Source of the DNA: a virus | Lineage: Duplodnaviria > Heunggongvirae > Uroviricota > Caudoviricetes | Reading direction: 5' to 3' (one strand) | DNA: 64,000 nt | IMG/VR virus record: IMGVR_UViG_2526164690_000025 | Shown here: one piece after another, positions 1 through 64,000 of the stretch | Layout: each line of letters begins with the position of its first letter | How positions within the stretch are numbered: the stretch's first letter is position 1 | The notes under the pieces: generated by a model | Told to the model about the DNA's origin: nothing | Database searches by the model: none | What the model saw: only the letters and a program-made list of their open reading frames with translations | Translations under genes and position numbers: made by a program

Positions 1-8887: not shown

Positions 8888-11262
8888 TCAACTCTCGCGT
8901 AGTCATTCATCAACGGATCATCAATTGACAGTGGTACCGTGCGCATAACGCCCGGCTGAGGCGTGCTGACCTTTACGACAGTTCCCTGGCCTTTCGCCGA
9001 GTCTTTGGTGTGCTCTTCAATCCTGGCAAGCAATGAGGTCATCTGCGCAAACAGCCGCTTCGTTTCACCATCAAGTGAAACGGTATTATCAGCCAACTGC
9101 ATTGTCGGCTTGGCACCGGAGCCGCCAAGGTCACTAATAACCTGTCCGTCTATCTGCATACGACCGGTTGGTTGCTGCAAATCGTTGGCGGCAGTCGTCA
9201 CCTGGGACGTGGAGGCTGGTTCAGGCGCATTATTTTTCCGCATCCCCGGCGAGTTGAGGAGTTTATCGAATAGTCCATCAATCCCCATTTGTGCGCCGAG
9301 CTGGTCAAAGTAACTTGAGTTGTTGGCCACCGGACGCGCCTCTTCAACTGGCATCGGGGTATCAACATACACATTGCCAGCTGCTGTTGCGGTCCCCTTC
9401 CCTCGTGCACGTTCTTCGAGCGTTCCCTGAACGACTTCCCGACGCATACCCCGGCCATTCATGAATTTGTTGACCAGATCGTTAACGCCAACAGCATTGC
9501 CAATTTTGTCTACCAGACCGCCTTTCTCAAACGGGCTATCACCAGGGGTAAACACCAGGCCAGTAGACTGATCGATAACAGCGTTATCAGGCAGTGGTCC
9601 CCTCACTCCATATTGCGCCCCACCCTGTGCTCCTGCTCCAGGTGTATAGATTTCACCACCTAAATAGCGAGCACGATGAGTATTGACCTTGATCGCGTAC
9701 TCACGGTTTTCTTTCGATAAGTCACCTGTGCCTTTTTTCCACTTATTGATAGTGCCAAACCCAGCGTTATATGCAGTGATGGCCTCGTTTAAGTCTCCAT
9801 TGGCTTGCTTCAGATACTTGCTCATGAGAAGAGCCGCAGCTTCTGCCGATTTTTCCGGATTAAAAGAATCTTCCCGGGATAATCCAGTTTCCTCACGAGC
9901 AACGCTCGTAAACTGGAACATTCCGAGAGCGCCACCACTTAGCTTTCCATTTGGTGATCTTGTAAGCGTAGATTTTGCGTTAGGATCACCACCAGATTCA
10001 GTTGCAGCGATCGCGTAAAGAGTACCTTCAGGAAGGCCATATTTATTCTCTAGTTCAGCAAAATACGGAGCCAACTTATCGAGATTTGCCTTACCTTCAG
10101 CGCCAAGGCTTCCGACTTTTACATCTAAGTTGCCATTGTTGTAGGTATCCGCAGCTTTCTGAATGTCATTCCTGGTGCCAGTAGTATTAAGCGACGATGA
10201 TGATGAGCTATTTTGACCAATAGCATTATCAATTTTCTGCAACGCGCGATTGCCCGTTTCTACGGCATTTGCATTGATAATCTGATTGGCAGTTTCTTTA
10301 ACTGTTTTATTGCTATCTTTCGCCGTATCTAGGGATGCATTTACAACACGAGTGACAATATTAGCCTTTTTAGGGGTATATTCAGTCTTAGGAGCATTGT
10401 CCTCCTGACTTTCTTTAGCTGGTGTTTTTAATTCAGGTGTAACCTCTTTCGCATCCGCTTTGTTGACTAGCTTTGATGCAACCCAGGCCACAGGGGTGCT
10501 CTGAACAGCGGCATCTGCAACCTCACCTGAAAGCTCTTTTGCGGCACTCCATAGATTACTGCCAGCCTCTTTAATGTATTTCCCAGGATTCTTAATGAAA
10601 TCAATTGCACTATCAATTGCATCACTGAAAACCTGTTTCAGGTTATCGACAGTAAAGAAGTTTTTGATGGCGTCTAATTTTTCGTTCAGATTCTTTGTGG
10701 TGTCACTGAACCATGCAGAAATAGCATCACCAATCTTTGCTGTATAATCATCGAACTTGGTAGAAATGGTGTCGCCAAGATTAGAAATATATGTTTCTAA
10801 GTTGGTAACCCCGCTATCAATGGCCTGGGCAATACTTTCCGTCGAAAATGATTGCAACATATTGCCGATATCCTCAAATCCAAGTGATTTGAGAACCTCA
10901 CCAATGGCGCTGCTAATACCAGATACCAGTCCCCCCATATCAAGAACATTAGCTAACGTATAAGCGGCTTTTTGCTGGAATGATGGATCTTGTCCTGATT
11001 TAAGCCCAAACGCTCGGCGTTGCGCTTCTATATCATTCCAACCGGTTACCGCATCATAGATACCTCCAGCCACCGTGCCGACTAGCGGAATTGCACGTAA
11101 AGCGCCTTTTGCGACCGCCTTAATCCCTAGTTTCCCTACCCCCTTAATACCTAAAGCGCCGAGTGCCATCGAGCCAACTTTCTTTAGTGCCCCACGGCCA
11201 AAAATAAGGGAGGCAATACCACCGGCCCCCTTCCCTAACAGGCTAAATAATTTGGACAGCAA
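8884..11262 (-). CDS. virion-associated lytic transglycosylase (Sit-like injection/tape-measure protein), C-terminal 792 aa
   Basis: SLT domain motif ...AIAATESGGDPNAKS...GALGMFQFTSV...AYNAGFGTI; Gly-rich N-terminus; adjacent out-of-frame ORF 11292-12215 probably its 5' part. Confidence 0.7.
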   Translation of the reverse strand: MLSKLFSLLGKGAGGIASLIFGRGALKKVGSMALGALGIKGVGKLGIKAVAKGALRAIPLVGTVAGGIYDAVTGWNDIEAQRRAFGLKSGQDPSFQQKAAYTLANVLDMGGLVSGISSAIGEVLKSLGFEDIGNMLQSFSTESIAQAIDSGVTNLETYISNLGDTISTKFDDYTAKIGDAISAWFSDTTKNLNEKLDAIKNFFTVDNLKQVFSDAIDSAIDFIKNPGKYIKEAGSNLWSAAKELSGEVADAAVQSTPVAWVASKLVNKADAKEVTPELKTPAKESQEDNAPKTEYTPKKANIVTRVVNASLDTAKDSNKTVKETANQIINANAVETGNRALQKIDNAIGQNSSSSSSLNTTGTRNDIQKAADTYNNGNLDVKVGSLGAEGKANLDKLAPYFAELENKYGLPEGTLYAIAATESGGDPNAKSTLTRSPNGKLSGGALGMFQFTSVAREETGLSREDSFNPEKSAEAAALLMSKYLKQANGDLNEAITAYNAGFGTINKWKKGTGDLSKENREYAIKVNTHRARYLGGEIYTPGAGAQGGAQYGVRGPLPDNAVIDQSTGLVFTPGDSPFEKGGLVDKIGNAVGVNDLVNKFMNGRGMRREVVQGTLEERARGKGTATAAGNVYVDTPMPVEEARPVANNSSYFDQLGAQMGIDGLFDKLLNSPGMRKNNAPEPASTSQVTTAANDLQQPTGRMQIDGQVISDLGGSGAKPTMQLADNTVSLDGETKRLFAQMTSLLARIEEHTKDSAKGQGTVVKVSTPQPGVMRTVPLSIDDPLMNDYARVD

Positions 11263-11291
11263 GCCGCCCTTCTTTTTCCCGGTGTTTTTGG

Positions 11292-12215
11292 CTATCTGAT
11301 CAAGGGCGCTGAGAATCTTGTCATTGCCCTCTTTAATTTCGCTGGTCTGATCCTGAAGTTCCTGAACCGTCCGTTTTTGGGTGTTAACCTGAACGACATC
11401 GGCACTATTTTGCGATTTACGCCTAAAAAACCTTTTCTACGGCTGTTATCGTCATTGCCACGAATCACATCGGCAATAGACTTTCTGGCACCATTAAGCG
11501 ATCCGCCAACTTCTTTTGATATCCCGCCAAGCTCCTTCCCTGCTGCCCACAATGGACCAGCAACGGCATAACCTAACGCATCGACGGCACGAGTCTCTGA
11601 AGGGTTACCTATGCCTTCAGCTACTTTTGACAATTTTTTTAATAAACCTGATTCAGCATTTAGACGCTCATCATCCTCTTTTCGCCTGGCCTTTTCTGCT
11701 CGTTCAGCACGGGCTTCTTCCGCTGCGGCCTTACTCCCTGACTTTCCAATAAAACGACCACGCGCATCGCGTTGGTTTTGGCTTTTTTGCGCACCGCCTT
11801 TTTGACCGAACATTTCGCGAGCGTGTTCGGCTGCTTCGGTCCGTTGTGCCTTTACATCCTCTGGTATAGCCTTCCTGCGTCGTTTTTTACCCTTTGGTGT
11901 GGTTGATTTGGCCCGCTGTTCCTGTTGAGCAACATCTTCCTGAACTACACGAGAAACGTCCCCTAAATTAAGCCGTTTCATTGCGTCAACAATAGGGTCT
12001 ACTGATGGCGCTTTGGTCACAAAGTCAGGACGTGAATTTTCGATTGTGCGATTTAATGCCGACACGCTGCGAGAGACAGGATCAACAGTAGCAACGCGTC
12101 CCCCTTTCAAATCTTCAACAGCTTCCCGGATACCTGCAAGCTCTTCCAGCTCTTTTGCGCTGGCGGTTTCAACTGTCCTTATAACATCGTCAATGTTGGC
12201 GTTTTTTCTTTCCAT
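11292..12215 (-). CDS. probable N-terminal segment of the Sit-like protein (frame-split)
   Basis: 307-aa Lys/Arg/Glu-rich ORF ending in an implausible tail; separated from 8884-11262 by a frame change near an A6 run at 11425-11430. Confidence 0.45.
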   Translation of the reverse strand: MERKNANIDDVIRTVETASAKELEELAGIREAVEDLKGGRVATVDPVSRSVSALNRTIENSRPDFVTKAPSVDPIVDAMKRLNLGDVSRVVQEDVAQQEQRAKSTTPKGKKRRRKAIPEDVKAQRTEAAEHAREMFGQKGGAQKSQNQRDARGRFIGKSGSKAAAEEARAERAEKARRKEDDERLNAESGLLKKLSKVAEGIGNPSETRAVDALGYAVAGPLWAAGKELGGISKEVGGSLNGARKSIADVIRGNDDNSRRKGFLGVNRKIVPMSFRLTPKNGRFRNFRIRPAKLKRAMTRFSAPLIR

Positions 12216-12296
12216 GATCTTATCGCCTACCGTTTCGGTTTAAGTTTTTCTTCCAGCTTCTCCAACAGGAAAAACGCATAGGATTCAGTGAGCCTT

Positions 12297-13178
12297 TCAG
12301 CGTCCTGAATCGGTATACCCCCATACAAAACCAGGTTGGACACTAAGGTCTGATAGCTTTTCAATCCCCACCTGTGGAATGAAGTCGGTAGCCCGAAAGG
12401 GCACCCACAGACGGGTATACGCACCCTCTGTGGACTCCTTTTTATCTTGGTTTGGGCATTTATGCGGCGGGAGACGAAGACGCATTTCACCTTTATCGAT
12501 GTAGCACGGTAAACCATGTTCGAGCTTTTCATGAGCCAGTCGGATGTGTGCCGCCAGTTTCATAAATTCAGTATCAATGGCCATCCGTTTAATCGTTTCA
12601 TAACGACGCTCAGCCTGATCTTCACGAGTACCGCTAACATCGTTATAAAGCTCACACTGATAAGCGAATTCCCAAAAACGCAAATCAACGATCGCTTCTT
12701 TGAATTCCGCATCGTCTTCAGGTGGCAATGCTGCACGGCGCATCTCCAGCATTTCCATTGCCCAACCATCAAGCGGCACGATACGCCATTGATAAGGCAC
12801 TCCCTCTACAGACACCTCAATATCGTCAATGAAAGGTTCCACTTCCAGGACCTGGATATCTTCAGCCAGAGCATTCATATCGCAATCGTAATAATGCTCT
12901 TTACCGCAATGTTTACAGGTGTAGGTGAATGTCTCGACCGGTGTTTCACGGGAGCCGGTAAATATCCACCATAACGCGGTAATCCGGTCCTGCGCCGTCC
13001 ATGTCAGGGGATCATGTTTCGCGGGTTCAGCCAGCAAGGCTTTTAAATACGCCGTTGTCTGTTGTTCTTGTTCCTCCGGTGTTATCGAGTTGAAACGCAT
13101 CGCATCAGCAATATTTGGCTGACGGAACTGGATCAATTCAGTTGGCCGCGATGGTAGCGGGAAAAGGGGTAAAAGCAT
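12297..13178 (-). CDS. phage structural/morphogenesis protein with Cys-rich motif
   Basis: 293-aa ORF, CKHCGKEHYYDCD motif; tail operon context. Confidence 0.35.
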   Translation of the reverse strand: MLLPLFPLPSRPTELIQFRQPNIADAMRFNSITPEEQEQQTTAYLKALLAEPAKHDPLTWTAQDRITALWWIFTGSRETPVETFTYTCKHCGKEHYYDCDMNALAEDIQVLEVEPFIDDIEVSVEGVPYQWRIVPLDGWAMEMLEMRRAALPPEDDAEFKEAIVDLRFWEFAYQCELYNDVSGTREDQAERRYETIKRMAIDTEFMKLAAHIRLAHEKLEHGLPCYIDKGEMRLRLPPHKCPNQDKKESTEGAYTRLWVPFRATDFIPQVGIEKLSDLSVQPGFVWGYTDSGR

Positions 13179-13192
13179 CCTTGCTCCTTAAT

Positions 13193-13804
13193 TCAAAGAG
13201 AAAAACTAAAGCCCAGAAGGGAAGCCAAAGAACTTGAGGATTGGTTAAACGTGCTGTGCAATGCGAAGGTCATTGGGAATGACTTAAATTCCGTAACCTG
13301 ATCCCGCGCATAGGTGACATCTCCGGTAGTGACCGGGAATACCGTCATCTCATTTTCCAGTTTGGTTAAGCCGGAAGACAGCAACCGATAAATACGCACA
13401 TTGAGCAAATATTTAGACGGTATATTCCCGGTACCGTCCGGATTGATCACCCGACTTTTTGCCGTCTTAAACCAGTCCAAAACGAGGCCATCAACGGTAT
13501 CCCTGACCATCATTGTTATCTGCCCAGGCGAACGCTCCGTTGGTTGAAGGATATTCCCTCCGCCGATTTTAATCGTTTCATATTCGATGCTGTAATCGTG
13601 GTAGGTAATATCTTTGGCAAAGAAGTCTGCCCCCTCCAGTCCATCAACTTCGACAGAGAACTGCCATCCTTGCGCGAACAGCATTTTGTTCATGATGATT
13701 GACGTCAGCTTACCAACTTCCCGCTCACCAACGCCGGAGCCAAATAATGTCGTCGTTAATGCCGAAGATACATAAGACTTTACTGAAGCAACATTAAGCC
13801 CCAT
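13193..13804 (-). CDS. phage structural protein (tail operon)
   Basis: 203-aa ORF, context only. Confidence 0.35.
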   Translation of the reverse strand: MGLNVASVKSYVSSALTTTLFGSGVGEREVGKLTSIIMNKMLFAQGWQFSVEVDGLEGADFFAKDITYHDYSIEYETIKIGGGNILQPTERSPGQITMMVRDTVDGLVLDWFKTAKSRVINPDGTGNIPSKYLLNVRIYRLLSSGLTKLENEMTVFPVTTGDVTYARDQVTEFKSFPMTFALHSTFNQSSSSLASLLGFSFSL

Positions 13805-13814
13805 ATCAGCCCCC

Positions 13815-14422
<608 letters not shown>

Positions 14423-14461
14423 TTGTCATTTGTGACAGTATGCTCGCAATCGTAGTGATTA

Positions 14462-15001
14462 CTACCACCAACTGCTAGCTTTCTTCTCTCTAGCTTTTCC
14501 TTCGCTTTGCAGTAAATCTTTACTTCCTGTAGAAATATTTCTATTTGCATCAGCCTCAGACTGAATTACATCTGTCTTAGCTGCTCTCTCCTTCAACTCC
14601 TGCTCTATAAAATCGTTTTCTCGCTGGACACGAGCCGCTTTTGCTTGCAGTTCGAGTTTCATGCTTTCGAGTTGCAGCTTGCGAAGCTCATCCTCATAAG
14701 CTTGATCTCGCTTCTTGTCATTTGCTAGCTCGGCTTCTCGTTTCGCTCTACGTTCATTTTCTGCAGCAACACGCTGTTTTTCGCGTGCAGCAGCGGCAGA
14801 TGCTGCTTTTTCTCTTCTAATACGTTCAGCTTGTGCTTGTTGGCGAATAAGTTCTTTTCTGGCATCCTCAGCTTGCTGCTCTTTAGCTCGCCCTTCATTT
14901 TCCGCTTGAGCAATAGCAGCAATTTGACTTTGCAACGAGTTAGCCAAGGCAGTGCCTACACTAAACGTAGAAAAGATTAGAAATAAAATAATTTTATTCA
15001 T
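14462..15001 (-). CDS. secreted coiled-coil protein (signal peptide, Ala/Glu/Arg/Lys-rich)
   Basis: N-terminal signal MNKIILFLIFSTFSVGTALA, long charged coiled-coil-like region. Confidence 0.5.
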   Translation of the reverse strand: MNKIILFLIFSTFSVGTALANSLQSQIAAIAQAENEGRAKEQQAEDARKELIRQQAQAERIRREKAASAAAAREKQRVAAENERRAKREAELANDKKRDQAYEDELRKLQLESMKLELQAKAARVQRENDFIEQELKERAAKTDVIQSEADANRNISTGSKDLLQSEGKAREKKASSWW

Positions 15002-15004
15002 AAA

Positions 15005-15526
15005 TTATTTCTTTTCTGGACAAGTAGCATTTGGCTGAATTCGAGTTTCATTATCTTTAGTTGAAATAAGCACAGCAAGCCCCGTTGTAAACTGGCATGC
15101 TTTACCAACTTGAGTTGAAGTGAACACCTTAGTTCCTTCTTTATAAGTCAGTGAAACACCTTCAACAATTGTTTTATCACTAACCAAAGAACCAGCCGCT
15201 GCACCAAGAGCCGCACCACCAGTACCGCCAGCTACAGCACCCAGTGTCGATGTGCCTTTAACATTATAACCGGCAACGCCCCCAGCAACAGCTCCCAGTA
15301 CCGCACCAAATGTCTGTGCCGCTTCTTTATTAGCTTTATTATCAACTTTCACTTTAGCTGGAAGCACAGAGATAATATTGACTGTCTTTGTTTCCTGCTT
15401 CGAATTCAATTGAGCGGTATCATAAACATCGGCAGCATAATCAGCACCGCTAGATTGACACCCAGAAAGAAGAATTGCAGATACAACAAGAGCGCATAAA
15501 GTATACTTTTTAGACATAAGAATCAT
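15005..15526 (-). CDS. lipoprotein with glycine-zipper region
   Basis: Lipobox LLSGC; GAVLGAVAGGVAGY...GAVAGGTGGAALGAAAG glycine zipper. Confidence 0.6.
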   Translation of the reverse strand: MILMSKKYTLCALVVSAILLSGCQSSGADYAADVYDTAQLNSKQETKTVNIISVLPAKVKVDNKANKEAAQTFGAVLGAVAGGVAGYNVKGTSTLGAVAGGTGGAALGAAAGSLVSDKTIVEGVSLTYKEGTKVFTSTQVGKACQFTTGLAVLISTKDNETRIQPNATCPEKK

Positions 15527-15807
15527 TCCAGAAAAACAAAAACCGGCGAGAAGTTACCACGAGAACGGAAAGTAAACAAGAATACTCCCATTGACTTATA
15601 TCAATTAATCAACTTTTTATAAGCTATCCCTAACTTATTGTGTATAGCTGAAAAGTCAGAGACAAGTTCACCATCTGCATTATTTCTTAAGTTAATAGTT
15701 TATTGCTAACTTAATTTATGTATCGACTATTGATATCCATCTTAAAGTTACAATATCCCTCTGCATTATTTTTCATCACAAATAATATATCTATTGCACG
15801 ACACTCA

Positions 15808-15824
15808 TCTGCTCTAATAAATTT
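15808..15824 (+). promoter_or_regulatory. C1-operator-like site (TCTGCTCTAATAAATTT)
   Basis: 15/17 match to P1 C1 operator consensus ATTGCTCTAATAAATTT; upstream of immI-like module 1. Confidence 0.6.
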
Positions 15825-15999
15825 GTATTTTTAAGTGGCGAATGCTATCTTTTCGCATCATATTGACCTTTTAATCGTTCAGGCTTATAGTTCCCGCCGT
15901 CGTAGCAAATTCTGCGACCAGGTTTGACAGCCTGAATGATTGTGCGGACAACCGCAGATTTCCGATATTGCGGTATTTTTGTGTCCGTAAAACCGCGTT

Positions 16000-16085
16000 A
16001 CGCCCAAATTATGGTGGGGCGTGATGGGGAGGCTTCGGCCTGCTGGTTTCACAATCGCCAGTCTGTCAACCCTGTCACGTCCTGC
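16000..16085 (+). ncRNA. c4-like antisense RNA region (boundaries approximate)
   Basis: Structured leader with UUCG hairpin (gaggcttcggcctg) and boxes cacaatc (16050-16056) and ctgtcaacc (16063-16071) complementary to gattgtg (15938-15944; 16122-16128) and gtttgacag (15922-15930; 16091-16099); target box overlaps icd SD. Confidence 0.45.
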
Positions 16086-16139
16086 CACCTGTTTGACAGC
16101 GGGTAGCAGGTTGTTAAACCTGATTGTGAGGCCGTAACT

Positions 16140-16361
16140 ATGGTTAATGCCAATCCTTGCGCACGCCAAGAATTCATCTGGCGTTTCTATTCCTGTAAAA
16201 AACACCACTATCACTTCGTTATCGCAGCAACAGAAGACGAAGCACGCTCTCAATTGCCTGATGGCCCCTGCATTTTCACTGCCCGTTTTTCAACTAACTC
16301 GCGCAATTCACTTAGTTACTGGAACCTCCCCTTCTCTGCCGACGTTCAGGGGGTTTTATGA
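16140..16361 (+). CDS. icd: Icd-like small protein (73 aa)
   Basis: 73-codon ORF with SD gagg 8 nt upstream, immediately preceding and overlapping the antirepressor gene, as in P1 immI. Confidence 0.6.
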   Translation: MVNANPCARQEFIWRFYSCKKHHYHFVIAATEDEARSQLPDGPCIFTARFSTNSRNSLSYWNLPFSADVQGVL

Positions 16362-17394
16362 AAAACCTCTCGTCACCCGTAATGAAATAGCCGAAGCGAT
16401 CGCTTTGCATACAACCTGTATGCCGACACGGGAGATCCCCGGCGCAATTGCCAACTATTTCATGATAACCAGGCGTTTTTATACCCGAACAGATAAGGCT
16501 GTGATCAACAGGCTACTGATAGCCGAGATCAGGGATTATTTGATTGAACAAGGACGTCTACGTTACGCAACGGTGGCAGCAGAAATGAGAAAGGAGGCGC
16601 GCAGAATGACCGGTAATAATTTGAATGTTGAAAAACCAGCACCTGTTGCTTTAGCTACGCCATCACCAACTGTGAATGTTATCTCCAACACTGGAGACAC
16701 AATCGACAGCCAGACACTGTTAAAGATGGTCAATGAAGCGCGTAAGTTATGTGGGGAACCAGAGGTTCGGAACAACAAATTCATCGAAAAAATACTCGAT
16801 GAGCTTGATGGTGAGCACTACACAAAAAGTGTAGTGGAAAAAATGAACAAAACATCAATGCTTGTCATAACCATGACCTACAAACAAGCCCTGCGAGTCG
16901 CCGCGCGCGAATCAAAAGCTGTCCGCCGTTCGCTGATCGACAAACTGGAAGAATTGCAGCAGGCAAACTCCCCTACCCCATCGATCCCCCAAACATTACC
17001 AGAAGCCCTACGCCTGGCTGCCGAGTTGGCAGAACAGAAAATGCATCTGGAACAACAGCTGGTGGCCGCAGCACCTAAAGTCGATTTTGCCGACCGGGTA
17101 TCAGTGGCTAATGGAATCCTGATCGGTAACTTTGCAAAGGTCGTTGGACTTAAGCAAAACGCCCTTTTCTCATGGTTGCGCCAGAACGGCATTCTCATGG
17201 CTTTTGGTGCGCGCAAAAACGTACCGCGCCAACAGTACATCAACGCCGGGTATTTCACGGTGAAAGAAGTGGTGCTGGATGATGAAAATGGCTACCAGAT
17301 ACGGCTGACGCCCCAATTAACGGGTAAAGGCCAGCAGTGGTTAACTCGCAAGCTACTTGATGCTGGTTTGTTAAAACCAGTAGCAATAGGTTAA
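16357..17394 (+). CDS. ant: antirepressor (Ant-like, KilAC-type C-terminal domain), copy 1; start codon unresolved
   Basis: Homologous to 44048-45082 over the whole length; in this copy the ATG overlapping the icd stop (16358) is out of frame by 1 nt; the frame stays open upstream to ATG 16147. Confidence 0.6.
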   Translation, partial: YEKPLVTRNEIAEAIALHTTCMPTREIPGAIANYFMITRRFYTRTDKAVINRLLIAEIRDYLIEQGRLRYATVAAEMRKEARRMTGNNLNVEKPAPVALATPSPTVNVISNTGDTIDSQTLLKMVNEARKLCGEPEVRNNKFIEKILDELDGEHYTKSVVEKMNKTSMLVITMTYKQALRVAARESKAVRRSLIDKLEELQQANSPTPSIPQTLPEALRLAAELAEQKMHLEQQLVAAAPKVDFADRVSVANGILIGNFAKVVGLKQNALFSWLRQNGILMAFGARKNVPRQQYINAGYFTVKEVVLDDENGYQIRLTPQLTGKGQQWLTRKLLDAGLLKPVAIG

Positions 17395-17406
17395 CAAAAG
17401 AAAAAA

Positions 17407-17431
17407 ACCTGCCAGCAAACTGGCAGGTTTC
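17407..17431 (+). terminator. stem-loop after ant copy 1
   Basis: acctgccag-caaa-ctggcaggt followed by ttt; preceded by A7. Confidence 0.4.
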
Positions 17432-17472
17432 TGAGCAGATCGTCCAACCCGATCTGGATCGAGTTAGAAAAA

Positions 17473-17489
17473 TTTGCTCTAATAAATTT
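17473..17489 (+). promoter_or_regulatory. C1-operator-like site (TTTGCTCTAATAAATTT)
   Basis: 16/17 match to consensus; upstream of kilA-like gene. Confidence 0.6.
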
Positions 17490-17558
17490 CGTTTTCTAAG
17501 TGCAAAGAATCACCATTTCGAGCTGGTGATTGAAGGTTGATGCAAATTTGGAGAAAAA

Positions 17559-18359
17559 ATGCAACAAACATTCAATGCGGATATGAATATATCAAACCTT
17601 CATCAAAATGTCGATCCTTCAACCACTCTGCCTGTTATTTGTGGTGTTGAAATTACGACCGACCGCGCTGGCCGTTACAACCTTAATGCTCTACACAGAG
17701 CGAGCGGACTCGGTGCCCATAAAGCGCCAGCTCAATGGCTAAGAACGCTGTCAGCCAAACAGCTCATCGAAGAGCTTGAAAAAGAAACTATGCAGAATTG
17801 CATAGTTTCGTTCGAAGGCCGTGGCGGCGGCACTTTTGCCCATGAATTGCTCGCAGTGGAGTACGCAGGTTGGATTTCTCCCGCGTTTCGGCTGAAGGTA
17901 AACCAGACATTTATCGACTATCGAGCTGGAAGATTACAACCTGCTATTCCGAAGAGCCTCCCAGAAGCTCTCCGTTTGGCTGCCGACCTGGCAGAGCAAA
18001 AGCAACGGCTGGAGCAAAAAATGCTGATGGATGCACCTAAAGTCGAATTCGCCGAACGCGTTGCTACCGCCAGCGGGGTTCTAATCGGCAACTATGCCAA
18101 AGTGCTCGGCCTGGGCCAAAACTATCTCTTCACCTGGTTGCGTGATAACGGAATTCTGATCGCAACCGGTGAACGCAGGAACGTCCCCAAACAAGAATAC
18201 ATATCCCGTGGGTATTTCACCCTTAAAGAAACCGTGATCGATACAAGCAATGGAAGCAGGATTTCTTTCACGACTCGTATAACCGGCAAAGGTCAGCAGT
18301 GGCTGATGAAGCGATTGCTTGATGCTGGTGTGCTGGTACCTGTCGCGGCAGCGCGCTAA
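17559..18359 (+). CDS. kilA: KilA-N domain protein with antirepressor-type C-terminal domain
   Basis: 266 aa; C-terminal region PEALRLAADLAEQK...APKVEFAERV...GNYAKVLGL shared with both Ant copies. Confidence 0.6.
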   Translation: MQQTFNADMNISNLHQNVDPSTTLPVICGVEITTDRAGRYNLNALHRASGLGAHKAPAQWLRTLSAKQLIEELEKETMQNCIVSFEGRGGGTFAHELLAVEYAGWISPAFRLKVNQTFIDYRAGRLQPAIPKSLPEALRLAADLAEQKQRLEQKMLMDAPKVEFAERVATASGVLIGNYAKVLGLGQNYLFTWLRDNGILIATGERRNVPKQEYISRGYFTLKETVIDTSNGSRISFTTRITGKGQQWLMKRLLDAGVLVPVAAAR

Positions 18360-18388
18360 CAGACGTAGTAAGAACCACCAGCATTGTA

Positions 18389-18967
18389 ATGCTGGCTAAA
18401 GTCACTTTCCTGAGCTGTATAACGATGAGCGATTTTACTTTTTCTGGCTATGAATTGGCCTGCTTTGTAACACACTCCGGTCTATCCCGTAGCGCCGGGC
18501 ATATCCTGTCGCAATGTGCAAATCTCGCGGCAACAACCAGTGAATACTTCATTCACAAGCCTCACCGCCTGATCGCGGCAGAAACTGGTTATAGCCAATC
18601 AACCGTCGTTCGTGCATTCCGTGAAGCTGTAAACAAAGGAATCCTGTCAGTAGAGATTGTTATCGGCGATCACCGTGAACGTCGCGCTAACCTGTACCGG
18701 TTTACACCATCCTTTTTGGCCTTCGCACAACAAGCAAAAAATGCGCTGATTGAAAGCAAATTAAAGATCTCTTCAGCGGCAACCAAGGTTAAAGCTGTTC
18801 TCGCTAAGACATTGGCTTTATTTAATTTTTTATCCACACCCCCATGTCAAAATGATACCCCCTCCCCCTGTCAGGATGACGTGGCAATAAAGAATAAGAA
18901 GTCACAATTTAAAAAACAAAAAGATCAGTTTCCGGCGCTGCCGGAACGACCAAACTCAAAAAATTGA
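18389..18967 (+). CDS. HTH DNA-binding protein, possible lytic-replication RepL-like
   Basis: 192-aa ORF with helix-turn-helix-like segment (TGYSQSTVVRAFREAVNKGIL); position after kilA as repL in P1. Confidence 0.35.
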   Translation: MLAKVTFLSCITMSDFTFSGYELACFVTHSGLSRSAGHILSQCANLAATTSEYFIHKPHRLIAAETGYSQSTVVRAFREAVNKGILSVEIVIGDHRERRANLYRFTPSFLAFAQQAKNALIESKLKISSAATKVKAVLAKTLALFNFLSTPPCQNDTPSPCQDDVAIKNKKSQFKKQKDQFPALPERPNSKN

Positions 18968-19233
18968 CTTCATGGATCGCTGAGGCAAAAGCAAAGGCTG
19001 ACAATCTGCGGTTATCCAAAAAACGCGCTCAAAAACATGAGTTCAAGCAGAAAGTAGAGGCGGCAGCGCGGAAATATGCTTACCTGAAGAACAAGCGTTC
19101 TCCTGATATTGGCGGGGTATCAAACTTCGATAATCTGCCGCATTGCATGACGGTAAACGAAGCTCTTAATGCGGTTTTAGCCAAAAATAAAGATAACGAA
19201 CAATGGGGTATACCGGCGGGATTCAGAGGGTAA
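18964..19233 (+). CDS. hypothetical protein
   Basis: 89-aa ORF, non-ATG start implied. Confidence 0.3.
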   Translation: MTSWIAEAKAKADNLRLSKKRAQKHEFKQKVEAAARKYAYLKNKRSPDIGGVSNFDNLPHCMTVNEALNAVLAKNKDNEQWGIPAGFRG

Positions 19234-19401
19234 TGAATTGTTCTAATTATAACCATGCATACTTTCAACGCCTCTAGTTTGCCATGAGGCAAACTCATAG
19301 GCGTCCTGGTAAGAGGGCACTGTTGCCAAAACTGGACGTCCCATTATTGCAATTAATAAACAACTAACGGACAATTCTACCTAACAATAAGTGGAGTTAA
19401 C

Positions 19402-20106
19402 ATGTTGAACCGAAGAACATTTAATGTATTCTGCGATGAATCCTGTCACCTACTAAATGATCATAATAAAGTCATGGTATTGGGTGCGCTTTGGTGCCCT
19501 GGCACTATCACAAAAAAAATTGCTAGAGACATCAAGGAATTAAAATTAAAACACAATCTAAAACCTGATTTCGAAATCAAGTGGACTAAAGTATCTGCGT
19601 CCAAGGTTGAATTTTACTTAGATGTCGTAGATTACTTCTTCAGCAACCCAGCATTGCGCTTTAGAGGTGTTGTTGTTCCTGATAAAGAGCAACTGGACCA
19701 TGCTCGATTCCATCAAGATCATAATACTTTCTATTATAAGATGTTTTTTTATGTCTTAAAAAACATAATAGAAAGTAACAACACATACAATATCTACCTA
19801 GATATAAAAGATACTTTAGGCATTGAAAAAATTGAGAAATTAAGAGGAGTTCTTCACAATGATCGCTATGATTACAATCATGAGTCGATAAACAGAATTC
19901 AACATATACGATCTCATGAAGTGCAACAATTGCAGCTAACGGATCTTTTCATTGGTGCGTTAGGCTACGTTCATCGAGGAATGAATAGCAACGCGGGAAA
20001 AATCCAAGTCATAAACAGGATAAAATCACATACAAACAGGGATTTACTAAAAAGCACTCTTCCAACAGAAAGTAAATTTAATATTTTCGTGTGGGAGGCT
20101 CGCTGA
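19402..20106 (+). CDS. DUF3800-like protein
   Basis: 234 aa; N-terminal FNVFCDES motif typical of DUF3800; AT-rich codon usage distinct from flanks. Confidence 0.5.
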   Translation: MLNRRTFNVFCDESCHLLNDHNKVMVLGALWCPGTITKKIARDIKELKLKHNLKPDFEIKWTKVSASKVEFYLDVVDYFFSNPALRFRGVVVPDKEQLDHARFHQDHNTFYYKMFFYVLKNIIESNNTYNIYLDIKDTLGIEKIEKLRGVLHNDRYDYNHESINRIQHIRSHEVQQLQLTDLFIGALGYVHRGMNSNAGKIQVINRIKSHTNRDLLKSTLPTESKFNIFVWEAR

Positions 20107-20570
20107 TGCTTCAAATGCCAGATTTATTGTACTTCAATGGAAGTTGGCAAGAGTATATAGACGATGTATATTATGTTGTCAGAGAAGACATTTTAATCTC
20201 TAATATAACGTTTAAGGGTCTCCCTGTTCGGTTACGTTATTCACCGGAATATGATGGGAAAGAGTTCGGATTTTGGCATTTAGTATCAGAGGGAAAAATA
20301 GAAGAAGAACGAATACCTGATCTTGAACGGTGTAAGCGGATCCGCTGGATCGCGCATATGATAAGGAATTATAACCATTCCGATATATCATGTTGGTCTG
20401 AAAGACGAGGACCAACTGAAGAATGGGTAATCTGGAACGAGTGTGAAAACTACGTTGTTGTGCTATCCGCACGTAGAGACTATTGGCTTCTTAAAACAGC
20501 CTATGTTGTAACCTATAACAGTAAAATCAGAACACTCAAACAAAGCAGAAAAAGAGCGCTTGGGACATAA
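20106..20570 (+). CDS. hypothetical protein, translationally coupled partner of DUF3800 gene
   Basis: ATG overlaps upstream stop (TGATG), SD gggagg 8 nt upstream; about 154 aa; same AT-rich island. Confidence 0.5.
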   Translation: MLQMPDLLYFNGSWQEYIDDVYYVVREDILISNITFKGLPVRLRYSPEYDGKEFGFWHLVSEGKIEEERIPDLERCKRIRWIAHMIRNYNHSDISCWSERRGPTEEWVIWNECENYVVVLSARRDYWLLKTAYVVTYNSKIRTLKQSRKRALGT

Positions 20571-20577
20571 AAAAGCT

Positions 20578-20609
20578 GAACCCGACACATATTGCTATGT
20601 ATCGGGTTC
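20578..20609 (+). terminator. imperfect stem-loop after DUF3800 operon
   Basis: gaacccgacacata-ttgc-tatgtatcgggttc. Confidence 0.35.
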
Positions 20610-20736
20610 GATCGCTCTTTCTACACATGGTAGATGAGTAAGGCAAATCTAACCGATCTACTTTAGCTTTTCAATAGCTAGCTATAACTTTCCGCACATA
20701 TTCTTCTGATAATTCCAGTATGGCTGTTGGGTTTTC

Positions 20737-21033
20737 TTATGCTTTTCTGCGCAGAGGTGCACATTTATTCAGCAATAATAAATGTAATTCTTTGTTATTC
20801 CTAAGTATTTCGACACACCAATATCGTAACGTGTTCACTTCAAGTGTAGCCAGCACCTTATGTCGAAGTCCTCCCTCCCCTGCACATAACGATGACCGAC
20901 ATTCTGCTAAGGCACATAACCATGTATTGGCATCATAGAGAATCCAATAATGCTCCTCTGAAATAGTTTTGCATCCAATTATTTCGAATCTTCGTTCTAT
21001 CGTTTCAGGAGAGTATGAAAAATCAATTTCCAT
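20737..21033 (-). CDS. hypothetical small protein (AT-rich island)
   Basis: 98-aa ORF convergent with DUF3800 operon; uncertain. Confidence 0.25.
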   Translation of the reverse strand: MEIDFSYSPETIERRFEIIGCKTISEEHYWILYDANTWLCALAECRSSLCAGEGGLRHKVLATLEVNTLRYWCVEILRNNKELHLLLLNKCAPLRRKA

Positions 21034-21074
21034 AATATGCTCAAAATTTCGCTATACCAGCATAATTTAAGCAC

Positions 21075-21096
21075 AAAAAAAGCTCCCGCAGGAGCT
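21075..21096 (-). terminator. rho-independent terminator for minus-strand structural gene
   Basis: agctcc-cgca-ggagct with A6 on plus strand upstream (U-tract on minus). Confidence 0.5.
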
Positions 21097-21117
21097 TTAA
21101 AATACAAGGGATGACTC

Positions 21118-21627
21118 TTAATCCCACTCAATCCAGTTGTAAACGATACGAAGTGACGGGCGCACAGCGGCAGTCACATCTTCGGTACTAAAGTCGATTG
21201 CATCACTGTAGATTTTGCAGTCCAACATTTCAATTGTTGTAGCAGCTTTTGTCACAGCGTTAACCCCGGAAGATTTGGATTCAGGGGTAGCAGCCATCGT
21301 GATATCAACATAGTCCTTCGCCGCAATGCGATCTTTAATGAACTGAAGAATATCGCCTTCGATAGTCTCCACGCACTGGACCTGGATTTCCCCAGAGTTT
21401 CGAATTGGACCGTGCTGGTTGAACTTCACACCATTCGGACCATAGTCCTCCACATCCTCGCGGGTCATTTCAGGAATTTGCGACGTGCGAACCAGTACGC
21501 TGATATCTTCATGGCCTGCAACAGTGAGCTGGAATTCAGAAGATACCAGTCGTTCGCCTTTGGCCGCGTTGGCAGTATAGCGGCCCTTAATAAATTTACG
21601 GTTTCCGTTAGTGTTATTGTGCCCCAT
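21118..21627 (-). CDS. phage late structural protein (possibly tail tube)
   Basis: 169-aa ORF in the sheath-containing operon. Confidence 0.4.
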   Translation of the reverse strand: MGHNNTNGNRKFIKGRYTANAAKGERLVSSEFQLTVAGHEDISVLVRTSQIPEMTREDVEDYGPNGVKFNQHGPIRNSGEIQVQCVETIEGDILQFIKDRIAAKDYVDITMAATPESKSSGVNAVTKAATTIEMLDCKIYSDAIDFSTEDVTAAVRPSLRIVYNWIEWD

Positions 21628-21638
21628 ATAAAATCCTT

Positions 21639-22103
21639 TTACTGGAACGCCCGAACAATATCGGAGCTGTTATATATCGAAGAACCGGTCAACTGGAGGT
21701 TGACGGTGTTTTTCAGGAAATGCCCATTGCTGTCCCTGGGCGCATCGAGATCGAAACTTATGTCCTGGATAGCGACATCAATGATGTTGATCTGGCGACC
21801 AATGTTTAGCGTCACACGCTCCGGGATTCGACCACCAATACTGGCATCTTTAAGTTCCGGGCTAATCATCGCTGACAATGCGGCGATAGCTCCTGAAACC
21901 TCCGTGAATGGATCAAACAAAGCGATGAAAGTTACTGGCAGCGTGAAAGTTGGCGGTGTTCCCCCCTCCCAAACCATTAAGCTGTTCCAACGGGCCACCG
22001 ACGTTGTTTCAGTACCAACCTGCGCAAAACCACTGAAGGCACCAGCAACAGACCCCATGGACATACCGGTAAACGGCGCTTCCCAATTCTGGGCCATGTT
22101 CAT
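21639..22103 (-). CDS. phage late protein
   Basis: 154-aa ORF, context. Confidence 0.35.
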   Translation of the reverse strand: MNMAQNWEAPFTGMSMGSVAGAFSGFAQVGTETTSVARWNSLMVWEGGTPPTFTLPVTFIALFDPFTEVSGAIAALSAMISPELKDASIGGRIPERVTLNIGRQINIIDVAIQDISFDLDAPRDSNGHFLKNTVNLQLTGSSIYNSSDIVRAFQ

Positions 22104-22254
22104 TGCTGCCCCTGGCTGATATATCCGGTAACCTGGTACTGAGAGTTCGTTAAAGTAACTTTCAGAAATGGCGATACACCGTCAGCCTGGCTGTAAACCC
22201 CATAAGGTATAGGTGCCATTCAAGTTAAAGGCCGGAGTTCTCCGGCCTCCTCCT

Positions 22255-23070
22255 TTAGCCAAGGCGCTTACGGCGCAGTTTCATTGACTTTTTGCGGGCA
22301 AGTTTTGCCGCACCCGTCTGGGCTTTTCGACGAGCTTTTTTCAGCGCCGATTTTTGAGCCGCAGTCAGACGTTTTTTACGCAGGCGTTTACGGATGAGTT
22401 TGATCTCACCGTTACGAACAACCTTCTTAAATGCTTCAGTCAGCATTTCATCAGAAGTGCCAGCAACAACAAACGCCGCTTCCAGTTCGTCGCGGTCGTC
22501 GCTATCTAAACCAGCGATAGAGGCACCAACATCAGAAGCTGCGTCGTCGTCCTCATCGTCAGCCAGTGCTTCGATCAGGTCATCATCTACACCGCATGCT
22601 GCGAGGAAGTCAGCAACATTTGCCCATGCTTCGTTATAGGCATCGTCCTGTTCTTCTGTAACTTCGGAGTCGTCGTCATCAGAGATACCAGCGATAGCCT
22701 GAACGAAACCATCAAGGGAGTCGAAAGTCAGATCACCGCTATCAGCCCAAGCGAAAACGGCGTCGGCCGCATCACTCAACGCATTCTGCATAGCACTTCG
22801 ATTTGCAGCTTCCAGAATCATCTGGTGCGCCTGTTCGACGGTCCATTCTTTACCTTCTTTCCCTTCCAGGATTTGCCCGGGAGCCGGATCAGATGGAACG
22901 TTATCGTTAGTCTGTGCCGCCGGTTCCGGATTATTATTAATAACCGGATCTGTTGGCGGTTCGGCGCTTGCTCGGGCAGACTCCATCAGCTGCACAGGAT
23001 CAGAGTTCAAAGCGAAACGGGACAGTCCATTCCCCAAAAATGCCCCGGATTGAAAAAAGTTTTTGCTCAT
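22255..23070 (-). CDS. phage late protein, acidic with basic C-terminus
   Basis: 271-aa ORF; Asp/Glu-rich centre and KKARRKAQTGAAKLARKK tail. Confidence 0.35.
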   Translation of the reverse strand: MSKNFFQSGAFLGNGLSRFALNSDPVQLMESARASAEPPTDPVINNNPEPAAQTNDNVPSDPAPGQILEGKEGKEWTVEQAHQMILEAANRSAMQNALSDAADAVFAWADSGDLTFDSLDGFVQAIAGISDDDDSEVTEEQDDAYNEAWANVADFLAACGVDDDLIEALADDEDDDAASDVGASIAGLDSDDRDELEAAFVVAGTSDEMLTEAFKKVVRNGEIKLIRKRLRKKRLTAAQKSALKKARRKAQTGAAKLARKKSMKLRRKRLG

Positions 23071-23079
23071 TGTATTCCC

Positions 23080-24669
23080 TTACTTAATAAGCAGCGGTAC
23101 GCCCTGGATACGACGGGCTACGCCAGTCGGGCAGCAGGCCCAGACTACTTCCCATTTATCGAATTCCGCCTGCGTAACTTTCAGCACATACGGTTCTGTA
23201 CCGTCAGCATCAGGATCACGAGGAGCCACCAGAGCGCCGGAGGCGACAAAGCGATCTAAAAGTTTGGTCATCCCTTTAGTCAGGCCAGCCGCAGTAATAC
23301 CGTCCGGGCTATGCTTCATCTGTCGGGCTAACTGGACAAAGAAACGGCTGATTGCATTCATCAGGGATGGGACGTGCTGGAAGTGCAGATAGTTATCCTG
23401 CGTGCAGCAAGTTAAAGCATCGTCGATGATCATCTGGCCAGAGGTGCCAACAGATACTTTATTGAGACGGCCCTTGACCATTGCTTCTTCGTCCGGGGTA
23501 TCTTCCGGATACAGCGGTTGAATTGACGCACGAGCAATGACGGCACGTTCTTCACCAGCCGGTGAGTAATGCCAACCGCCGACATCAGAGTTTTTCTTGA
23601 CGCCACGAGCTTTCGCCGCATACGCCACGCCAGACAGACCAAAGACCACACGGGATTGGGTCCATTTGTCTTTGCAGGAGAACGGGTAGTGATAGACAGC
23701 ACAGCTTACATAATCGGTACCAAGTAAACCGGTATCTTCAACAGCAGAGAGCGCTTCCGTATACGTCAATGTCGGTTTGACATCAAAGAAGCCATCAATC
23801 AGGCGATCAGAACAGATATTACCTAACGCGGTGATCGCCGCATTGTCATAGCAACCCAGGCCGAGAACAGCGGTGTACATGTACGGCGCATTGTTCAGCA
23901 CCTTAACCGCACGCAGGTACGCAGCGGTTGAGATTTTCGACTGATCACCGTTGGTACCACCAGTGAACGCCAGCGATTTTTTATTTGTTACTTTCGCCGT
24001 CGAAATCAGCTCTTCATTAACAACCGCGCGCAGATATTTAGAACGGGCTTCCAGAGCCGTAGGCAGATAACACAAGCGGCCCATGTCATCTTTCGCTTCT
24101 TCCGCCAAAGACACAGTGTGTGTCTCCAGGGTCGTTACCACGCCGAGCGAAGTCGTCTGGGTCAGTTTTAAGAGGAAGCGTTCATTACCCGCGCTGTCCG
24201 CAGCTGCCGTTTCGATGGTTAACTCACGGGTAGGTGAAATACACGGATCACCATCATCAACGTAGATAGCAAAGGCTTCGCCACTATCAAGTTCAATTTC
24301 AGAACCGTATGGCAACGCACTGTAAGCCGGTTCGCCTGATTCATCGAACATAATAATCGGGAACTTCGCATCATCCGGAACAGCACGAACAACATAACCT
24401 GACGTTTGCTGAATAGCTTCGTATACATGGCGAATTGGTTCGAACTGTGAGCCGGAAGACGGCTTCAGCGGTTCGCCGAGAACATCTTTGTAATTGGACT
24501 CAGTAACCGCAAGAACAGTAAACGGCTTGCCACGCGCAAATACGCCAATACCAGCCCACAAGCTGCTATTTAATGCAACACCGGTAGATAACGTCGCATC
24601 GGCATTGATCGGGCTAACCGCGACGCCGGATGCATTACCTAATGACTGTTGAATTGAATATTGAGACAT
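23080..24669 (-). CDS. tail sheath protein (probable)
   Basis: 529-aa ORF, size and composition typical of contractile-tail sheath; adjacent to capsid-like gene. Confidence 0.5.
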   Translation of the reverse strand: MSQYSIQQSLGNASGVAVSPINADATLSTGVALNSSLWAGIGVFARGKPFTVLAVTESNYKDVLGEPLKPSSGSQFEPIRHVYEAIQQTSGYVVRAVPDDAKFPIIMFDESGEPAYSALPYGSEIELDSGEAFAIYVDDGDPCISPTRELTIETAAADSAGNERFLLKLTQTTSLGVVTTLETHTVSLAEEAKDDMGRLCYLPTALEARSKYLRAVVNEELISTAKVTNKKSLAFTGGTNGDQSKISTAAYLRAVKVLNNAPYMYTAVLGLGCYDNAAITALGNICSDRLIDGFFDVKPTLTYTEALSAVEDTGLLGTDYVSCAVYHYPFSCKDKWTQSRVVFGLSGVAYAAKARGVKKNSDVGGWHYSPAGEERAVIARASIQPLYPEDTPDEEAMVKGRLNKVSVGTSGQMIIDDALTCCTQDNYLHFQHVPSLMNAISRFFVQLARQMKHSPDGITAAGLTKGMTKLLDRFVASGALVAPRDPDADGTEPYVLKVTQAEFDKWEVVWACCPTGVARRIQGVPLLIK

Positions 24670-24729
24670 AACTTTCCCTGTTATGCGCCCCGCACGGGGG
24701 CGCTATGTTAAACGGAGAACTTCCCCTGA

Positions 24730-26457
24730 TTACTCAGAGTCACCGGCATCAATCGTGTCGCCGCTTATGAAGTTAAGCCCGCCTTTTTTGGCCATTGTCA
24801 GCGTTACACGAGTGAAGTAATCAGCGCCGTTGCGTGGGTGCATATCGTTGATAGCCGAACCCCACAGTGTGGTACGGTTGACCAGCGCCGGAGTGGTCGG
24901 ATGCTGGAACGGGATAGCCGGGACAGCATCACCAGTCACGAAGCCTGCTTTACCCGGATTTTCATCACGGACGTAGCACAGCACATCCATCGAGCTGAAC
25001 TGAATGTTCTCTGTCGTTAAGTTCTTACAAATACCAGCAGGTACTTCGTACACTTTCACGTTACCGAACAGGGTACCGATGTAGTGAACATACGGAGTCT
25101 GGATATAGTCTTCGGCTGGCTGGAAGAAATCCTTCGGCAACTGTTTGAAGAAAGATGCTGCATCAGCACCAGCAAACATCCCCATCGCACCAGAAGATTT
25201 AACGCGCTCAATAATGTCGCGATATACAGTCTGGAATTTGCCACGAATGATGGTTGCCCATACATTAAAGGACTGGTTAACCGGCAGAGCGATGTCAAAG
25301 GTGTCGGTCGCAAGAGTACGCCAGATCATGATGCGAAGACGCAGCATATCCTGTTCATGAGACAGGTATTCCTTCAGGGTGCGGAACTGTAGGGAACCCA
25401 GGTCCAGACCAAATTCACGCTGTGCTTCATACGCCGCCTGTACCGTGTGCTCAGCCGCGATAACGAACTGGCTTGGGAACAGGGTGTATTTCTTCATTTC
25501 GTGGTTGATCAGCGGGATCAGCTCAGGAGCGGCTTCAATATTGATTTCCGTCTCAATTGCGATCTCAGTGCCTTTATCCGGCGCTTTGGAGAACGACAGG
25601 GCAATCTGACCAATGTTGTAGTTCAGAGAGCAGGTAACAGTGATTTGCTCACCAGCAGCATTAGTAAACGAGTGAAGTAGGCTGCCGGAACCGTTATCAA
25701 CAACAGACTTAATACGGTTAACGTAGATGTTAGTGCGACCTTTTCGGATTGGTACATTCTGGCCTTCGAAGTCTTCCATCTTGAAGGTTGCGGTTTTGCT
25801 GGTGCCATCGGAGCTTGCCACCAGCACATAGCGGCGACGTAACTGGCTGTACACACCGACGGATTGCATGTCCAGAACATCACCAGCAGCATAAGAACCA
25901 AAAGAGGAACCTGCCACGTTAAAGACTTCGTAGATGTCGGACTGGTCACGCGTAACCGGAATGAAGGTACACGCATCAGCGGTAGCTGCCCCCAACTGAA
26001 CAGGCAGGATCATCGCCAGGAATAAAGGCAGACGCATAACACCGTCAGAAACGCTCATCATCTCTGCTGCGACGGATTCCAGCATCGCTTTATTAGTGGC
26101 ATCCATGCTATTGCGGGTGGACTCAATCAGGCAGTTTTCCAGCGTCTGGTGGCAGGAGGCCAGAATTTCCGGACGCGGCATAGATTTATGTGCTGCGGCG
26201 TAGTCAGCCAGTGCACTTGCCCACGCTGTAGCGATTTGAGCGGTGGCATTATCAGAGATACCCGCAAAAACCGGGTCTTTACGTGCAGCTTCAAGGATAG
26301 ATGCGGCACGCGCGGCATCATCTTTAATGAATTGGTTATCAGTACCGAACTGCGCAGTGCTTGCCCAGCCAAGCACAGCTTTAGAGCGTTTTGCGATATC
26401 TGCAATACGATTCTGGTATTCGCGTAAGTTACTCAATTTACTCTTCCTTAAACACAA
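24730..26457 (-). CDS. major capsid protein (probable)
   Basis: 575-aa ORF; position immediately before parS/parB as gene 23 in P1. Confidence 0.45.
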   Translation of the reverse strand: MCLRKSKLSNLREYQNRIADIAKRSKAVLGWASTAQFGTDNQFIKDDAARAASILEAARKDPVFAGISDNATAQIATAWASALADYAAAHKSMPRPEILASCHQTLENCLIESTRNSMDATNKAMLESVAAEMMSVSDGVMRLPLFLAMILPVQLGAATADACTFIPVTRDQSDIYEVFNVAGSSFGSYAAGDVLDMQSVGVYSQLRRRYVLVASSDGTSKTATFKMEDFEGQNVPIRKGRTNIYVNRIKSVVDNGSGSLLHSFTNAAGEQITVTCSLNYNIGQIALSFSKAPDKGTEIAIETEINIEAAPELIPLINHEMKKYTLFPSQFVIAAEHTVQAAYEAQREFGLDLGSLQFRTLKEYLSHEQDMLRLRIMIWRTLATDTFDIALPVNQSFNVWATIIRGKFQTVYRDIIERVKSSGAMGMFAGADAASFFKQLPKDFFQPAEDYIQTPYVHYIGTLFGNVKVYEVPAGICKNLTTENIQFSSMDVLCYVRDENPGKAGFVTGDAVPAIPFQHPTTPALVNRTTLWGSAINDMHPRNGADYFTRVTLTMAKKGGLNFISGDTIDAGDSE

Positions 26458-26568
26458 GGCACTTGTGTGAATCCCTTTTCGGAAGAGATTTTATTGAAAG
26501 TCACTTGTTGACTTTCTCGTGACAAGCAATTTTTTTATTTTTTCGGGAGGAGGGGAGGAAGGTAAAAT

Positions 26569-26656
26569 CCAAGGTGAAATCGTGGCGATTTCACCTTGAA
26601 ATTTTAGAGTAATTTACTTTAAAAACAGTCAGTTAATAGTGAAATTTGAATGGCGA
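26569..26656. other. parS partition site
   Basis: Reverse complement reads ...ttcaaggtgaaatcgccacgatttcaccttgg with heptamer (ATTTCAC) and hexamer (TCGCCA) boxes as in P1 parS; directly downstream of parB. Confidence 0.75.
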
Positions 26657-26660
26657 AAGT

Positions 26661-27662
26661 TTAAGGCTTCGGCTTTTTATCGAGGCTCTTTCTAAGGATA
26701 TGCCCAATCATCCTGTCGAGTTCTTCCTGTAACTCTTTTGAGAGTCGATTAAACTCATAAGAAAATGCACGGCCTTTCACGCGCTTCCTTGCAAAGCGAT
26801 CCTTATCCTCAAATTTCCATAATTCAGTAACTACGGACTTATCTTTAGAACCTTTATCCGTGAGTAGTGAGGCTTCCTTTGTTATCAAGCGCAGGATTTT
26901 ATTTTTAACTTCATCTTCGGCCATTTCTTCAATGGATAAGATGTCGTTTATTTCCGGGGATATGTTTTGAATAAGCTGATCAAACTCTAAATTCTTGTTC
27001 CCCATTTCGTCGCCAACAGCACAAAGCGTTTTGTAGTCCGAAAAGGTTAATTCCGACTGCACAGGGAAAAGGGCGACTAATTCTTCCGGAGCACTCGCTG
27101 CCTGGAGAGCACGCGTGACCTTCGCCTGAGACAGCCCTTCTTTGGCTGCAATATCCTTCTGACTCATCCCATCATTTTTCATTCGCATCAAACGCAGACC
27201 TATTTCTCGAATGCTGTGCTGCAATGCTGTCTGAACGTCTTTCGCTAAATTTTGCGCTTCCTGAACGCTGATCTCCTGGTCCGTGACTAAAACCCGCAAC
27301 CCTACGTTCTCTAAGATGGCAGAAGCTCGACGCCGGGAACCATCCAAAATTTCAATTTTCCCTGTAGCCCGTCTAACACCTATTGCAGGGTAAAATTGCT
27401 GATGCTTAATAGTGCTTCGGATACTTTTTAATGATTTTGGCGTAAGAGATGCCTGGTCACGCCCGTTGTTATGCTGATCAACAAAGGTATCGCTTTCTAC
27501 CTGGTTCGGAGGTATTACCTCTTCAATAAATGTGGCCTGGCGACCAGTTGATAACTTGAATACCTGCTCGACTCGATCGCCAGAGGCTGAAGAACTATCA
27601 AATCCGCTTAATATTGAAGGATTAAGGGTTCGCCCAATTGTTGGTCTGTTTTTCTTTGACAT
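26661..27662 (-). CDS. parB: partition protein ParB
   Basis: 333 aa; ParB-like, adjacent parS and parA. Confidence 0.85.
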   Translation of the reverse strand: MSKKNRPTIGRTLNPSILSGFDSSSASGDRVEQVFKLSTGRQATFIEEVIPPNQVESDTFVDQHNNGRDQASLTPKSLKSIRSTIKHQQFYPAIGVRRATGKIEILDGSRRRASAILENVGLRVLVTDQEISVQEAQNLAKDVQTALQHSIREIGLRLMRMKNDGMSQKDIAAKEGLSQAKVTRALQAASAPEELVALFPVQSELTFSDYKTLCAVGDEMGNKNLEFDQLIQNISPEINDILSIEEMAEDEVKNKILRLITKEASLLTDKGSKDKSVVTELWKFEDKDRFARKRVKGRAFSYEFNRLSKELQEELDRMIGHILRKSLDKKPKP

Positions 27663-27678
27663 GGGGGTTTCTTACTCC

Positions 27679-28875
27679 TCAGTTAGATCTGATAAATTCA
27701 ATACGGTCAAAAACTGCTTTAGCAAAATCTTCCGCGGCAATTCGCGCGTTCTTCAATGCATCAGCACTACCAACATACGTTGCCGGGTTAGCTGAAATAA
27801 CAGTGTCAAAAGACTCGCCGCAACGTTCAAAACCGTCAAGGCGAGGGAGGACGACATCGAGCATATCCCCACCGAACACTTCTTTAGCCAGGCTATGGCA
27901 ATACTTATGATCTGCCTTGTTACTCAACTTGGACATAAAACCAATGTTAGTCGCAAGCTGGCACTCGCAGCCTTCATCCGAAATGAGTTTCACCAACTCA
28001 GGAAGGCGGGCAACGTATTTAAGCGATGAGTGGAAATCGACAGTTGCTGGCGGCAGAGGTGTAAACAGTATATTGGCCGAGGCCAAAGCATTTTTCAGGA
28101 AGGCGTCAAGGTGAGGACCACTATCAACGAGGATAAAATCATAATCGCTCTTCAGCTTATCAATCACATTTTCTTTCAGGACAGCATGGATGTTCTGACC
28201 CGGTAGATGCTCATTGCACAGCTCTCTCCAATCGGATGCAATAAAGGCATCGTCAATCGACGCAGGCATAACGTCAACCCCAGGTACAACAGAAGGAACA
28301 ATAAACTCCTCTAACAGCTCTTCACGGCTTACATTCTGCAACATAGCCTGTGCAGATGTTGCGTTTACGATACCAATAGAGTGTTTATGGCTTAAAAACA
28401 TAGTTGCTGAAGATTGCGGATCAAGGTCAATAACCAGAATCCTTAAATCTTCCATCAGAAGATGAGGGTGGGCACGCATTGCATGCGCCAGAGAAACCGT
28501 CGATACAGTTTTTGACACACCGCCTTTAAGATTGGAGATGAAAATCACATACGCTTCGCTGTAGCGATCCCGGTATTTTGGCACTCCGCGATGTTCATAT
28601 ATGTCAATGATGTTCTGAATTGACATCGCATATTTCATTGAAGAGCCAGCAGGGCGTTTATCGAAAACATAACCCTTTTCTTCCATTTCACTTACGGCAT
28701 AGTCAACGTTCGCTCGAGTCAGTAGAGGCAATTTTGCCAGTGCCGCTTTCGCATAGACCTGGTAAAACTCGTTCGCGTGTAGCTCATCCTTTTGCAACTG
28801 TACTTGTTCAGTCAGAACATTGAGCATTCTGTTTGCTCTTTGAGCAACCTTGTGAAGCTGGCTGGAATCACTCAT
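27679..28875 (-). CDS. parA: partition ATPase ParA
   Basis: 398 aa; Walker A KGGVSKT; long N-terminal DNA-binding extension as in P1 ParA. Confidence 0.9.
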   Translation of the reverse strand: MSDSSQLHKVAQRANRMLNVLTEQVQLQKDELHANEFYQVYAKAALAKLPLLTRANVDYAVSEMEEKGYVFDKRPAGSSMKYAMSIQNIIDIYEHRGVPKYRDRYSEAYVIFISNLKGGVSKTVSTVSLAHAMRAHPHLLMEDLRILVIDLDPQSSATMFLSHKHSIGIVNATSAQAMLQNVSREELLEEFIVPSVVPGVDVMPASIDDAFIASDWRELCNEHLPGQNIHAVLKENVIDKLKSDYDFILVDSGPHLDAFLKNALASANILFTPLPPATVDFHSSLKYVARLPELVKLISDEGCECQLATNIGFMSKLSNKADHKYCHSLAKEVFGGDMLDVVLPRLDGFERCGESFDTVISANPATYVGSADALKNARIAAEDFAKAVFDRIEFIRSN

Positions 28876-28939
28876 CGAAAGCCATCCTTTATGCTGTATT
28901 TTTGAATTTAATTAAAAATGCTGCATAAAATAATAATGT

Positions 28940-28973
28940 ATGCACAGATGCTTGTACATAGCATTCTCTGCAT
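28940..28973. promoter_or_regulatory. par promoter/operator inverted repeat
   Basis: atgcacagatgcttgtacatagcattctctgcat imperfect palindrome upstream of parA. Confidence 0.4.
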
Positions 28974-29014
28974 GTTTGGTTCATTTTGCACGATTGAGAG
29001 TTACAAGGAGGGCA

Positions 29015-29036
29015 CAAAAAAGCCCCGTTCAGGGGC
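29015..29036 (-). terminator. rho-independent terminator after the T5orf172-like gene
   Basis: gcccc-gttca-ggggc with A7 upstream on plus strand. Confidence 0.5.
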
Positions 29037-29043
29037 ATCAGTG

Positions 29044-29853
29044 TTATTTGCTAAGAGCAGCGAATAATCGTTCGAAATCGATAGTATCTATAGCACGCGT
29101 AAGCGCCGGAAGTTCAGCCTCAAAGTACCCGTGTCGATCGTAAAAGAAGGGACCGAAGAGCGAGGCATGTTGGATTCTACTTCGCCCCAGCCCGGACACA
29201 CAGTTAAGCCCATTACCGGCTAAAAGGCTAAAAAACTTCTCTGGATTATCGTGGTAAAGCTGGGAATCAATGGTGGCGGTTAACTCTTCCATAGGGAAGC
29301 ACACCCGCCTTGTCTCCCAGGGATATTTAGTCCGAAGCATAAACATTGCTTTCAGCAATTCACATTGAGCGCGGATCGCGTCCGGTTCATAGCCAGATAT
29401 GGAGACATAAGCCACGTCCCTCATTCCTGCGTCATCTTTGAAAGTCACGATAGAAGTAACATCCAGCTCTTTTTCGAAAGAGCGAGCAGCATCTACTGGA
29501 CGCTGAAGTAAATCATTCGACTTAATGCGCTCGAGAATCCCTCCCCACATATCATTTAGATATTCGATATGAGCCAAAACCTTATCAAGACACTCTCGTG
29601 TAAACCATTCAGTATGCCCGCCACCGGCGCTTTTCTCCCACGGCGCATTCCAGGGGAAAAAGGTTGCGTGTAAAGCCCGCTCAAGATTAACTATTGCCAA
29701 TCGCGTACCACGATAGACCCGTGAAAGCGCAAAATCGGGACTCACTTGTAGCCCTTTAAACCGTGCCAATGGACCACATGAAATGCCGATTTTAAAAGTA
29801 TCTCCATTCTCCGGCACCAGAACGTAGAGGTAGTGTTGTTTCTCTTCTTGCAT
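29044..29853 (-). CDS. T5orf172/GIY-YIG-like domain protein
   Basis: N-terminal YLYVLV...KIGIS...R...EWF pattern of the T5orf172 domain; 269 aa; inserted between iterons and parA. Confidence 0.5.
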   Translation of the reverse strand: MQEEKQHYLYVLVPENGDTFKIGISCGPLARFKGLQVSPDFALSRVYRGTRLAIVNLERALHATFFPWNAPWEKSAGGGHTEWFTRECLDKVLAHIEYLNDMWGGILERIKSNDLLQRPVDAARSFEKELDVTSIVTFKDDAGMRDVAYVSISGYEPDAIRAQCELLKAMFMLRTKYPWETRRVCFPMEELTATIDSQLYHDNPEKFFSLLAGNGLNCVSGLGRSRIQHASLFGPFFYDRHGYFEAELPALTRAIDTIDFERLFAALSK

Positions 29854-29888
29854 ATCAATACCACTGCTTGATGAGAACCGCGCAAATG

Positions 29889-30144
29889 TTGACTATGCGC
29901 GAAAGTTAATGTGAATAGTTGACTATGCGCGATGTGACTACAGTCAAAAGTTGACTGTAGTCGATTTAACTCCACCAAAGATCGACTATGTAAGATATTG
30001 TCGGGAGAAACGTTGACTATACGCGATGAAATGACCCTAAAAGCCATCTCAATAGCGACTTGCAGAATATTGACGCCAGCAAAAATCCACCAGCGTCAAC
30101 GAATGTCGCCTATAGTCAACTTCTCGCTATCGCATATAGTCAAT
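29889..30144. repeat. iteron array downstream of repA (incA-like)
   Basis: About eight copies of ttgactat(g/a)cgcg-type 13-15 bp repeats in both orientations. Confidence 0.65.
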
Positions 30145-30145
30145 A

Positions 30146-31030
30146 TTATGGATTGCGCTTATGGATCTGGAAGCCGATTTTCCTGCCGTTTTTTATCTCT
30201 GAAAATTTAAGATATTCAATAGCTTCCAAATCTTTCATGGCTTTTCTGATAACGCTATTTTGCACGCTAACGGATGATTTGAGATTAAGCCTTGCTCTAA
30301 GGCGCTCAATGCTGACAGGTGCCGGGTTGGCGGGTAGAGCCTCAAAGAATGTATACAGTACCTTGGCCGTCTCTTTGCGCCCGAGCTTATCCAGCATCTT
30401 CAGCTTCAGGATTCGCTTATAGTCAACATAGTAAAGTTCAGATAGCTGTTTCTGCGGCTGGATCTCGATAACATCAAGCTCGGTATTCAGGCTGCTATAT
30501 GCCAACAAGTTGACGTTAATGTTATTGAGATGACCTTTTGCCGCCGGGAAGCGGAATTTGACAACTGTCTGCTGAATGCGTGTCAGAGAGTCATCAATAC
30601 TTTTACGGAACGCCTTTGAAAGGCGCTTACGTGGATAGCCGCATCGATCGGCAAACTCGGAGAATGGCAGGGTGATTATGCCGTCATCATCAGGTGCGTA
30701 GTCAAACAACGCGGAGGTTATGCCCACCCACACCTTAAAATCAGTATCCATATCCAGGCGTGGACCATGAATTTCAATTCCCTCATAGCCTTCCTGCTCA
30801 ACAATTTTGAGGCTTGATAGTTCTTCGGTTGCGTTCGTTGTGTTTGTAGTAACTGACGATCCGCGACGTAGTGCCACATTGGTAGATTTTAAGGTTGGCA
30901 CAAACACACCTAAGCGCAACAAAGCGATGGGTTGTATAGTGCTATTGTTATTGGGTTTCAGGCTGTGGATTTCTCCTGTATTTCCTGCAACTTCTTCAAC
31001 GCTAAGGAAGCCTTTATTTTCTTCCGGCAT
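30146..31030 (-). CDS. repA: plasmid replication initiator RepA (probable start MPEENKG at 31030)
   Basis: Motifs PIALLRLGVFVP and GPRLDMDTDFK as in P1 RepA; flanked by iterons; ORF 30146-31087. Confidence 0.85.
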   Translation of the reverse strand: MPEENKGFLSVEEVAGNTGEIHSLKPNNNSTIQPIALLRLGVFVPTLKSTNVALRRGSSVTTNTTNATEELSSLKIVEQEGYEGIEIHGPRLDMDTDFKVWVGITSALFDYAPDDDGIITLPFSEFADRCGYPRKRLSKAFRKSIDDSLTRIQQTVVKFRFPAAKGHLNNINVNLLAYSSLNTELDVIEIQPQKQLSELYYVDYKRILKLKMLDKLGRKETAKVLYTFFEALPANPAPVSIERLRARLNLKSSVSVQNSVIRKAMKDLEAIEYLKFSEIKNGRKIGFQIHKRNP

Positions 31031-31089
31031 CGTGGTTTCTCCATATGTGGCGCGGCCTGGCGTCATCTGGATTGCAGTTATCAACAACT

Positions 31090-31330
31090 GTGAATAGTCA
31101 GGCTCTAAAATCGCGTACAGTCAATGTTTCTGTCGCGTATAGTCAACAATAAATCGCGTGCAGTCAACAATAAATCGTGCACAGTCAACATAAAATCGCG
31201 TATAGTCAATGTTGATCCCATTTCAGGCCATAAATGGCGCGGCTTACAGCGATCCGGGATCTTCTTTGGATCTTCCTAGGTTCTCTTTAGGATCTGTTTA
31301 TTGGATCTATGCTGTGGATAAGTTGAATAA
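31090..31330. other. plasmid origin (oriR-like): five iterons, five GATC sites, DnaA box
   Basis: Five cgcgtatagtcaa-type iterons 31111-31213; GATC x5 at 31250-31310; tgtggataa DnaA box 31313-31321. Confidence 0.8.
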
Positions 31331-31363
31331 ACCGGCCAACATAGCCGGTTGGAAGGAAGGGTA

Positions 31364-31756
31364 TTATTCTACGCTTTCGATAAGAAGACCATGTTCATAA
31401 CATTTAAGCTCATCGCCTTCGTACAGAAATTGGTATCCAATACCACCATTTTCATGGACATTAGGGAATAACTCATAACTCACTGAAGAGCAAATCACAC
31501 CAATGCAACGATCAACGCCTTCTCGTTCTTCAGTGCTGAAAAAATCCTCTTCGGTAAGAACATGAGTACATTGCTCATCAGCATAGGTCGGAAATACATG
31601 CTCGATGCAATCCGGGTGTTTTAAACCAAGCTGATCGGCAAGCTCGAAAGCATGACGGTATTGTTCAGATCCTGGCTTGCCAACAGTGATTTGCTCAATT
31701 TTGTAGATTGAAGTCGCTTTGTTGATAGTTTGCTTTACTGTTACTTTATCAGACAT
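31364..31756 (-). CDS. hypothetical protein
   Basis: 130-aa ORF. Confidence 0.35.
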   Translation of the reverse strand: MSDKVTVKQTINKATSIYKIEQITVGKPGSEQYRHAFELADQLGLKHPDCIEHVFPTYADEQCTHVLTEEDFFSTEEREGVDRCIGVICSSVSYELFPNVHENGGIGYQFLYEGDELKCYEHGLLIESVE

Positions 31757-31767
31757 AAAAATCCCTT

Positions 31768-32100
31768 TTAGTTACCGCTGATAGCGCGGTTGTAATCATT
31801 AACGTTGCGATTCTTCCTGTTAATCCCCATCAGCATCGTTTCTGTATCAAGGATATAGGCTGGCAGATCATCAAAATATTCACTGCTAAACTCTGGCATC
31901 CTGCACATAAACGCACTTTTGGGGGCAGGGTGGTTAACCTTTGTCGGCGTCGGCGTTAAATTCGCTGATCGACTCCCGGAGCAACCGCTGAGTGTCAGCA
32001 GGAATGCGCTGGCGAACATTACCCGCCGCAACCAGTTGTTTCTGAACTTCTGCTTTTCGTTCCATTTGCCTGTCAGCATACTTGGCTTGTTCTGATTCAT
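31768..32100 (-). CDS. small lipoprotein (start probably internal)
   Basis: FLLTLSGCSGS lipobox. Confidence 0.5.
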   Translation of the reverse strand: MNQNKPSMLTGKWNEKQKFRNNWLRRVMFASAFLLTLSGCSGSRSANLTPTPTKVNHPAPKSAFMCRMPEFSSEYFDDLPAYILDTETMLMGINRKNRNVNDYNRAISGN

Positions 32101-32383
32101 TTTTCACTTCCTGGCTGTGAAAATGTTGCTCTGCTTTGTTCATCGTCTCGATGGTCTGGTTAAGATCCATTATTGACTTATCACGTTCCTTAACAGCCTG
32201 ATCAAGACTGCCAATTTTCTCCATGGCTTGCTTTAGCTGATGACGTTCCCATGCAAACCCAGCACCAACAAGTGCGCAAATCAGAACAAGAACACCAGTA
32301 GCAGCAAGTTTCTCCTTCAAAGACAAAGCTGTTTTTAACGTAGAAAAGAATGACATGTCTTCCTCCTGAAGAAAAATTATCAA
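31934..32383 (-). CDS. membrane-anchored coiled-coil protein
   Basis: 149 aa; N-terminal TM segment then charged helical region; overlaps downstream ORF. Confidence 0.4.
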   Translation of the reverse strand: MIIFLQEEDMSFFSTLKTALSLKEKLAATGVLVLICALVGAGFAWERHQLKQAMEKIGSLDQAVKERDKSIMDLNQTIETMNKAEQHFHSQEVKNESEQAKYADRQMERKAEVQKQLVAAGNVRQRIPADTQRLLRESISEFNADADKG

Positions 32384-32395
32384 TGAAGTCCTTTG

Positions 32396-33241
32396 TTACT
32401 GTGCCGCTTTGTTTAATTCATCAAGAACAGAATCAGGAACCAAAGCGGCGACTGCGCTGGCTGTGCTGGCCTTGTTTGCTGATGCTTCAGCAAGCGCGGT
32501 ACCGATAGCATGGTTATAAGCAGTTATGGCTACGTTGGCGCTTTCATTCGCTCGTTCATACTGCTGTTGTAACGCAGTTGTGGGTGCTGTTGTCTGGTTG
32601 AAAACAACCCCAAACTGTTCAGTTGCTACTTTCAGAGATTCAATTTGCTCTTCTGTTAGTGCTGGTGGGGGAGTGGCAGTGCCGCCGCCTGAACCAGAGC
32701 CTGACGAGCTTTCTGAGCCAGTGTTAAGGGTCTGGTTAATCTCCCCCATTGCAGCGACTAAACTTGATGTATTAAGCGCGTTAACAGCGTCCTCAAGCGA
32801 TTTAGTAATATTCACATCACCAATGGCAATAGAGATCGGCAGTTCTGAAACTTCTCGCTCATTAGCACGGCAGTAAACATCCCAACCAATATCGAGTTGA
32901 AGCAGCATTGACAGATCTGCATAACCAGCCAACAGGTCCGCGTGCTTAGTTGCCAGTTCTCCAATGTTCGTTAAGCCGGTTGTGGTTGTTCTGATCGTTG
33001 AAACATAGCTGGTAATAGTGTCGGGATAGACAATTGTATCCAGAATTAATCCGGTCAATTCTTCTGCAAGCAGTTTTGCTGTGTTAGCACTGTTTCGTGC
33101 CGATGTTATGGCACCAGGTGTTTTCATCCCACCGGCGGCGGCCAATTTTTTATATGCGGATAACTGGTAGTCTTTTTCCAGCATGATATCTCCTAACTTA
33201 CCTGAACCAGGCCGTCTCCGGACGCTACGGTAGATCCGCAT
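32396..33241 (-). CDS. hypothetical protein
   Basis: 281-aa ORF with Ser/Gly linker. Confidence 0.35.
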   Translation of the reverse strand: MRIYRSVRRRPGSGKLGDIMLEKDYQLSAYKKLAAAGGMKTPGAITSARNSANTAKLLAEELTGLILDTIVYPDTITSYVSTIRTTTTGLTNIGELATKHADLLAGYADLSMLLQLDIGWDVYCRANEREVSELPISIAIGDVNITKSLEDAVNALNTSSLVAAMGEINQTLNTGSESSSGSGSGGGTATPPPALTEEQIESLKVATEQFGVVFNQTTAPTTALQQQYERANESANVAITAYNHAIGTALAEASANKASTASAVAALVPDSVLDELNKAAQ

Positions 33242-33477
33242 GAAACAGGGTCACCAACGCATACGATCCCTTTACCATTGACGGTAAACCATGCCCTGGT
33301 TGATATAGCTTGCCCACCGTGCGTACTGTTTCCATCGGTATGCTGTGCATATTGCTTACCATCAACTAACACTTCGACTCCGTTGACTTTAAGTAGTGGT
33401 TCACTCTCTACAGGAGGCCTGGATGGGAATCCTCCGTGCCCCGAACAAATGCTGTCTTTTGTTGCAATGCTTGCCAC
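33193..33477 (-). CDS. PAAR-like spike-tip protein
   Basis: 94 aa; CSGHGG, VNGVEV, THGG, VNGKGIVCVGDPVSCGS motifs characteristic of PAAR repeats. Confidence 0.55.
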   Translation of the reverse strand: MASIATKDSICSGHGGFPSRPPVESEPLLKVNGVEVLVDGKQYAQHTDGNSTHGGQAISTRAWFTVNGKGIVCVGDPVSCGSTVASGDGLVQVS

Positions 33478-33558
33478 GCCATCACCAATTATTTGCTCTG
33501 ATTTTCGTTATTTTAACTTAGGTTATTTGTGGTCTGTGTGGCGTTTACTTATCGCAAA

Positions 33559-33575
33559 ATTGCTCTAATAAATAT
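33559..33575 (+). promoter_or_regulatory. C1-operator-like site (ATTGCTCTAATAAATAT)
   Basis: 16/17 match; upstream of rdgC-like/methyltransferase operon. Confidence 0.6.
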
Positions 33576-33931
33576 TGTTTTTTATGTCGTATTTTCGGTA
33601 CCATTCAGCCATCGCCCTTCAATGGGCATTTGTTTGGAGTCGTCAGATGCAGATGGAGCTAATAAGCCGCAAAGAGTTCGATAGCCGTGTAACCAGCGGT
33701 GAACTCGACAACTTGCAGGCTATCAAGGTGAAAGAAGGCTTTTGCCTCATTGGGAATCAGAGCGGAATAAATCGCGTTTTTATGCTTCGCCGTACGGATT
33801 TGAAGCCATTTGTCTGGAAGAACGAAATTGGTCCCAGCTCATACGCTCAAACGAGGGGGTGCCACAACCTGGCCTTTTTCTACAAAGACGAGCTTTCTGT
33901 GGTTGATATTCAAGGGTTACAACATGTTTAA
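33575..33931 (+). CDS. hypothetical protein
   Basis: 118-aa ORF upstream of rdgC-like gene. Confidence 0.3.
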
Positions 33932-34829
33932 GCACTGGAAAAACATTACTATTTATAAACTTTCTCGTGAGGCGGATCTGACCGACTTAGAAGATAAAAA
34001 GAAAATGATCCTTTTCACGCCATGCGGTAGTCAGGATATGGCCAAGTTCGGTTTTGTATCGCCATTTGGTGATAATTCTGAAGTTATCGCTATGCATGGA
34101 AATGGTTTTATCCTTGTTGAAGCAAAGCGCGAAACAAAAATTCTTCCCCCGCCGGTTATCCAGCGAGCTATTCAAGAAAAAATTGAAAAACTTGAGCAAG
34201 AACAAGCGCGTAAACTGAAGAAAACAGAGAAGGACTCCCTGAAAGACGAAGTTCTGCATTCTCTTCTGCCACGGGCTTTTTCAAAGTTTTCTGTTATCCA
34301 GGCGATCTACGACGGTTCAACTAAACGTATCTATATCAATGCCAGCGCGCGGCAGGCAGAGGATATGCTCGCGCTTATGCGTAAGTCTCTGGGTTCTCTT
34401 CCTGCTGTTCCCCTGAGTGTTGAAAATCCCATTGAATTAACGCTGACCGACTGGGTACGTGATGGTAGTGCTCCACAGGGATTTCAAATGGGGGATGCGG
34501 CAGAACTTAAGGCAGTGCTTGAGGATGGCGGTATTGCCCGAGTGAAAAAGCAGGATTTGGGAAGCGATGAAATTTCCACACACCTGGAAGCTGGCAAGCT
34601 CGTCACTAAGTTGGCACTCGACTGGCAGAACCGCATTAAATTTACACTGGACCATAACTTCAGCCTTACCAGCGTCAAATTTGCGGATGAATTGCTTGAG
34701 CAGAACTCTGATATTGATAGTGAAGATGTTGCGCAGCGACTGGACGCAGATTTCTTCCTGTTGACCAGTGAAATTTCGTGCCTGGTTGATGCTCTGGTAA
34801 ATGCCCTTGGCGGAGAGGCTAAGCAGTGA
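33924..34829 (+). CDS. hrdC: RdgC-like recombination-associated protein
   Basis: N-terminus [16 protein letters not shown] resembles RdgC (MLWFKNL.VYRL); about 300 aa; in P1 this slot is hrdC. Confidence 0.65.
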
Positions 34830-37800
34830 AAGAGCTGTGCTATGGATCTGTTTGCAGTGGAATTGAAGCCGCGAGTATTGCCTGGGAACCGTTGGGTATG
34901 CGTCCGGCGTGGTTTGCTGAAATCGAGCCTTTTCCATCGGCCGTTCTTGCGCTCCGCTGGCCCCATGTTGCCAACCTTGGCGACATGAAAAAACTTGCCA
35001 AAAAAGTCTTGGCTGGGAAAATCGAATCCCCTGACGTGCTCGTCGGGGGAACACCATGTTTTACCGCGGGGCATATGGTTCTTTGTAAAAATGGCTATAA
35101 ACCAATAGAAAATGTTTGCCCTGGTGATTACGTAGTCAGTCATCTCGGGCGGTTACAACAAGTAAAAAGAGTTGGTTCAAAAATAGCTAATACGGGGTTA
35201 CTTAATGCCGTTGGGCAGCCTTTAGGTATAAGAACAACCAATGACCATCCCTTCCTGGCTGTTCGGTGGAAAGCCCAAAACACCCGGAAAAATGGCACAT
35301 ATTTTAAGAGAGAGTTGTTGTCTGAACCGGAATGGCGAGCAGCATGTGATATGCCGGGATATCAATGGTGCGCTCTAACTAATTTCAATATTGCATCTCC
35401 AGATATTTGTTCTCGGTTCTTGTCTGAAGAACAGGCTATGTATCTTGCGGGCGCTTATGTTGGCGATGGATATATTAGGAGATGGAGAGGTAAATCTAAG
35501 AAGGCGGTTGTTTTTGGCATAAATTGCCAGAAATTGAGAAAGTTTCATTGCCGCATACCAGAAAACATATTTTCCGTGGCAAGCGAAATCCGAGGGAGCA
35601 TCAAAGTAACCTTGAATGATACGTGTTATGCCAATTGGCTTAATGAACATTTTGGCGAGTTAAGCCATGCTAAGCGTATCCCTGCATGGGTGATGTCGCA
35701 TCCATTGCGTCATGTGTTTTTACAAGGCTATCTTGATACTGATGGGACACCAAGTGGTAAAGCGGGATTTAGAATTAATAGTGTTAGTTCTGCGCTTGCT
35801 TGGGGCGTTGCGGGGTTGTCACAGACTTGTGGTTATGTTTCTTCGGTCAGCTTTATTGAAGTTGAGCCCAAAAAAGTGATCGAGGATCGCGTGGTAAATC
35901 AACGGAATTATTATCAGGTAACAATCTGCCCGCAGAAATTGTCACGTAAATCAAGATTGGCTCATGGAATGCTTTTACGAACAGTCAAAGAGTTTAAATC
36001 GGTAGGCCTAGATACTGTATACAACATAGAAGTCGAAGGTGATCATTCCTATATCCTCAATGGTGCGGTGGTCCATAACTGTCAGGCATTCAGTATCGCG
36101 GGATTACGTGGTGGGCTTGATGATGAGCGTGGCGCGCTAACTTTAAAGTATGTGGAGCTTGCAAATGCAATTGACGACAAACGGGCTGAGTCATTTCTCA
36201 AACCAGCCGTTATCGTCTGGGAAAATGTCCCAGGAGTCTTGTCATCGGCAGATAACGCCTTCGGATGTTTCCTTGCCGGATTGGCTGGAGAAGATGTGCC
36301 ATTTGAACCAGGTGATCGACCTGAATCAGGAAAAAGCAACGCGTTCTGGCGGTGGGATGGCAAAACCGGTTGCCATGTTCCAAAGTGGCCGCAGTGTGGT
36401 TGTATTTATGGACCGCAGCGAAAAGTGGCCTGGAGAATCCTTGATGCCCAATACTTCGGAGTGGCACAACGACGCCGACGCGTGTTTGTTGTCGCAAGTG
36501 CTCGAACAGATCTCGATCCCGCAACGGTACTTTTTGAGTTCGAAGGCGTGCGCCGGAATATTGCGCCGAGCAGAGGCGAGGGGAAGGAAACTACCAGATA
36601 TACTTCAAACATCGCTATCAGATCTTGCGATGATACAAACATAGTTGCCATGGCACATGGGCAAGGAGGGGCTGAGATAAAAACCGATAATTCGGCACCA
36701 ACTTTGACATGTAACCATGAAGCACCAATTGTATTGCTCGGCGACGGTAGAATGCGCCGTCTTATCCCTGTCGAATGTGAAAGGCTGCAAGGTTTTCCTG
36801 ATGGACATACATTGATCCCTACGGAAAAGCGTAAAAAAGTTTCTTCAGATGAACTGGCATACCTTCGCAAAAACTATCCTGATTTGAGCGAAGAAGAGGC
36901 CGCGATGCTTGCAGCTGACGGACCGCGTTACAAAGCGATCGGCAATAGTATGGCAATACCAGTAATGCGCTGGATTGGCGATCGGATTACTAAGGCCGTA
37001 TGTCGGCAGAAAGAAGGAAGTGAAACAAAAGAGCGAAAAGTTAAACCAGCGGCAGAATTCGAACGGTCCATATTCAAATGGGCTGGTGGAAAATTTGGTG
37101 TTCTGGAACAAATCTTTCGCTATTTGCCAGAAGGGAAGCGCCTGATTGAACCTTTCGTTGGTGGCGGAGCTGTCTTCATGAATGCCGGATACCAGGAAAA
37201 TCTGCTAAATGATGTGAATGCTGACCTGATTAACTTTTACAAGACTCTGCAACGCGAGGCGCATTCACTTATCACTCTGGCACATCGTTTTTTCCTGGAC
37301 TACAACACCCGGGAGGGATACCTGGCAGTACGGAATGCGTTTAACAAACAAGTCTATGATGATTTACATCGCGCAGCGGCGTTTTTGTTCCTGAACCGAC
37401 ATTGTTTTAACGGATTGACGCGTTACAACCAGGCCGGTGAGTTCAATGTCGGTTATGGGAAGTATAAAACTCCGTATTTCCCATTACAGGAGATGGAAGC
37501 CTTCCTCGGTGCGGAAGGGCGGTCTGAGTTTGTATGCGGTGATTTTGCAGCGGTGATTGAAGCTGCCGGAGAAGGAGATGTCATCTTTTGCGATCCGCCG
37601 TATGAACCGCTTCCAAATACAGAGGGATTCACGAACTATTCCGGTCATGACTTTAAGTTTGAAGAGCAAAAACGCCTGGTGTCTCTGTTGACGGATGCTC
37701 ATCGTCGAGGTGCAAAGGTTCTCATTACTAACAGTGGCGCGCCAAACATCAGAGAGCTTTATCATGACAGTGGCTTCAGAGTGGAACCTCTTTTTGCCAG

Positions 37801-37867
37801 ACGTTCTGTGTCTTGTAAGGGGGACACTCGAGGTGTAGCTCATGACGTTTTTGGTATATTGCTCTAA
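34826..37867 (+). CDS. dmt: bifunctional DNA methyltransferase (N-terminal C5-cytosine MTase, C-terminal Dam-like N6-adenine MTase) containing an intein
   Basis: C5 motifs: [11 protein letters not shown] (I), GGTP-[intein]-CQAFSIAG (PCQ), IVWENVPG (ENV), [11 protein letters not shown]; C-terminal KWAGGK, EPFVGGG, DPPY motifs of Dam-type MTases. Confidence 0.85.
35057..36079 (+). other. intein (341 aa) with LAGLIDADG homing-endonuclease domain
   Basis: Begins Cys (CFTAGH) immediately after GGTP, ends ...VVHN followed by Cys of the PCQ motif; two LAGLIDADG-like motifs ([23 protein letters not shown]). Confidence 0.7.
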
Positions 37868-37874
37868 TAAATTT
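37858..37874 (+). promoter_or_regulatory. C1-operator-like site, perfect consensus, overlapping dmt stop
   Basis: ATTGCTCTAATAAATTT 17/17. Confidence 0.65.
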
Positions 37875-38048
37875 ATTAGTGTAATATCGCCTCAATGAAT
37901 CGTGATTTATAGAGCGATTTAGCTGTTAGCCGCGACAGGCGCGGCGGTAAGCATGGCTGGGCCTAGTCCTCCCAGACAAACCACCGAGTTGCCAGGTTGA
38001 CCATGCGCCTAAGTGGCAACGCCGAAGTGCGTTACGAGCTTCCAGTTT

Positions 38049-38074
38049 GCCCATCTTCGGGTGGGCGTTTTTTT
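38049..38074 (+). terminator. rho-independent terminator
   Basis: gcccatc-ttcg-ggtgggc followed by T7. Confidence 0.6.
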
Positions 38075-38540
38075 CAGGGTTTTCGTCATGGTTAGCGACT
38101 TTGCGGCGGTTTAGAAACTGACCATTAAAGTAAATGCAAACGATGATCTGATGATGGTAGCGGCCTAAGAAGCCAGATGCCACGGGGTATGAGTCGTCCC
38201 CCGTCAAAAAAATCGACCGCAGAGTGTCCCCGTCTGTGTATTAGGGAACGGGGAGGCACAACAGGTAAGGGCGCTGGTGTGATTAACCAGATGAACGAGA
38301 AGGGGCCATCTGTTGGTCAGCGTCCTTTCCTGTTGCGTTTTCTTTTCAGCGTAACAGCGGTGCTTAACAGCACTTTGGGTACAGTTCCACGAATTTACGG
38401 GTATATCCCGTCATGCTGAAGGCGCTAATCACGCTGGAAGCCAGGGTTATGCATCCCCTGTTACCGAATTGCAGCCAGGGCGCGGTGCGCCGAAAAGCAT
38501 ACGGAGGTGGAAGCCCTCGCCGGAGACGTACCCGGCAAGT

Positions 38541-38615
38541 GATGGTGTAGCTCAGCGGTAGAGCAGTTGGCTGTTAACCAACTGGTCGGTAGTTCGAATC
38601 CACCCACCATCGCCA
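38541..38615 (+). tRNA. tRNA-Asn (GTT)
   Basis: Cloverleaf: acceptor GATGGTG/CACCATC, anticodon loop CTGTTAA, T-loop TTCGAAT, 3' GCCA. Confidence 0.8.
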
Positions 38616-38620
38616 CTTTA

Positions 38621-38707
38621 GGGGAGTTAGTCCGTAGGGGTAGCGGGGTAGACTGTAAATCTACTGTCATTGCGACTTGGGTGGTTCGACTCCATCACTC
38701 CCCACCA
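38621..38707 (+). tRNA. tRNA-Tyr-like (GTA), class II with long variable arm; D-arm irregular
   Basis: Acceptor GGGGAGT/ACTCCCC, anticodon arm GTAGA-CTGTAAA-TCTAC, variable stem-loop, T-loop TTCGACT, 3' ACCA. Confidence 0.55.
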
Positions 38708-38711
38708 CATT

Positions 38712-38787
38712 GCCGATTTAGCTCAGTTGGTAGAGCAGTCGCTTTGTAAGCGAATGGTCAGCGGTTCGATCCCGTTAATCGGCACCA
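38712..38787 (+). tRNA. tRNA-Thr (TGT)
   Basis: Acceptor GCCGATT/AATCGGC, anticodon loop TTTGTAA, T-loop TTCGATC, 3' ACCA. Confidence 0.8.
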
Positions 38788-38790
38788 ACA

Positions 38791-38875
38791 TAACAGGTAA
38801 GAGCATTCTCCCTTATGGGGCCTGGCTTAAATGCATCGAGTGCTCTTACCGTTGTGATGAAGTGCAGATCTTAGA
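38791..38875 (+). repeat. structured repeat element 1 (inverted repeat ggtaagagca/tgctcttacc)
   Basis: Shares gtaacaggtaagagcattctcc and ccgttgYgRtgaaKgc blocks with element 3. Confidence 0.4.
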
Positions 38876-39023
38876 AGCAACCAGAAGATAAGCATCTGGC
38901 TTCACAACATAAACCGCAGGAACGACCAATAAACGGTAGTCCGTATGGAGAACACCCCGTTGAGGAAGAGGCCTGGCCGGAACCGTAACCGGCGACTGGT
39001 AATGTGTGTAAATGGAGCGAAAT

Positions 39024-51099: not shown

Positions 51100-51703
51100 G
51101 ACTGTTTTTTGTGTCGGTAGCGGTCCGTCACTCACTCGTGAGGACTGTGCTGCTATAGAAAAAACTGGCTGTTCAATCATCGCGGTTAACAATTCCTGGC
51201 AGATGTTCGATGACATTTATGCCTTATACGCCGGTGATTTGTCATGGTGGAAGCAATACGGATCCACCATACCGGGAGGGAGATTCCGCAAAGTGACAGC
51301 CAACCTGGCGGCGGCGAAATCATTTTCGTTGGAGTACAGGCGATATTGTGGACCGGCGGAAGGGGTAAATAGCGGCGCGCAGGCTATCAGTCTGGCTGCT
51401 GAATCAGGGGCTGAAGTAGTGGTATTAGTCGGCTATGACTGTTCTCTGCAAAACGGCCTTCATTGGCATGGCGCGCACCCTCAAGCACTACGGAATCCAA
51501 CGCAGGTGTCTATTTCAAAATGGCAACAGCAGTTCCTGGATACCCGCAAAAAACACGCAGATTTACATATTTTGAATGCAAGTAGGAGCAGTGCAATTCA
51601 ATGTTTCCCAAGAATAAATTTAGAGGCAGTGATCGCGTTATTATCGTCGGCAGTGGCCCAAGCGCCGCAAACTTTGTTGCGCCGCGCGGAGTGCCGATTA
51701 TAG
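51041..51703 (+). CDS. GT42/MAF-like putative glycosyltransferase (paralog 1; true start probably internal)
   Basis: VGSGPSL...IIAVN...NSGAQAISLAAESGAEVVVLVGYD resembles sialyltransferase-like GxGPS / SG...GID signature. Confidence 0.35.
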   Translation: MLAWRLNLQLRMNIPPRATRTVFCVGSGPSLTREDCAAIEKTGCSIIAVNNSWQMFDDIYALYAGDLSWWKQYGSTIPGGRFRKVTANLAAAKSFSLEYRRYCGPAEGVNSGAQAISLAAESGAEVVVLVGYDCSLQNGLHWHGAHPQALRNPTQVSISKWQQQFLDTRKKHADLHILNASRSSAIQCFPRINLEAVIALLSSAVAQAPQTLLRRAECRL

Positions 51704-52227
51704 CGGTCAATGGGGCCATCGACTGGCTTAACCGCGCTTCTTATTTTTTCACCCTTGATCCATCCCCAGACAATATGCGGCGCGTTGGTCGTGGCCGCCG
51801 TCGCCGTGGTGTTTGTTATTGCATGGCACTGCCCGATGTTAAAGAACGTGAAGTCAGAGATGGCGTTCTGTGCTTCCGTCGTGTGGCTGAACGCGGCATG
51901 GAGCCAAAAAATACGAATTCTCCCGAGTGGTGGGCGTGGCGCTGGTCCGCACATTTCGGCCTTTGCGAAGATGAGAATGAAATTGCCAGCGGCAATAGTG
52001 CATATGGTGCTCTGAACCTGGCTTTCCATATCGGATTCAAACATGTAGCTCTGGTGGGCGTTGACGCTACGCAAGAACTACGCGTTCACTCCGGCGGCAC
52101 GCCAAAAAATCTAAGTCACCTGCCTTTGTTATTCCAGTCTGCGCGTGAACAGATTGACGTTGTTTCATGCGGGAAAATGGGAGGTATTCCGCAGATGACT
52201 CTTAAAGAATGGCTGAAGAATACATGA
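51601..52227 (+). CDS. GT42/MAF-like putative glycosyltransferase (paralog 2)
   Basis: IIVGSGPSA...IIAVNGA...[26 protein letters not shown]. Confidence 0.35.
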
Positions 52228-52901
52228 TGGCACCCACAATTTATCACCGTATCGACGGTACCAAATACAGGAATGTCTGGGTTGTTGGTGATCTGCATGG
52301 TTGCTACACCAGACTGATGTCCGAACTCCATCGTGTGGATTTTGACCCGGCGCAGGATTTACTGATATCGGTCGGCGACCTTATCGATCGCGGTACTGAA
52401 AATGTCGAATGTCTGGAACTATTGCAGATGCCCTGGTTCAGGGCAGTGATGGGGAACCATGAGCGGCTGATGATTGATGCGTTAAGTCCAGATGGCAACG
52501 TGAATAACTGGCTAATGAATGGCGGACAATGGTTCTTCATGCTGGACACTGATCAGGAAATATTAGCCTGGGCGCTGGTGGAGCTGGTAAAGCGTCTGCC
52601 CTATATCATTGAGTTGAACACGGGGCAAGAAACTATCGTTATAGCCCATGCCGACTATCCGGATAATGAATACCAATTCGGTAAGGAGGTGCCGCTTTTC
52701 AACATTGTCTGGGCGCGCGAGCGTATCAGTGATTCGATGGATGATATTGGTGGCGAAATTTCGGGCGCAGATCGTTTTATCTTTGGTCACACTCCGGTGA
52801 AAAGCCCGAAGACATTCTGGAATCAGCAGTATATCGACACTGGTGCCGTATTTTGCGGAAACCTGACATTGATGAAAGTGAAAGGTGATGGTGCAGCATG
52901 A
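52209..52901 (+). CDS. ppp: Ser/Thr protein phosphatase, lambda-PPase family
   Basis: GDLHG, GDLIDRG, GNHE metallophosphatase motifs. Confidence 0.8.
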
Positions 52902-53599
52902 AGATTGCTTTAGTTTTTCGCTCTGGTGGTGACTATAACGCTTCCGATGTGCAGTGGCTGGTTAATCAACTGCCAAAAGGCTATGAAATTATTTGCCTGA
53001 CAGACCTGAAGCGTTTACATGTACCTGGCGTCAAAGTTGTCCCATTGATCAACCAGTGGCAAAAGTGCCGTGGCTGGTGGGCGAAAATCGAGTTGTTCCG
53101 ACCGGATATAACCGATGATCTGTTCTATCTGGATTTGGACACGGTTATTGCCGGTGATATACGCCCAATCCTAGAGCATCCACCAACCAGCTTCACCATG
53201 CTTAGGGATTTTTACCATCCACAATATCGTGGCAGCGGTGCCCTGTGGATACCAAATAGTGTTAAAGCGCATATCTGGAGTTCATTCTGGCAAGATCCGG
53301 AAGGTTGGATTTCTCGTTGTGTCACTACTGAGTGCTGGGGTGACCAGGGGTTCTTACGAAAGGTTATGGGCGATGATACACCAGCATTTCAGGATCTGTA
53401 TCCAGGATGGTTTGTAAGTTACAAGGCCGATGTTGTGGAACCTGGTTCAAAATATGCGAGCGCGCGTTACTCCAGGGGGAATGGGGCATTACCAAAAGAC
53501 TGCCGAATAATCTTTTTCCACGGCAAACCGCGACCTCGCGAAGTGTCAGAGGATTGGCTTCCCCTTATCAGCTCATTTTTTGAGCGAGAATCAGAATAA
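52898..53599 (+). CDS. putative GT-A-type glycosyltransferase (DxD motif)
   Basis: [10 protein letters not shown] DxD-like motif after hydrophobic strand; 233 aa. Confidence 0.35.
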
Positions 53600-53600
53600 T

Positions 53601-53617
53601 ATTGCTCTAATAATTCC
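53601..53617 (+). promoter_or_regulatory. C1-operator-like site (weak)
   Basis: ATTGCTCTAATAATTCC, 14/17. Confidence 0.4.
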
Positions 53618-53627
53618 ATATTTTTAA

Positions 53628-53659
53628 AACGTGATGTACACTCATCACGTTTTTTATTA
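53628..53659 (+). terminator. rho-independent terminator
   Basis: aacgtgatg-tacactc-catcacgtt followed by ttttatt. Confidence 0.6.
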
Positions 53660-53666
53660 GAGCAAT
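53650..53666 (-). promoter_or_regulatory. C1-operator-like site (weak, inverted)
   Basis: Reverse complement ATTGCTCTAATAAAAAA, 14/17. Confidence 0.4.
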
Positions 53667-53680
53667 CTACAGGGTGCACT

Positions 53681-53899
53681 ATGTGGCCATTCCGACGGAA
53701 ATATCACTACTGGCTGATCGCCTTTGTTACGCCGACCGGCGGTATCAGGCATGTCATCACCAGGTATCGCAACAAGAGACTCACCTTAGCCAGAATTTTA
53801 CAGGCTGCCATAGGTGAGGGACTGGATACAAATTGCGTAGTCCTTCCACCTTCATACTTAGGAAAAATGACCGAAGCACAAGCTAATACGGAACTTTGA
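53681..53899 (+). CDS. hypothetical small protein
   Basis: 72-aa ORF. Confidence 0.3.
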   Translation: MWPFRRKYHYWLIAFVTPTGGIRHVITRYRNKRLTLARILQAAIGEGLDTNCVVLPPSYLGKMTEAQANTEL

Positions 53900-53900
53900 A

Positions 53901-55163
53901 ATGAGCACTTCAGCACAAAACCAATCAATCGAAAATGTATCTATCCCTGATGTCCTGAATGCCGGTATCCCGGCCATTATCCAGAACATCCGGGCCGCGC
54001 AACGCCGCGTTAGTTGTGATGACCTCACAGCACGTTTTTTTGATAATGCGGTTCAGTCAGCGGAGATGCTTCACGCACAGCTTATTGATGTTTATAACGC
54101 AGAAGCTGATAGCCATAACTCCCTGGTAGATGCAGCTGAAAATATGCAGTTGGATCTCGGTCTGAAGGGTAAAGAAATTGAAGAGCTTCAGCTACAAATT
54201 GAACATTTGAAACGCCAGCAACAGGACGCGATCGACGATGCGACGCATGACGCCAACCAGCGTGCTGATAATGCCGAACGTATAAGCATTGAGCTGGAAA
54301 CAAAACTCAATGAAATGACCGCGATGGTTGAACTGCGGAACTCACAGATTTCAACGCTAAAATCTCAATATAAAGAGATCATGAAACTTGATCCTTTTAA
54401 CCTTGAGAAACGCTATAACAAAGCTAAAAGCGAGCGACAGGAACTGCGTAAGCAGGTCGCCGACCTTAACCAACAGCTCAAAAAAACTATTAAAGATGCA
54501 AGCGAAGCGCGCGTGGCATTTGCTAATAAAAAAGCAGAGGTTACCGCGCTGGTTAATGAGAATGCCAAATTTGCGACGCTCAAGAAGGAAATGTATGGCA
54601 TTACTGAGCGCCGTTTCCCTGCAAGCAAACTTCATCCGACGTTAGGGCAAATCTCCTTCTTCCCGCGCCTCCTGGCTTATGGGATCTCATCGCCTAAAGA
54701 GTTCAATAACGAGCGTCCTTATATCGTTTCTAAGCTGGACTTTGCTTATCAGTTCTGCTGCGACATGGGCTATGCCATTGATATCCGAATCAACGAATGG
54801 TTGATGCCAAACTTCCAGCCGCTGGCCATTTTCCGCGAGTTCCAGCCGGAAGGTTGGGTAGAGTTCTTCCATGAATTGATCTGTAAAGAGATGGAAAGCC
54901 GCCGCCCGGAACTGGTCCGCCGTGTCGAGTGGGCGCAAGAGGTTATGTTGGCAGATGCAGAGCTGCCGTTCGAACCGGAATTTATTGATGATCTGGCAGC
55001 TAAAGGGCTGCATACCCTGTTTGATGTGGTTACCCGCCGTCATGAGCAGTTGGTTGTCGAATTGGGTTTAGAGGAAACAGCGGCAAGAAGACTTCTCGAT
55101 GTTTGCTATGCACGTAGCGATGCATGGGAAAAAGAGAACGGCGGCACTATTTACGTTCGCTGA
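53901..55163 (+). CDS. coiled-coil protein with unknown C-terminal domain
   Basis: 420 aa; N-terminal half heptad-rich. Confidence 0.35.
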   Translation: MSTSAQNQSIENVSIPDVLNAGIPAIIQNIRAAQRRVSCDDLTARFFDNAVQSAEMLHAQLIDVYNAEADSHNSLVDAAENMQLDLGLKGKEIEELQLQIEHLKRQQQDAIDDATHDANQRADNAERISIELETKLNEMTAMVELRNSQISTLKSQYKEIMKLDPFNLEKRYNKAKSERQELRKQVADLNQQLKKTIKDASEARVAFANKKAEVTALVNENAKFATLKKEMYGITERRFPASKLHPTLGQISFFPRLLAYGISSPKEFNNERPYIVSKLDFAYQFCCDMGYAIDIRINEWLMPNFQPLAIFREFQPEGWVEFFHELICKEMESRRPELVRRVEWAQEVMLADAELPFEPEFIDDLAAKGLHTLFDVVTRRHEQLVVELGLEETAARRLLDVCYARSDAWEKENGGTIYVR

Positions 55164-55235
55164 CAGTTACAGTGTCACTTTTAATGCTGGTGGAGTGCGC
55201 CCACCAGCATTTTTTTCGTCCAATGAGGAGGGCAT

Positions 55236-55742
55236 TTGAGTATTTTCAATAAACACGCACACCAGGAACGTCCGTATATCGTCATAGTTGATATTGATGG
55301 AACAATATCAGAGGCAACTGAAGACAGACTGCATTTGCTTCCGCCACCAGGTAAAGGTGCATTAACAAAGGACTGGAACGAGTTTAATCTCGCCTGTGAC
55401 ACCGATACTCCCATCACTCCAGTTATTGATATGGTGCGCCAGTTATTTAACGTTTACACGGTCTGGTTTGTAACCGGGCGCTGTGAGATCGCAAGGGATA
55501 AAACACGAGCCTGGCTGCGGAAGTACGTAACAAACGGGGCTGAGCCTTTGCTATCTATGCGTCCTGCCACCGATGACAGAAATGACGGCCCAGCAAAGAT
55601 TGATCTCCTTAAGAAAATTGGTCTAAGTAAAATCGCGTTCGCGCTGGAAGATAAGATTGACGTGGCGCGTGTTTTCAGGAGGCACGGCGTGCTTACGTTA
55701 ATGGTCAGGGAGTATGAAAATGCGCTTCTTCATCAACAATGA
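55236..55742 (+). CDS. HAD-superfamily phosphatase-like protein
   Basis: IVIVDIDGT motif I (DxDGT). Confidence 0.5.
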   Translation: MSIFNKHAHQERPYIVIVDIDGTISEATEDRLHLLPPPGKGALTKDWNEFNLACDTDTPITPVIDMVRQLFNVYTVWFVTGRCEIARDKTRAWLRKYVTNGAEPLLSMRPATDDRNDGPAKIDLLKKIGLSKIAFALEDKIDVARVFRRHGVLTLMVREYENALLHQQ

Positions 55743-55758
55743 TTGCTCTAATAAATAT
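55742..55758 (+). promoter_or_regulatory. C1-operator-like site overlapping stop codon
   Basis: ATTGCTCTAATAAATAT, 16/17. Confidence 0.55.
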
Positions 55759-55840
55759 TGATTTTTAAAATGGAGAAAGTGAAAATAAAAACATGCCGCA
55801 AGGCGCGGCATGTATCCAATCAATCACAGGAGCTGAAAAT

Positions 55841-55927
55841 ATGAACACGGCATTCAAAATCATTATGGCCGCGATCTATTTCTGGCTGTTCTCTATCACT
55901 TTTGGCGGCATCGTCGCACATGGGTAA
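55841..55927 (+). CDS. possible 28-aa hydrophobic peptide
   Basis: ATG with SD caggag; MNTAFKIIMAAIYFWLFSITFGGIVAHG; preceded by stem-loop 55792-55812. Confidence 0.35.
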   Translation: MNTAFKIIMAAIYFWLFSITFGGIVAHG

Positions 55928-55936
55928 GGGGGATGC

Positions 55937-56665
55937 ATGAAAGGCGAAGTGAAAGAGCGCGGCATGATTTTCAACGATGAGATGGTCCGGGCCATCCTCG
56001 AAGGAAGGAAAACGCAGACGCGGCGGATAATGAAAAATCAGCCTGCGGAAGTTGGTCCAGAAGCACCAGTGATGGTTAGAAAAATTGGTGCAGGTTTTCA
56101 GTGGTACGGGGCTGATGGTGTAAGCAGTGTTTTCAATTGCCCATTTGGTATCGTCGGCGATCGAATTTGGGTTCGTGAAACATGGGCGATATTAGGCAAT
56201 GAGGATGGTTGCAGTGTGGACTGGAACGACAACCTTTGTCGTGGCGATGAGAAGAACGCAGCAAGGATTTATCGGGCCAGTTGCGAGCAAAAACCTGGTG
56301 ATTACGGCTTATGGTCGATACCCGATGATGCCGACTGGAAACCTCACACTGTGAATGAAAAGTTTGATGGTGGGTGGCGTCCATCAATTCACATGCCGCG
56401 ATGGGCATCACGCATTCTGTTGGAAATTACCAACGTGCGCGTTGAACGGTTGAACGATATCAGCGAATGCGATGCAAGGGCTGAGGGCGTTCCGCCTGCT
56501 GGAAGTTTGCTTCCTGATCACCCGGGAACATTCCTTACTCCCAAGGGGGATTTCGCAATGGCCAAGGTTGCGTTCCAGCGCCTGTGGGAATCCATCTATG
56601 GTGAAGAAAGCTGGAACGCTAATCCCTGGGTGTGGGTAATCGAGTTTAAGCGCATTCAGGAATAA
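55937..56665 (+). CDS. ASCH-like (PUA-fold) domain protein
   Basis: N-terminal MVRAILEGRKTQTRR and GDRIWVRETW; C-terminal NPWVWVIEFKR. Confidence 0.5.
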   Translation: MKGEVKERGMIFNDEMVRAILEGRKTQTRRIMKNQPAEVGPEAPVMVRKIGAGFQWYGADGVSSVFNCPFGIVGDRIWVRETWAILGNEDGCSVDWNDNLCRGDEKNAARIYRASCEQKPGDYGLWSIPDDADWKPHTVNEKFDGGWRPSIHMPRWASRILLEITNVRVERLNDISECDARAEGVPPAGSLLPDHPGTFLTPKGDFAMAKVAFQRLWESIYGEESWNANPWVWVIEFKRIQE

Positions 56666-56943
56666 ACCGTGAGTATGCATCAAATCGTCAGTTTTTCAGG
56701 TGGACGAGCATCAGCCTGTCTCGTTCATCTGTTCGAATAGGTAGTGGCATGACAATCGTAAAAACCCATACCGGCACCGTGATCACCAAAGACGGTCCGC
56801 AGGTAAAAAACTGCACCAAACAGAGCGGATGTGGGTCGTCGGCAAAAATGAGTTTTACCACAAAGATACCGGACGCCGCCACTTTGCAGAAAATACGCGC
56901 CGTCGACTGCTGTTAGACACCATCAAGCCTATCGAGGTGAAGC

Positions 56944-57183
56944 ATGTTTAAACAGAACGAAAAAGCTATCGCTCAAATTGCTGATTATATCCCGCGTGCG
57001 TGCCGGGGTATGCAGTTGCAGGAAGCCAAAGCGCGCCTGGAGAAAAAAATTGCGCTCTATATTGATGACGGCTGTGATGCTGCCGTTCTTAACGCGGCGT
57101 TCGCACCAGCTCTTAACAGTCATACTCGGGAGTCTTTTTTTTCGTGCATCGAAGCGCAACTCCGCAAAGGAGGCAGCCAGTGA
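56944..57183 (+). CDS. hypothetical small protein ending in RKGGSQ
   Basis: 79 aa; C-terminal codons form the SD of the next gene. Confidence 0.35.
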   Translation: MFKQNEKAIAQIADYIPRACRGMQLQEAKARLEKKIALYIDDGCDAAVLNAAFAPALNSHTRESFFSCIEAQLRKGGSQ

Positions 57184-57881
57184 GCAAAATTAATTACCGG
57201 GCACTGCGTGAGATAGCAAAACAGGCAACACAGGGCGAATGGGTCGCATTTATTTCGCCGGGTACTGGTACGTATGCGGTGCATACGCCCGGTGATAAAC
57301 GATGTGAAGATGTTATCAAATGGACCGGCTTTGATGGGCTGAAAAACGCAGAGAACAACGCTCGTTATGTTGCCGCATTCAACCCAAAGGTTGCACTGGC
57401 GCTACTTGGTGAAATTAAGCGCCTGGAGGACACAAATATTGATGCTATGTGCCGAATAGCACCGCTTGAGACTAAGCTCGCGGCGCTGGTGGCAGAGAAC
57501 GCCGGGCTGAAACACGCAATGGCCGTAACTCTTGAGCATGTGTCGGTCACGGATGCAGGGCAGGCTGGTGTTGCTGCAATGATTATCAACGATGCCCTAC
57601 ACCACAGCGAAACTCCAGCTACCGATGCTTTTCTGGCTGAAATTCGTGCGGAAGCACGCAACGAGGGGATTAACTATACCGCCAGCCGTCTTGCTGCTGC
57701 GTTCAATCACGGATTTATCAATAAGTCTTTGCGTGAAGTTTTCGACGTTACACGCATGATTTTGTCAGCGAAAGAAGAGTTGGCTAATGAAGCGCATCCG
57801 ATTGATGGCCTGTCTGGTGAATATGCGGAGAAATCCCTTGAAGAATGGGCGGAACAGATTCGCAAAGGAAGCAGCCAGTGA
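57180..57881 (+). CDS. Ea22/ead-like protein (GTG start)
   Basis: N-terminal SKINYRALREIAKQATQGEWV, C-terminal RKGSSQ; GTG overlaps upstream TGA. Confidence 0.45.
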   Translation: MSKINYRALREIAKQATQGEWVAFISPGTGTYAVHTPGDKRCEDVIKWTGFDGLKNAENNARYVAAFNPKVALALLGEIKRLEDTNIDAMCRIAPLETKLAALVAENAGLKHAMAVTLEHVSVTDAGQAGVAAMIINDALHHSETPATDAFLAEIRAEARNEGINYTASRLAAAFNHGFINKSLREVFDVTRMILSAKEELANEAHPIDGLSGEYAEKSLEEWAEQIRKGSSQ

Positions 57882-58168
57882 ATATCGACACGACAATAAC
57901 GATCGATACGCTCCTAAATACCGGTCTGGCACTTCTCGGTTGGCTTTACATCATGTCCCGTACATGGCGATGGCTGGGTTCCATTTTCCTAAAACAGTGG
58001 AAAAAACGGCGCAAACAGGAACTACGCCAGAAGGCATTAGAAGCGTTCTATGACGCATTTGAGCTTAGCCGCATTGAACCAGGTACAACAGCCAGGATAG
58101 CGACAAAAGGCGACCTGATGATAGTGATGTTCCGACAGGAGAGAGCAGAGAAAGGGGAATCAGCATGA
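57878..58168 (+). CDS. small membrane protein (GTG start)
   Basis: One hydrophobic helix LLNTGLALLGWLYIMS; coupled start. Confidence 0.4.
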   Translation: MNIDTTITIDTLLNTGLALLGWLYIMSRTWRWLGSIFLKQWKKRRKQELRQKALEAFYDAFELSRIEPGTTARIATKGDLMIVMFRQERAEKGESA

Positions 58169-58899
58169 AATTTTCCAAATTTTCTGAGTTGGTGAATCGT
58201 ATTTTGTCCAACAACCACAGCCATCGTCGCGATATGGATGTAACAATCGTTGTTCATTCGCCTGGCAGCATTGGTTCAACACCTTCAGTTGAGGTTCAGT
58301 CAATTCACGCTGGTTTTGATTGGGATTCCGGGAAAGTGCTTATTTTCCCATCACAGCCACTGACCACGCTAACACCAGAACAGATTACTGATATCACTGA
58401 TAGTGTGCGCAAAGGTCAGTCTTGGCACGCATATCAGGAATACAAGAAGCATCAAGAGCAGTTGGAAAAATTGTCGATTGAACTGGAGGCCGCAAAACAG
58501 CGCATTGCAGAGCTGGATGGTAATCGCACGGCGCTGGCAGTGGAGAATGAGCTGGCTCGTAAGGCATTTCAGGCATTCTGCGATGTTGTTGGCGACAACA
58601 CCGAGGTTATCGCTGAGGTGGTTGGGCGAGATGGCGTTCTGGTTATTTTGAAGGCCATGAAGGCAACAGGAAATATGTCAGCCACCGACGCTTTCTTGGC
58701 TGAAGTCCGGGCGCAGGGGGTGGATGCTGCTATAGAAGCTGCAAAAAATCTGGTGGCCCAAGAATATGAGTATAAGGATTTCAAAGCGGCGCAGAGTGAT
58801 TGCTGTATGCACCCTGGTTCAGACCTGGTAGGGAAGGTTGAAATGACTGAGTGGTTAGTTGACTTTGCTGCCCAGCTTCGCAAAGGAGGCAACCAGTGA
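58165..58899 (+). CDS. Ea22/ead-like protein
   Basis: Central coiled coil; C-terminal AQLRKGGNQ shared with neighbours. Confidence 0.45.
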   Translation: MKFSKFSELVNRILSNNHSHRRDMDVTIVVHSPGSIGSTPSVEVQSIHAGFDWDSGKVLIFPSQPLTTLTPEQITDITDSVRKGQSWHAYQEYKKHQEQLEKLSIELEAAKQRIAELDGNRTALAVENELARKAFQAFCDVVGDNTEVIAEVVGRDGVLVILKAMKATGNMSATDAFLAEVRAQGVDAAIEAAKNLVAQEYEYKDFKAAQSDCCMHPGSDLVGKVEMTEWLVDFAAQLRKGGNQ

Positions 58900-59195
58900 C
58901 TGTATGTCTTATTGATAAACGTCGACGTGGGCAACAAATACCATCTGTTGAAATGCCGAATCACACATGGTTTTGCGTACTTGATATCGATGGTATGGAT
59001 ACGTTGGTTGACACTCGTCATTACTGCGATACCGCAACAGCTACTCCGGCGAAAGCAAAGAAAATGGCTGCTCTGATAGAAAACTGGACTCCACCTGATG
59101 GTTGGTGCAATGGGAATGATCGAGATTGGCACGAAAAAATGAAGGGCTATATCTGCGATTTTTTACGTAAATGCAACGGCTTCAGGGTGATGTGA
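58896..59195 (+). CDS. hypothetical Cys/His-containing protein (GTG start)
   Basis: 99 aa. Confidence 0.35.
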   Translation: MTVCLIDKRRRGQQIPSVEMPNHTWFCVLDIDGMDTLVDTRHYCDTATATPAKAKKMAALIENWTPPDGWCNGNDRDWHEKMKGYICDFLRKCNGFRVM

Positions 59196-59196
59196 T

Positions 59197-59682
59197 ATGA
59201 CCAAAATTAACTATCAGGCACTGCGTGAGGCGGCAGAACGTGCAATTCCGGCAATGGAACGCCTGTTAATGTTGCCAGTTGATGATGATCTGATAAGCGA
59301 ACAGGAACTTAAAGATTACGGTGTGGATATTGATGCGCTCAACGCCTTCAAATTTCTGGCCGGACCAGAAACCGTGCTGGCACTACTGGATGAACGGGAA
59401 AGAAACCAGCAATACATCAAATCCCGCGACCAGGAGAACGAGGATATTGCGCTAACGGTAGGGAAGTTGCGCGTTGAGCTTGAGGCAGAAAAACAGCGGG
59501 CAAAGGATCTGTTTATGGAAAATGCTCGGCTTAAGTCAGGTATAGCCGGTCTGATACACCTCGGTATTCGATATGCAGATGTTGATGTCATGAAAATTGC
59601 TGGAGATGCCCAGCTTTCTACCCCATGCACTGACAGCATCATAAACAGCATTGCAACAGGCATTCGCATCAAAGGAGAGTGA
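59197..59682 (+). CDS. Ea22/ead-like protein
   Basis: N-terminal TKINYQALREAAERA parallels 57180 gene. Confidence 0.45.
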   Translation: MTKINYQALREAAERAIPAMERLLMLPVDDDLISEQELKDYGVDIDALNAFKFLAGPETVLALLDERERNQQYIKSRDQENEDIALTVGKLRVELEAEKQRAKDLFMENARLKSGIAGLIHLGIRYADVDVMKIAGDAQLSTPCTDSIINSIATGIRIKGE

Positions 59683-59683
59683 T

Positions 59684-59893
59684 ATGGCTATCGCTGCAAG
59701 TTACACCATGCATCTCTATTGTGACTGCCGCCAGTGTACGGAAGGTGTATATCCAGTGCCAGACTTCGGTGAGTATATCGGTACGTCATGGTCTGGTTGT
59801 GCAAAAGAGGCCCGTAAAGACGGGTGGCGAATAAGTAAAGACAAAACACGTGCTTTTGCGCCCGGGCATAAAGTTTTGAGGATTAACAAATGA
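59684..59893 (+). CDS. small Cys-rich protein
   Basis: MAIAASYTMHLYCDCRQC; SD aaaggagag. Confidence 0.35.
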   Translation: MAIAASYTMHLYCDCRQCTEGVYPVPDFGEYIGTSWSGCAKEARKDGWRISKDKTRAFAPGHKVLRINK

Positions 59894-60252
59894 CCACTAT
59901 TACCAAAGAACGTATCGAATTATTCATTAAAAATCCGCTTGATAACGGGCTTACCCGTGGCGAACAAATGGAACTGGCACGAATTGCGCTGGCATCACTG
60001 GAAGCCGAACCGGTTGCAGTAAACGACGACATGGCTTACGCATTCCATCACGCATTGTCAGATTCATCGCTAGGCGCTGATGAAGTAGAGGAAATTAAGG
60101 CCGGTTTGCGTGCTGCCTTTGCCAACGTCACTATCCAACCAGAGCCGGTAGTGCCGGATGAAATCGAGCCAGACGATAGCAATACGTTTGATTATGTTGA
60201 TGGCTGGAACGCCTGCCGCGCTGCCATGCTTCAGGGTAAGGGAGGTGAGTAA
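59890..60252 (+). CDS. hypothetical protein (paralog of N-terminus of 61127-61696)
   Basis: Shared ITKER...ELARIALASLEAEPV segment. Confidence 0.4.
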   Translation: MTTITKERIELFIKNPLDNGLTRGEQMELARIALASLEAEPVAVNDDMAYAFHHALSDSSLGADEVEEIKAGLRAAFANVTIQPEPVVPDEIEPDDSNTFDYVDGWNACRAAMLQGKGGE

Positions 60253-60614
60253 TGCGTGTGGCATTTTTCGGCTTGTTACCGTACCCGACTCGTTTTTGGG
60301 CTTCTGCGCTAATTGCAAAGCCACATGTCCTGATGGCTGACAACATCATCCCGGCACCAAAGCGCCGCCATACCGGTATTGCAGCGGCACGACGAGCAGC
60401 AAAGAGACGCAGGAGAGCAAAGCGATGAAAAACCGTAAAGCAAAGATTCTGTTAGTTCGTAGAAACGCTCCTGGCGTCTGGCAGTGGGTGAGACTCAGCA
60501 ACCGACGGATGGGGTTGATGAAATATTACGGGATGATGGATTGTGGTTTTTGCAAAAAGCCCAGCGCGGCGCAAAACCGCTGGAAAAACCACTTGCGCAC
60601 TAAAGGAGAGTGAT

Positions 60615-61130
60615 ATGGCGTTAACACACCGCGAACTCTGTCAGATTGCGTATAAGTTCCTTAAGCGCAACGGGTTCAAGGTTTGTTTTCATGACCGCTT
60701 TATAGCTGTAACCAGTACCGGAGAACAGCCAGATGCTATGGGATTCAGAAATTCAGCATCATGCCTGATAGAGGCGAAGTGTTCTCGTGCTGACTTGTTG
60801 GCAGATAGAAAAAAGCGTTTTCGTAAAAATCCATCTCTTGGAATGGGCGACTGGCGATTCTTTATTAGTGAGCCGGGAATTATTTCAGTTGAGGATTTAC
60901 CACCTGGCTGGGGATTACTTCACGTTGTTAACGGAAGAGTACGGAAAGTACATGGGTGGCCCAAGGGTAATTGCTGTTGGGGTAATCCTGACGATAAGCC
61001 ATTTACTGGAAATAAGCAGGTTGAATGCGATTACATGTTATCTGCATTAAGGCGCATGGAGTTGAGAGGGCACCTTAATGAAATATATGACGGTGTAATT
61101 GTTAATAAGAAAGAAGGAAACGCGGCATGA
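60615..61130 (+). CDS. possible PD-(D/E)xK-type nuclease-fold protein
   Basis: ...PDAMGF...CLIEAKCSR D-x(n)-E-x-K-like pattern; SD aaaggagag. Confidence 0.3.
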   Translation: MALTHRELCQIAYKFLKRNGFKVCFHDRFIAVTSTGEQPDAMGFRNSASCLIEAKCSRADLLADRKKRFRKNPSLGMGDWRFFISEPGIISVEDLPPGWGLLHVVNGRVRKVHGWPKGNCCWGNPDDKPFTGNKQVECDYMLSALRRMELRGHLNEIYDGVIVNKKEGNAA

Positions 61131-61696
61131 TCACTATTACCAAAGAGCGACTGCTGACAATCAAGCAGTGGCGCGAAACATACGGACCGGGTAGCAACGT
61201 TGTACTGCCAGCAGAAGAAGCGGAAGAACTGGCACGAATTGCTCTGGCATCGCTGGAAGCAGAGCCTGTAAACCAAACTTACAACTTACCAGAATTAATC
61301 GAAGGCATGGAAGTTTCCATTGATGTAAGCACTTGTGATGCTGATTTAGGTAATCGCTATTTCGGCACCGTCACCGAGGCGTTAGAACTTGATACAGCCA
61401 AGAATGGTTACATCCTCCTGGTTCAGGACGCAGAGCCAAACTTCGATGTAAATGGCAACTCTCCGGTAACTCCGGATGGCTGGATAAGCTGTAGTGAGCG
61501 AATGCCGGATACCAAAACAGCCGTTCTTGTTGCCAGGGAGTTTGACAGGAAAGGTGACTGGCGAATGAAATGGGCGACTTACATCCCGGGGCATCCTGAC
61601 GCTAATGATGGGTGGGTAATACCTGGTGCGTCGTGGATACCATCACACTGGATGCCGCTACCAGAACCGCCGCAGGAGGCGAAAAGATGGATGTAA
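61127..61696 (+). CDS. DUF551-like prophage protein
   Basis: C-terminal WISCSERMPD...VLV...W...GW.IPG..W.P.HWMPLPEPP pattern. Confidence 0.5.
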   Translation: MITITKERLLTIKQWRETYGPGSNVVLPAEEAEELARIALASLEAEPVNQTYNLPELIEGMEVSIDVSTCDADLGNRYFGTVTEALELDTAKNGYILLVQDAEPNFDVNGNSPVTPDGWISCSERMPDTKTAVLVAREFDRKGDWRMKWATYIPGHPDANDGWVIPGASWIPSHWMPLPEPPQEAKRWM

Positions 61697-61944
61697 AAGA
61701 GAAGGTTTTGCAGGTGATGCGTTACCGGGCTGCCCTGCAAGATAAAGCTCTCGGCGGGGAATATCCATTCAGGATGGCAACCTGGAATCTGCGGTTGGCA
61801 ATGGAGAAGGAATTTCCTGATGAAGAATGGCGTTCGGCAGATTTGCGCAAAATTCTTATGGAGCTGGCTAAAGACGGAACAGTATCCAAAGATACCCATG
61901 CCAGCCGGATTGGTCAGGCGGTATGGAGACTGGAGGTGAGGTAA
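61687..61944 (+). CDS. hypothetical protein
   Basis: ORF 61612-61944; probable start MDVKEK overlapping upstream stop. Confidence 0.35.
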   Translation: MDVKEKVLQVMRYRAALQDKALGGEYPFRMATWNLRLAMEKEFPDEEWRSADLRKILMELAKDGTVSKDTHASRIGQAVWRLEVR

Positions 61945-62225
61945 TGGCTAACCTGCAACTTGCCGTTAAAGGTGAATACTTCGATGCCATGATTCGCGGG
62001 GAGAAAACGGAAGAGTATCGCCTGTGTAATGACTACTGGAATAAGCGCCTCGTTAACTGTAAGTATGACCGCCTGATTATCACAAAGGGATATCCGAAGC
62101 GCGAAGACTTCAGTCGCAGAATTGACGTCCCGTATAACGGATATGAAATAAAAACAATCACACATCCACACTTCGGTGATAAACCGGTAAAGGTGTTCGC
62201 GATAAAAGTGAAGATTAATAGCTAA
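61944..62225 (+). CDS. ASCH/PUA-like small protein
   Basis: MANLQLAVKGEYFDAMIRGEKTEEYR pattern; start overlaps upstream stop (TAATG). Confidence 0.4.
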   Translation: MANLQLAVKGEYFDAMIRGEKTEEYRLCNDYWNKRLVNCKYDRLIITKGYPKREDFSRRIDVPYNGYEIKTITHPHFGDKPVKVFAIKVKINS

Positions 62226-62248
62226 ATTTCAATTAACACGGAGTAATT

Positions 62249-62542
62249 ATGTGGCGCGGTAATAATCATGGCGGAAGTCAGATGATACTTACCGAATATA
62301 CGTTCGACCACAAAACCAATAAATCACGTTCAGTATATTTGCTTCGGCACAATAGCCGCGTAAGAAATACCGTTCTGGAGCAAAATCTGACCGTTGAAAT
62401 GGATAATTTGGGAAACTTCAAGCCAACAATATCGCTTGATGATTTTCCGTGTGGTTTAAGCGAAAGAGAAGCAATGCTGAAATTAGCAGAATGGCTACAA
62501 AGATTAAGCATTGCTATTGAAGATAACTGGCCTGAACCTTAA
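62249..62542 (+). CDS. hypothetical protein
   Basis: 97-aa ORF. Confidence 0.3.
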   Translation: MWRGNNHGGSQMILTEYTFDHKTNKSRSVYLLRHNSRVRNTVLEQNLTVEMDNLGNFKPTISLDDFPCGLSEREAMLKLAEWLQRLSIAIEDNWPEP

Positions 62543-62548
62543 ATTAAT

Positions 62549-62923
62549 ATGATGACACTAAAACATTTTCTTGACCGCCCATTATGGGCGGCAGCCGCAG
62601 GCTATGACTTTAATTATATGGATTGCATGTCTTATACTGCCAATGCATACGACCATTCGTTCAGCCTGCTGTTTAATTCTTTAAGAATATTGCCGGAAAC
62701 AGAAGTTGGAGAGCTTCATTTATGGATATTGGGCTTTATCGCGGCTGGAGTTGGTATTGCCGTATGGCCTTTTATTTTCTGGCTGGTGGCTGTTGTAGTG
62801 TGGTTTAAGTGCAAGACGTACCGGAAAAAGTATTTCTTAGGTGATGGAATGACTGATATTGCCAAAATGAACATTGAAAAATGGACTAAGGAATGTGAAA
62901 AGAAATGGCGCAAAAAGAAATGA
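62549..62923 (+). CDS. membrane protein
   Basis: Hydrophobic helix LWILGFIAAGVGIAVWPFIFWLVAVVVWF. Confidence 0.4.
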   Translation: MMTLKHFLDRPLWAAAAGYDFNYMDCMSYTANAYDHSFSLLFNSLRILPETEVGELHLWILGFIAAGVGIAVWPFIFWLVAVVVWFKCKTYRKKYFLGDGMTDIAKMNIEKWTKECEKKWRKKK

Positions 62924-63594
62924 CTACTCTAACGACAGCATACTTACAGCAATTGGTATTTTTTGCAGGCGAGGCTACTTGTCATCCTGACGCAAACTAT
63001 TTATTGGAATTTGAGAGGTTAGCGTCACCCGGTATCGTTCTGGAACTGGCCCAACAGGTGCTGGCCTTGAGACAAAAAGAGCAACATGAAAGTAATACGT
63101 GTAGATTGAATTTTGAGCAGTGGCTGGAACAGCAACGCGGAAAAATCGATGTGGACTGTGGTTGTGTGTCCACTGAAACATTCATGCACTGGCTGCGGGT
63201 AGCTTACGAGGCTGGCAACTATCCGGATATTCCGGATATTCCGGATAGTTCGGTGCCAGCGCCAGGAAAGGGCGTCACAGGTGAACGTATCCGCATTAAG
63301 CCGCATGTTTATCGCGAACTGGTTAACCGTCTCCACGATACAGCGATCAAGTGTGCAGGCACCCAGCAATTACGAGAAAGAATTAGCCGTGTTTTGGGCG
63401 ACGTTATTACGCCAGACCATCATAAACAAGCCGAGAAAAGTGACCTGGAAAGGTGTCACCTTGAGGCGGCATTAAACATTAAGCCGGGGCATACGCTTGG
63501 CATTATCGATGCTCTGTTGGTTCATAAGATGGCCAGGGCTTTATTGCCGCTGGTGGCTGAAAAGCATGAGGCGGACCATGCCAACGAAAGCTGA
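62905..63594 (+). CDS. hypothetical protein
   Basis: 229-aa ORF. Confidence 0.3.
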   Translation: MAQKEMTTLTTAYLQQLVFFAGEATCHPDANYLLEFERLASPGIVLELAQQVLALRQKEQHESNTCRLNFEQWLEQQRGKIDVDCGCVSTETFMHWLRVAYEAGNYPDIPDIPDSSVPAPGKGVTGERIRIKPHVYRELVNRLHDTAIKCAGTQQLRERISRVLGDVITPDHHKQAEKSDLERCHLEAALNIKPGHTLGIIDALLVHKMARALLPLVAEKHEADHANES

Positions 63595-63862
63595 GTTACA
63601 GGCGCGCATAGATATTCTTGAAAAAGAGAATGCGAGTCTAAAAGGAATGCTGGCGCGGGCGGAAAGGGAATTATCAGGCAAATTATTGCCAGAAGAGCTG
63701 CCACCAGCAGATATACCTGATCGAGTGTCCTGGTGGATGAAGTATTTCCGTGCACCGTGGGAGGCGTTTTGGTGCTACGACCATCGCAGATGGTGTGATG
63801 AGCTTGATAGCAGTTTCCCCTATTTTGCGGAAGGGAACTCTTGCCCTGAATGTAGGAGTTAA
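63578..63862 (+). CDS. hypothetical protein with Cys motif
   Basis: ORF 63497-63862, probable start MPTKAEL; C-terminal CPEC. Confidence 0.3.
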   Translation: MPTKAELQARIDILEKENASLKGMLARAERELSGKLLPEELPPADIPDRVSWWMKYFRAPWEAFWCYDHRRWCDELDSSFPYFAEGNSCPECRS

Positions 63863-63863
63863 T

Positions 63864-64000
63864 GATGACCGGCGAGCTTTATTTTAAAATGGCACGGGAG
63901 CGGCGTGTGCATCTGGATCGGATATTTCATCTCCAGAAGAGAGTAGAAGAACTGGAACGTCGTCTGAACTGTTATCCTGTTGATATGGTGTCTGCAATAC
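63864..64000 (+). CDS. hypothetical protein, 5' part (runs off window)
   Basis: ATG at 63864 opens a frame with no stop before the window end. Confidence 0.25.

Follow-up and report, generated by a model that had tools for sequence, protein, structure and literature searches.

The Sit protein of phage P1 (gp38; NC_005856 40988-44410, 1140 aa) is now regarded as the tape measure protein of the tail and has been detected by proteomics (PMC9024508). Its N-terminal two-thirds is long and helical, which would fit a tape measure, and an SLT domain is located at about residues 750-900 (PMC9024508). The DNA analysed here, a window of 64,000 nucleotides, corresponds to contig AIGH01000015.1 of the 2012 draft genome of E. 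coli DEC8C and carries a P1-like plasmid prophage. The sit gene (tape measure/structural injection transglycosylase) occupies positions 8884..12215 of its minus strand, with 1110 codons once one T is restored. As in P1, it lies between pmgB and pmgA/bplA. The adjacent genes encode PmgB (293 aa, 12297-13178), PmgA (119 aa, 8528-8887) and BplA (477 aa, 7098-8531), and the gene order of the tail/baseplate operon (pmgB - sit - pmgA - bplA - 16 - R - S) is that of P1 and of plasmid p88_19539-1.

The sit DNA is 92-96% identical to the sit genes of P1, P7, phi456, RCS47 and SJ46 (about 93.6% for the P1 sit region), and the encoded protein shares an identical N-terminus, MERKNANIDDVIRTVETASAKELEEL, with P1 Sit. 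In the repaired protein of 1110 residues the Pfam SLT domain PF01464 was found at residues 718-837 (E=1.1e-25, 89.9 bits, cut-off 21.3), near the C-terminal third as in P1 Sit. The difference in length from the P1 protein (1110 versus 1140 aa) is due to in-frame indels, with net changes of -72, -9 and -9 nt relative to P1. Similarity to P1, the PF01464 match and the position of the gene thus bear out the original prediction of a P1 Sit-type gene with an SLT domain, the product of which is, as judged from sequence, most probably a tape measure protein with an SLT muralytic domain.

Unlike P1 sit, the deposited copy carries a 1-nt deletion, and the single ORF of about 1100-1240 residues expected for P1 Sit is absent from the deposited sequence. 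It is replaced by two neighbouring minus-strand ORFs in different frames, 11292-12215 (307 aa, deposited as EHW21487.1) and 8884-11262 (792 aa), which together comprise 1099 residues; their adjacency, the change of frame and a total of about 1100 residues had been noticed originally. The TTG start of the second ORF at 11262 is a mechanical call, as the downstream frame (8884..11436 from stop to stop, deposited as EHW21486.1) is open as far up as 11436, and the two frames thus overlap over 11292-11436. This downstream frame contains the Gly/Ala-rich hydrophobic segment, a helical region, the SLT domain and the C-terminus. The 307-residue ORF, on the other hand, consists of the authentic Sit N-terminus (residues 1-262) followed by 45 residues of out-of-frame read-through up to the stop codon (263-307, from ...RRKGF-LGVNRK...).

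In a DNA alignment with the sit genes of P1, phi456 and MH422554, the only indel that is not a multiple of three is a 1-nt deletion at 11425-11430, a run that reads as A6 on the plus strand and T6 on the gene strand and that has seven bases in the relatives. The frame thus shifts at sit codons 263-264, exactly at the A6 run that had been proposed as the shift point, and the suspected out-of-frame tail of the first ORF was likewise confirmed. The remaining indels (297, 96, 9 and 9 nt) were rejected as the source of the split, since all are in frame; moreover, the 96-nt and 9-nt indels also occur in the intact sit genes of near-identical plasmids. Addition of one T to the run yields an uninterrupted ORF of 1110 residues with 100% identity to ORF 73312-76644 of p88_19539-1 (NZ_CP077492.1, from E. 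coli O111:H11), in which position 74097 corresponds to position 11430 of the window. This plasmid has A7, an intact sit and no IS10, whereas the window has A6 and an IS10 copy; its sit is annotated by PGAP from an internal start, giving 1032 aa.

The two ORFs could in principle be naturally separate proteins, with the window correct and the relatives overcalled, a reading that can appeal only to the fact that pairwise comparisons are formally symmetrical and that we consider hardly conceivable. The longer runs leave all affected genes intact, and the longer state is found in the phage P1 references NC_005856 and AF234172 as well as in hundreds of independent assemblies. The profile phrog_2533, 1130 positions long, covers the two ORFs with its positions 1-264 and 382-1130. 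A further argument against separate proteins is that phrog_2533 and phrog_21630 match the 307-residue ORF at residues 1-265 only, so that its out-of-frame tail has no match in the main Sit profiles. All relatives have a single ORF, and separate conservation of the two products in related phages was accordingly not found.

The shorter run is very rare. A run of seven was observed at this site in all 82 IMG/VR contigs, in 470 of 471 complete E. coli records and in 475 of 478 PLSDB plasmids, so that the sit ORF is continuous in over 99% of the roughly 1000 records. Close relatives include P1-like plasmids of other O111, bovine and poultry origin, and the near-identical O111 plasmids all have A7. 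This distribution also bears on the possibility that A6 is real and that full-length Sit is made, at a low or regulated level, by a -1 ribosomal slip. The gene strand reads G GUU UUU UAG in the shifted register, i.e. U_UUU_UUA in the upstream frame, where the zero-frame codons GGU UUU UUA follow a U and fit the X_XXY_YYZ slippery pattern, and a slip would give ...G-F-F/L-R-R-K-S... as in the Sit of relatives. The two-frame arrangement is, however, conserved in no relative, and no stimulatory structure was found in the following 95 nt: their minimum free energy is -13 kcal/mol, shuffled sequences average -16.8 (z=+1.43), and folding as good as or better than that of the native segment was obtained for 191 of 200 shuffles. 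Programmed frameshifting was rejected on these grounds and appears extremely improbable; the slippery heptamer arises solely from the missing base, and the remaining evidence for an assembly error counts against recoding as well. It is also very unlikely that A6 is real in DEC8C and in strain CVM9553, with full-length tape measure arising only by a -1 slip at a fortuitous U_UUU_UUA or by reversion of the run length; tail production by the P1-like prophage would then be leaky or phase-variable.

Comparison of the window with p88_19539-1 over about 61.7 kb revealed only 2 substitutions against 11 one-base indels. Ten of the 11 indels are shorter in the window (two-sided sign test, p=0.012), all ten contractions affect single-base runs, which in nine cases are 5 or more bases long, and the rate of contraction climbs with A/T run length, from 0/163 for 5-mers to 3/66 for 6-mers and 4/18 for 7-mers. 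Nine of the indels are inside genes annotated as intact in p88_19539-1, and in eight of these cases the reading frame is broken or altered, among them sit, the tail fibre gene and repL. At 9 of 9 comparable sites the longer run is also present in a second, independent complete plasmid, pTK3896_3, and the window is the outlier at all sites that could be polarised. In mutation-accumulation data of wild-type E. coli, substitutions outnumber indels by about 10 to 1. At this ratio, 2 substitutions predict about 0.2 indels, and the probability of observing 11 or more is approximately 4e-16. Two explanations had been offered originally, decay of the element and systematic indels introduced by the assembly. 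The imbalance between indels and substitutions and the bias towards contraction strongly favour the second.

The other frame breaks are of the same kind. The homologue of tail fibre gene S (minus strand, 2744..2751) is split by two contractions, G5 to G4 and G3 to G2, with breaks at 2747/2749. In a copy of ant, encoding a KilAC antirepressor, codon 3 contains a contraction of A6 to A5 (plus strand, 16361..16365), A6 being found in 9 of 9 IMG/VR contigs; these breaks, at 2747/2749 and 16365, had already been reported at short runs and are indeed present. A contraction of A6 to A5 is also found in the gene 16 homologue (minus strand, 6952..6956; A6 in 17 of 17 IMG/VR contigs), and the p88_19539-1 alignment shows that repL, which encodes 281 residues in relatives, is divided into ORFs of 192 and 89 residues by a contraction of A7 to A6 (plus strand, 18911..18916).

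The gene 16 homologue also harbours a lesion of a different nature, an IS10 element (ISVsa5) of 1329 bp on the plus strand at 5403..6731, flanked by a 9-bp target duplication, CGCTCAAGG, at 5394-5402 and 6732-6740. Remnant indels had been ascribed to this element, but it is intact, with a transposase ORF of 402 residues that is 100% identical to other copies. This is a genuine insertion, the one lesion here that a run-length miscall cannot produce. With IS10 in gene 16 the prophage may already make no tails, and selection on the tail genes, including sit, may be relaxed, such that real decay would be tolerated. Loss of one T by replication slippage in the DEC8C prophage, leaving sit as a pseudogene in an already defective element, therefore has to be considered, all the more since homopolymer runs are natural slippage hotspots. 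We regard it as unlikely, because ten contractions, that in sit included, stand against only 2 substitutions, which is implausible for neutral decay, and because the run of seven is found in every near-identical O111 plasmid.

The same explanation draws on the occurrence of the 6-run elsewhere, in the deposited drafts of two distinct O111 strains as well as in a read-level assembly. The identical 307-residue product has been deposited for O111:H11 strain CVM9553 (EJE87250.1), from a contig (AKAY01000085.1) that is 100% identical to positions 10788-15215 of the window, and the shared 6-run could therefore be a real mutation inherited by descent. Exact look-up of the products, however, found the 192-residue RepL fragment (contraction at 18916) in a single contig, that of DEC8C, suggesting that the two drafts do not share the full set of contractions, as far as repL, the one gene compared, can tell. 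In this look-up 6 of 10 frameshifted ORFs were unmatched, probably as a result of other start codons being chosen by gene callers. In the Logan read-level assembly SRR497695 the sit contraction recurs, together with two further ones, A5 to A4 and G5 to G4, within 1.7 kb, which implies that its reads are error-prone at runs.

The three other 6-run records are likewise full of frame breaks. A raw indel count against p88_19539-1 was too noisy for these plasmids, as they are 3-4% divergent and the P1 control also gave 1-nt gaps, and it was replaced by a per-gene tblastn frame test together with PGAP flags. By the tblastn test, 3 of 4, 6 of 14 and 5 of 14 neighbouring genes are broken, and in one of the records, pSCLS1, PGAP has flagged the portal, lysozyme, ompC, tet(A) and other genes as frameshifted.

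We propose, therefore, that the split of sit is very probably an assembly artefact caused by systematic undercalling of homopolymers. The real DNA would contain sit as one gene of 3333 nt, encoding a tape measure protein of 1110 residues whose N-terminal two-thirds is helical and which also has a hydrophobic segment rich in Gly and Ala and a predicted SLT muralytic domain at 718-837. Sequencing chemistry and consensus caller would have read the T7/A7 run as six, so that the frame appears to shift by -1 at codons 263-264, and the same undercounting would have affected at least nine other single-base runs of the 64-kb window, breaking the tail fibre gene, gene 16, ant, repL and small ORFs. The fault would thus lie in the reads and not in the DNA, and we infer a pyrosequencing-like platform. 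The DEC8C draft is presumably a pyrosequencing product, as its error signature suggests. We continue to class the locus as sit in spite of its split, attributing the lack of one ORF to a base-calling error.

In all likelihood, then, the two-ORF arrangement is not a real biological feature. Run-length errors occur in the contig at a density of about one in 6 kb, and for this reason the apparent pseudogenes sit, tail fibre S, gene 16, ant and repL should all be counted as unproven; taken at face value, the sequence would overstate the decay of the DEC8C prophage. For the question of prophage viability, the relevant feature is the IS10 insertion in gene 16. Should A6 be real, the result would be an ordinary pseudogene, produced by slippage in a well-known gene.

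Homopolymer-length errors are a known class of artefact in pyrosequencing and long-read drafts. The locus departs from the simple case of this class in that the same contraction occurs in a second draft, that of CVM9553. Under the error model, however, about 22% of the A/T 7-mers in the window are undercalled, and sharing of one contraction is therefore not unlikely, assuming a similar platform for that draft. In other respects the indels of the window resemble the class closely: they are one-base changes in single-base runs, biased towards contraction and commoner in longer runs, and they create apparent frameshifts in otherwise identical genes.

The sit locus (the P1 gene for the tail tape measure with an SLT domain) is deposited as two minus-strand ORFs in different frames, an upstream one at 11292-12215 (307 aa, ATG start) and a downstream one at 8884-11262 (792 aa from a mechanically assigned TTG start). 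ORF calls and six-frame translation agree with the original prediction in both coordinates and description, and show that the downstream frame is open already from 11436, the two frames overlapping over 11292-11436. In a megablast search against phage records, 8800-12300 was 92-96% identical to the pmgA-sit-pmgB region in P1, P7, phi456, RCS47, SJ46 and others. In P1 (NC_005856) sit is a single CDS of 3423 nt (1140 aa) between pmgB and pmgA, and phi456 and MH422554 likewise have one CDS. Four-way DNA alignment with these three relatives gave five gaps for the sit of the window, four of them in frame (297, 96, 9 and 9 nt) and one of 1 nt, located in GG-TTTTTT-AGG, a run that counts seven T's in each of the three relatives. 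This run is the A6 run at 11425-11430 (plus-strand context GCCTAAAAAACCTTTTC), and since it holds the only 1-nt gap, the proposed shift point is confirmed. Addition of one T yields an ORF of 3333 nt (1110 aa) without internal stop, 100% identical to ORF 73312-76644 of plasmid p88_19539-1. Sit-type PHROG profiles span both fragments, and the repaired protein contains an SLT domain (Pfam, residues 718-837, E=1.1e-25). Sit is a virion protein and is assigned the role of tape measure in the P1 tail; its muralytic SLT domain lies close to the C-terminus (PMC9024508). The assignment to P1 Sit is thus correct, and the locus is an ordinary member of this tape-measure family.

The closest complete relative is p88_19539-1 itself (NZ_CP077492.1, E. 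coli O111:H11, 96,776 bp), and alignment of 993-5402 and 6732-64000 to it revealed 2 substitutions versus 11 one-base indels, ten of which are contractions in the window. These affect tail fibre S (G5 to G4 at 2747, G3 to G2 at 2749), the gene 16 homologue (A6 to A5 at 6956), sit (A7 to A6 at 11430), codon 3 of ant (A6 to A5 at 16365), repL (A7 to A6 at 18916), two small hypothetical ORFs (C5 to C4 at 22112, A7 to A6 at 56810) and intergenic sites (T7 to T6 at 26543, A6 to A5 at 39861). The sole expansion, TT to TTT at 1554, lies at the fibre stop and next gene start and is harmless. Nine of the 11 indels are inside genes annotated as intact in p88_19539-1, and within the first 27 kb the matches of 4 of 18 p88 proteins (sit, fibre S, gene 16 and repL) are split between frames. 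The contraction rate of A/T runs climbs with length, from 0/163 5-mers through 3/66 6-mers to 4/18 7-mers. The longer state is found at all nine comparable contraction sites in pTK3896_3, a second, independent complete plasmid from Japan, and in all IMG/VR contigs covering the sites at 6956 (17/17), 16365 (9/9) and 11430 (80/80). In E. coli, substitutions exceed indels about 10-fold; under this ratio, 2 substitutions would be accompanied by about 0.2 indels (P for 11 or more, ~4e-16). Replication error and neutral decay do not yield an excess of this size, made up nearly wholly of contractions; it is the textbook mark of run-length undercalling.

The distribution of the sit run in databases was also determined. 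A pattern scan of IMG/VR permitting 6 or 7 T's found seven in 82 of 82 contigs. A query of 81 nt with the run at its centre had full-length matches in 471 complete E. coli records and 478 PLSDB plasmids, of which only one and three, respectively, were 100% identical and hence had six T's. These represent three plasmids, pSCLS1, pNCYU-24-74-3 and pH1998-p0111, in which tblastn matches of p88 proteins change frame within 3/4, 6/14 and 5/14 of the neighbouring genes. In pSCLS1 the portal, lysozyme, ompC, pmgB, tet(A) and further genes are flagged as frameshifted, and in pH1998-p0111 repL is broken as in the window. The six-T state is therefore known in databases only from assemblies with pervasive frame errors.

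Of the two explanations in the original prediction, a decaying element or systematic indel errors in the assembly, we strongly favour the latter, and in all likelihood sit is not truly split. Genuine decay, with the sit contraction as a real mutation, appears unlikely, and two observations speak for it. Firstly, the contraction is common to two different O111 drafts and could be an allele from a common ancestor. Exact-protein look-up placed the 307-aa product on AIGH01000015.1 (72,226 bp, GCA_000249835.2; E. coli DEC8C, sit halves EHW21487.1 and EHW21486.1), with coordinates coinciding with the window, and on AKAY01000085.1 (E. coli O111:H11 CVM9553, EJE87250.1), which is 100% identical to 10788-15215. 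However, with about 22% of A/T 7-mers in the window undercalled under the error model, recurrence at the same 7-mer is unremarkable, given a similar platform. Moreover, inherited mutations would be shared as a full set, and the 192-aa N-terminal RepL fragment resulting from the 18916 contraction was found by exact-protein look-up only on the DEC8C contig, a single data point suggesting that the drafts do not share all contractions. A Logan contig from run SRR497695 likewise encodes the 307-aa product and has two more contractions within 1.7 kb (A5 to A4 at 12245, G5 to G4 at 11226), indicating that these reads are error-prone at runs. This contig and that of CVM9553 both stop at exactly 10788, within sit, which suggests one shared read set, or an assembly-breaking repeat or coverage gap at that position.

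Secondly, an IS10/ISVsa5 element, absent from p88_19539-1, is present at 5403-6731. It had been regarded as a remnant with indels, but is intact (1329 bp, 402-aa transposase ORF), matches copies elsewhere at 100% identity, and is flanked by a 9-bp target duplication, CGCTCAAGG (5394-5402 and 6732-6740). The interrupted 278-aa gene lies between R and bplA, which by P1 gene order makes it the gene 16 (baseplate) homologue (PMC9024508). No run-length miscall can produce such an insertion, which makes it the strongest candidate for a lesion that truly inactivates the prophage, and relaxed selection on tail genes is conceivable.

Recoding of the six-T allele was considered as well. The upstream frame reads GGU UUU UUA, which with the preceding U forms an X_XXY_YYZ heptamer, at which a -1 slip would, from the sequence, restore the Sit frame. 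The two-frame arrangement was not found in relatives, and shuffled sequences fold at least as well as the 95 nt that lie downstream (z=+1.43). Without conservation or downstream structure, recoding was rejected, the heptamer being a curiosity made by the missing base.

Several annotation irregularities were encountered. The profile phrog_24683 (752 positions) matches residues 1-306 of the 307-aa fragment, including the out-of-frame tail (11292-11430), where the remaining Sit PHROGs end at residue 265; sequences with a frameshifted Sit fragment apparently went into its construction, and the artefact may thus have spread into a family database. PGAP places the Sit start internally in near-identical plasmids (1032 aa; p88_19539-1 record 73546-76644, equal to L004 25546-28644, and L094 19539-22637), while the ORF is open 234 nt further upstream (1110 aa) and identical there to the P1-type N-terminus, probably a start-site annotation inconsistency. 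About 210 contigs, belonging to many E. coli and Salmonella assemblies, carry the C-terminal 89 aa of RepL (18964-19233, plus strand), in exactly this form, as a separate entry named 'replication protein RepL'; pNCYU-24-74-3 annotates just this piece, and repL of pH1998-p0111 breaks at the same residue. This would be explained either by a hotspot of recurrent errors or mutations at the repL A7 run, or by frequent annotation of the C-terminal ORF alone.

Finally, the window's lineage can be compared with P1 and its relatives. Natural in-frame length variants of Sit (8884-12215 versus P1, phi456 and MH422554) differ by blocks of 297, 96/24, 9 and 9 nt, with sizes of 1110 aa in the window lineage, 1140 aa in P1 and 1231 aa in phi456, to which cluster members add lengths of 1142 and 1241 aa. 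With Sit as the tape measure, these variants would predict differing tail lengths among P1-like phages. The icd/ant (KilAC antirepressor) module is present in two diverged copies in the window (15797-17384 and 43490-45117) and in at least four more in p88_19539-1, the copies being 79-96% identical to one another; P1 has a single ant1/ant2 module, fewer than found here.

Follow-up and report, generated by a model that had tools for sequence, protein, structure and literature searches.

Introduction

The c4 RNA was among the first trans-acting antisense RNAs described. It is encoded in the immI operon of the phage-plasmids P1 and P7, the mechanism of which was reportedly worked out by Citron and Schuster in 1990 and 1992, Biere et al. 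in 1992 and Riedel et al. in 1993, and further by Heinrich et al. in 1994 and Hartmann et al. in 1995. RNase P generates the 5′ end of c4 in P1.

Passages of three publications (PMC8198154, PMC8546580, PMC12197685) describe c4 of P1 as a processed RNA of 77 nt. According to passages of the same sources, expression of the antirepressor gene ant in P1 requires translation of the preceding icd reading frame, and an untranslated icd leads to premature termination of transcription.

Two other leader RNAs resemble this arrangement. IsrK of the Salmonella prophage Gifsy-1 is a short terminated RNA that switches on, in trans, a small antirepressor-coupled ORF located on its own read-through transcript (PMC4825925). 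The CI RNA of phage P4, a comparison drawn by the IsrK paper itself (PMC4825925), is likewise a small RNA derived from a leader, and it pairs with the sequences seqA and seqC on both sides of itself. P4 CI, however, does not block a ribosome-binding site in front of an antirepressor gene but brings transcription of the replication genes to a premature end.

About one in ten complete E. coli genomes (~10%) contains a P1-like phage-plasmid, and resistance genes are frequent on these elements. Here, we analyze two modules of the immI type in a 64,000-nt stretch of viral DNA (IMGVR_UViG_2526164690_000025), which is referred to in its entirety as the window. Copy 1, the main subject of this work, begins at position 15808, and copy 2 begins at position 43497. 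The features of both modules described below lie on the plus strand.

Identification of the immI leader

Positions 15808–16142 very probably form the leader that regulates the immI operon in a phage-plasmid of the P1/P7 type, with a c4 RNA silencing icd and ant. The element is already known, being the textbook immI leader of P1 and P7 and not a new one, and the identification of c4 adds little in itself, since a standard Rfam scan suffices to detect it. The initial annotation had called this segment a c4-like antisense RNA leader and proposed an Rfam search as a check. When this search was run on the whole window, both families of the system scored above their gathering cut-offs. The C4 antisense RNA family (RF01695) matched at 16007–16092 over the full model (1–87) with 68.4 bits (E = 3.4e-11; cut-off 45), while the a1/b1 target family (RF03163) matched at 15885–15938 with 47.1 bits (E = 9.3e-9), a margin of only 0.4 bits over its cut-off of 46.7. 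The match to the annotated features of P1 and P7, the fold of the RNA, the covariation of its pairing boxes and the examination of a minus-strand ORF, all described below, back the same assignment.

Other Rfam matches in the window were located at 1011–1209, 5448–5517 and 38541–40804, and comprised IS009 RNA (192 bits), IS10 RNA-OUT (99 bits) and four tRNA genes. The position of the four tRNA genes is that of the P1 tRNA cluster.

The leader together with icd and ant is 94.6% identical to P1, 93.8% identical to P7 and 99% identical to phage JL22. The nearest plasmid in this region is p88_0502-1 from a bovine E. coli O111:H11 strain, which equals positions 14590–17900 save for one base over the 3.3 kb compared. 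The immI region as such was detected in 571 of 5426 complete E. coli genomes.

A base-for-base alignment with the annotated c4, a1, b1, a2, b2, Op(c4), P51a/P51b, icd and ant features of P1 and P7 revealed the order Op(c4), P51a/P51b, a1/b1, c4, a2/b2 with the ribosome-binding site, icd, ant1/ant2, kilA and repL. The parts of immI in P1 and P7 follow in the same order, including the 77-nt c4, the ATGA overlap at ant1 and the succession of kilA and repL. In the window, kilA occupies positions 17559–18359 and repL starts at 18389, and copy 1 has kept its canonical position ahead of this pair. Family membership, fold, synteny and covariation are therefore established for copy 1 itself, while its transcription, its processing, the action of its c4 in trans and the translational block would follow the example of P1 and P7.

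Open reading frames across the leader

In PGAP-annotated plasmid records of this lineage (L003, L125), icd and ant are listed and a c4 feature is absent, even though c4 clearly exceeds the Rfam cut-off there. A view limited to genes thus loses the regulator, and the ORF track of the window shows a spurious minus-strand ORF (15885–16253, 122 aa) across the leader. If this ORF were a real protein gene, the RNA features would be incidental. The ORF does exist in the ORF list, and a stop-free minus-strand frame over c4 is common among relatives, extending over at least 87 codons in most of the 114 homologue segments. Stop-free length consequently could not reject the ORF, as the frame is open in most relatives, but a comparison of frameshifts could. 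Single-base indels separate copy 1 and P7 from P1 and copy 2, and they leave the last ~40 residues unrelated while the DNA remains conserved, indicating that the open frame results from base composition and not from selection on a protein. The ORF has no Pfam match. The sites that vary in the region are the a and b boxes; they change together at three positions so that RNA complementarity is preserved, a pattern that a protein gene would not explain. We consider the probability that this ORF is a protein gene to be negligible. The initial annotation had already judged the ORF implausible and had named its conservation as a protein as the finding that would speak against the RNA; given the indels, the ORF is not conserved as a protein.

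A second ORF, on the plus strand (15936–16106, 56 aa), corresponds to the original reading of the 1980s, in which C4 was a repressor protein, and GenBank X15639 still annotates 'c4: CDS'. The ORF is present in the window, but a 1-nt indel seen in the alignment at ~15990 would shift its frame, and it has no match in Pfam. The covariation of the boxes and the Rfam structure fit an RNA and not a C4 protein, and we give the protein reading hardly any credence. Citron and Schuster reportedly established c4 as an RNA in 1990, and a C4 protein is rejected in the literature for P1 and P7.

Operator, promoters and the a1/b1 half of the leader

The leader begins with the C1 repressor operator Op(c4), formerly Op51 (15808–15824, TCTGCTCTAATAAATTT). 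The initial annotation had noted a C1-operator-like site at this position, and the sequence is indeed identical to the 'monovalent C1-controlled operator Op(c4)' of P7. It agrees with the C1 operator consensus ATTGCTCTAATAAATTT at 15 of 17 positions (2 mismatches), and the window contains 11 sites of the C1 operator type versus 0.3 expected by chance. Promoter P51a (P2c4; 15822–15851), the coordinates of which were obtained via the P1 alignment, overlaps the operator; its −35 (TTTGTAT) and −10 (TATCTT) elements are identical to those of P1. Promoter P51b (P1c4; 15863–15891), located ~40 nt downstream of the operator, is the annotated P1c4 of P1 and features TTGACC and TATAGT separated by a 17-nt spacer, with 10/12 matches in a promoter scan.

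The leader transcript opens with a 5′ hairpin (15899–15918) of 7 bp and a CAAAUU loop, which represents the first helix of both the c4-a1b1 and isrK models of Rfam and is kept across 45 unique leaders, the outliers among which show compensatory changes. It is followed by a1 (15923–15930, TTTGACAG), located in the loop of a 4-bp hairpin, and by b1 (15938–15944, GATTGTG); both are homologues of the 'putative a1/b1 target site' of P1. Further downstream lies a terminator-like hairpin (15951–15956 with 15969–15974) followed by UUUUU at 15976–15980. An outer helix (15946–15949 with 15983–15986) surrounds it, so that the whole element spans 15946–15986. Three distant loci (L004, L065 and L107) retain both the hairpin and the outer helix and show compensatory changes in them. 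A simple terminator scan did not flag the hairpin at 15951–15980, since its loop of 12 nt is above the limit of the scan, and the call is based on the isrK alignment and on conservation.

The isrK model (RF01394) aligned with positions 15899–15980 over its full length (1–77) with 43 bits versus a cut-off of 50 (E = 6.2e-8). As this score is below the cut-off, it points to a resemblance in architecture and not to membership in the family. The alignment with this RNA of the Gifsy-1 locus (IsrK/STnc1160/orf45-anrP) covers the 5′ hairpin, the second hairpin, the terminator hairpin and the U run, and in both systems these are followed by a processed RNA of ~80 nt and a short ORF that is ATGA-coupled to the antirepressor gene (PMC4825925). 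The short RNA of Gifsy-1 acts in trans to switch on translation of the ORF that follows, whereas for the a1/b1 leader of P1 the resemblance is one of architecture alone.

By analogy with P1, where the annotation itself keeps the word 'putative', a1/b1 probably serves as a second binding site for c4, either as a competitor or as a folding partner. The likeness to IsrK also makes it a reasonable idea that a short a1/b1 RNA may be released and titrate c4, thereby switching the antirepressor on.

The c4 RNA

The c4 RNA of copy 1 extends over 77 nt (16013–16089), with its ends taken from the misc_RNA c4 feature of P1 and a 3′ end reading GCCACC. Its predicted fold consists of a long closing stem with two hairpins inside; the second of these displays the box b′ in its loop, and a′ occupies the junction behind it. 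The fold has an energy of −42.2 kcal/mol and a z-score of −4.77, none of 200 shuffled sequences folded as well, and the minimum-energy structure equals the centroid. A consensus over 45 unique leaders yielded the same fold, to which the outliers add compensatory pairs. P1 has the same acceptor-like (tRNA-like) stem and the same GCCACC 3′ end. In total, c4 of copy 1 is 2 nt apart from that of P1, both in b′, and differs from that of P7 by 2 nt in a′ and one stem base.

The UUCG-capped hairpin described in the initial annotation is present within c4, although it occupies 16030–16041 (AGGC-UUCG-GCCU) and not 16028–16041. The box b′ (UCACAAUC, 16049–16056, with cacaatc at 16050–16056) is located in a 9-nt loop, and a′ (CUGUCAAC, 16063–16070; ctgtcaac) in the single-stranded junction. 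The two boxes had been described as complementary to sequences on both sides of c4. Targets were indeed found on both sides, but the proposed partners 'ctgtcaacc' and 'gtttgacag' are not fully complementary: the continuous a pairing is 7 nt long (CUGUCAA with UUGACAG), as annotated in P1. The pairing of b′ with b2 comprises 8 nt (UCACAAUC with GAUUGUGA). Calculated duplex energies for the b boxes were −15.4/−15.6 kcal/mol for cognate pairs versus −10.4/−8.2 kcal/mol for non-cognate pairs, the latter values making use of stem bases that are not free. Counted by eye, cognate boxes form 8 of 8 pairs, and non-cognate boxes 3 scattered pairs of 7.

Downstream target sites, icd and ant

Immediately after c4 lies a2 (16092–16099, TTTGACAG), the homologue of P1 a2, with its c4-pairing part at 16093–16099. 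The 8-nt b2 site (16122–16129, GATTGTGA) is likewise the homologue of the site annotated in P1, where these sequences are labeled 'target site a2/b2 ... repression of icd ant translation'. The composite of TTTGACAG followed by GATTGTG occurs exactly twice in the 64 kb, at 15923–15944 and at 16092–16128, versus 0.01 occurrences expected. The Shine-Dalgarno sequence of icd (GAGG, 16128–16131) shares 2 nt with b2, and the icd ATG follows at 16140, in agreement with the overlap between the downstream box and the icd ribosome-binding site that had been proposed at the outset.

The icd gene (16140–16361, 73 codons), assigned from the ORF list and the annotation of the nearest records as a cell-division inhibitor and ant coupling ORF, is labeled in these records as 'host cell division inhibitor Icd-like protein'; a Pfam search returned no family for it. 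It is followed by the antirepressor gene ant1/ant2 (16358–17394), in which the ant1 ATG at 16358 overlaps the icd stop codon within ATGA. The internal start of ant2 (ATG at 16606) is preceded by AAGGAGG, and ant2 is intact. The KilAC/ANT domain of Ant was detected with Pfam (E = 1e-30).

In contrast to its relatives, copy 1 has a deletion of 1 nt near the start of ant1, in the A run at 16361–16365 (A5 instead of A6), so that the junction reads ATGAAAAACC versus ATGAAAAAACC or an in-frame equivalent. The frame is shifted after codon 3 and reaches a stop after 10 codons, beyond which the remainder of the gene is open in another frame. This change is private to copy 1, as A6, or a sequence that keeps the frame, is present in all of the more than 100 homologues, and the missing A is the sole difference from p88_0502-1 over 3.3 kb. 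Either an error in sequencing the homopolymer or a genuine inactivation may account for it. With ant1 frameshifted, the module may no longer deliver the full antirepressor, and c4 may mainly control icd and a residual ant2.

The frameshift could also mark copy 1 as a decaying, non-functional immI remnant, leaving copy 2 at 43.5 kb as the working switch. Against this, the operator, both promoters, all six boxes, c4, icd and ant2 are intact and equal to p88_0502-1 over 3.3 kb, the single A lost from a homopolymer run may be no more than a sequencing error, and the canonical place before kilA-repL has been retained. We regard decay of the module as unlikely.

The +1 frame over icd is open in both copies (16147–16357 and 43837–44073, ~70 codons). 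In copy 1, the ant1 frameshift joins this frame to ant, which gives rise to a 415-codon ORF in the ORF list.

The a2–b2 spacer CAGGUUGUUAAACCUG resembles a′ and can pair locally with a2 (16091–16118). Its positions 16107–16121 are also able to pair over a long range with the a1 region (15920–15934), and through G-U pairs this pairing is compatible with both a alleles. It may represent an alternative conformation of the leader, or a coincidence.

Proposed regulation of icd and ant

Transferred from P1 and P7, the working of copy 1 would be as follows. Transcription would start at P51a and P51b and run through the leader into icd and ant, and the C1 operator Op(c4) would place P51a under an additional, transcriptional control by C1. 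The 77-nt c4 would be cut from the leader of its own operon. It would then expose b′ in its loop and a′ (CUGUCAA) in its junction and pair in trans with a2 and b2. Because b2 runs into the Shine-Dalgarno sequence of icd, this pairing would block icd translation, and because ant depends on icd translation, the antirepressor would not be made and C1-dependent lysogeny would be kept. The specificity of the interaction would be set by the sequences of the boxes. By analogy, c4 of copy 1 is thus expected to be processed to 77 nt, to repress icd and ant in trans, and to be needed for lysogeny.

Box alleles and covariation among relatives

We collected at least 120 IMG/VR loci using a 23-nt anchor in c4; the class frequencies given below accordingly describe a sample and not a census. 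The set used for the comparison of boxes contains 119 complete P1-family loci, comprising the listed IMG/VR matches together with P1, P7 and the window. Among the matches listed, a1 equals a2 and is the complement of a′, and b1 equals b2 and is the complement of b′, in 118 of 119 loci. These matches include at least two alleles of a and at least six alleles of b, which occur in at least 11 of the 12 combinations.

Outside the boxes, the leader is nearly invariant in an alignment of P1, P7 and both copies of the window. Each of these four elements carries one allele at both of its targets and the complement in its c4. The boxes are TTTGACAG (a) and GTTAGTG (b) in P1, TTTAGCAG and GATTGTG in P7, TTTGACAG and GATTGTG in copy 1, and TTTGACAG and GTACATG in copy 2. 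Copy 1 therefore differs from both P1 and P7, its a box being of the P1 type (UUGACAG) and its b box of the P7 type (GAUUGUG). The box class of copy 1 was found in at least 12 of the 119 records, 11 of them from IMG/VR, and that of copy 2 in at least 11. Judged from the box sequences, the combination in copy 1, a mixture of P1 and P7 alleles, is common in nature.

The lone exception among the matches listed is L045 (IMGVR_UViG_2565956613_000015), in which b2 reads GTTAGTG versus ACGAATG in b1 and CATTCGTG in b′. The L045 contig is 4.9 kb long, and the genome it comes from also holds a module of the GTTAGTG type. The shortness of the contig and the two modules of its genome make an assembly chimera probable; if the mismatch is genuine, c4 of L045 would not control its own module.

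The three distant loci mentioned above (L004, L065 and L107) have wholly different box sequences and keep the layout. At the level of these alignments, a layout preserved despite changed boxes is the classic signature of RNA-RNA recognition, and it is this arrangement that the two Rfam families represent. The locus in L004 (3400–3670), which originates from a metagenome-assembled genome (MAG) of Achromobacter deleyi, has a1/b1, a terminator hairpin, c4 and a2/b2 at the ribosome-binding site, with boxes GTAAAAGG and CCTTTTAC. The layout of this locus indicates that the c4 design extends to Betaproteobacteria.

A second module and co-resident modules

Rfam, alignment, operator and exact box searches revealed a second c4-icd-ant module in the window, copy 2 (43497–45082). 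It comprises a bivalent (palindromic) C1 operator (43497–43529), a1/b1 (43614–43635), c4 (43703–43779), a2/b2 (43782–43818), icd (43830–44051) and ant (44048–45082). The Rfam scores in this copy are 70.7 bits for C4 (43697–43782) and 52 bits for a1b1 (43577–43629). The a boxes of the two copies are the same, whereas the b boxes of copy 2 are GTACATG/CAUGUAC instead. According to exact box searches, the full a and b target of each c4 of the window occurs solely in its own module. The element thus differs from P1 and P7 in carrying a further module with another b box on the same replicon.

Copy 2 is located between ban/dbn and the convergent tail genes, an arrangement also seen in the plasmid pE2865-1, and is 100% identical to pE2865-1 and to the plasmid NZ_AP027182.1. 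Among the records of a phage collection, identity over most of copy 2 did not rise above ~83%.

The presence of several modules is not confined to the window. The region was found at 712 places in 585 E. coli records, and about one-fifth of these records contain it more than once. Of the 105 genomes or contigs represented by the matches listed, at least 12 carry two or three modules, amounting to 20 co-resident pairs. Not one of these 20 pairs from the matches listed shares both boxes. Taken separately, the a box is shared by 10 of the 20, which is the random expectation, and the b box by 1 of 20 versus 4.3 expected, a weak difference (P ~0.05). The lack of pairs identical in both boxes is what would be expected of a regulator acting in trans, which it suggests at the level of sequence.

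The same counts bear on whether c4 leaves its own transcript. All six boxes lie on one transcript, and the consensus fold offers alternative long-range pairings, for instance between the a1 region and the a2–b2 spacer; the leader might then act in cis only, in an attenuator-like manner, with a′ and b′ pairing within their own transcript and no free c4 acting in trans. However, passages of the literature describe complementation by P1 c4 in trans, and the 0/20 pairs sharing both boxes among the matches listed also speak against such a leader, as selection against shared boxes makes sense only if the RNA diffuses. We consider an exclusively cis-acting leader very improbable, although pairing in cis may take place in addition, ahead of processing. 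A diffusible c4 acting in trans remains the preferred reading.

Taken with the IsrK likeness, these data allow a wider and much more tentative proposal, in which three things hold jointly: the two boxes form a combinatorial RNA address code, new immunity types arise by patchwise exchange of boxes, and an IsrK-like leader RNA titrates c4. We regard this joint proposal as possible but rather doubtful. If it is true, a difference in either box would be enough to make two modules independent, and one phage-plasmid could carry two or three antirepressor switches without cross-talk, as with the two modules of the window, which have the same a and different b boxes. The boxes are interleaved along the leader (a1 b1 ... 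b′ a′ ... a2 b2), which makes a new combination impossible by a single crossover. For the combinations to spread, boxes must therefore have been exchanged in patches and more than once, with selection favoring new types of immunity.

Immunity specificity in this group appears to result from mixing and matching two short boxes, and modules of several types occur together on many plasmids. Should this be confirmed, mutual exclusion or induction among P1-like elements would be predictable from the box type. Of this analysis, only the combinatorial box code and the co-resident modules merit further work. Examples of contigs with several modules include one that carries L016, L079 and L108 and another that carries L019, L054 and L103.

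Follow-up and report, generated by a model that had tools for sequence, protein, structure and literature searches.

How is the antirepressor Ant translated from the first of two icd-ant modules in this stretch of phage DNA, when the ATG at which it would be expected to start is out of frame with the body of the protein? The window, meaning the whole stretch of 64,000 nt that was analysed, is taken from the draft whole-genome shotgun contig AIGH01000015.1 (GCA_000249835.2), of which it forms the first 64 kb. In copy 1 of the module the 3' end of icd reads GTT TTA TGA, and its TGA stop shares the tetranucleotide ATGA with the ant1 ATG at 16358. The overlap exists in the deposited sequence, yet it lies one base out of frame with the Ant body. 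Indeed, the frame of ATG 16358 (ATG AAA AAC CTC TCG TCA CCC GTA ATG AAA TAG) runs for 10 codons and then stops, and the Ant body belongs to an ORF of 415 aa (16147-17394) that is open upstream to ATG 16147, 7 nt past the icd ATG. An earlier note on this DNA had described both the out-of-frame ATG and the open upstream frame, as the sequence reading and the ORF list respectively confirm; it had also correctly described the start in copy 2 as coupled and in frame, with the ant ATG at 44048 overlapping the icd stop at 44051. Three options had been left for copy 1: it might be a pseudogene, its A-run might contain a sequencing indel, or expression might begin at an alternative start that overlaps icd. 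The present analysis strongly favours the indel, finds a pseudogene unlikely and rejects the start at 16147. The elements that meet at the junction are the following.

16140-16361, + strand: icd copy 1, 73 codons, cell-division inhibitor, taken from the ORF list; its counterparts in P1, JL22 and NZ_CP077492.1 carry the annotation icd
16358-16360, + strand: canonical coupled start codon of ant1, annotated as the ant1 start in P1, JL22 and NZ_CP077492.1
16361-16365, + strand: A5 run, which is A6 in all relatives and is the proposed site of a one-base under-call

The copy 1 locus is a classical P1 immunity-I (immI) operon. Over 1.6 kb its DNA is 94.5% identical to P1 immI (AF234172 48343-49731) and 99.1% identical to phage JL22, and it shares with P1 the order C1 operator, a1/b1, C4, a2/b2, 73-codon icd, ATGA-overlapped ant1, internal ant2 and kilA-repL. 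In the P1 record icd spans 48470-48691, ant1 begins at 48688 within the ATGA overlap and the internal start of ant2 is at 48937; icd is annotated there as "apparently required for expression of ant", and the annotation of the icd-ant region of JL22 is the same as that of P1. Sites resembling the C1 operator number 11 in the window, as against 0.3 expected by chance. Around icd and ant, copy 1 contains the following parts.

15808-15824, + strand: C1 repressor operator-like site, 2 mismatches to the consensus ATTGCTCTAATAAATTT, in the position of P1 Oc4/Op51
15885-15938, + strand: a1/b1 target element for the C4 RNA (Rfam RF03163 c4-a1b1, 47.1 bits against a gathering score of 46.7)
16007-16092, + strand: C4 antisense RNA gene (Rfam RF01695, 68.4 bits, E=3.4e-11), aligned with P1 c4
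16050-16056, + strand: b' loop of C4, CACAATC
16122-16131, + strand: b2 target (GATTGTG) overlapping the icd Shine-Dalgarno sequence (SD, GAGG), complementary to the C4 b' loop and annotated as b2 in P1
15938-15944 / 16050-16056 / 16122-16128: b1 / b' / b2 cores
17559-18359, + strand: kilA (KilA-N and KilAC domains), with a C1 operator at 17473-17489 upstream

Alignment of the junction with its counterparts in P1, JL22 and the P1-like plasmid prophage NZ_CP077492.1 leaves a single difference, one missing A, so that the run past the ant1 ATG is A5 in the deposited window and A6 in the three others. In all three the junction reads ATG AAA AAA CCT and is in frame. The earlier note had proposed just such a comparison with related P1-like elements, and A5 was found in none of them. 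A broader survey used a pattern that permits either state, TTATG-A5-N{0,1}-CCTCTCGTCACCCG, and matched 70 contigs in IMG/VR, 2 in GTDB genomes and 29 in metagenomes. The uninterrupted A-run between the flanks was A6 in 100 of 100 relatives and A5 in none (0/100), and the one remaining match has AAAAAG, which is likewise in frame. The in-frame, ATGA-coupled ant start is thus seen in copy 2, in P1, JL22 and NZ_CP077492.1, and in 100/100 of these relatives. The 101-mer of the window around the site was matched by 470 complete E. coli records and 469 PLSDB plasmids, none of them with an exact copy; the best matches are 99.0% identical over a span of 102 nt, and therefore carry the extra A. Among the PLSDB matches listed, CP085518 alone spans 101 nt. 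It was considered as a case of A5 and rejected, as it reads ATG AAA ACA CCT, with T3 and not T4 before the ATG, and its Ant remains in frame.

Adding one A to copy 1 gives a 345-aa protein that starts MKKPLVTRNEIAEAIALHT and aligns with P1 Ant1 from Met1 to the last residue at 93% identity. The KilAC/ANT domain (PF03374) is recognised in the restored protein and in the Ant of copy 2 with nearly the same scores (E=1.2e-30 and 8.4e-31, respectively), and the Ant of copy 1 equals that of NZ_CP077492.1 except at the junction. The second, internal start of copy 1, which aligns with the start of the P1 ant2 CDS at 48937, lies downstream of the A-run.

16366-17394, + strand: Ant1 body with the KilAC/ANT domain, in frame with ATG 16358 after one A is restored
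16591-16608, + strand: internal in-frame ant2 start (SD AAGGAGG at 16591-16597, ATG 16606), on which the indel has no effect

The missing A has company along the contig. The window is 99.98% identical over about 61.7 kb to NZ_CP077492.1, the complete plasmid p88_19539-1 of E. coli O111:H11 88-19539, and over this length, a 1.33-kb insertion aside, they are separated by 11 indels of one base and only 2 substitutions. All 11 indels fall in mononucleotide runs, and the run is shorter in the window at 10 of them (binomial p=0.006) and shorter in NZ_CP077492.1 at one. The rate of discrepancy between the two sequences rises with run length, as listed here together with the ten sites other than the ant1 junction.

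5-mer runs: 2/202 (1%)
6-mer runs: 3/69 (4.3%)
7-mer runs: 4/18 (22%)
Window 1554, 2747, 2749, 6956, 11430, 18916, 22112, 26543, 39861 and 56810: ten further single-base homopolymer discrepancies

Seven genes in all are frameshifted in the window by these indels. The other sites affect RepL, a Sit-like lytic transglycosylase of 1032 aa, a tail protein of 949 aa and three small ORFs; NZ_CP077492.1 has each of these intact. Where other loci cover these sites, their run lengths equal those of NZ_CP077492.1 (6/6, 36/36, 27/27, 3/3, 6/6 and 1/1), and the run length of the window was found in no other fetched locus at the covered sites. RepL, whose gene comes after kilA, illustrates the effect. A tblastn search places a switch of frame at 18913-18922, and the two fragments in the deposit (192 aa and 89 aa) both match PF26868. 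The gene calls in GCA_000249835.2 reflect the same breaks, with Ant reduced to a fragment of 324 aa and RepL given in two pieces.

18389-19233, + strand: repL, split in the window where a run of A7 is under-called as A6 (about 18911-18916)

Base-calling error characteristically leaves such a trace, a ratio of 11 indels to 2 substitutions with the indels confined to homopolymers, biased in one direction and more frequent in longer runs; sequence evolution does not. The window thereby resembles drafts from flow-based or long-read sequencing, in which homopolymer miscalls are likewise confined to runs, biased towards contraction, dependent on run length and far more frequent than substitutions. 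The accession block AIGH01 / GCA_000249835 presumably stems from a 454-era project on non-O157 STEC, an assumption that was given no weight as evidence. The frameshift in copy 1 is very probably a sequencing or assembly artefact, in which an A6 run was under-called by one base in AIGH01000015.1, and we infer that the fault arose during base calling or assembly and not in the DNA. The apparent loss of the start codon is true of the deposited sequence and, on this evidence, is very probably not a biological feature, the underlying arrangement being that of a textbook P1 immI operon in an ordinary P1-like plasmid prophage. As the under-calls in this draft contig are systematic, any claim of a frameshift, a pseudogene or an alternative start in the window is suspect and should first be compared with NZ_CP077492.1.

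A true deletion in the isolate, from A6 to A5, would make ant1 a pseudogene and abolish full-length Ant1; Icd would be kept, as would Ant2 with an SD and an ATG (16606) of its own. Slippage in homopolymers is a genuine route of mutation, decay of such modules does happen, as the annotation of NZ_CP077492.1 marks one of its five icd-ant modules as a pseudogene, and the isolate of the window is distinct from NZ_CP077492.1 (by an IS10 insertion and 2 SNPs), which makes a private mutation possible in principle. A real deletion is nonetheless unlikely, given that none of more than 1,000 relatives shares the change and that it is accompanied by ten other homopolymer discrepancies with the bias towards indels and the strong dependence on run length described above. 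In addition, the companion indels break genes for lytic replication and virion structure, a pattern that fits measurement error and not evolution. If A5 were real, the prophage would have lost the Ant1 of copy 1, kept Icd and Ant2 and come to rely on the differently addressed copy 2, or else a low-level -1 slip on G AAA AAC would restore Ant1; such an outcome is very unlikely.

Expression of Ant1 in spite of A5, whether as an N-terminally extended fusion started at ATG 16147 (or 16261) or through a -1 slip on G AAA AAC, is extremely unlikely. Back to ATG 16147 the Ant frame is open, the icd homologues examined lack stops in their +1 frame, and the G AAA AAC just past the coupled ATG resembles, as far as its letters go, a slippery heptamer. 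However, an open +1 frame is to be expected here, since shuffling the synonymous codons of either icd copy leaves this frame without a stop in 93-97% of cases. The nucleotide differences between copies 1 and 2 fall at icd third codon positions in 30 of 49 cases, and the two copies share 81% of their amino acids when read in the icd frame but 53% when read in the +1 frame. That the +1 frame is open follows from the way Icd is encoded and carries no information. ATG 16147 moreover lies 15 nt from the icd SD, and a search of public gene calls for the 415-aa fusion product found none on record. The alternative start at 16147 was therefore rejected, because shuffled sequences are mostly stop-free, the +1 frame shows no conservation at the level of protein, the predicted product is absent from the records and the relatives have no need of such a start. 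As for recoding, all relatives use the in-frame ATGA start, which implies that there is no selection for it. Transcriptional slippage was also considered and dismissed on general grounds, since 5-6 A's make too short a run for it.

With the under-call accepted as the preferred explanation, copy 1 can be read as a working immunity module. The outline given here draws in part on general knowledge of P1. The real DNA would most likely read ATG AAA AAA CCT, and translation of Ant1 would be coupled to that of icd, as it is in P1. The C4 RNA would be processed from the same transcript and would pair with a2/b2 across the ribosome-binding site of icd; by blocking the translation of icd it would block that of ant1 too, via the overlapping ATGA start. 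Upon failure of this repression, Ant1 and Ant2 would be expected to antagonise the C1 repressor. What the window itself offers in support of this scheme are the sequence parts and their complementarity, and the individual steps are those given for the P1-type system in the P1 annotation and in the literature that PMC8201110 and PMC6906374 summarise. In particular, Ant of P1 binds and inactivates C1, and the expression of ant needs translation of icd (P1 annotation; literature cited in PMC8201110).

A second module of the same kind is present further along the window.

43497-45082, + strand: immI copy 2, whole
43497-43513, + strand: C1 operator, 0 mismatches to the consensus
43577-43629, + strand: a1b1 (Rfam RF03163)
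43697-43782, + strand: C4 RNA (Rfam RF01695, 70.7 bits)
43830-44051, + strand: icd, 73 codons
44048-45082, + strand: ant, 344 aa, ATGA-coupled to icd and in frame
43625-43631 / 43740-43746 / 43812-43818: b1 / b' / b2 cores (approximate positions)

The b1, b' and b2 cores covary within P1, copy 1 and copy 2. Their 4-nt sequences (b1 and b2 / b') are TTAG/CTAA in P1, ATTG/CAAT in copy 1 and TACA/TGTA in copy 2, so that P1 immI differs from copy 1 in its C4 core as well as in the A-run. Since the C4 specificities of the two modules differ, each C4 RNA should act on its own icd-ant only. Judged by these core sequences, the two immI modules on one plasmid should be heteroimmune, as are P1 and P7.

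Both icd-ant modules of the window are also borne by NZ_CP077492.1 (68132-69387 and 40440-41692), which differs in having A6, an intact 345-aa Ant and no IS10 insertion. That plasmid has five icd-ant modules (4409-5745, 7765-9047, 12719-14055, 40440-41692 and 68132-69387), two of which are covered by the window; the 4-nt ATGA overlap is present in all five, and the one ant gene annotated as a pseudogene has an internal stop. PMC6906374 also mentions P1-like plasmids with additional icd-ant modules.

Other features of the window were recorded alongside. A copy of IS10 at 5403-6731, the 1.33-kb insertion relative to NZ_CP077492.1, interrupts a 278-aa gene; it shows a 9-bp overlap of its flanks (target-site duplication) and an Rfam match to RNA-OUT at 5448-5517. 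A match to the Rfam sRNA family IS009 (1011-1209, - strand, 192 bits) lies within the region of a tail-fibre-assembly gene. Finally, a cluster of four tRNA genes on the + strand (38541-38784 and 40732-40804) corresponds to the tRNA-Asn, Tyr, Thr and Ile annotated in NZ_CP077492.1, and such a cluster is typical of P1-like phages.

Follow-up and report, generated by a model that had tools for sequence, protein, structure and literature searches.

An AT-rich cargo island between repL and bplB

The window analysed here, 64,000 nucleotides of a Caudoviricetes virus (IMG/VR record IMGVR_UViG_2526164690_000025), contains between repL and bplB a slot at 19248..21074 whose cargo consists of rlfA, rlfB, a small RNA gene and pmgF. 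A first-pass annotation had described this region as markedly AT-rich, which is borne out by its composition: the GC content of the slot is 0.375, compared with 0.473 for the whole window and 0.467 and 0.498 for its flanks, and it is the minimum among all 1827-nt windows of the 64 kb (mean 0.473, sd 0.025; 0.2% equally low). The values for the individual genes are 0.352 (rlfA), 0.389 (rlfB) and 0.384 (pmgF). Its placement between kilA/repL-like genes and a late structural operon is likewise correct, with kilA (17559-18359) and repL upstream of the island and the tail-tube/sheath operon downstream.

The slot is delimited by a break in homology: in P1-like phages devoid of the island, the backbone homology ends at 19247 and restarts at 21075/21076, in agreement with the variable slot proposed from the sequence alone. 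The equivalent locus of other P1-like phage-plasmids carries differing cargo, namely hok/mok, Ail/Lom or IS605 orfB, in which PADLOC and Pfam detected nothing beyond Hok and Ail/Lom. The backbone gene block is found in 708 of 5426 complete E. coli genomes, and 121 of these 708 (~17%) have the island, which is accessory cargo of a P1-like phage-plasmid.

On the left side, the backbone/cargo junction falls within an operator of the C1 repressor (P1 Orlf / Op55, ATTGTTCTAATTATAAC; 19237..19253, + strand), annotated in P1 and P7 right after the repL stop. The core of this operator belongs to the backbone and not to the cargo, because its first 11 bases persist in elements with other cargo. A sigma-70 promoter, PrlfA (TTGCAA-17-GACAAT; 19347..19375, + strand), is predicted within the slot and is the same as the promoter predicted in the P1 record. 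The right boundary is the terminator of the tail-tube (bplB) operon (21079..21098, − strand), identified by a terminator scan and kept in all slot variants. Close to this boundary, pmgF (20737..21033, − strand) encodes a 98-aa protein, PmgF, whose N-terminal ~65 residues are similar to proteins of 171-210 aa that occupy the equivalent place in SJ46, RCS47 and 673R5. It is a passenger of the slot, restricted to P1/P7-like elements and outside the conserved module described below; published work shows it to be dispensable in P1.

The rlfA-rlfB gene pair

The two proteins that the first-pass annotation could assign to no characterised system are P1 RlfA and RlfB (RapA and RapB in P7), to which those of the window are 96-99% identical. 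They match the PADLOC profiles PDC-M04A (PDLC04353, E 1.2e-95) and PDC-M04B (PDLC04357, E 2.5e-51), and their genes have the adjacent, co-oriented order expected of PDC-M04, the PDC entries of PADLOC being candidates only. NCBIfam gave no match for any of the three open reading frames and PHROGs returned just 'replication protein' or 'unknown'; the profile searches placed the pair in no morphogenesis or housekeeping family. Because the annotation of rlfA and rlfB in P1 goes back to the genome paper and PADLOC lists them as a defence candidate, the pair is already known and is not a new find. The literature searched yielded no published experiment devoted to rlfAB or PDC-M04, phage protection included.

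RlfA, encoded by rlfA (19402..20106, + strand), is a 234-aa protein that carries the FNVFCDES motif and, as had been surmised from it, belongs to DUF3800: the Pfam profile (PF12686) matches residues 8-189 with 54.1 bits (cut-off 21, E 3.6e-14). The motifs that define DUF3800 are an N-terminal DE and a C-terminal QxxD (PMC7736814), and D12-E13 and Q178-x-x-D181 are invariant in a 33-sequence RlfA alignment. The fold is RNase H2-like, with invariant carboxylates. RlfA is predicted to be an active nuclease because this fold is combined with an intact D-E-D-D site. Resemblance of the fold to PIWI and RuvC was also observed. An assignment as a housekeeping RNase HII/H2 was rejected, as Pfam reports only DUF3800 and NCBIfam none, with 7-13% identity to RNase HII structures.

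The partner gene rlfB (20106..20570, + strand) encodes 154 residues. Its start overlaps the rlfA stop (TGATG) and is preceded by GGGAGG 8 nt upstream, so that the translational coupling and strong ribosome-binding site read from the letters hold. RlfB is smaller and evolves faster than RlfA, with conserved His, Arg and Asp residues. It belongs to no family in Pfam or NCBIfam and to no functional PHROG, and an extra Pfam domain was not found in longer members of its family. Its fold is closest, weakly, to RelE/colicin-D-type RNases; we do not claim RlfB as an RNase because Foldseek against the PDB lacked significance. Neither a profile match to RelE/ParE or colicin D/BECR toxins nor a protein antitoxin or immunity partner was found for it, its upstream partner being a 234-aa predicted enzyme and not a DNA-binding antitoxin.

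This gene order is conserved. Among 110 further loci representing many phyla, rlfA immediately precedes rlfB whenever the contig extends far enough, and the same-strand order is seen in 78/80 genome loci (the other two are cut by contig ends) and in 32/32 viral loci. About 45% of the genome loci place the pair within a type I restriction-modification (R-M) operon: HsdR follows it in 35 of 78 and HsdS precedes it in 24-28. We obtained these counts by clustering and Pfam because tblastn with single HsdR/S/M representatives undercounted. Further immediate neighbours of the relatives are GmrSD, Mrr, TIR, SIR2, KwaB, T5orf172, a PLD-SNF2 helicase and SymE. The locus of the window is itself not embedded in type I R-M, its slot being flanked by repL and bplB.

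It is from this genomic context that we infer a role of rlfAB in defence or toxicity. The earlier suggestion of a defence or toxin cassette thus stands in part: foreign-composition cargo, PDC-M04 matches, and relatives in type I R-M operons or beside defence genes speak for it, but the pair had already been annotated and listed by PADLOC, and the unit was mis-delimited, since pmgF is no member and the small RNA gene had been missed. In P1, rlfA and rlfB are dispensable for lytic growth, and CRISPRi knock-down leaves plaque formation unaffected (PMC10695390). For P1, early induction of rlfAB during lytic infection has been reported, and the pair is positioned downstream of the C1 operator, which fits a function in the phage cycle as well as defence of the lysogen.

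A small RNA gene convergent on rlfB

A gene for a small RNA of ~70 nt (20570..20640, − strand) converges on rlfB, at a place where the P1 and P7 records annotate no small RNA. It is the sole match to the covariance model in the 64-kb window (64.7 bits, E 5e-15). The RNA begins with a 5' hairpin (CUC-A-UCUAC-CAUGU-GUAGA-AA-GAG), followed by a linker and a rho-independent terminator, whose hairpin (20578..20609; 14 pairs, then AGCTTTTTTA) was detected by a terminator scan 8 nt past the rlfB stop, with its U-run on the − strand. A promoter scan located a sigma-70 promoter (TTGAAA-17-TAGATT; 20646..20674, − strand) with a −10 box that ends 7 nt before CUCAUC. Such an in-register promoter is present in 46/75 distinct loci, compared with 3.7 expected from shuffles. 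The small RNA gene is its own transcription unit, because its orientation varies among the 81 motif-seeded loci, 76 being convergent and 5 co-directional.

Homologues were located with nhmmer and the covariance model. In an alignment of 52 distinct sequences, 98.2% of the cells are paired, versus 39-51% with slid partners, a value reached by none of 500 shuffles, and 11 pairs of the structure show compensatory changes; the folding z-score is -6.3. The 24-nt core hardly changes from Enterobacterales to Patescibacteria, Chloroflexota and Bacteroidota, and the terminator hairpin (helix 2) varies in sequence across loci while keeping its pairing. The RNA is very probably a functional third component of the module.

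Stretches of 156-161 nt from the window and from locus L046 were searched against Rfam 15, which holds drum, skipping-rope and at least DUF3800-I and DUF3800-IX, and gave no relevant match at E up to 10. The best Rfam entry, ctRNA_pGA1 (23.5 bits, gathering score 45), and the rnk-leader were dismissed as generic hairpin-plus-terminator similarity. Inspection by eye only revealed no convincing mimicry of a tRNA anticodon arm, small ORF or antisense pairing to conserved rlfA/rlfB codons.

Distribution of the small RNA

The RNA is present in every rlfAB locus for which downstream sequence is available and is absent from P1-like elements without rlfAB. When loci were seeded on the RNA motif alone, with at least 700 nt of room, rlfAB was adjacent to it in 74/99 metagenome loci versus 7/54 viral contigs. 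The remaining 47 viral copies are solo, and 12 of them lie within 400 nt of same-strand phage tRNA genes; no recurrent protein family and no DUF3800 gene was found among the neighbours of solo copies. RlfA homologues are encoded in only 18 of 50,697 phage records, and the motif-bearing phages phi3T (complete genome) and Vibrio phage 1.084.O (partial record) are outside these 18.

Discussion

The protein pair aside, what is new here is a unit of three parts, in which an unannotated, conserved small RNA is linked to every copy examined and also occurs solo in many phages. We consider it probable that this unit is a conflict module, serving defence, abortive infection or addiction. Its more specific description as a mobile three-component module of RlfA, RlfB and RNA, of an RNA-neutralised toxin-antitoxin or abortive-infection-like kind, is one that we favour by a modest degree. 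The proposal that the RNA acts as inhibitor or antitoxin is more tentative still, and it could equally be a cofactor, guide or substrate. Precedents exist for several of these features: PrrC (PMC12707154) and TgvAB (PMC11411939) are modules embedded in type I R-M loci, DUF3800 proteins are effectors of type VII retrons (PMC7736814) and DUF3800 is known to associate with structured RNAs (PMC5737381). Counting against a conflict module, the two proteins are unlike any known type III toxin and the RNA forms no repeat array.

A possible mechanism can be outlined. The ~70-nt RNA would be made from its own strong promoter, convergent on rlfB, and this abundant, probably short-lived RNA would bind one or both proteins and hold the putative nuclease(s) inactive. 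Infection or loss of the element would lower or displace the RNA, whereupon the nucleases would attack nucleic acids and growth of the phage or the host would stop. In phages that carry the RNA alone, it may serve as a decoy by which the system stays off.

Type III toxin-antitoxin systems (ToxIN, CptIN, TenpIN) likewise pair a nuclease with a dedicated structured RNA and, by analogy, the present module would defend by abortive infection once its RNA is depleted. Phages evade type III systems by carrying the antitoxin RNA themselves (pseudo-ToxI), an escape that is mirrored by the solo phage copies found here. However, Pfam and PADLOC detect no ToxN/AbiQ-like protein in rlfAB, which has two proteins instead of one, and its RNA consists of one unit that has a promoter of its own and lies downstream and convergent, whereas that of ToxIN is an array of tandem repeats upstream of the toxin. 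The candidate PDC-M04 is a two-protein system, and its models matched here are protein profiles. Retrons are tripartite toxin-antitoxin systems, and those of type VII link a DUF3800 RNase H-like effector to a second protein and to a non-coding nucleic acid of their own (PMC7736814), but rlfAB has neither reverse transcriptase nor msr/msd, and retron DUF3800 proteins display DEED without the Q of QxxD, in contrast to the DEDD and QxxD of RlfA.

The DUF3800-I to XI motifs of Weinberg et al. (2017) are structured RNAs, often terminator-ended, that lie near DUF3800 genes in either orientation (PMC5737381). Unlike these, the present RNA also occurs in phages without any DUF3800 gene, and it has no match in Rfam 15, the comparison covering the motifs included there (at least DUF3800-I and DUF3800-IX). 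With PrrC/RloC and TgvAB, relatives of rlfAB share the arrangement hsdM-hsdS-[pair]-hsdR but no sequence or domain kinship; the ABC-ATPase plus anticodon-nuclease architecture of PrrC/RloC is absent from the pair (Pfam, PADLOC), and the module of the window stands alone without type I R-M. The type I system hok/sok, which takes the place of rlfAB in the P1 slot of other elements, is controlled by RNA and acts in addiction and phage exclusion; it differs in that rlfAB encodes soluble predicted nucleases and not a membrane peptide, and in that the conserved part of the RNA is not antisense to coding sequence.

Several other readings have to be weighed against an RNA-neutralised conflict module. 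The pair could serve solely in plasmid addiction, stabilising the P1 prophage by post-segregational killing with the labile RNA as antitoxin and without any activity against other phages. As a plasmid, P1 has a low copy number, sister elements carry hok/mok in the same slot, and an RNA-plus-nuclease architecture fits post-segregational killing; we nevertheless hold this unlikely, as it accounts neither for the chromosomal pairs embedded in type I R-M operons nor for the RNA copies that stand solo in lytic-type phage genomes and in tRNA arrays. In mechanism it overlaps with the explanation that we prefer, differing only in the selected benefit. About as improbable is that the RNA is a cofactor or guide and not an inhibitor, either used by RlfA for target recognition or processed by RlfB into an active signal. 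Its invariant sequence would give no programmable specificity, the 234-aa protein has no MID/PAZ-like guide-binding domain, and solo phage copies are hard to account for unless they are decoys. That the element after rlfB is no RNA gene at all, and is instead a DNA site or a 3'-UTR/terminator element of the plus strand, is the least credible reading. It does directly follow the rlfB stop, and its hairpin could terminate rlfAB transcription; however, it is the minus strand that bears both the U-run and the promoter, 21 of the 52 sequences have at one stem position a G-U that would become A-C if the plus strand were transcribed, three loci (L110, L113 and L115) have the element inverted relative to rlfB and with its own TTGACA/TATACT promoter, and full-length copies occur without rlfAB.

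The remaining alternatives place the pair in the phage cycle itself. According to the original P1 annotation it is linked to replication, so that RlfA would process a transcript or R-loop at oriL inside repL and RlfB would assist lytic replication. The position directly after repL/oriL and behind the C1 operator, the RNase H2-like fold of RlfA, and a preprint that places rlfA/B among the early replication genes in P1vir transcriptomes are all consistent with this. Yet ~83% of the P1-like backbones in complete E. coli genomes do without the pair, the examined elements L083-L086 retain repL, and knock-down does not change plaque formation. The pair and its RNA, moreover, occur within type I R-M operons on the chromosomes of many phyla, with no repL present, and the core of the C1 operator is backbone and not cargo; a replication function is accordingly very unlikely. 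Somewhat less remote, if still improbable, is RNA processing or host takeover, in which two nucleases expressed by P1 early in lytic growth would remodel host or phage RNA in the manner of T4 RegB, under regulation by the small RNA. The occurrences are mostly bacterial, chromosomal and in defence contexts, the 18 phage records with an RlfA homologue are a small minority, and the pair is not needed for lytic growth.

In its widest form, the preferred conflict-module reading becomes a speculative one, which we rate as rather unlikely: rlfAB and its RNA would belong to a hitherto undescribed class of immune or toxin modules with two nucleases under RNA control, which is distributed over bacterial phyla and in many cases forms a second layer within type I R-M operons. 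Phages, among them SPbeta/phi3T-like Bacillus phages and large Vibrio phages, would have acquired its RNA on repeated occasions, often placing it in tRNA arrays, as an anti-defence decoy, and P1 would carry the complete system together with an unannotated small RNA gene. Should the RNA indeed switch a nuclease module off, a pair of defence and counter-defence open to direct testing would be available in the most tractable hosts, E. coli/P1 and B. subtilis/phi3T. Such a role would give a function to at least one of the DUF3800-RNA associations, a class that has lacked an explanation since 2017, and would account for some of the genes in phage tRNA clusters that do not encode tRNAs. It would also explain why P1-like phage-plasmids swap rlfAB cargo with hok/mok at a single hotspot.

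Results

The window belongs to a P1-like phage-plasmid: positions 18300-22200 align end to end with P1, P7, JL22 and vB_EcoM-813R1 at 96-98% identity, and the island at 19248-21074, between repL and bplB, is 100% identical to that on E. coli plasmids of ~92-99 kb (e.g. NZ_AP018809.1). The first-pass annotation had described this stretch as AT-rich and as encoding three ORFs, and both descriptions hold. With a GC content of 0.375, compared with 0.473 for the window as a whole, the slot is the lowest-GC 1.8-kb stretch of the 64 kb, and the ORFs are there as described: rlfA (19402-20106, +; 234 aa, motif FNVFCDES), rlfB (20106-20570, +; 154 aa, ATG within TGATG, GGGAGG 8 nt upstream) and pmgF (20737-21033, −; 98 aa). 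The statement that neither protein was assignable has to be withdrawn, as the ORFs are already annotated in the P1 and P7 records as rlfA/rapA, rlfB/rapB and pmgF/upf52.1, with the notes 'possibly associated with lytic replication' and 'putative morphogenetic function'.

Comparison with related P1-like phages confirms a variable slot, 13 of 21 matching phage records aligning to the flanks alone. Pairwise alignment places the breakpoints at 19247 and 21075. The right one is at the terminator of the tail-tube operon; the left one lies after the repL stop inside the C1 operator (19237-19253; ATTGTTCTAATTATAAC in the window, with a C-to-T change relative to P1), where ATTG(C/T)TCTAAT is retained and the remainder differs. 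All slot variants have their cargo junction inside this operator, past the 11-base core. The alternative cargoes are a Hok/Gef toxin gene (MH422554), an Ail/Lom protein with two unknown ORFs (SJ46), IS605 orfB with one unknown ORF (RCS47) and one unknown ORF on its own (673R5). For pSvP1 and pTZ20_1P, Venturini et al. (PMC6906374) reported earlier that rlfA-rlfB-pmgF had been replaced. Across 5426 complete E. coli genomes, the bplB-pmgG backbone is present in 708 and the island cargo in 121, with 123 of the 128 places of the cargo on plasmids.

Among the genome and viral-contig rlfAB loci compared, pmgF is confined to P1/P7-like ones. Only the first ~65 residues of its product are common to 171-210-aa proteins in SJ46, RCS47 and 673R5, whose genes occupy the same position adjoining bplB (2034-2666, 2601-3197 and 1411-1926 in loci L085, L086 and L084, respectively). 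PmgF looks like a shortened relative of this longer gene; neither it nor the 171-210-aa proteins matched a Pfam or PADLOC family. Elsewhere in the region, a perfect 7-bp inverted repeat without a U-run, GTTTGCC-ATGA-GGCAAAC (19270-19287), lies between the C1 operator and the predicted rlfA promoter. The ORF 5' of kilA (16147-17394) encodes 415 aa and P1 ant1 is 1044 bp long (about 347 aa), suggesting a differing antirepressor allele or start site. The window's repL (18389-19233) is broken into 192-aa and 89-aa ORFs because an A-run (about 18905-18918) is one base shorter than that of P1 (CACAAGTTAAAAAAAC in P1, CACAATTTAAAAAAC in the window), reflecting either a frameshift in this lytic-replication gene or a sequencing error in the homopolymer.

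RlfA matches Pfam DUF3800. Its homologues number over 5000, many of them 52-66% identical across phyla; D12, E13, D134, D137, Q178 and D181 are among its invariant residues. RlfB has no family in Pfam or NCBIfam. A full HMMER scan gave 1776 representative RlfB clusters, nearly all of 150-190 aa and fusion-free, with F56-W57-H58, R69, D72, R75, R78 and W81 conserved, and the protein diverges faster than RlfA (35-45% versus 45-55% identity in the same loci). Both match the PADLOC candidate defence system PDC-M04, a name of which our literature search found no mention. The two genes are dispensable for plaque formation in P1 (PMC10695390).

A scan of species-representative genomes gave 194 rlfAB loci. 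The best 80 of these span Proteobacteria, Patescibacteria, Chloroflexota, Planctomycetota, Bacteroidota, Verrucomicrobiota and other phyla; rlfA is directly 5' of rlfB and co-stranded in 78, the other two ending at contig edges, and the order is the same in 32/32 viral-contig loci. Neighbour clustering of the best 80 of 194 loci places, on the same strand, an HsdR-type protein immediately 3' of the pair in 35/78 and HsdS and HsdM immediately 5' in 28/78, assignments that Pfam confirmed. In Pfam scans of the nearest neighbours, HsdS accounts for 24 of 71 upstream genes, others including T5orf172, KwaB, SIR2 and a DNA methylase; downstream neighbours include HsdR, PLD-SNF2 helicases, Mrr, TIR, SymE and GmrSD. 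PrrC (PMC12707154) and TgvAB (PMC11411939) show the same habit of being defence genes embedded in a type I R-M operon.

Because Weinberg et al. had seen eleven RNA motifs near DUF3800 genes (PMC5737381), we compared the 250 nt 3' of rlfB across loci. These regions yielded 1125 similar pairs, as opposed to 47 for the upstream regions, and have in common a 20-35-nt element with 92-100% identity from phylum to phylum. On the strand opposing rlfB, this element forms a compact small RNA (sRNA) gene: first a promoter resembling TTGACA/TATAAT, next the sequence (A/G)NCUCAUCUACCAUGUGUAGAAGGAG, then a linker of few nucleotides, usually UAACGA, and lastly a GC-rich hairpin, variable in sequence, with a U-run after it. 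In the window, plain scans flag its promoter (20674-20646, −; TTGAAA-17-TAGATT) and terminator (20609-20578, −), at a position where the P1 and P7 records have nothing annotated. Of 75 distinct loci, 46 have an in-register promoter, with 7-9 nt between the end of its -10 box and CUCAUC; the number in shuffles is 3.7.

RNAalifold predicts, from 52 distinct sequences, a 5' hairpin (3 bp, internal loop, 5 bp, loop CAUGU) and the terminator. Pairing is possible in 98.2% of alignment cells versus 39-51% with the partners slid, and in 11 of 17 pairs both partners vary; 0/500 shuffles reach the observed values. Within the 5' hairpin, compensatory change replaces two U-A pairs by C-G, one in 5 and the other in 8 sequences, and one C-G pair by U-A; a further pair is A-U in 30 sequences and G-U in 21, the latter able to pair on the sRNA strand only. 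The folding z-score of the window's sRNA is -6.3. The alignment was used to build a covariance model, which has a single match in the window (20570-20640, −; 64.7 bits, E 5e-15). The model also matches once, directly after rlfB, in every rlfAB locus with downstream sequence, including loci missed by nhmmer, with a second, weaker match in two alphaproteobacterial loci, and has no match in four P1-like loci lacking rlfAB. The sRNA matched no Rfam 15 family even at the laxest filters. DUF3800-I and DUF3800-IX are in Rfam, and the sRNA may be one of the other Weinberg motifs.

The sequence of the apical loop of the 5' hairpin is not universally fixed, since six Marinobacter and Pseudidiomarina loci (L040, L047, L060, L065, L072, L077) have a ~12-nt insertion there (ACUUACGCC...GGCUG). 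Matches 3' of rlfB are weaker (16.5-30.5 bits) in three alphaproteobacterial MAGs, two in tandem in each of L024 and L032 and one in L042, suggesting a divergent or duplicated form.

Scans seeded on just the 24-nt sRNA core gave at least 120 metagenome loci and 60 viral contigs, in which rlfAB was sought with RlfA and RlfB profiles where at least 700 nt lay 3' of the sRNA. Among the matches listed, rlfAB accompanies the sRNA in 74 of 99 such metagenome loci, leaving 25 with the sRNA alone; in viral contigs it does so in 7 of 54, leaving 47. In loci with both, rlfB and the sRNA converge in 76/81 and are co-directional in 5/81 of the matches listed. The covariance model finds the full-length sRNA in 59/60 viral contigs, the remaining copy ending at a contig edge, and 96% of cells pair in this independent set. 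Seven phage contigs (L243, L250, L254, L265, L282, L290, L295) carry a tandem pair ~62 nt apart.

No protein recurs as a neighbour of the solo copies, and no DUF3800 gene is close to them. A phage tRNA gene lies within 400 nt of 12/47 solo viral copies, always on the same strand, several having the order tRNA-Ser / sRNA / tRNA-Gly, and near 0/91 rlfAB-linked copies among the matches listed. Named phages with the motif include the Bacillus phages phi3T, Goe11-14, SPbetaL5/L8 and BUCT083, Vibrio 1.084.O and 1.121.O, Geobacillus PT9.1 and Mammaliicoccus phi6255; in each, it lies in unannotated intergenic DNA. An RlfA homologue of any kind occurs in 18 of 50,697 phage records, none of which is a named motif-bearing phage. 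In Vibrio phage 1.084.O, a gene annotated as COG0617 (L300, 5384-6039), the COG of the tRNA nucleotidyltransferase/CCA-adding enzyme, lies ~2.3 kb from the solo copy, a further hint of a tRNA-related neighbourhood.

Discussion

These data fit a mobile conflict module better than a function in replication or morphogenesis, because the cargo is foreign in composition, its presence or absence marks a hotspot otherwise occupied by hok/mok toxin-antitoxin, the pair is dispensable for lytic growth and widespread in chromosomes within R-M operons and among defence genes, and two predicted nucleic-acid enzymes are combined with a dedicated RNA. P1 rlfAB lies behind the C1 operator and has been described as early-induced, which would suit a role in the phage cycle just as much as one in the lysogen; on the other hand, the core of the operator is part of the backbone and not of the cargo, and rlfA has a separate predicted promoter. 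The first-pass annotation was right about an AT-rich two-gene island in a variable slot and in part about a candidate defence or toxin module: the PDC-M04 match and the R-M and defence-gene neighbours favour that interpretation, but the protein pair is not new: it was known before, and PADLOC lists it as a candidate system.

That the linkage is strict, the RNA nearly invariant and RlfA highly conserved suggests that RNA and protein interact directly, and DUF3800 proteins are generally tied to non-coding nucleic acids, namely the Weinberg motifs (PMC5737381) and retron msDNA (PMC7736814). We propose that the sRNA would silence the module and that phages would borrow it; such borrowing predicts the excess of solo copies seen in phages. 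A possible parallel is ToxIN, which phage ΦTE escapes by carrying pseudo-ToxI repeats. It is also possible that the sRNA is a cofactor or guide, or that its primary function in phages is unrelated.

The present analysis adds a three-part organisation and shows how the sRNA is distributed, which together make the function of the module testable. Their significance would be smaller if the sRNA is an already published DUF3800 motif without a phenotype, and greater if it proves an antitoxin copied by phages.

What the first reader, a model, noticed from the sequence alone, without database searches (positions are those of the whole stretch)
29015..29889. T5orf172/GIY-YIG-like gene inserted between the replication iterons and the par operon
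In P1-type replicons the iteron array after repA is followed directly by the parA promoter. Here a 269-aa ORF with a terminator (29015-29036) is wedged between them, and its start (29853) abuts the first iteron (29889), so its promoter probably lies inside the iteron array and could be RepA-modulated. The N-terminus has the T5orf172-type pattern (YLYVLV...KIGIS...EWF), a GIY-YIG-related fold; the C-terminal 180 aa is unassigned.
Basis: partly seen in the sequence, partly recalled or inferred. Interest (0 to 1): 0.6.

Follow-up and report, generated by a model that had tools for sequence, protein, structure and literature searches.

The report
Nuclease gene riding a plasmid replicon cassette
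A real but dispensable nuclease-type gene sits at the edge of the swappable replication module of many P1-like phage-plasmids (common carriers of antibiotic resistance), and it most likely acts as a selfish or competitive DNA cutter rather than as part of the replication machinery.

Summary
Window 29044-29853 (-) is a 269-aa ORF with an intrinsic terminator, starting 34 nt after the last incA-type iteron and ending about 85 nt upstream of the par promoter. Its N-terminus is a T5orf172 (GIY-YIG clan) domain. It is not a simple insertion. The window is a p0111-type P1-like phage-plasmid in which the block 28978-31226 (incC iterons, repA, incA iterons, ORF, terminator) replaces P1's IncY block. 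The ORF family is tiny: four diverged lineages in about 1.8 billion representative proteins. All four lie between repA/incA and parA of P1-like elements, one with an IncY-like RepA. P1 and P7 lack it. repA and the ORF are exchanged as one unit, with the ORF at the cassette edge. Selection on the ORF is about ten-fold weaker than on repA and parA (0.32 vs 0.02 and 0.01). About one natural copy in five is inactivated. The acidic, fast-evolving C-terminal domain is predicted, tentatively, to resemble the WH1 winged-helix domain of iteron-binding Rep initiators. Best reading (about 40%): a homing-endonuclease-like or Odn-like competition nuclease linked to the replicon cassette. Its function has not been tested. 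The gene is already annotated and has been noted as unknown in the literature.

The parts
29044..29853 (-). 269-aa ORF: T5orf172 (GIY-YIG clan) nuclease-like protein with a family-specific C-terminal domain
29542..29853 (-). N-terminal T5orf172 domain (aa 1-104). Motif residues Y10, K21-I22-G23, R31 and E82 (TEWF) are invariant across 18 T5orf172 relatives
29047..29541 (-). [not shown]
29022..29036 (-). Intrinsic terminator after the ORF (GC stem plus U6). A homologous terminator follows the L005 orthologue
29888..30144 (.). incA-like array of six RepA iterons (four in one orientation, two in the other). The last one ends 34 nt before the ORF ATG
30146..31030 (-). repA, p0111-type Rep_3/RepFIB-like initiator (294 aa), 43% identical to P1 RepA
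31111..31210 (.). oriR/incC array of five iterons at 21-22-bp spacing, upstream of repA
28978..31226 (.). Exchangeable replicon-specificity cassette with no nucleotide homology to P1. Its flanks are 99% and 95% identical to P1
28930..28958 (-). par promoter and operator (P1-type), starting about 20 bp beyond the cassette boundary
26661..28875 (-). parA-parB partition operon, encoding proteins identical to those of P1

Best explanation
The ORF encodes a two-domain DNA endonuclease-like protein: an N-terminal T5orf172/GIY-YIG catalytic domain and a fast-evolving C-terminal targeting or interaction domain. The gene is the last element of the exchangeable plasmid-replicon cassette of non-P1/P7 P1-like phage-plasmids (incC iterons, repA, incA iterons, ORF, terminator). 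It is not part of the replication or partition machinery. It most likely behaves like a free-standing homing endonuclease or like the ICP1 origin-directed nuclease Odn. In that model it is made in the lysogen, either co-transcribed with repA or from inside incA, and so tied to RepA autoregulation. It then cuts related phage-plasmid DNA that carries a different replicon block or none. The cut rival is either destroyed (exclusion or competition) or repaired from the nuclease-bearing copy, which drags the adjacent repA-iteron block along and so spreads the cassette. Shown here: the domain identity, the cassette structure and its boundaries, the restriction of the family to this locus, its dispensability and the weak purifying selection. 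Inferred: nuclease activity, the target, the expression mode and the benefit to the cassette.
Against: There is no gene-level presence/absence polymorphism within the p0111 group: about 391 of 404 plasmids with this repA carry the ORF region. That looks more like a stable passenger than an invading HEG. The cassette boundaries are also explained simply by the conserved flanks (the DnaA/Dam part of oriR, and Ppar) acting as recombination substrates. The C-terminal domain is acidic in all lineages and its predicted recognition helix lacks basic residues, which is atypical for a DNA-targeting domain. No target site could be identified. There is no sequence similarity to the neighbouring RepA (hhalign probability 0.1). 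Synonymous diversity around the gene shows no sweep signal.
Confidence: 0.4

Rival explanations
1. Anti-phage or anti-MGE defence or exclusion cargo. In this reading it is a stand-alone T5orf172 nuclease that attacks incoming foreign DNA and benefits the lysogen, as other accessory genes of P1-like elements do.
For: The nuclease domain is intact. Selection is weak and intermittent, and the gene is often lost. The more distant ~290-aa T5orf172 relatives sit in island-like or mobile contexts, with Mrr/WYL/Ymh neighbours or on a relaxase-bearing plasmid.
Against: There is no PADLOC match. The full-length family never occurs outside this one locus, whereas defence genes normally move between contexts. 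The gene lies inside the replicon cassette rather than in the described variable regions. No partner gene or sensor domain is present.
Confidence: 0.2
2. Replication-control accessory protein. In this reading the Rep-WH1-like C-domain pairs with RepA or with iteron DNA to tune initiation or handcuffing, and the T5orf172 domain is either domesticated as a binding module (as in the PLE repressor CapR) or nicks at the origin.
Against: About 19% of natural copies are inactivated while repA, parA and parB stay intact. P1 and P7 replicate without it. Thousands of RepFIB-type plasmids lack it. The C-domain is only 32% identical between two lineages whose RepA is 83% identical and whose iterons are the same. 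The catalytic residues are retained. Foldseek support for the WH1 fold is not significant.
Confidence: 0.15
3. A passenger gene that no longer functions, hitch-hiking in the replicon cassette and slowly decaying.
For: Nonsense alleles and IS disruption recur, and the nonsyn/syn ratio is elevated relative to the neighbours.
Against: The ratio of 0.32 is still well below 1. Intact two-domain ORFs persist in four lineages that have diverged to 21-64% identity, with invariant active-site motifs and a conserved private terminator.
Confidence: 0.1

Closest known systems
T5orf172-family putative homing endonucleases of ICP1 and other phages (Barth, Dunham & Seed 2023, PMC10448857)
   Same: Both have a T5orf172 catalytic domain joined to a second, rapidly diversifying domain. 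Both lie at a boundary of genetic exchange next to essential genes. Both show frequent stops and disruptions among otherwise near-identical genomes.
   Different: The T5orf172 domain here is N-terminal. The partner domain is not a CapR/DUF723-type zinc finger and is acidic. The host is the plasmid-maintenance module of a phage-plasmid rather than a lytic phage. No gene-level presence/absence polymorphism was seen, and homing has not been shown.
Odn (ICP1 Gp88), origin-directed nuclease (Barth et al. 2021, PMC8263062)
   Same: Both pair a T5orf172 nuclease with a domain resembling a replication initiator's origin-binding or dimerisation domain. Both occur in systems where replicon modules (initiator plus iterons) are swapped as units.
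   Different: Odn's DNA-binding domain has clear sequence similarity to PLE RepA_N, and Odn is encoded by the attacker. Here the resemblance is to Rep_3 WH1, exists only at the level of a medium-confidence predicted fold, and has no sequence similarity to the neighbouring RepA. The gene also sits inside the replicon it accompanies.
P1/P7 plasmid replicon oriR-repA-incA followed by parAB (IncY)
   Same: The layout is the same: five origin iterons, a Rep_3 initiator, a downstream control iteron array in two orientations whose last iteron overlaps the repA stop, and then Ppar-parA-parB.
   Different: RepA is only 43% identical and the iteron sequence differs (p0111 type). An 810-bp nuclease gene plus terminator lies between incA and Ppar, where P7 has nothing and P1 has an unrelated 213-bp spacer.
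GIY-YIG nucleases with solved structures (SLX1, UvrC N-domain, I-TevI)
   Different: There is no Pfam GIY-YIG (PF01541) hit and no PDB sequence hit. The second motif is K-I-G rather than Y-I-G, and the helix-1 His/Tyr is absent, as in Odn.

Membership tests
Pfam T5orf172 (PF10544; GIY-YIG clan) | Score above the Pfam gathering threshold | tested here: met
   The window ORF scores 26.8 bits against a cut-off of 20. All 4 lineages match, with a best E-value of 3.8e-6.
Pfam T5orf172 (PF10544; GIY-YIG clan) | Conserved motif residues (Tyr of the first strand, K-I-G, Arg, catalytic Glu) | tested here: met
   Y10, K21, G23, R31 and E82 are invariant in an 18-sequence alignment. Equating E82 with Odn E180 is an inference from motif position.
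Pfam T5orf172 (PF10544; GIY-YIG clan) | GIY-YIG-like three-dimensional fold | tested here: met
   [not shown]
Homing endonuclease gene (free-standing) | Nuclease domain joined to a sequence-specific DNA-binding domain | tested here: inconclusive
   The nuclease domain is present. The C-domain has a predicted winged-helix core but is acidic and matches no known DNA-binding family.
Homing endonuclease gene (free-standing) | Sporadic presence or absence at one site among close relatives | tested here: not met
   Within p0111-type plasmids the ORF region is essentially always present (391/404). Presence or absence is seen only at the level of whole cassettes.
Homing endonuclease gene (free-standing) | Degenerate or inactivated copies in natural populations | tested here: met
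   Among the 43 assessable IMG/VR copies, 7 carry nonsense mutations (S112* in five copies, W68*, Q228*) and 1 carries an IS insertion; plasmid copy L009 adds a stop at codon 17.
Homing endonuclease gene (free-standing) | Cleavage of the HEG-less allele and conversion | not testable with these tools
   This needs nuclease and co-infection or co-residence assays.
Odn-like origin-directed nuclease | Targeting domain homologous to a Rep initiator's origin-binding domain | tested here: inconclusive
   [not shown]
Odn-like origin-directed nuclease | Iteron-dependent cleavage of a replicon origin | not testable with these tools
   This is a biochemical test.
Known anti-phage defence systems (PADLOC-DB v2) | Match to a defence-protein model | tested here: not met
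   No families matched at E <= 1.
P1-type iteron plasmid replicon | Rep_3 initiator flanked by origin and control iteron arrays, with parAB downstream | tested here: met
   Rep3_C scores 27 bits (cut-off 21.1) and Rep3_N scores 21.7 bits (just under 22.4). There are 13 iteron matches against 1.15 expected. ParA and ParB domains are present.

The most novel reading that the evidence does not exclude
The gene may be a 'replicon-warfare' nuclease. In this reading a T5orf172 endonuclease uses a Rep-WH1-like domain to recognise the iteron-RepA complexes of rival P1-like replicons, either directly or by pairing with RepA, and cuts them. That would make it a plasmid-borne counterpart of the phage nuclease Odn. 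It would also be a driver of the IncY <-> p0111 replicon-cassette turnover, and of the success of p0111-type P1-like phage-plasmids that carry resistance genes.
Probability: 0.15. Interest if true: 0.8.

Novelty: new variant of a known kind. Interest (0 to 1): 0.45.

Why it matters
P1-like phage-plasmids are widespread in E. coli and Salmonella and carry ESBL and other resistance genes. They fall into two replicon types, IncY and p0111, and nobody has explained how or why the replicon block is exchanged. This work shows that the p0111 block, and three other diverged blocks, always carry a private T5orf172 nuclease at their edge. The nuclease is dispensable for maintenance, evolves quickly, and is found nowhere else. 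That gives a concrete, testable candidate for inter-plasmid competition or cassette homing. If its C-domain really is Rep-WH1-like, this would be a second, independent case of a T5orf172 nuclease paired with an initiator-like domain. If the gene turns out to be an ordinary accessory nuclease, the finding is only a better annotation of a gene already labelled 'GIY-YIG nuclease family protein'.

Tried and rejected
- **Remnant in P1's spacer.** I looked for a remnant of the ORF in P1's 213-bp incA-Ppar spacer with tblastn at E <= 100 and found only chance matches.
- **Extra iteron past the terminator.** I tested for an extra iteron downstream of the ORF terminator (28979-28993), which would have placed the ORF inside the array. 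It has 5 mismatches to the consensus and was not recovered at <= 3 mismatches, so I dropped it.
- **Similarity to RepA.** Profile-profile comparison of the ORF family with the RepA family found nothing.
- **Sequence assignment of the C-domain.** Pfam and PDB searches with the C-domain, and a PDB search with an 18-sequence profile, gave nothing meaningful.
- **Other libraries.** PADLOC and NCBIfam gave no hits. Rfam over 28500-31500 gave only a sub-threshold chance hit.
- **Promoter.** The sigma-70 scan found no promoter on the ORF strand between repA and the ORF.
- **Unavailable library.** The afdb50 fold library was not available.
- **More family members.** The genome-contig scan added only one near-identical copy. 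PLSDB holds no L003- or L004-type ORF.
- **Intactness by tblastn.** I first read full-length single-piece tblastn hits as '97% intact'. That was wrong, because tblastn reads through stop codons. Direct translation showed frequent nonsense alleles.
- **Composition.** GC content shows nothing foreign: ORF 47.5% against 47.3% for the window.
- **Identity profile against P1.** The window-vs-P1 identity profile shows no striking island next to the ORF.

Full report
**1. What is there**

The window is a P1-like phage-plasmid (Punavirus). The region 28876-30145 is 98.6-100% identical to Escherichia phage RCS47, Salmonella phage SJ46, phi456, JL22 and about 390 E. coli, Salmonella and Shigella plasmids. 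On the minus strand the order is as follows.
- Five origin iterons at 31111-31210.
- repA at 30146-31030, a Rep_3 family initiator.
- Six control iterons at 29888-30144.
- A 269-aa ORF at 29044-29853.
- A GC hairpin plus U6 terminator at 29036-29022.
- The P1-type par promoter at 28958-28930.
- parA and parB.

The iteron consensus occurs 13 times in the window against 1.15 expected by chance.

**2. A replaced cassette, not an insertion**

Against canonical P1, the window aligns at 99.3% up to 28977 and at 95% from 31227 onward. The block 28978-31226 has no nucleotide homology to P1. RepA is only 43% identical to P1 RepA, whereas ParA, ParB and the capsid protein are identical to P1's. This is the replacement of the IncY repA by the p0111 repA described in the literature. 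[quoted passage not shown] Venturini et al. list "2 orfs inserted between repA and parA" (PMC6906374). RefSeq annotates the ORF as "GIY-YIG nuclease family protein", and PHROGs places it in phrog_2876, function unknown. No function has been proposed.

**3. The protein**

The N-terminal domain (aa 1-104) is a T5orf172 domain.
- Pfam scores 26.8 bits against a cut-off of 20, and all four lineages match.
- PHROG 681 "endonuclease" matches at E 1e-9.
- Foldseek against BFVD gives E 1e-4 to phage T5orf172 proteins, including "Hef-like homing endonuclease" and CapR-homology proteins.
- Y10, K21, G23, R31 and E82 are invariant in an 18-sequence alignment of T5orf172 relatives.
- By motif position, E82 corresponds to the Glu whose mutation inactivates the T5orf172 nuclease Odn (PMC8263062). 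That correspondence is inferred.

The C-terminal ~165 aa has no Pfam or PDB sequence match. It is acidic in all lineages (pI 5.0-5.4). Two independent models predict the same alpha/beta topology with a beta-alpha-alpha-alpha-beta-beta winged-helix core.

Foldseek puts the same proteins at the top, but with non-significant E-values of 0.26 or worse. Profile-profile comparison with the neighbouring RepA family finds nothing. I therefore treat the Rep-WH1-like fold as a lead of moderate strength. The tool did not report which residues were aligned.

**4. Distribution**

The family is remarkably narrow. A search of 5.8 billion protein clusters and an exhaustive HMM search of 1.84 billion representatives found only four diverged full-length lineages. 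Identities are to the window protein.

| Lineage | Locus | Identity |
|---|---|---|
| window type | window | 100% |
| P0004 | L003 | 44% |
| P0009 | L004, Salmonella | 28% |
| P0011 | L005, faecal metagenome | 30% |

All four lie between repA/incA and parA of P1-like elements, on the repA strand. In each one the ATG lies 22-34 nt after the last control iteron. L004 has an IncY-like RepA (83% identical to P1 RepA, with P1-type iterons), so the gene is not tied to the p0111 RepA. P1 and P7 lack it. P7 goes from the last iteron to the parA ATG in 109 bp. P1 has an unrelated 213-bp spacer with no ORF remnant. More than 4,600 other plasmids encode RepFIB-type relatives of this RepA without any homologue of the ORF. 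More distant T5orf172 proteins of about 290 aa share only the N-domain and sit in unrelated island or plasmid contexts.

**5. Exchange as a unit**

L003 and L004 have backbones that are 97-98% identical (ParA 100%, ParB 98%, capsid protein 99%), yet RepA is 41% and the ORF 29% identical. The divergent block runs from just upstream of the incC iterons to 84 bp past the ORF stop. These are the same two boundaries seen between the window and P1, where the right-hand boundary lies 66 bp past the ORF stop. The ORF and its terminator are thus the terminal element of the exchangeable replicon-specificity cassette. The terminators of the window and L005 orthologues are recognisably homologous.

**6. 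Selection and dispensability**

I compared 42 IMG/VR copies of the p0111 cassette, collected without regard to their sequence.

| Gene | Synonymous | Non-synonymous | Nonsense | Ratio per site |
|---|---|---|---|---|
| ORF | 31 | 34 | 3 | 0.32 |
| repA | 48 | 4 | 0 | 0.02 |
| parA | 50 | 1 | 0 | 0.01 |
| parB | 82 | 21 | 0 | 0.07 |

Seven of the 42 copies carry premature stops: S112* in five copies, W68* in one, and Q228* in the SJ46 copy. One further copy is split by a ~1.76-kb IS-like insertion, so 8 of the 43 assessable IMG/VR copies (about 19%) are inactivated. A plasmid copy (L009) has a stop at codon 17. Truncated protein clusters in the large database agree with this picture. The gene is therefore under real but weak or intermittent purifying selection and is not needed for plasmid maintenance. 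Between lineages the catalytic domain is 35-64% identical and the C-domain only 21-32%. The C-domain is 32% identical between the window and L003, which share the same iterons and an 83% identical RepA. This argues against the C-domain reading the plasmid's own iterons.

**7. Expression**

No sigma-70 consensus was found on the ORF strand between the repA stop and the ATG. No terminator separates repA from the ORF, and a terminator follows the ORF. With only 22-34 nt between the last iteron and the ATG, transcription must start inside incA or read through from the autoregulated PrepA. Either way RepA occupancy should influence it. This is inference only.

**8. Interpretation**

The identity of the feature is secure: a T5orf172/GIY-YIG-type nuclease gene at the edge of the replicon cassette. 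The most likely mechanism (about 0.4) is a homing-endonuclease-like or Odn-like nuclease that cuts related phage-plasmid DNA carrying a different replicon block. The outcome would be exclusion of the rival or conversion to the nuclease-bearing cassette. This reading fits several facts:
- the domain type;
- the position at the boundary of exchange;
- the co-transfer with repA;
- the fast-evolving second domain;
- the unstable copies.

These are the signatures described for T5orf172 HEGs in phages (PMC10448857) and for Odn (PMC8263062).

Four points count against it. There is no gene-level presence/absence polymorphism within p0111 plasmids. The C-domain is acidic. No target site was identified. 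The conserved flanks alone could explain the cassette boundaries.

The rivals are a defence or exclusion cargo gene (0.2), a RepA- or iteron-interacting replication accessory (0.15), and a decaying passenger (0.1).

**9. Novelty and verdict**

The gene and its T5orf172 annotation are already in public records, and its co-replacement with repA has been noted in the literature. Five things are new here:
- the family is confined to this single locus across four diverged replicon lineages, one of them IncY-like;
- it is the terminal element of the exchangeable cassette, with reproducible boundaries;
- it is dispensable and frequently inactivated;
- its C-domain may be Rep-WH1-like;
- the result is a specific, testable competition or homing hypothesis.

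I rate it a new variant of a known kind, of moderate interest.

Noticed in passing
L002 5133-5271 (P1 NC_005856 about 61346-61484), the P1 counterpart of window ~28978-29887: P1's own spacer between incA and the par promoter is 77-79% identical to sequence beside IS605-type insQ/ddrA in RCS47 and SJ46, and to sequence in Morganella and Aeromonas phages. It contains an 8-bp-stem hairpin. It looks like a small mobile-element-derived repeat. P7 has no such spacer, so the incA|Ppar junction is a recurrent site of insertion.
   Followed up: partly
window 30413-30427: There is an iteron-like site (one mismatch to the consensus) inside the repA coding sequence.
   Followed up: no
L053 4295-6057: In one IMG/VR copy the nuclease gene is split by a ~1.76-kb insertion carrying 389-aa and 141-aa ORFs (IS200/IS605-like by size only). 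The insertion is accompanied by a 229-bp deletion of the gene.
   Followed up: partly
window 43553-45072: This stretch is a second copy, 82% identical, of the P1 immI region (c4-icd-ant, P1 48193-49721). The 97.5% identical copy starts near window 15810.
   Followed up: no
window 30070-30100: There is an imperfect palindrome, TTGACGCCAGC...CCAGCGTCAA, built from iteron half-sites in the middle of the incA-like array. Only its left half is conserved in L003.
   Followed up: no
public records matching window 29044-29853: Annotation of this gene is inconsistent. Phage phi456 (OR339795) labels it 'terminase small subunit'. PLSDB/MOB-suite types the p0111-type P1-like plasmids as replicon 'IncHI1B'.
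   Followed up: no
L005 5993-6142 vs P7 (L010 2430-2545): The metagenomic lineage L005 combines a third RepA and iteron type and its own nuclease gene with a P7-type par promoter and par genes. This shows that the replicon cassette and the par module assort independently.
   Followed up: partly

What the first reader, a model, noticed from the sequence alone, without database searches (positions are those of the whole stretch)
35057..36079. Intein with a LAGLIDADG homing endonuclease inserted in the Pro-Cys catalytic motif of a bifunctional DNA methyltransferase
The 1013-aa methyltransferase has a 341-residue insertion that starts with Cys immediately after GGTP and ends ...VVHN followed by the catalytic Cys of the C5-MTase PCQ motif (GGTP | C...HN | CQAFSIAG). 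It contains two LAGLIDADG-type motifs. The excised extein (about 672 aa) would be a C5-cytosine MTase fused to a Dam-like N6-adenine MTase. The insertion point makes methyltransferase activity conditional on splicing.
Basis: partly seen in the sequence, partly recalled or inferred. Interest (0 to 1): 0.7.

Follow-up and report, generated by a model that had tools for sequence, protein, structure and literature searches.

The report
Intein in phage P1-family Dmt methyltransferase
The DNA methyltransferase gene of this P1-like phage-plasmid is interrupted, exactly at its catalytic cysteine, by an ordinary self-splicing protein element (intein) carrying a homing nuclease; about a quarter to a third of natural P1-like elements have it, and I found no paper describing it.

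Summary
ORF 34826-37867 (+) encodes a 1013-aa Dmt of a P1-like phage-plasmid. Residues 78-418 (nt 35057-36079, 341 aa) are a clean in-frame insertion between Pro77 and the PCQ cysteine of the C5-methyltransferase domain. P1 Dmt and P7 Dam read GGTP|CQAFSIAG without it.

The insert has every sequence hallmark of a class 1 intein and both LAGLIDADG motifs with their acidic residues. A confident AlphaFold model matches PI-SceI and other intein endonucleases. At least 128 diverged cluster representatives carry the same kind of intein at the same P|C...HN|CQ site of C5-methyltransferases.

Within P1-like elements the intein is polymorphic: 129 of about 490 plasmid records and 152 of about 489 complete E. 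coli genomes that carry this dmt. It is about 9 times less diverse at synonymous sites than the N-extein and sits in many flank haplotypes. One adjacent silent base always travels with it. This fits spread by gene conversion, that is homing.

Splicing and cleavage themselves are inferred, not shown. Verdict: a real, ordinary intein and a new member of a known kind.

The parts
34826..37867 (+). dmt precursor ORF (1013 aa, GTG start overlapping the hrdC stop as GTGA): N-extein, intein, then a C-extein holding the rest of the C5-MTase and a Dam-type MTase
   Evidence: 99% identical to dmt of OP279344. The annotated neighbours match the P1/P7 gene order.
34826..35056 (+). N-extein (aa 1-77): start of the C5-MTase domain, ending ...VLVGGTP
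   Evidence: pN/pS is 0.14 among intein-bearing alleles.
35057..36079 (+). Intein (341 aa): Hint splicing domain interrupted by a double-motif LAGLIDADG homing endonuclease domain. GC is 42.8%, against 54% for the N-extein and 48.5% for the C-extein.
35057..35083 (+). Intein block A (CFTAGHMVL). Cys78 is intein Cys1, the first nucleophile.
   Evidence: Cys1 is present in 144/144 family representatives.
35234..35254 (+). Intein block B (TTNDHPF), containing the TxxH motif (intein T61 and H64)
   Evidence: T61 is conserved in 141/144 and H64 in 144/144.
35441..35476 (+). First LAGLIDADG motif ([12 protein letters not shown]), with catalytic-type Asp (intein D137)
   Evidence: D137 is conserved in 135/144. 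It ends predicted helix 124-137.
35669..35692 (+). Endonuclease block D (AKRIPAWV), with conserved Lys (intein K206)
   Evidence: K206 is conserved in 142/144.
35717..35749 (+). Second LAGLIDADG motif ([11 protein letters not shown]), with catalytic-type Asp (intein D229)
   Evidence: D229 is conserved in 141/144. It ends predicted helix 218-229.
36017..36079 (+). Intein blocks F and G ([21 protein letters not shown]), with penultimate His and terminal Asn418
   Evidence: TIGR01443 above its cut-off. Match to the Spl DnaX mini-intein C-terminus. N341 is conserved in 144/144 and H340 in 130/144.
36080..36082 (+). +1 Cys codon (Cys419). It is the second splicing nucleophile and also the catalytic Cys of the C5-MTase PCQ motif IV.
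   Evidence: Aligns with Cys81 of M.HhaI in GFPCQAFSI. The +1 residue is Cys in 140/144.
36572..36754 (+). Variable (target-recognition-type) segment of the C5-MTase domain. The window has the short P7-type cassette.
   Evidence: Cassette type assorts independently of intein presence.
36837..36855 (+). Sequence identical to the late promoter LPdam2 predicted in the P7 record. It lies downstream of the intein and upstream of the Dam domain.
   Evidence: a prediction by the P7 annotators, not tested
37079..37777 (+). Dam-type (D12 class) N6-adenine MTase domain, aa 752-984
   Evidence: Pfam PF02086, E 1.9e-56. TIGR00571, 247 bits against a cut-off of 114.85.
33924..34829 (+). hrdC (rdgC-like), the upstream gene of the same operon. 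Its stop codon overlaps the dmt start.

Best explanation
The insert is a genuine class 1 intein with an embedded double-motif LAGLIDADG homing endonuclease. It sits between Pro77 and the catalytic Cys of motif IV (PCQ) of the C5-cytosine methyltransferase domain of a P1-family Dmt.

Mechanism (inferred from established intein chemistry, not tested here). The 1013-aa precursor is translated. Cys78 performs an N-S acyl shift. Cys419 attacks the resulting thioester. Asn418 cyclises, helped by His417, and releases the 341-aa intein. An S-N shift then restores a normal Pro-Cys bond, giving a 672-aa Dmt with an intact GGTPCQAFS active site. Until that happens the C5 domain cannot work. The C-terminal Dam domain may work regardless.

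The released intein is expected to cut intein-less dmt alleles at the empty GGAACACCT|TGTCAGGC site when two P1-like genomes meet in one cell. Repair from the intein-bearing copy would then copy the intein in, together with a few adjacent bases. That would keep it polymorphic in the P1-like population.

What is shown: the anatomy, the family, the predicted fold and the population pattern. What is inferred: splicing, cleavage and homing.
For: 1. Clean 341-aa insertion relative to P7 Dam and P1 Dmt.

2. Intein signatures: Hint_2, LAGLIDADG_3 and TIGR01443 matches; blocks A, B, C, D, E, F and G located.

3. AlphaFold model with pLDDT 92 and pTM 0.89. Best Foldseek matches in the PDB are PI-SceI (E 2e-17), the TliVMA intein, PI-PfuI and PI-PkoII; the endonuclease part also matches I-SceI and I-DmoI.

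4. A large family at the same site. There are 184 clusters at E<=1e-30. Of 147 full-length matches, 136 have Pro at -1, 128 have CQ at +1/+2 and all start with Cys. Splicing and nuclease residues are nearly invariant over 144 representatives, and the window has the consensus at each.

5. In-silico splicing raises the Pfam C5-MTase score from 99.8 to 120.7 bits, with a continuous match across motif IV. The +1 Cys aligns with Cys81 of M.HhaI.

6. The 77-aa N-extein is under purifying selection in intein-bearing alleles (pN/pS 0.14). That makes sense only if it is rejoined to the rest of the domain.

7. Mobility signature among 22 distinct intein-bearing alleles. Synonymous diversity is 0.143 in the N-extein, 0.016 in the intein and 0.040 in the C-extein. 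There are at least 10 flank haplotypes around one intein. The silent base at -1 is A in 32/32 intein-bearing alleles and T in 11/11 intein-less alleles. A silent patch at -16/-13/-10/-7 occurs only in intein-bearing alleles.

8. The intein is polymorphic: 129 intein-bearing against 361 uninterrupted plasmid records, and 152 against 337 E. coli genomes.

9. A plaque-forming laboratory P1vir stock (OP279344) carries it (PMC10250240).
Against: - No protein-level or cleavage data exist; I found no paper on it.
- Within the P1 family the endonuclease part has pN/pS of about 0.63 on few substitutions. Current nuclease activity is therefore not secured, although no change touches D137, K206 or D229.
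- The low diversity of the intein and the mosaic flanks could also arise from ordinary recombination around one old insertion.
- Every intein-less allele I read differs at -1 from the intein-bearing flank (11/11). They might be resistant to cleavage, or this might simply be a co-conversion marker.
- Hint_2 (28.1 against 28.4 bits) and Intein_splicing (17.9 against 35.8 bits) fall below the Pfam thresholds for this one sequence.
- Pro at -1 is, as I recall from engineered inteins, unfavourable for the first splicing step. The family nevertheless conserves it.
Confidence: 0.85

Rival explanations
1. A splicing-competent intein whose endonuclease is already inactive or decaying. On this view the intein is inherited vertically and reshuffled only by the general recombination that is frequent among P1-like genomes. 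It persists because precise deletion is rare and imprecise deletion would destroy the active site.
For: - pN/pS in the endonuclease part is 0.63, against 0.10 in the N-terminal splicing part.
- The intein is only at 26-31% frequency rather than fixed.
- No close relative exists outside the P1 family; the next nearest intein is 57% identical, so no recent transfer between families is visible.
Against: - The catalytic-type D137, K206 and D229 are intact, and none of the 20 nonsynonymous variants touches them.
- Synonymous diversity in the intein is about 9 times lower than in the adjacent N-extein.
- The -1 marker is tightly linked and the -16..-7 patch is specific to intein-bearing alleles. These are what short co-conversion tracts predict.
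Confidence: 0.3
2. A non-splicing insertion. The C5-methyltransferase domain would be dead in these alleles, and only the C-terminal Dam domain would matter, working either within the unspliced protein or as a product of the internal late promoter.
For: - Dam methylation is the documented P1 dmt function (PMC12707154); the record annotations say only 'perhaps' for C5 activity.
- A predicted internal late promoter lies downstream of the intein.
Against: - All splicing residues are intact and match a family consensus.
- The N-extein, useless without splicing, shows pN/pS of 0.14, and the first 300 nt of the C-extein, which are C5-domain sequence, show 0.27.
- The ORF stays open over 3 kb in most of the alleles read: 31 of 36.
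Confidence: 0.05
3. A bacterial intein-like (BIL) or other Hint-domain module rather than a true intein. It would cleave or rearrange the host protein instead of ligating it.
For: A weak sequence match of the N-terminal 67 residues to a solved BIL domain (2lwy, E 0.18).
Against: As I recall them, BIL domains lie in variable regions of non-conserved proteins, carry no homing endonuclease, and do not require a +1 nucleophile. This element lies inside one of the most conserved motifs of its host enzyme. It has a LAGLIDADG domain, HN|C in nearly all members, and intein-free orthologues with an intact motif.
Confidence: 0.02
4. The intein additionally acts as a regulated switch (conditional protein splicing). 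For example, a Cys1/Cys+1 disulfide or DNA binding could time C5 methylation during lytic growth.
For: Only circumstantial: Cys is present at both splice junctions, and the host gene is under C1 repressor control according to the P1 and P7 annotations.
Against: Nothing in the sequence distinguishes this from constitutive splicing. Intein-less alleles are the majority and evidently viable.
Confidence: 0.08

Closest known systems
PI-SceI (Sce VMA1 intein) and the archaeal intein endonucleases PI-PfuI, PI-PkoII and the TliVMA intein
   Same: Two-part architecture: a Hint splicing domain interrupted by a double-motif LAGLIDADG endonuclease. Cys1, TxxH and a terminal HN followed by Cys are present. 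These proteins are the best structural matches to the model (E 2e-17 to 1e-9).
   Different: Only 11-18% sequence identity. The window's intein is smaller (341 aa against 454-537). It has a different host protein and insertion site, and it lives in a bacterial phage-plasmid rather than in yeast or archaea.
Inteins at the same P|C...HN|CQ site of other C5-cytosine methyltransferases, all uncharacterised database proteins: for example P0022 (1148 aa, also C5 plus Dam), P0011 from Mannheimia haemolytica, and the mini-intein P0019
   Same: Same insertion point, same block structure, and 28-57% identical inteins. P0022 even shares the C5-intein-Dam architecture.
   Different: The P1-family copy is an isolated lineage: about 99% identity within the family, then a jump to 57%. 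None of these relatives has been studied experimentally as far as I could find.
Inteins in actinobacteriophage DNA methylases (N6/N4 type DNMT-1/2 and the Dorothy_75 family; C-5 methylases are listed in a 2025 survey)
   Same: Inteins with homing endonucleases inside phage orphan methylases. They show the same signature as here: near-identical inteins in diverged exteins (PMC9957025; PMC5050341; bioRxiv 10.1101/2025.01.02.630785).
   Different: Different phage group and hosts (Actinobacteria), and mostly a different methylase family. None of those papers mentions P1, P7 or dmt in the passages I read.
Intein-free Dmt of phage P1 (AF234172) and Dam of phage P7 (AF503408)
   Same: The extein is the same protein: 96% identity to P7 Dam at the same length of 672 aa, in the same operon position after hrdC.
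   Different: The reference P1 and P7 genomes lack the intein. P1 also carries a longer variable cassette (754 aa).

Membership tests
Class 1 intein (Hint superfamily) | In-frame insertion in a conserved site of a host protein, absent from orthologues that keep the motif intact | tested here: met
   P7 Dam and P1 Dmt read GGTP|CQAFSIAG; one 341-column gap. 361 uninterrupted plasmid alleles.
Class 1 intein (Hint superfamily) | N-terminal Cys/Ser nucleophile (block A) and block B TxxH | tested here: met
   Cys78 (intein C1); TTNDH with T61 and H64. Conserved in 144/144, 141/144 and 144/144 of the family.
Class 1 intein (Hint superfamily) | C-terminal blocks F and G ending His-Asn, followed by a Cys/Ser/Thr +1 residue | tested here: met
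   [21 protein letters not shown]|C. TIGR01443 scores 28.9 bits against a cut-off of 15.6. Aligned to the Spl DnaX mini-intein C-terminus.
Class 1 intein (Hint superfamily) | Hint fold of the splicing domain | tested here: met
   AlphaFold model with pLDDT 92. Foldseek matches to PI-SceI, the TliVMA intein, PI-PfuI and the Prp8 and gp41-1 mini-inteins. This rests on a predicted structure, not a solved one.
Class 1 intein (Hint superfamily) | Protein splicing: excision of the intein and ligation of the exteins | not testable with these tools
   Needs expression, western blot and mass spectrometry. The only indirect support is purifying selection on the N-extein (pN/pS 0.14).
LAGLIDADG homing endonuclease (intein-embedded, double-motif) | Two LAGLIDADG motifs, each ending in an acidic residue, plus the block D Lys | tested here: met
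   YLAGAYVGD137[10 protein letters not shown]229G and AK206RIP. Pfam LAGLIDADG_3 scores 30.3 bits against 22.5. Family conservation is 135, 141 and 142 of 144.
LAGLIDADG homing endonuclease (intein-embedded, double-motif) | Two alpha-beta-beta-alpha-beta-beta-alpha half-domains | tested here: met
   Predicted elements are H124-137, E, E, H157-166, E, E, H189-199, then H218-229, E, E, H245-257, E. Foldseek matches I-SceI, I-DmoI, I-AniI and I-OnuI. Predicted structure only.
LAGLIDADG homing endonuclease (intein-embedded, double-motif) | Site-specific cleavage of the intein-less allele, and homing | not testable with these tools
   Population data are consistent with homing: low intein diversity in diverse flanks, and a linked -1 base. 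They do not prove nuclease activity.
C5-cytosine DNA methyltransferase (host, N-terminal domain) | Motif IV PCQ with catalytic Cys, together with the other conserved motifs (ENV, QxRxR, GN) | tested here: met
   After in-silico splicing, GGTPCQAFS aligns to M.HhaI GFPC81QAFS. ENV, QRRRR and GNS are also aligned. PF00145 scores 120.7 bits. Enzymatic activity was not tested.
Dam family (D12 class) N6-adenine DNA methyltransferase (host, C-terminal domain) | Match to the family model above its curated cut-off | tested here: met
   TIGR00571 scores 247.1 bits against 114.85. PF02086 has E 1.9e-56.
Bacterial intein-like (BIL) domain | Hint domain in variable regions of non-conserved proteins, without an endonuclease and without a conserved +1 nucleophile (definition recalled from memory) | tested here: not met
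   The insert lies in a highly conserved catalytic motif, carries a LAGLIDADG domain, and has +1 Cys in 140/144 family members.

The most novel reading that the evidence does not exclude
The intein may be more than a passenger: it could be a weapon in competition between P1-like phages. On this reading its endonuclease, made together with Dmt when the C1 repressor is lifted, cuts the dmt gene of a co-infecting or resident intein-less P1/P7-type genome. It thereby biases inheritance of the surrounding region, as homing-endonuclease-mediated marker exclusion does in T-even phages. Intein-less alleles would survive only because silent changes around the site (-1T, and -7T/-4G in the P1/P7 type) make them resistant. 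A second element of the reading is that splicing gates C5 methylation in time.
Probability: 0.12. Interest if true: 0.6.

Novelty: new member of a known kind. Interest (0 to 1): 0.3.

Why it matters
P1 is a textbook phage and the standard transduction tool. P1-like phage-plasmids occur in about 9% of complete E. coli genomes (494 of 5426) and often carry resistance genes. The reference P1 and P7 genomes happen to lack this intein. Current annotation calls the 1013-aa protein simply a 'Dam family methyltransferase', so the element is easily overlooked.

It offers a convenient model for intein homing in a phage:
- A laboratory P1vir stock already carries the intein (OP279344), while the reference P1 c1-100 does not.
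- Natural intein-less alleles exist with different silent variants around the target site.
- There is a ready read-out, namely m5C on phage DNA.

The wider family is also a large, apparently unstudied pool of inteins that tolerate Pro at position -1. That property may interest protein engineers. None of this changes how inteins are understood.

Tried and rejected
1. My first prevalence estimate used an 80-nt empty-junction query and gave 66 plasmids and 47 genomes. It was wrong: megablast needs a 28-nt exact seed, and the diverged flanks break it. A junction with T at -22 and -1 already found 333 records. The 600-nt split query gave the figures I use, 361 and 337 uninterrupted alleles.

2. With 8 alleles, five N-flank sites (-118, -104, -48, -22, -1) appeared fixed between intein-bearing and intein-less alleles. 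With more alleles only -1 survives.

3. I considered the BIL-domain and pseudogene readings and rejected them (see the rival explanations).

4. Sequence search of the PDB with the intein alone gave only marginal hits, the best at E 0.0014. The fold comparison was needed.

5. PHROGs gave only a match to an intein-containing ribonucleotide reductase family, which was not informative.

6. Eight literature searches found nothing on an intein in P1, P7 or P1-like dmt. Subscription journals are not covered, so a prior mention cannot be excluded.

7. The word-indexed protein search returned mostly truncated proteins and undersampled the family. The exhaustive search was the informative one.
Full report
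**What is there**

The window is part of a P1-like phage-plasmid. The region around the finding has the P1/P7 gene order: hrdC, then dmt, then tRNA genes, tciA and ban.

ORF 34826-37867 (+) encodes a 1013-aa protein. 'GGTP|C' and 'VVHN|C' place the insert at residues 78-418, which is nt 35057-36079 and 341 aa. Removing the insert leaves 672 aa.

I aligned this protein with P7 Dam (672 aa), reference P1 Dmt (754 aa) and two other intein-bearing alleles. The only difference at this point is one clean 341-column gap between ...VLVGGTP and CQAFSIAG....

**What the insert is**

- Pfam finds a Hint domain start at aa 77-126 (28.1 bits, just under the 28.4 cut-off). It finds a LAGLIDADG_3 domain at aa 298-361 (30.3 bits against 22.5) and a weak Intein_splicing match running to residue 418.
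- NCBIfam's intein C-terminal splicing model TIGR01443 is above its cut-off at aa 398-419, ending on the +1 Cys.
- All canonical blocks can be placed:
  - A: CFTAGHMVL
  - B: TTNDH, the TxxH motif
  - C: [12 protein letters not shown]
  - D: AKRIP
  - E: [11 protein letters not shown]
  - F and G: [21 protein letters not shown], followed by Cys
- An AlphaFold model built on 12 homologues is confident (pLDDT 92, pTM 0.89). Its best matches among solved structures are full-length intein endonucleases: PI-SceI (E 2e-17), the TliVMA intein, PI-PfuI and PI-PkoII. After these come free-standing LAGLIDADG enzymes and mini-inteins, matching the respective halves.

**The host site**

After in-silico splicing, the Pfam C5-methylase match becomes continuous across the junction and rises from 99.8 to 120.7 bits.

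The spliced sequence [27 protein letters not shown] aligns with ILCAGFPCQAFSISGKQKGFEDSRGTL of M.HhaI. The +1 Cys therefore corresponds to HhaI Cys81, the catalytic nucleophile of motif IV (alignment; the role of Cys81 is established knowledge).

The C-terminal third is a Dam-type enzyme (TIGR00571, 247 bits). The extein is thus the known bifunctional P1/P7 Dmt/Dam.

**The family**

An exhaustive search of 1.84 billion cluster representatives found 4301 relatives at E<=1e-3 and 184 at E<=1e-30.

Of the 147 listed proteins that match the intein end to end:
- all begin with Cys;
- 133 end in HN;
- 136 have Pro at -1;
- 128 continue with CQ.

In the eight closest relatives I scanned, the C5-methylase profile resumes at profile position 71 directly after the intein. 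One of them, P0022, also ends in a Dam domain.

Residue conservation across 144 representatives:

| Role | Residue (intein numbering) | Conserved in |
|---|---|---|
| Splicing | C1 | 144 |
| Splicing | T61 | 141 |
| Splicing | H64 | 144 |
| Splicing | D329 | 134 |
| Splicing | H340 | 130 |
| Splicing | N341 | 144 |
| Splicing | +1 Cys | 140 |
| Nuclease | D137 | 135 |
| Nuclease | K206 | 142 |
| Nuclease | D229 | 141 |

The window's intein has the consensus residue at every one of these positions.

A scan of viral contigs confirmed 154 related loci. This is therefore one member of a large intein allele family that occupies the PC|Q site of C5-methyltransferases, many of them in phages.

**Population picture in P1-like elements**

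The intein occurs in 129 PLSDB plasmid records and in 152 of 5426 complete E. coli genomes: 148 places on plasmids and 5 on chromosomes.

A 600-nt query made of the two flanks counts all alleles:

| Collection | Carry the region | Uninterrupted | With intein | Intein frequency |
|---|---|---|---|---|
| PLSDB plasmid records | 500 | 361 | 129 | about 26% |
| Complete E. coli genomes | 494 | 337 | 152 | about 31% |

My earlier counts from an 80-nt junction query were underestimates caused by the 28-nt seed requirement. I discard them.

Diversity among 22 distinct intein-bearing alleles out of 30 read:

| Region | Synonymous diversity | pN/pS |
|---|---|---|
| N-extein (231 nt) | 0.143 | 0.14 |
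| Intein (1023 nt) | 0.016 | 0.28 |
| First 300 nt of the C-extein | 0.040 | 0.27 |

Among 32 intein-bearing alleles read, the same intein sits in at least 10 different N-flank haplotypes, several of which match different intein-less alleles.

Only one flank site segregates perfectly. It is the silent third base of the Pro77 codon, immediately next to the insertion. It is A in 32/32 intein-bearing alleles and T in 11/11 intein-less alleles that I read. At least 60 further intein-less records match a T-containing junction exactly.

A patch of four silent changes at -16, -13, -10 and -7 occurs in 8 of 32 intein-bearing alleles and in none of the 11 intein-less ones.

The intein is also lower in G+C: 42.8%, against 54% and 48.5% for the flanks.

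Together these patterns are what repeated gene conversion with short co-conversion tracts would leave, after an original invasion from a diverged donor gene. They do not prove that the conversion is driven by the nuclease.

**How it most likely works**

*Shown.* The anatomy, the family, the predicted fold, the position at the catalytic Cys and the population pattern.

*Inferred from established intein chemistry.* Cys78 and Cys419 act as the two nucleophiles. Asn418 cyclises with the help of His417. The product is a 672-aa Dmt with a normal Pro-Cys bond plus a free 341-aa endonuclease.

One indirect argument supports splicing. The 77-residue N-extein is under purifying selection in intein-bearing alleles (pN/pS 0.14). 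That would be pointless if it were never rejoined to the rest of the C5 domain.

*Inferred for homing.* The free intein cuts empty dmt sites when two P1-like genomes share a cell, and repair copies the intein in.

The weak point is the endonuclease part. Its pN/pS is about 0.63 within the P1 family, on few substitutions. None of the 20 nonsynonymous variants affects a catalytic or splicing residue. I put splicing competence at about 0.9 and current nuclease activity at about 0.6.

The intein makes the C5 activity depend on splicing. The Dam domain is a separate C-terminal domain.

The P7 record predicts a late promoter inside the gene. Its 19 nt are identical in the window at 36837-36855, downstream of the intein. 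In-frame Met codons follow at residues 694, 709 and 714, ahead of the Dam domain. Dam methylation at pac is the documented P1 dmt function (PMC12707154). It may therefore not depend on the intein at all.

**Comparison with what is known**

Inteins in phage methylases are documented for actinobacteriophages:
- N6/N4 methylases (PMC5050341);
- the Dorothy_75 family, where identical inteins sit in diverged exteins, as here (PMC9957025);
- C-5 methylases, listed among intein hosts in a 2025 survey (bioRxiv 10.1101/2025.01.02.630785).

I found no paper mentioning an intein in P1, P7 or P1-like dmt. RefSeq names the protein only 'Dam family site-specific DNA-(adenine-N6)-methyltransferase'. Some fragments are auto-named 'Hint domain-containing protein'.

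One useful detail: GenBank OP279344 is the genome of a laboratory P1vir stock (PMC10250240). It carries this intein at 99% identity. An experimental system is therefore at hand.

**Verdict**

This is a real feature, correctly read by the first stage. It is an ordinary class 1 intein with a LAGLIDADG endonuclease at the catalytic cysteine of the C5 domain of P1-family Dmt. It is polymorphic in nature, with a population signature compatible with homing.

It is a new member of a known kind. Interest is modest, at 0.3. It would not surprise an intein or phage specialist, but it appears undescribed, concerns a very widely used phage family and is directly testable.

Noticed in passing
window 36572-36754; L003, L004, L006, L019: The variable (target-recognition-type) segment of the C5 domain is a swappable cassette. 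It gives exteins of 672 aa (P7 type, as in the window), 754 aa (P1 type) or 862 aa (L006, L019). All combinations with and without the intein that I looked for exist, so cassette and intein assort independently.
   Followed up: partly
L001 (OP279344) 3001-6042: A laboratory P1vir stock, sequenced for an Argonaute study, carries the intein-bearing, P7-type dmt. The reference P1 c1-100 mod749::IS5 has neither. Lab P1 lineages therefore differ at this locus.
   Followed up: partly
window 36837-36855: The late promoter LPdam2 predicted in the P7 record is conserved base for base inside dmt, downstream of the intein. In-frame Met codons lie at residues 694, 709 and 714, before the Dam domain. This suggests a possible Dam-only product.
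   Followed up: partly
window 34826-34829: The hrdC stop and the dmt GTG start overlap as GTGA, which suggests translational coupling.
   Followed up: no
window 33193-33477 (-): A small ORF (94 aa) upstream of the operon corresponds in position to a gene annotated as a PAAR domain-containing protein in a related plasmid (L009; ORF).
   Followed up: no
L012 (NZ_CP027223) and L013 (NZ_CP012497), about 10 nt either side of the start of the intein; L014 (NZ_CP057105): Two records have 1-nt deletions in G runs: one in the intein's codon 4, one in the GGGGG run just upstream. They are either sequencing errors or fresh pseudogenes. A third record has an IS91-family transposase replacing the first ~250 nt of dmt.
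   Followed up: partly
protein P0011 (Mannheimia haemolytica, 439 aa, seen on 578 contigs): A 47%-identical intein at the same site looks intact, but the C-extein ends about 20 residues after CQ. This may be a decayed methyltransferase that retains its intein.
   Followed up: no
proteins P0019 and the 147 family members: P0019 is a mini-intein without a LAGLIDADG domain at the same PC|Q site. The family almost always has Pro at position -1 (136/147). I recall Pro at -1 as unfavourable for the first splicing step in engineered inteins.
   Followed up: no
complete E. coli genomes: Five of the 153 intein copies lie on chromosomes rather than plasmids, for example NZ_CP007394 at 2.17 Mb. These are presumably integrated P1-like elements.
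   Followed up: no

Follow-up and report, generated by a model that had tools for sequence, protein, structure and literature searches.

Between the pap gene and the pmgT-like gene of a P1-like phage-plasmid lies an open reading frame of only 28 codons, and the question raised by this locus is whether it is a gene and what its product might do. The frame was studied in the virus record IMGVR_UViG_2526164690_000025, of which a stretch of 64,000 nucleotides was analysed (the window). Sequence comparison identified the window as a P1-like phage-plasmid. Over positions 55200-56700 the identity is 98% with phage P1 and 99-99.9% with many E. coli P1-like phage-plasmids. Phage P1 is one of the classic models and is used as a tool in transduction and Cre/lox work, and P1-like phage-plasmids often carry resistance genes in Enterobacteriaceae. 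In AF234172, the P1 record, the corresponding stretch has the order pmgS, pap, OpmgT (former Op88), P2pmgT, P1pmgT and pmgT. No feature is annotated there between the promoters and pmgT, and the same is true of the P7 record. The features of the locus in the window are collected in Table 1.

Table 1. Features of the locus between pap and the pmgT-like gene, in coordinates of the window
Feature	Position	Strand	Remarks
C1 repressor operator Op88 / OpmgT, ATTGCTCTAATAAATAT	55742..55758	+	overlaps the pap stop codon; 0 mismatches to the consensus
Predicted sigma-70 promoter P2pmgT	-35 55743-48, -10 55766-71	+	transferred from the P1 annotation
Predicted sigma-70 promoter P1pmgT	-35 TTGATT 55758-63, -10 GAAAAT 55781-86	+	transferred from the P1 annotation
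GC-rich hairpin ACATGCCGC-AAGGC-GCGGCATGT	55791..55813	.	9-10 bp stem, -15.3 kcal/mol
CA-rich linker CCAATCAATCAC between hairpin and Shine-Dalgarno	55816..55827	+	conserved, unstructured
Shine-Dalgarno AGGAG	55828..55832	+	8 nt before the ATG; GGAG at the same spacing in all clades
Small gene, 28 codons + TAA, MNTAFKIIMAAIYFWLFSITFGGIVAHG, single predicted transmembrane helix	55841..55927	+	TAA at 55925-55927
AAGGGGG Shine-Dalgarno and ATG of the pmgT-like gene	55926..55939	+	Shine-Dalgarno overlaps the small ORF stop codon
Next gene, pmgT-like	55937-56665	+	ATG at 55937

The first-pass annotation of this DNA had described an operator, a stem-loop, a Shine-Dalgarno sequence, an ATG and a stop codon, and all of them were found where it had placed them. 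The ATG at 55841, which it had considered to have a good Shine-Dalgarno, indeed follows an AGGAG and opens 28 codons for the peptide MNTAFKIIMAAIYFWLFSITFGGIVAHG. The spacer from the stop codon to the next ATG measured 9 nt. The ORF had also been called unannotated. This is correct for the P1 and P7 reference records, but PGAP, the SJ46 record and one NCBI entry do carry the gene. PGAP predicts a 44-aa hypothetical protein that starts at an ATG at 55793 (WP_001312275.1), SJ46 annotates the same interval as "membrane protein", and the NCBI entry (P0008) is the 28-aa form itself. Two natural variants decide between the two starts. An insertion of GG in the loop of the hairpin and a deletion of CAAT at 55817-20 (2 and 4 nt, respectively) both throw the ATG at 55793 out of frame and spare the 28-codon frame, and the PGAP start is therefore wrong. 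The 44-aa reading was rejected also on the grounds that its ATG lies inside the hairpin and that relatives have no upstream ATG there. A literature search found no mention of the peptide or of WP_001312275, and the region of the small ORF is not discussed in the P1vir RNA-seq paper.

A length of 28 codons is unremarkable by itself, as 95 ORFs of at least 20 aa were counted in 5 kb. ORFs of this size are thus very common, and the annotators of the P1 reference did not call this one, which is what would be expected of a chance ORF in a 5' untranslated region that is never translated. It is the comparative data, and nothing else, that lift the small ORF above chance. The frame is under purifying selection within and between clades, and its Shine-Dalgarno, its start and its hydrophobic helix features are conserved, as described below, so that a chance origin is hardly credible.

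The expression of the ORF is expected to depend on the operator in front of it. The site had been described as C1-operator-like, and it proved to be real. It fits the 17-bp asymmetric C1 operator consensus ATTGCTCTAATAAATTT without a mismatch, and the homologous position is annotated as the monovalent C1 operator OpmgT in AF234172 and as Op(hea) in P7. Operator-like sites are enriched in the window, with 11 found versus 0.45 expected by chance, and the C1 operator of this locus is kept in all diverged relatives. Both promoters are known as predictions only, and a simple consensus promoter scan did not call the P1pmgT and P2pmgT sites. When read from the sequences, a TTGATT/TTGTTT-N17-nAnAAT pattern was seen to recur in the diverged clades L089, L090 and L094.

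Pap homologues of 58-78% identity served to find the diverged relatives, on contigs that match P1 in size and synteny (ppp, pmgQ, pmgR, pmgS, pap). Downstream of pap their nucleotide sequence is largely different, whereas the layout, as found in elements with a Pap of 70-78% identity, is the same: a C1 operator, a GC-rich hairpin of other sequence, CCAATCA(ATCA)C, GGAG and an ATG with a small ORF of 48-65 codons. The product is MNTAFKLAMAAFYFWIFCIAFNGLVKAAP... (65 or 48 aa) in L094, L096 and L100, and MQVLIKLAVTAFFVWLFT.AVTSFKPD... (53 aa) in L089, L090, L092, L093, L097, L101, L104 and L106. A possible VKA/AP cleavage site was noticed by eye in the 65-aa variant.

The peptides of the window and of L094/L100 share 17 of their first 25 residues at a nucleotide identity of 67%. 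With L094, 15 of the 25 nucleotide differences fall on third codon positions, pS is 0.85 and pN 0.20, and the 17 identities compare with an average of 10 under the null (P < 5e-5). Within the 53-aa clade, dN/dS was 0.09-0.5 in frame versus about 1 in the other frames for most pairs. An alignment of the 53-aa profile with the 28/65-aa profile begins at residue 1 and spans 27 columns (hhalign probability 93.9%, E = 1.5e-7); the 6/25 residues that the window shares directly with the 53-aa clade are not significant when taken alone. Four residues, M1, K6, A11 and W15, do not vary within the family. What all members have in common is confined to the N-terminal hydrophobic segment of about 25 residues, and the C-terminal tails (about 28 or 40 residues) are unrelated to each other and absent in the P1 clade. 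To judge from these alignments, the small ORF is a real conserved gene, with the decisive evidence coming from the diverged relatives, and the 28 codons are very probably translated.

The same comparison bears on the idea that the ORF is a cis-acting leader, where the act of translation alone matters, by coupling or by Rho protection, and the peptide has no role. In every clade the ORF opens the operon and is closely linked to the gene behind it, either by the 9-nt spacer or, in the relatives, by a stop codon that overlaps the next start (ATGA, GTGA, TGATG). In addition, the distant relative L091 has no small ORF, and the same 5' untranslated region, with the leader CAATCAATCA, runs directly into the winged-helix (wHTH) gene that is the second cistron in other clades. 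However, the conservation of the amino acids far exceeds that of the nucleotides, which contradicts a pure leader, since this would not need a conserved peptide. Stop-start overlaps are general among the genes of these operons, and the small ORF also persists without a downstream gene. A leader function alone is therefore improbable.

For the P1 clade itself, 82 pap-containing loci were taken from IMG/VR and GTDB and a further set was found by DNA pattern, which gave a total of 194 locus entries on about 111 contigs that carry the ORF start region. A Pap search of genome contigs returned two loci only. The 28-codon ORF is present in 190 of the 194 entries, the other four being a rearranged type broken at 55898. 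Of 19 phage records, 18 have exactly this peptide (100% identity). In PLSDB, 868 records match a 199-bp region at this locus, and about 590 copies are full-length. The Nei-Gojobori method applied to 83 sequences gave a piN/piS of 0.146 in the frame of the ORF versus values of 2.5 and 2.2 for the two remaining sense frames; the bona fide neighbour gene pmgS reached 0.108 by the same measure. Over all fetched loci 10 distinct variants were synonymous and 11 non-synonymous, where simulation at the observed transition/transversion mix predicted 5.9 synonymous ones (P = 0.028). Since the signal is small, with about 21 variants in all, and is dominated by one common synonymous site (55918), the selection seen within the P1 clade is only suggestive when taken alone.

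Relatives that lack the ORF or disrupt its frame had been named in the first-pass annotation as the finding that would speak against a gene. L091 does lack it, and a few copies are truncated or frameshifted, but all the 190 other entries are intact. The rare accidents comprise frameshifts and in-frame fusions to DUF551 or to other downstream fragments (P0009-P0013, P0017, P0019, P0021, P0057). Judging by the absence in L091, the truncation at 55898 and the frameshifted and fused forms, the gene is dispensable in some lineages.

The homology among P1-like elements breaks recurrently just past the stop codon of the small ORF. In elements of the P1/window type and the P7 type, the shared sequence extends through the start of the next gene. 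In about one quarter of the elements the sequence changes at 55931/2 to a convergent type I hsdR, with no plus-strand gene after the small ORF, and in a further type the switch occurs at the stop codon itself (TAG, then TTCGG). The ORF is intact in all hsdR-type copies, roughly 45 locus entries, which argues against a role in translational coupling only. A leader peptide or attenuator uORF fits neither this observation nor the purifying selection on the peptide. In about 280 IncF-type plasmids an 84-bp relic (55848-55931) between IS1 and hsdR is all that is present, which accounts for the entries named "membrane protein, partial". The block from pmgT to humD is a documented variable region of P1-like phage-plasmids (PMC9603915), and the P1 genes downstream of the small ORF score as non-essential by CRISPRi (PMC10695390).

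With a boundary so close to the stop codon, the P1-clade ORF might be a stump, from which recombination at the edge of the variable region has removed the tail. The 28 codons would then be inactive, and they would be kept by the youth of the clade and by the feeding of ribosomes into the next gene. The ORF indeed ends 3 codons past the last conserved residue, V25, and 4 nt before the breakpoint 55931/2, it lacks the tail that the relatives have, and it adjoins a region known to vary (PMC9603915). Its stop codon overlaps the next Shine-Dalgarno, and the non-synonymous variants cluster at G22/G23/G28 near the end of the ORF. On the other hand, piN/piS in frame is 0.15 within the P1 clade, and the roughly 45 hsdR-type entries with an intact ORF have nothing downstream to couple to. 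The helix, the only part conserved throughout the family, is complete in the P1 clade. We regard an inactive remnant as rather unlikely, yet as the strongest of the competing readings.

The stem-loop in front of the ORF, for which the first-pass annotation had given 55792-55812, is present at 55791-55813. As a sense-strand terminator it was ruled out, because no plus-strand T-run follows the stem. On the minus strand the hairpin is followed by TTTTATTTT and has the look of a terminator. The consensus scan listed a minus-strand terminator-like site at this place (stem 55813-55791, then TTTTATTTTC), which is the only one in 1.5 kb. The minus-strand T-run is restricted to the P1 clade, in which it falls on the A-rich -10 region, and other clades keep the hairpin without it. 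At least six unrelated hairpin sequences, with -10.9 to -23 kcal/mol, were found in the same slot, and compensatory changes in two base pairs within one clade indicate that the structure of the hairpin is kept, not its sequence. In the relatives it lies 31-35 nt past the operator (the core stem about 33 nt in L094/L100), and across the clades it lies 4-7 nt past the predicted -10 and 21-32 nt before the ATG. Since it keeps its place near the predicted 5' end of the transcript, we interpret the hairpin as a stem-loop at the 5' terminus of the operon mRNA, whose start is a prediction only. L091 is an exception, as its hairpin overlaps the -10 and carries a plus-strand T-run.

The linker that follows has the form CCAATCA(ATCA)C in all clades, including L091, which has no ORF. 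Together with the Shine-Dalgarno it is unpaired in the minimum free energy folds of most clades. In the fold of the window the TCAC end of the linker pairs weakly (4 bp) with a GTGA upstream of the hairpin, and this partner would fall outside a transcript begun at P1pmgT. No complementary copy of CCAATCAATCAC, as the target of a complementary RNA would require, was found in the window.

The peptide had been described as a single predicted transmembrane helix, and this was borne out. The Kyte-Doolittle maximum for 19 residues is 2.10 and covers residues 7-25 of the 28-aa peptide. AlphaFold, run on the family alignment with a 65-aa homologue, predicted a helix of residues 3-31 with a pLDDT of 83-88 over the first 20 residues and a tail of low confidence. 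Searched with the 28-, 53- and 65-aa forms, NCBIfam, Pfam, PHROGs and PADLOC yielded no hit except phrog_27041 at E = 0.16. In an exhaustive profile search, 1.84 billion representative proteins yielded 11 hits, all from the family itself, and tblastn of all phage records returned P1-group copies only. No homology of the peptide to any toxin or regulator family was thus detected in the family-library and profile searches, and the suggestion of a membrane-active toxin or regulator, made in the first-pass annotation, is a guess.

Two further roles of a short hydrophobic peptide agree poorly with the data. A holin or antiholin does not fit the location, as the neighbours are pap and the pmgT-like gene and the predicted promoter is controlled by C1 and not Lpa-dependent late; nor does it fit the end of the protein, as the 28-aa form terminates with ...IVAHG and has no charged C-terminal tail. 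A Sec signal peptide does not fit because the P1-clade form has no mature domain, the hydrophobic stretch of about 19 residues has the length of an anchor, and the N-terminal region is conserved whereas the tails are unrelated.

A toxin of the type I toxin-antitoxin kind would be a hydrophobic membrane peptide controlled by an antisense RNA that ends at the minus-strand terminator (55813-55782). The peptide is small, hydrophobic and predicted to span the membrane, the hairpin with TTTTATTTT is the sole terminator-like site on the minus strand in 1.5 kb, and in hsdR-type elements the convergent hsdR transcript would cross the ORF in antisense direction up to this terminator. However, a scan of the locus detected no minus-strand promoter-like site for an antisense RNA, which leaves this reading unsupported. 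In Rfam no family scored above threshold; a minus-strand match to GcvB that stayed below it (20 bits versus a gathering score of 42) is explained by the hairpin plus T-run. The minus-strand T-run is missing in the other clades although they keep the hairpin, and the Shine-Dalgarno is unpaired and not sequestered. Moreover, the promoter would already be shut by C1 in lysogens and an antitoxin would not be needed. An antisense-controlled toxin is therefore very unlikely.

The data are best explained by a true protein-coding gene that stands first in the C1-repressed Op88/OpmgT operon of P1-like phage-plasmids and encodes a 28-residue peptide acting through its transmembrane helix. We assign this reading a probability of roughly 0.7. 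The anatomy of the small ORF, its conservation, the selection on its frame and the prediction of its helix are results of this analysis. In a lysogen, C1 bound to the operator that overlaps the predicted promoter would keep the gene silent, and transcription would occur only once C1 is removed, early in lytic growth or upon induction. It would begin a few nucleotides before the hairpin or at its base, with expected starts at 55791-55795 (P1 nt ~84342-84346) or, from P2pmgT, at P1 nt ~84329, and from such a start the mRNA would carry a 5'-terminal stem-loop, which may stabilise it by protection from 5'-end-dependent decay. The unstructured CA-rich linker and the strong Shine-Dalgarno would then load ribosomes at the ATG at 55841 (P1 nt 84392) rather than at 55793. 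The resulting peptide of 28 residues would consist almost wholly of one transmembrane helix (residues ~5-26) and would insert into the inner membrane. Our best guess is that the helix binds and modulates an inner-membrane protein of the host or the phage early in lytic growth by helix-helix contact, rather than forming pores. The alternative would be a direct perturbation of the membrane. The conserved pattern of aromatic and small residues and the dispensable tails weakly favour a modulator, which fits slightly better than a pore-former.

A more specific proposal is that the gene encodes an early-lytic membrane effector. The helix-only peptide would inhibit a host inner-membrane protein or perturb the membrane in a toxin-like way, for example for host shutdown or superinfection exclusion in the lytic phase. 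P1-like elements would retain it as a constant first cistron on the border of a hotspot for accessory genes, and in the hsdR variants it would also be silenced by the convergent antisense hsdR transcript reading to the minus-strand terminator. We put this forward tentatively, as an unlikely but possible reading.

These results add a conserved gene to the reference gene list of P1 and correct the start codon given by PGAP. The small gene, the operator, the hairpin and the leader form the fixed left edge of the pmgT-to-humD cargo hotspot, and they would provide a defined slot of early expression for swapped cargo such as the pmgT-like gene, the P7-type set, type I restriction-modification genes and methyltransferases. 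The operon around the small gene is non-essential in the laboratory (PMC10695390).

Within P1, the small ORF resembles the annotated upfM (37 aa) and upfO (46 aa) as a tiny ORF in the pmgT-to-hot variable region. It differs from them in that it is shorter, is absent from the reference annotation, is located on that side of the boundary which is conserved, and is supported by comparative data. With respect to the hairpin, 5'-terminal stabilising stem-loops of E. coli mRNAs, of the ompA type, were reportedly described by Emory, Bouvet and Belasco in 1992. The likeness lies in a GC-rich hairpin within a few nucleotides of the predicted 5' end, followed by an unstructured leader and a Shine-Dalgarno. 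The difference is that the transcript start of the P1 operon is only predicted and that the hairpin of L091 overlaps the -10 and has its T-run on the sense strand.

The type I toxins Ibs, ShoB, TisB and the Hok/Sok family are short, very hydrophobic peptides. The P1 peptide is likewise short and very hydrophobic, it is encoded on a mobile element, and its expression would normally be shut off. In contrast to these toxins, the P1 gene would be repressed transcriptionally by C1 at an operator and not by an antisense RNA, and its Shine-Dalgarno is not sequestered. Imm and Sp of T4 are early small membrane proteins of a lytic phage that act in superinfection exclusion. The P1 product is also a small predicted membrane protein, probably made early in lytic development, but it has no homology to Imm and Sp, which are larger, and we know of no exclusion phenotype for the P1 region of the small ORF.

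The enterobacterial proteins KdpF, AcrZ, MgtS, PmrR and CydX are small single-helix membrane proteins that modulate larger membrane proteins, and their function resides in the helix. The P1 peptide has no sequence similarity to them, is encoded by a phage under the control of a repressor, and has a membrane location that is predicted. In common with them it has about 30 residues that amount to essentially one predicted transmembrane helix, and the helix is conserved while the tails vary.

The start assigned to the small ORF, the gene of a 28-codon single-helix membrane peptide, differs from that in database entries. In these, the gene is opened by an ATG inside the GC-rich stem-loop (hairpin), which is the start of the 44-aa protein WP_001312275.1 of PGAP/RefSeq and of the SJ46 'membrane protein'. 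This ATG has no Shine-Dalgarno sequence and, since natural 2-nt and 4-nt indels throw it out of frame, the start given in the databases is very probably incorrect.

The hairpin is separated from the Shine-Dalgarno sequence of the small ORF by the element CCAATCA(ATCA)C, and the leaders of the diverged clades L089, L090 and L094 and of the most distant relative, L091, are arranged likewise. The element is kept at the nucleotide level across clades whose ORFs share only 45-67% identity, and it was retained even in L091, where the small ORF is absent. Possible roles are those of a standby site or enhancer for ribosomes, or of a binding site; a complementary copy was not found within the window.

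Upstream of the hairpin, the window has TG at 55771-55772, where nearly all of the approximately 83 relatives compared there have CA. The T was observed in the window only and the G in 5 sequences. Through this TG, the predicted -10 of the sigma-70 promoter P2pmgT, TAAAAC in P1, becomes TAAAAT, a possible promoter-up change, and an ATG is also generated.

Coordinates of the features in the window and in its relatives
Feature	Sequence	Coordinates	Strand
Small ORF	window	55841-55927	+
Hairpin	window	55791-55813	
ATG of the database start	window	55793-55795	
CCAATCA(ATCA)C	window	55816-55827	
Terminator-like site	window	55782-55813	minus
Truncated reductase-family gene	window	56669-56740	
Segment matching the IncF relic	window	55848-55931	
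IncF relic	L006 (NZ_CP035517.1)	4001-4084	
Region with convergent hsdR	L061	3560-3780	
Hairpin region, most distant relative	L091	4489-4592	
Region without pap	L100	2834-3001	
Region without pap	L101/L102	1333-1501	

In the P1 clade, the hairpin together with TTTTATTTT makes up a terminator-like site on the minus strand. A type I hsdR gene is convergent on the small ORF in about one quarter of the P1-like elements, and no canonical terminator of hsdR itself was found in these. For this reason, the hsdR transcript would run antisense over the small ORF, probably stopping at the P1-clade hairpin. In L091, the hairpin overlaps the predicted -10, with GAAAAT within the loop, and a T-run follows on the plus strand. 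This hairpin looks like a sense-strand terminator of the pap operon and not like a 5' mRNA hairpin.

The pap gene is wholly absent from some diverged P1-like contigs, where the C1 operator, hairpin and small ORF directly follow pmgS; the module is thus independent of pap. In a few elements, a junction (GGG TAY...) stands in place of the stop TAA and the small ORF is joined in frame to downstream fragments (protein entries P0013, P0057 and P0009-P0012). One fusion takes in a complete DUF551 domain (103 aa), which would be membrane-anchored. The fusions look like rare deletions that begin exactly at the end of the ORF.

Within the variable region, a gene of the phosphoadenosine-phosphosulfate-reductase family is reduced to its first ~23 codons (MSMHQIVSFSGGRASACLVHLFE*). 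Other P1-like plasmids (L004) have the gene intact, and homology to it stops at 56737, which is thus a deletion or recombination junction. Of the small ORF, approximately 280 IncF-type conjugative plasmids retain a relic of 84 bp (98.8% identity) that has no start codon and gave rise to the 'membrane protein, partial' database entries. It is flanked by IS1 on one side and by the hsdR 3' end on the other, and is the trace left by a type I restriction-modification cassette that came from P1 and was mobilised by IS1.
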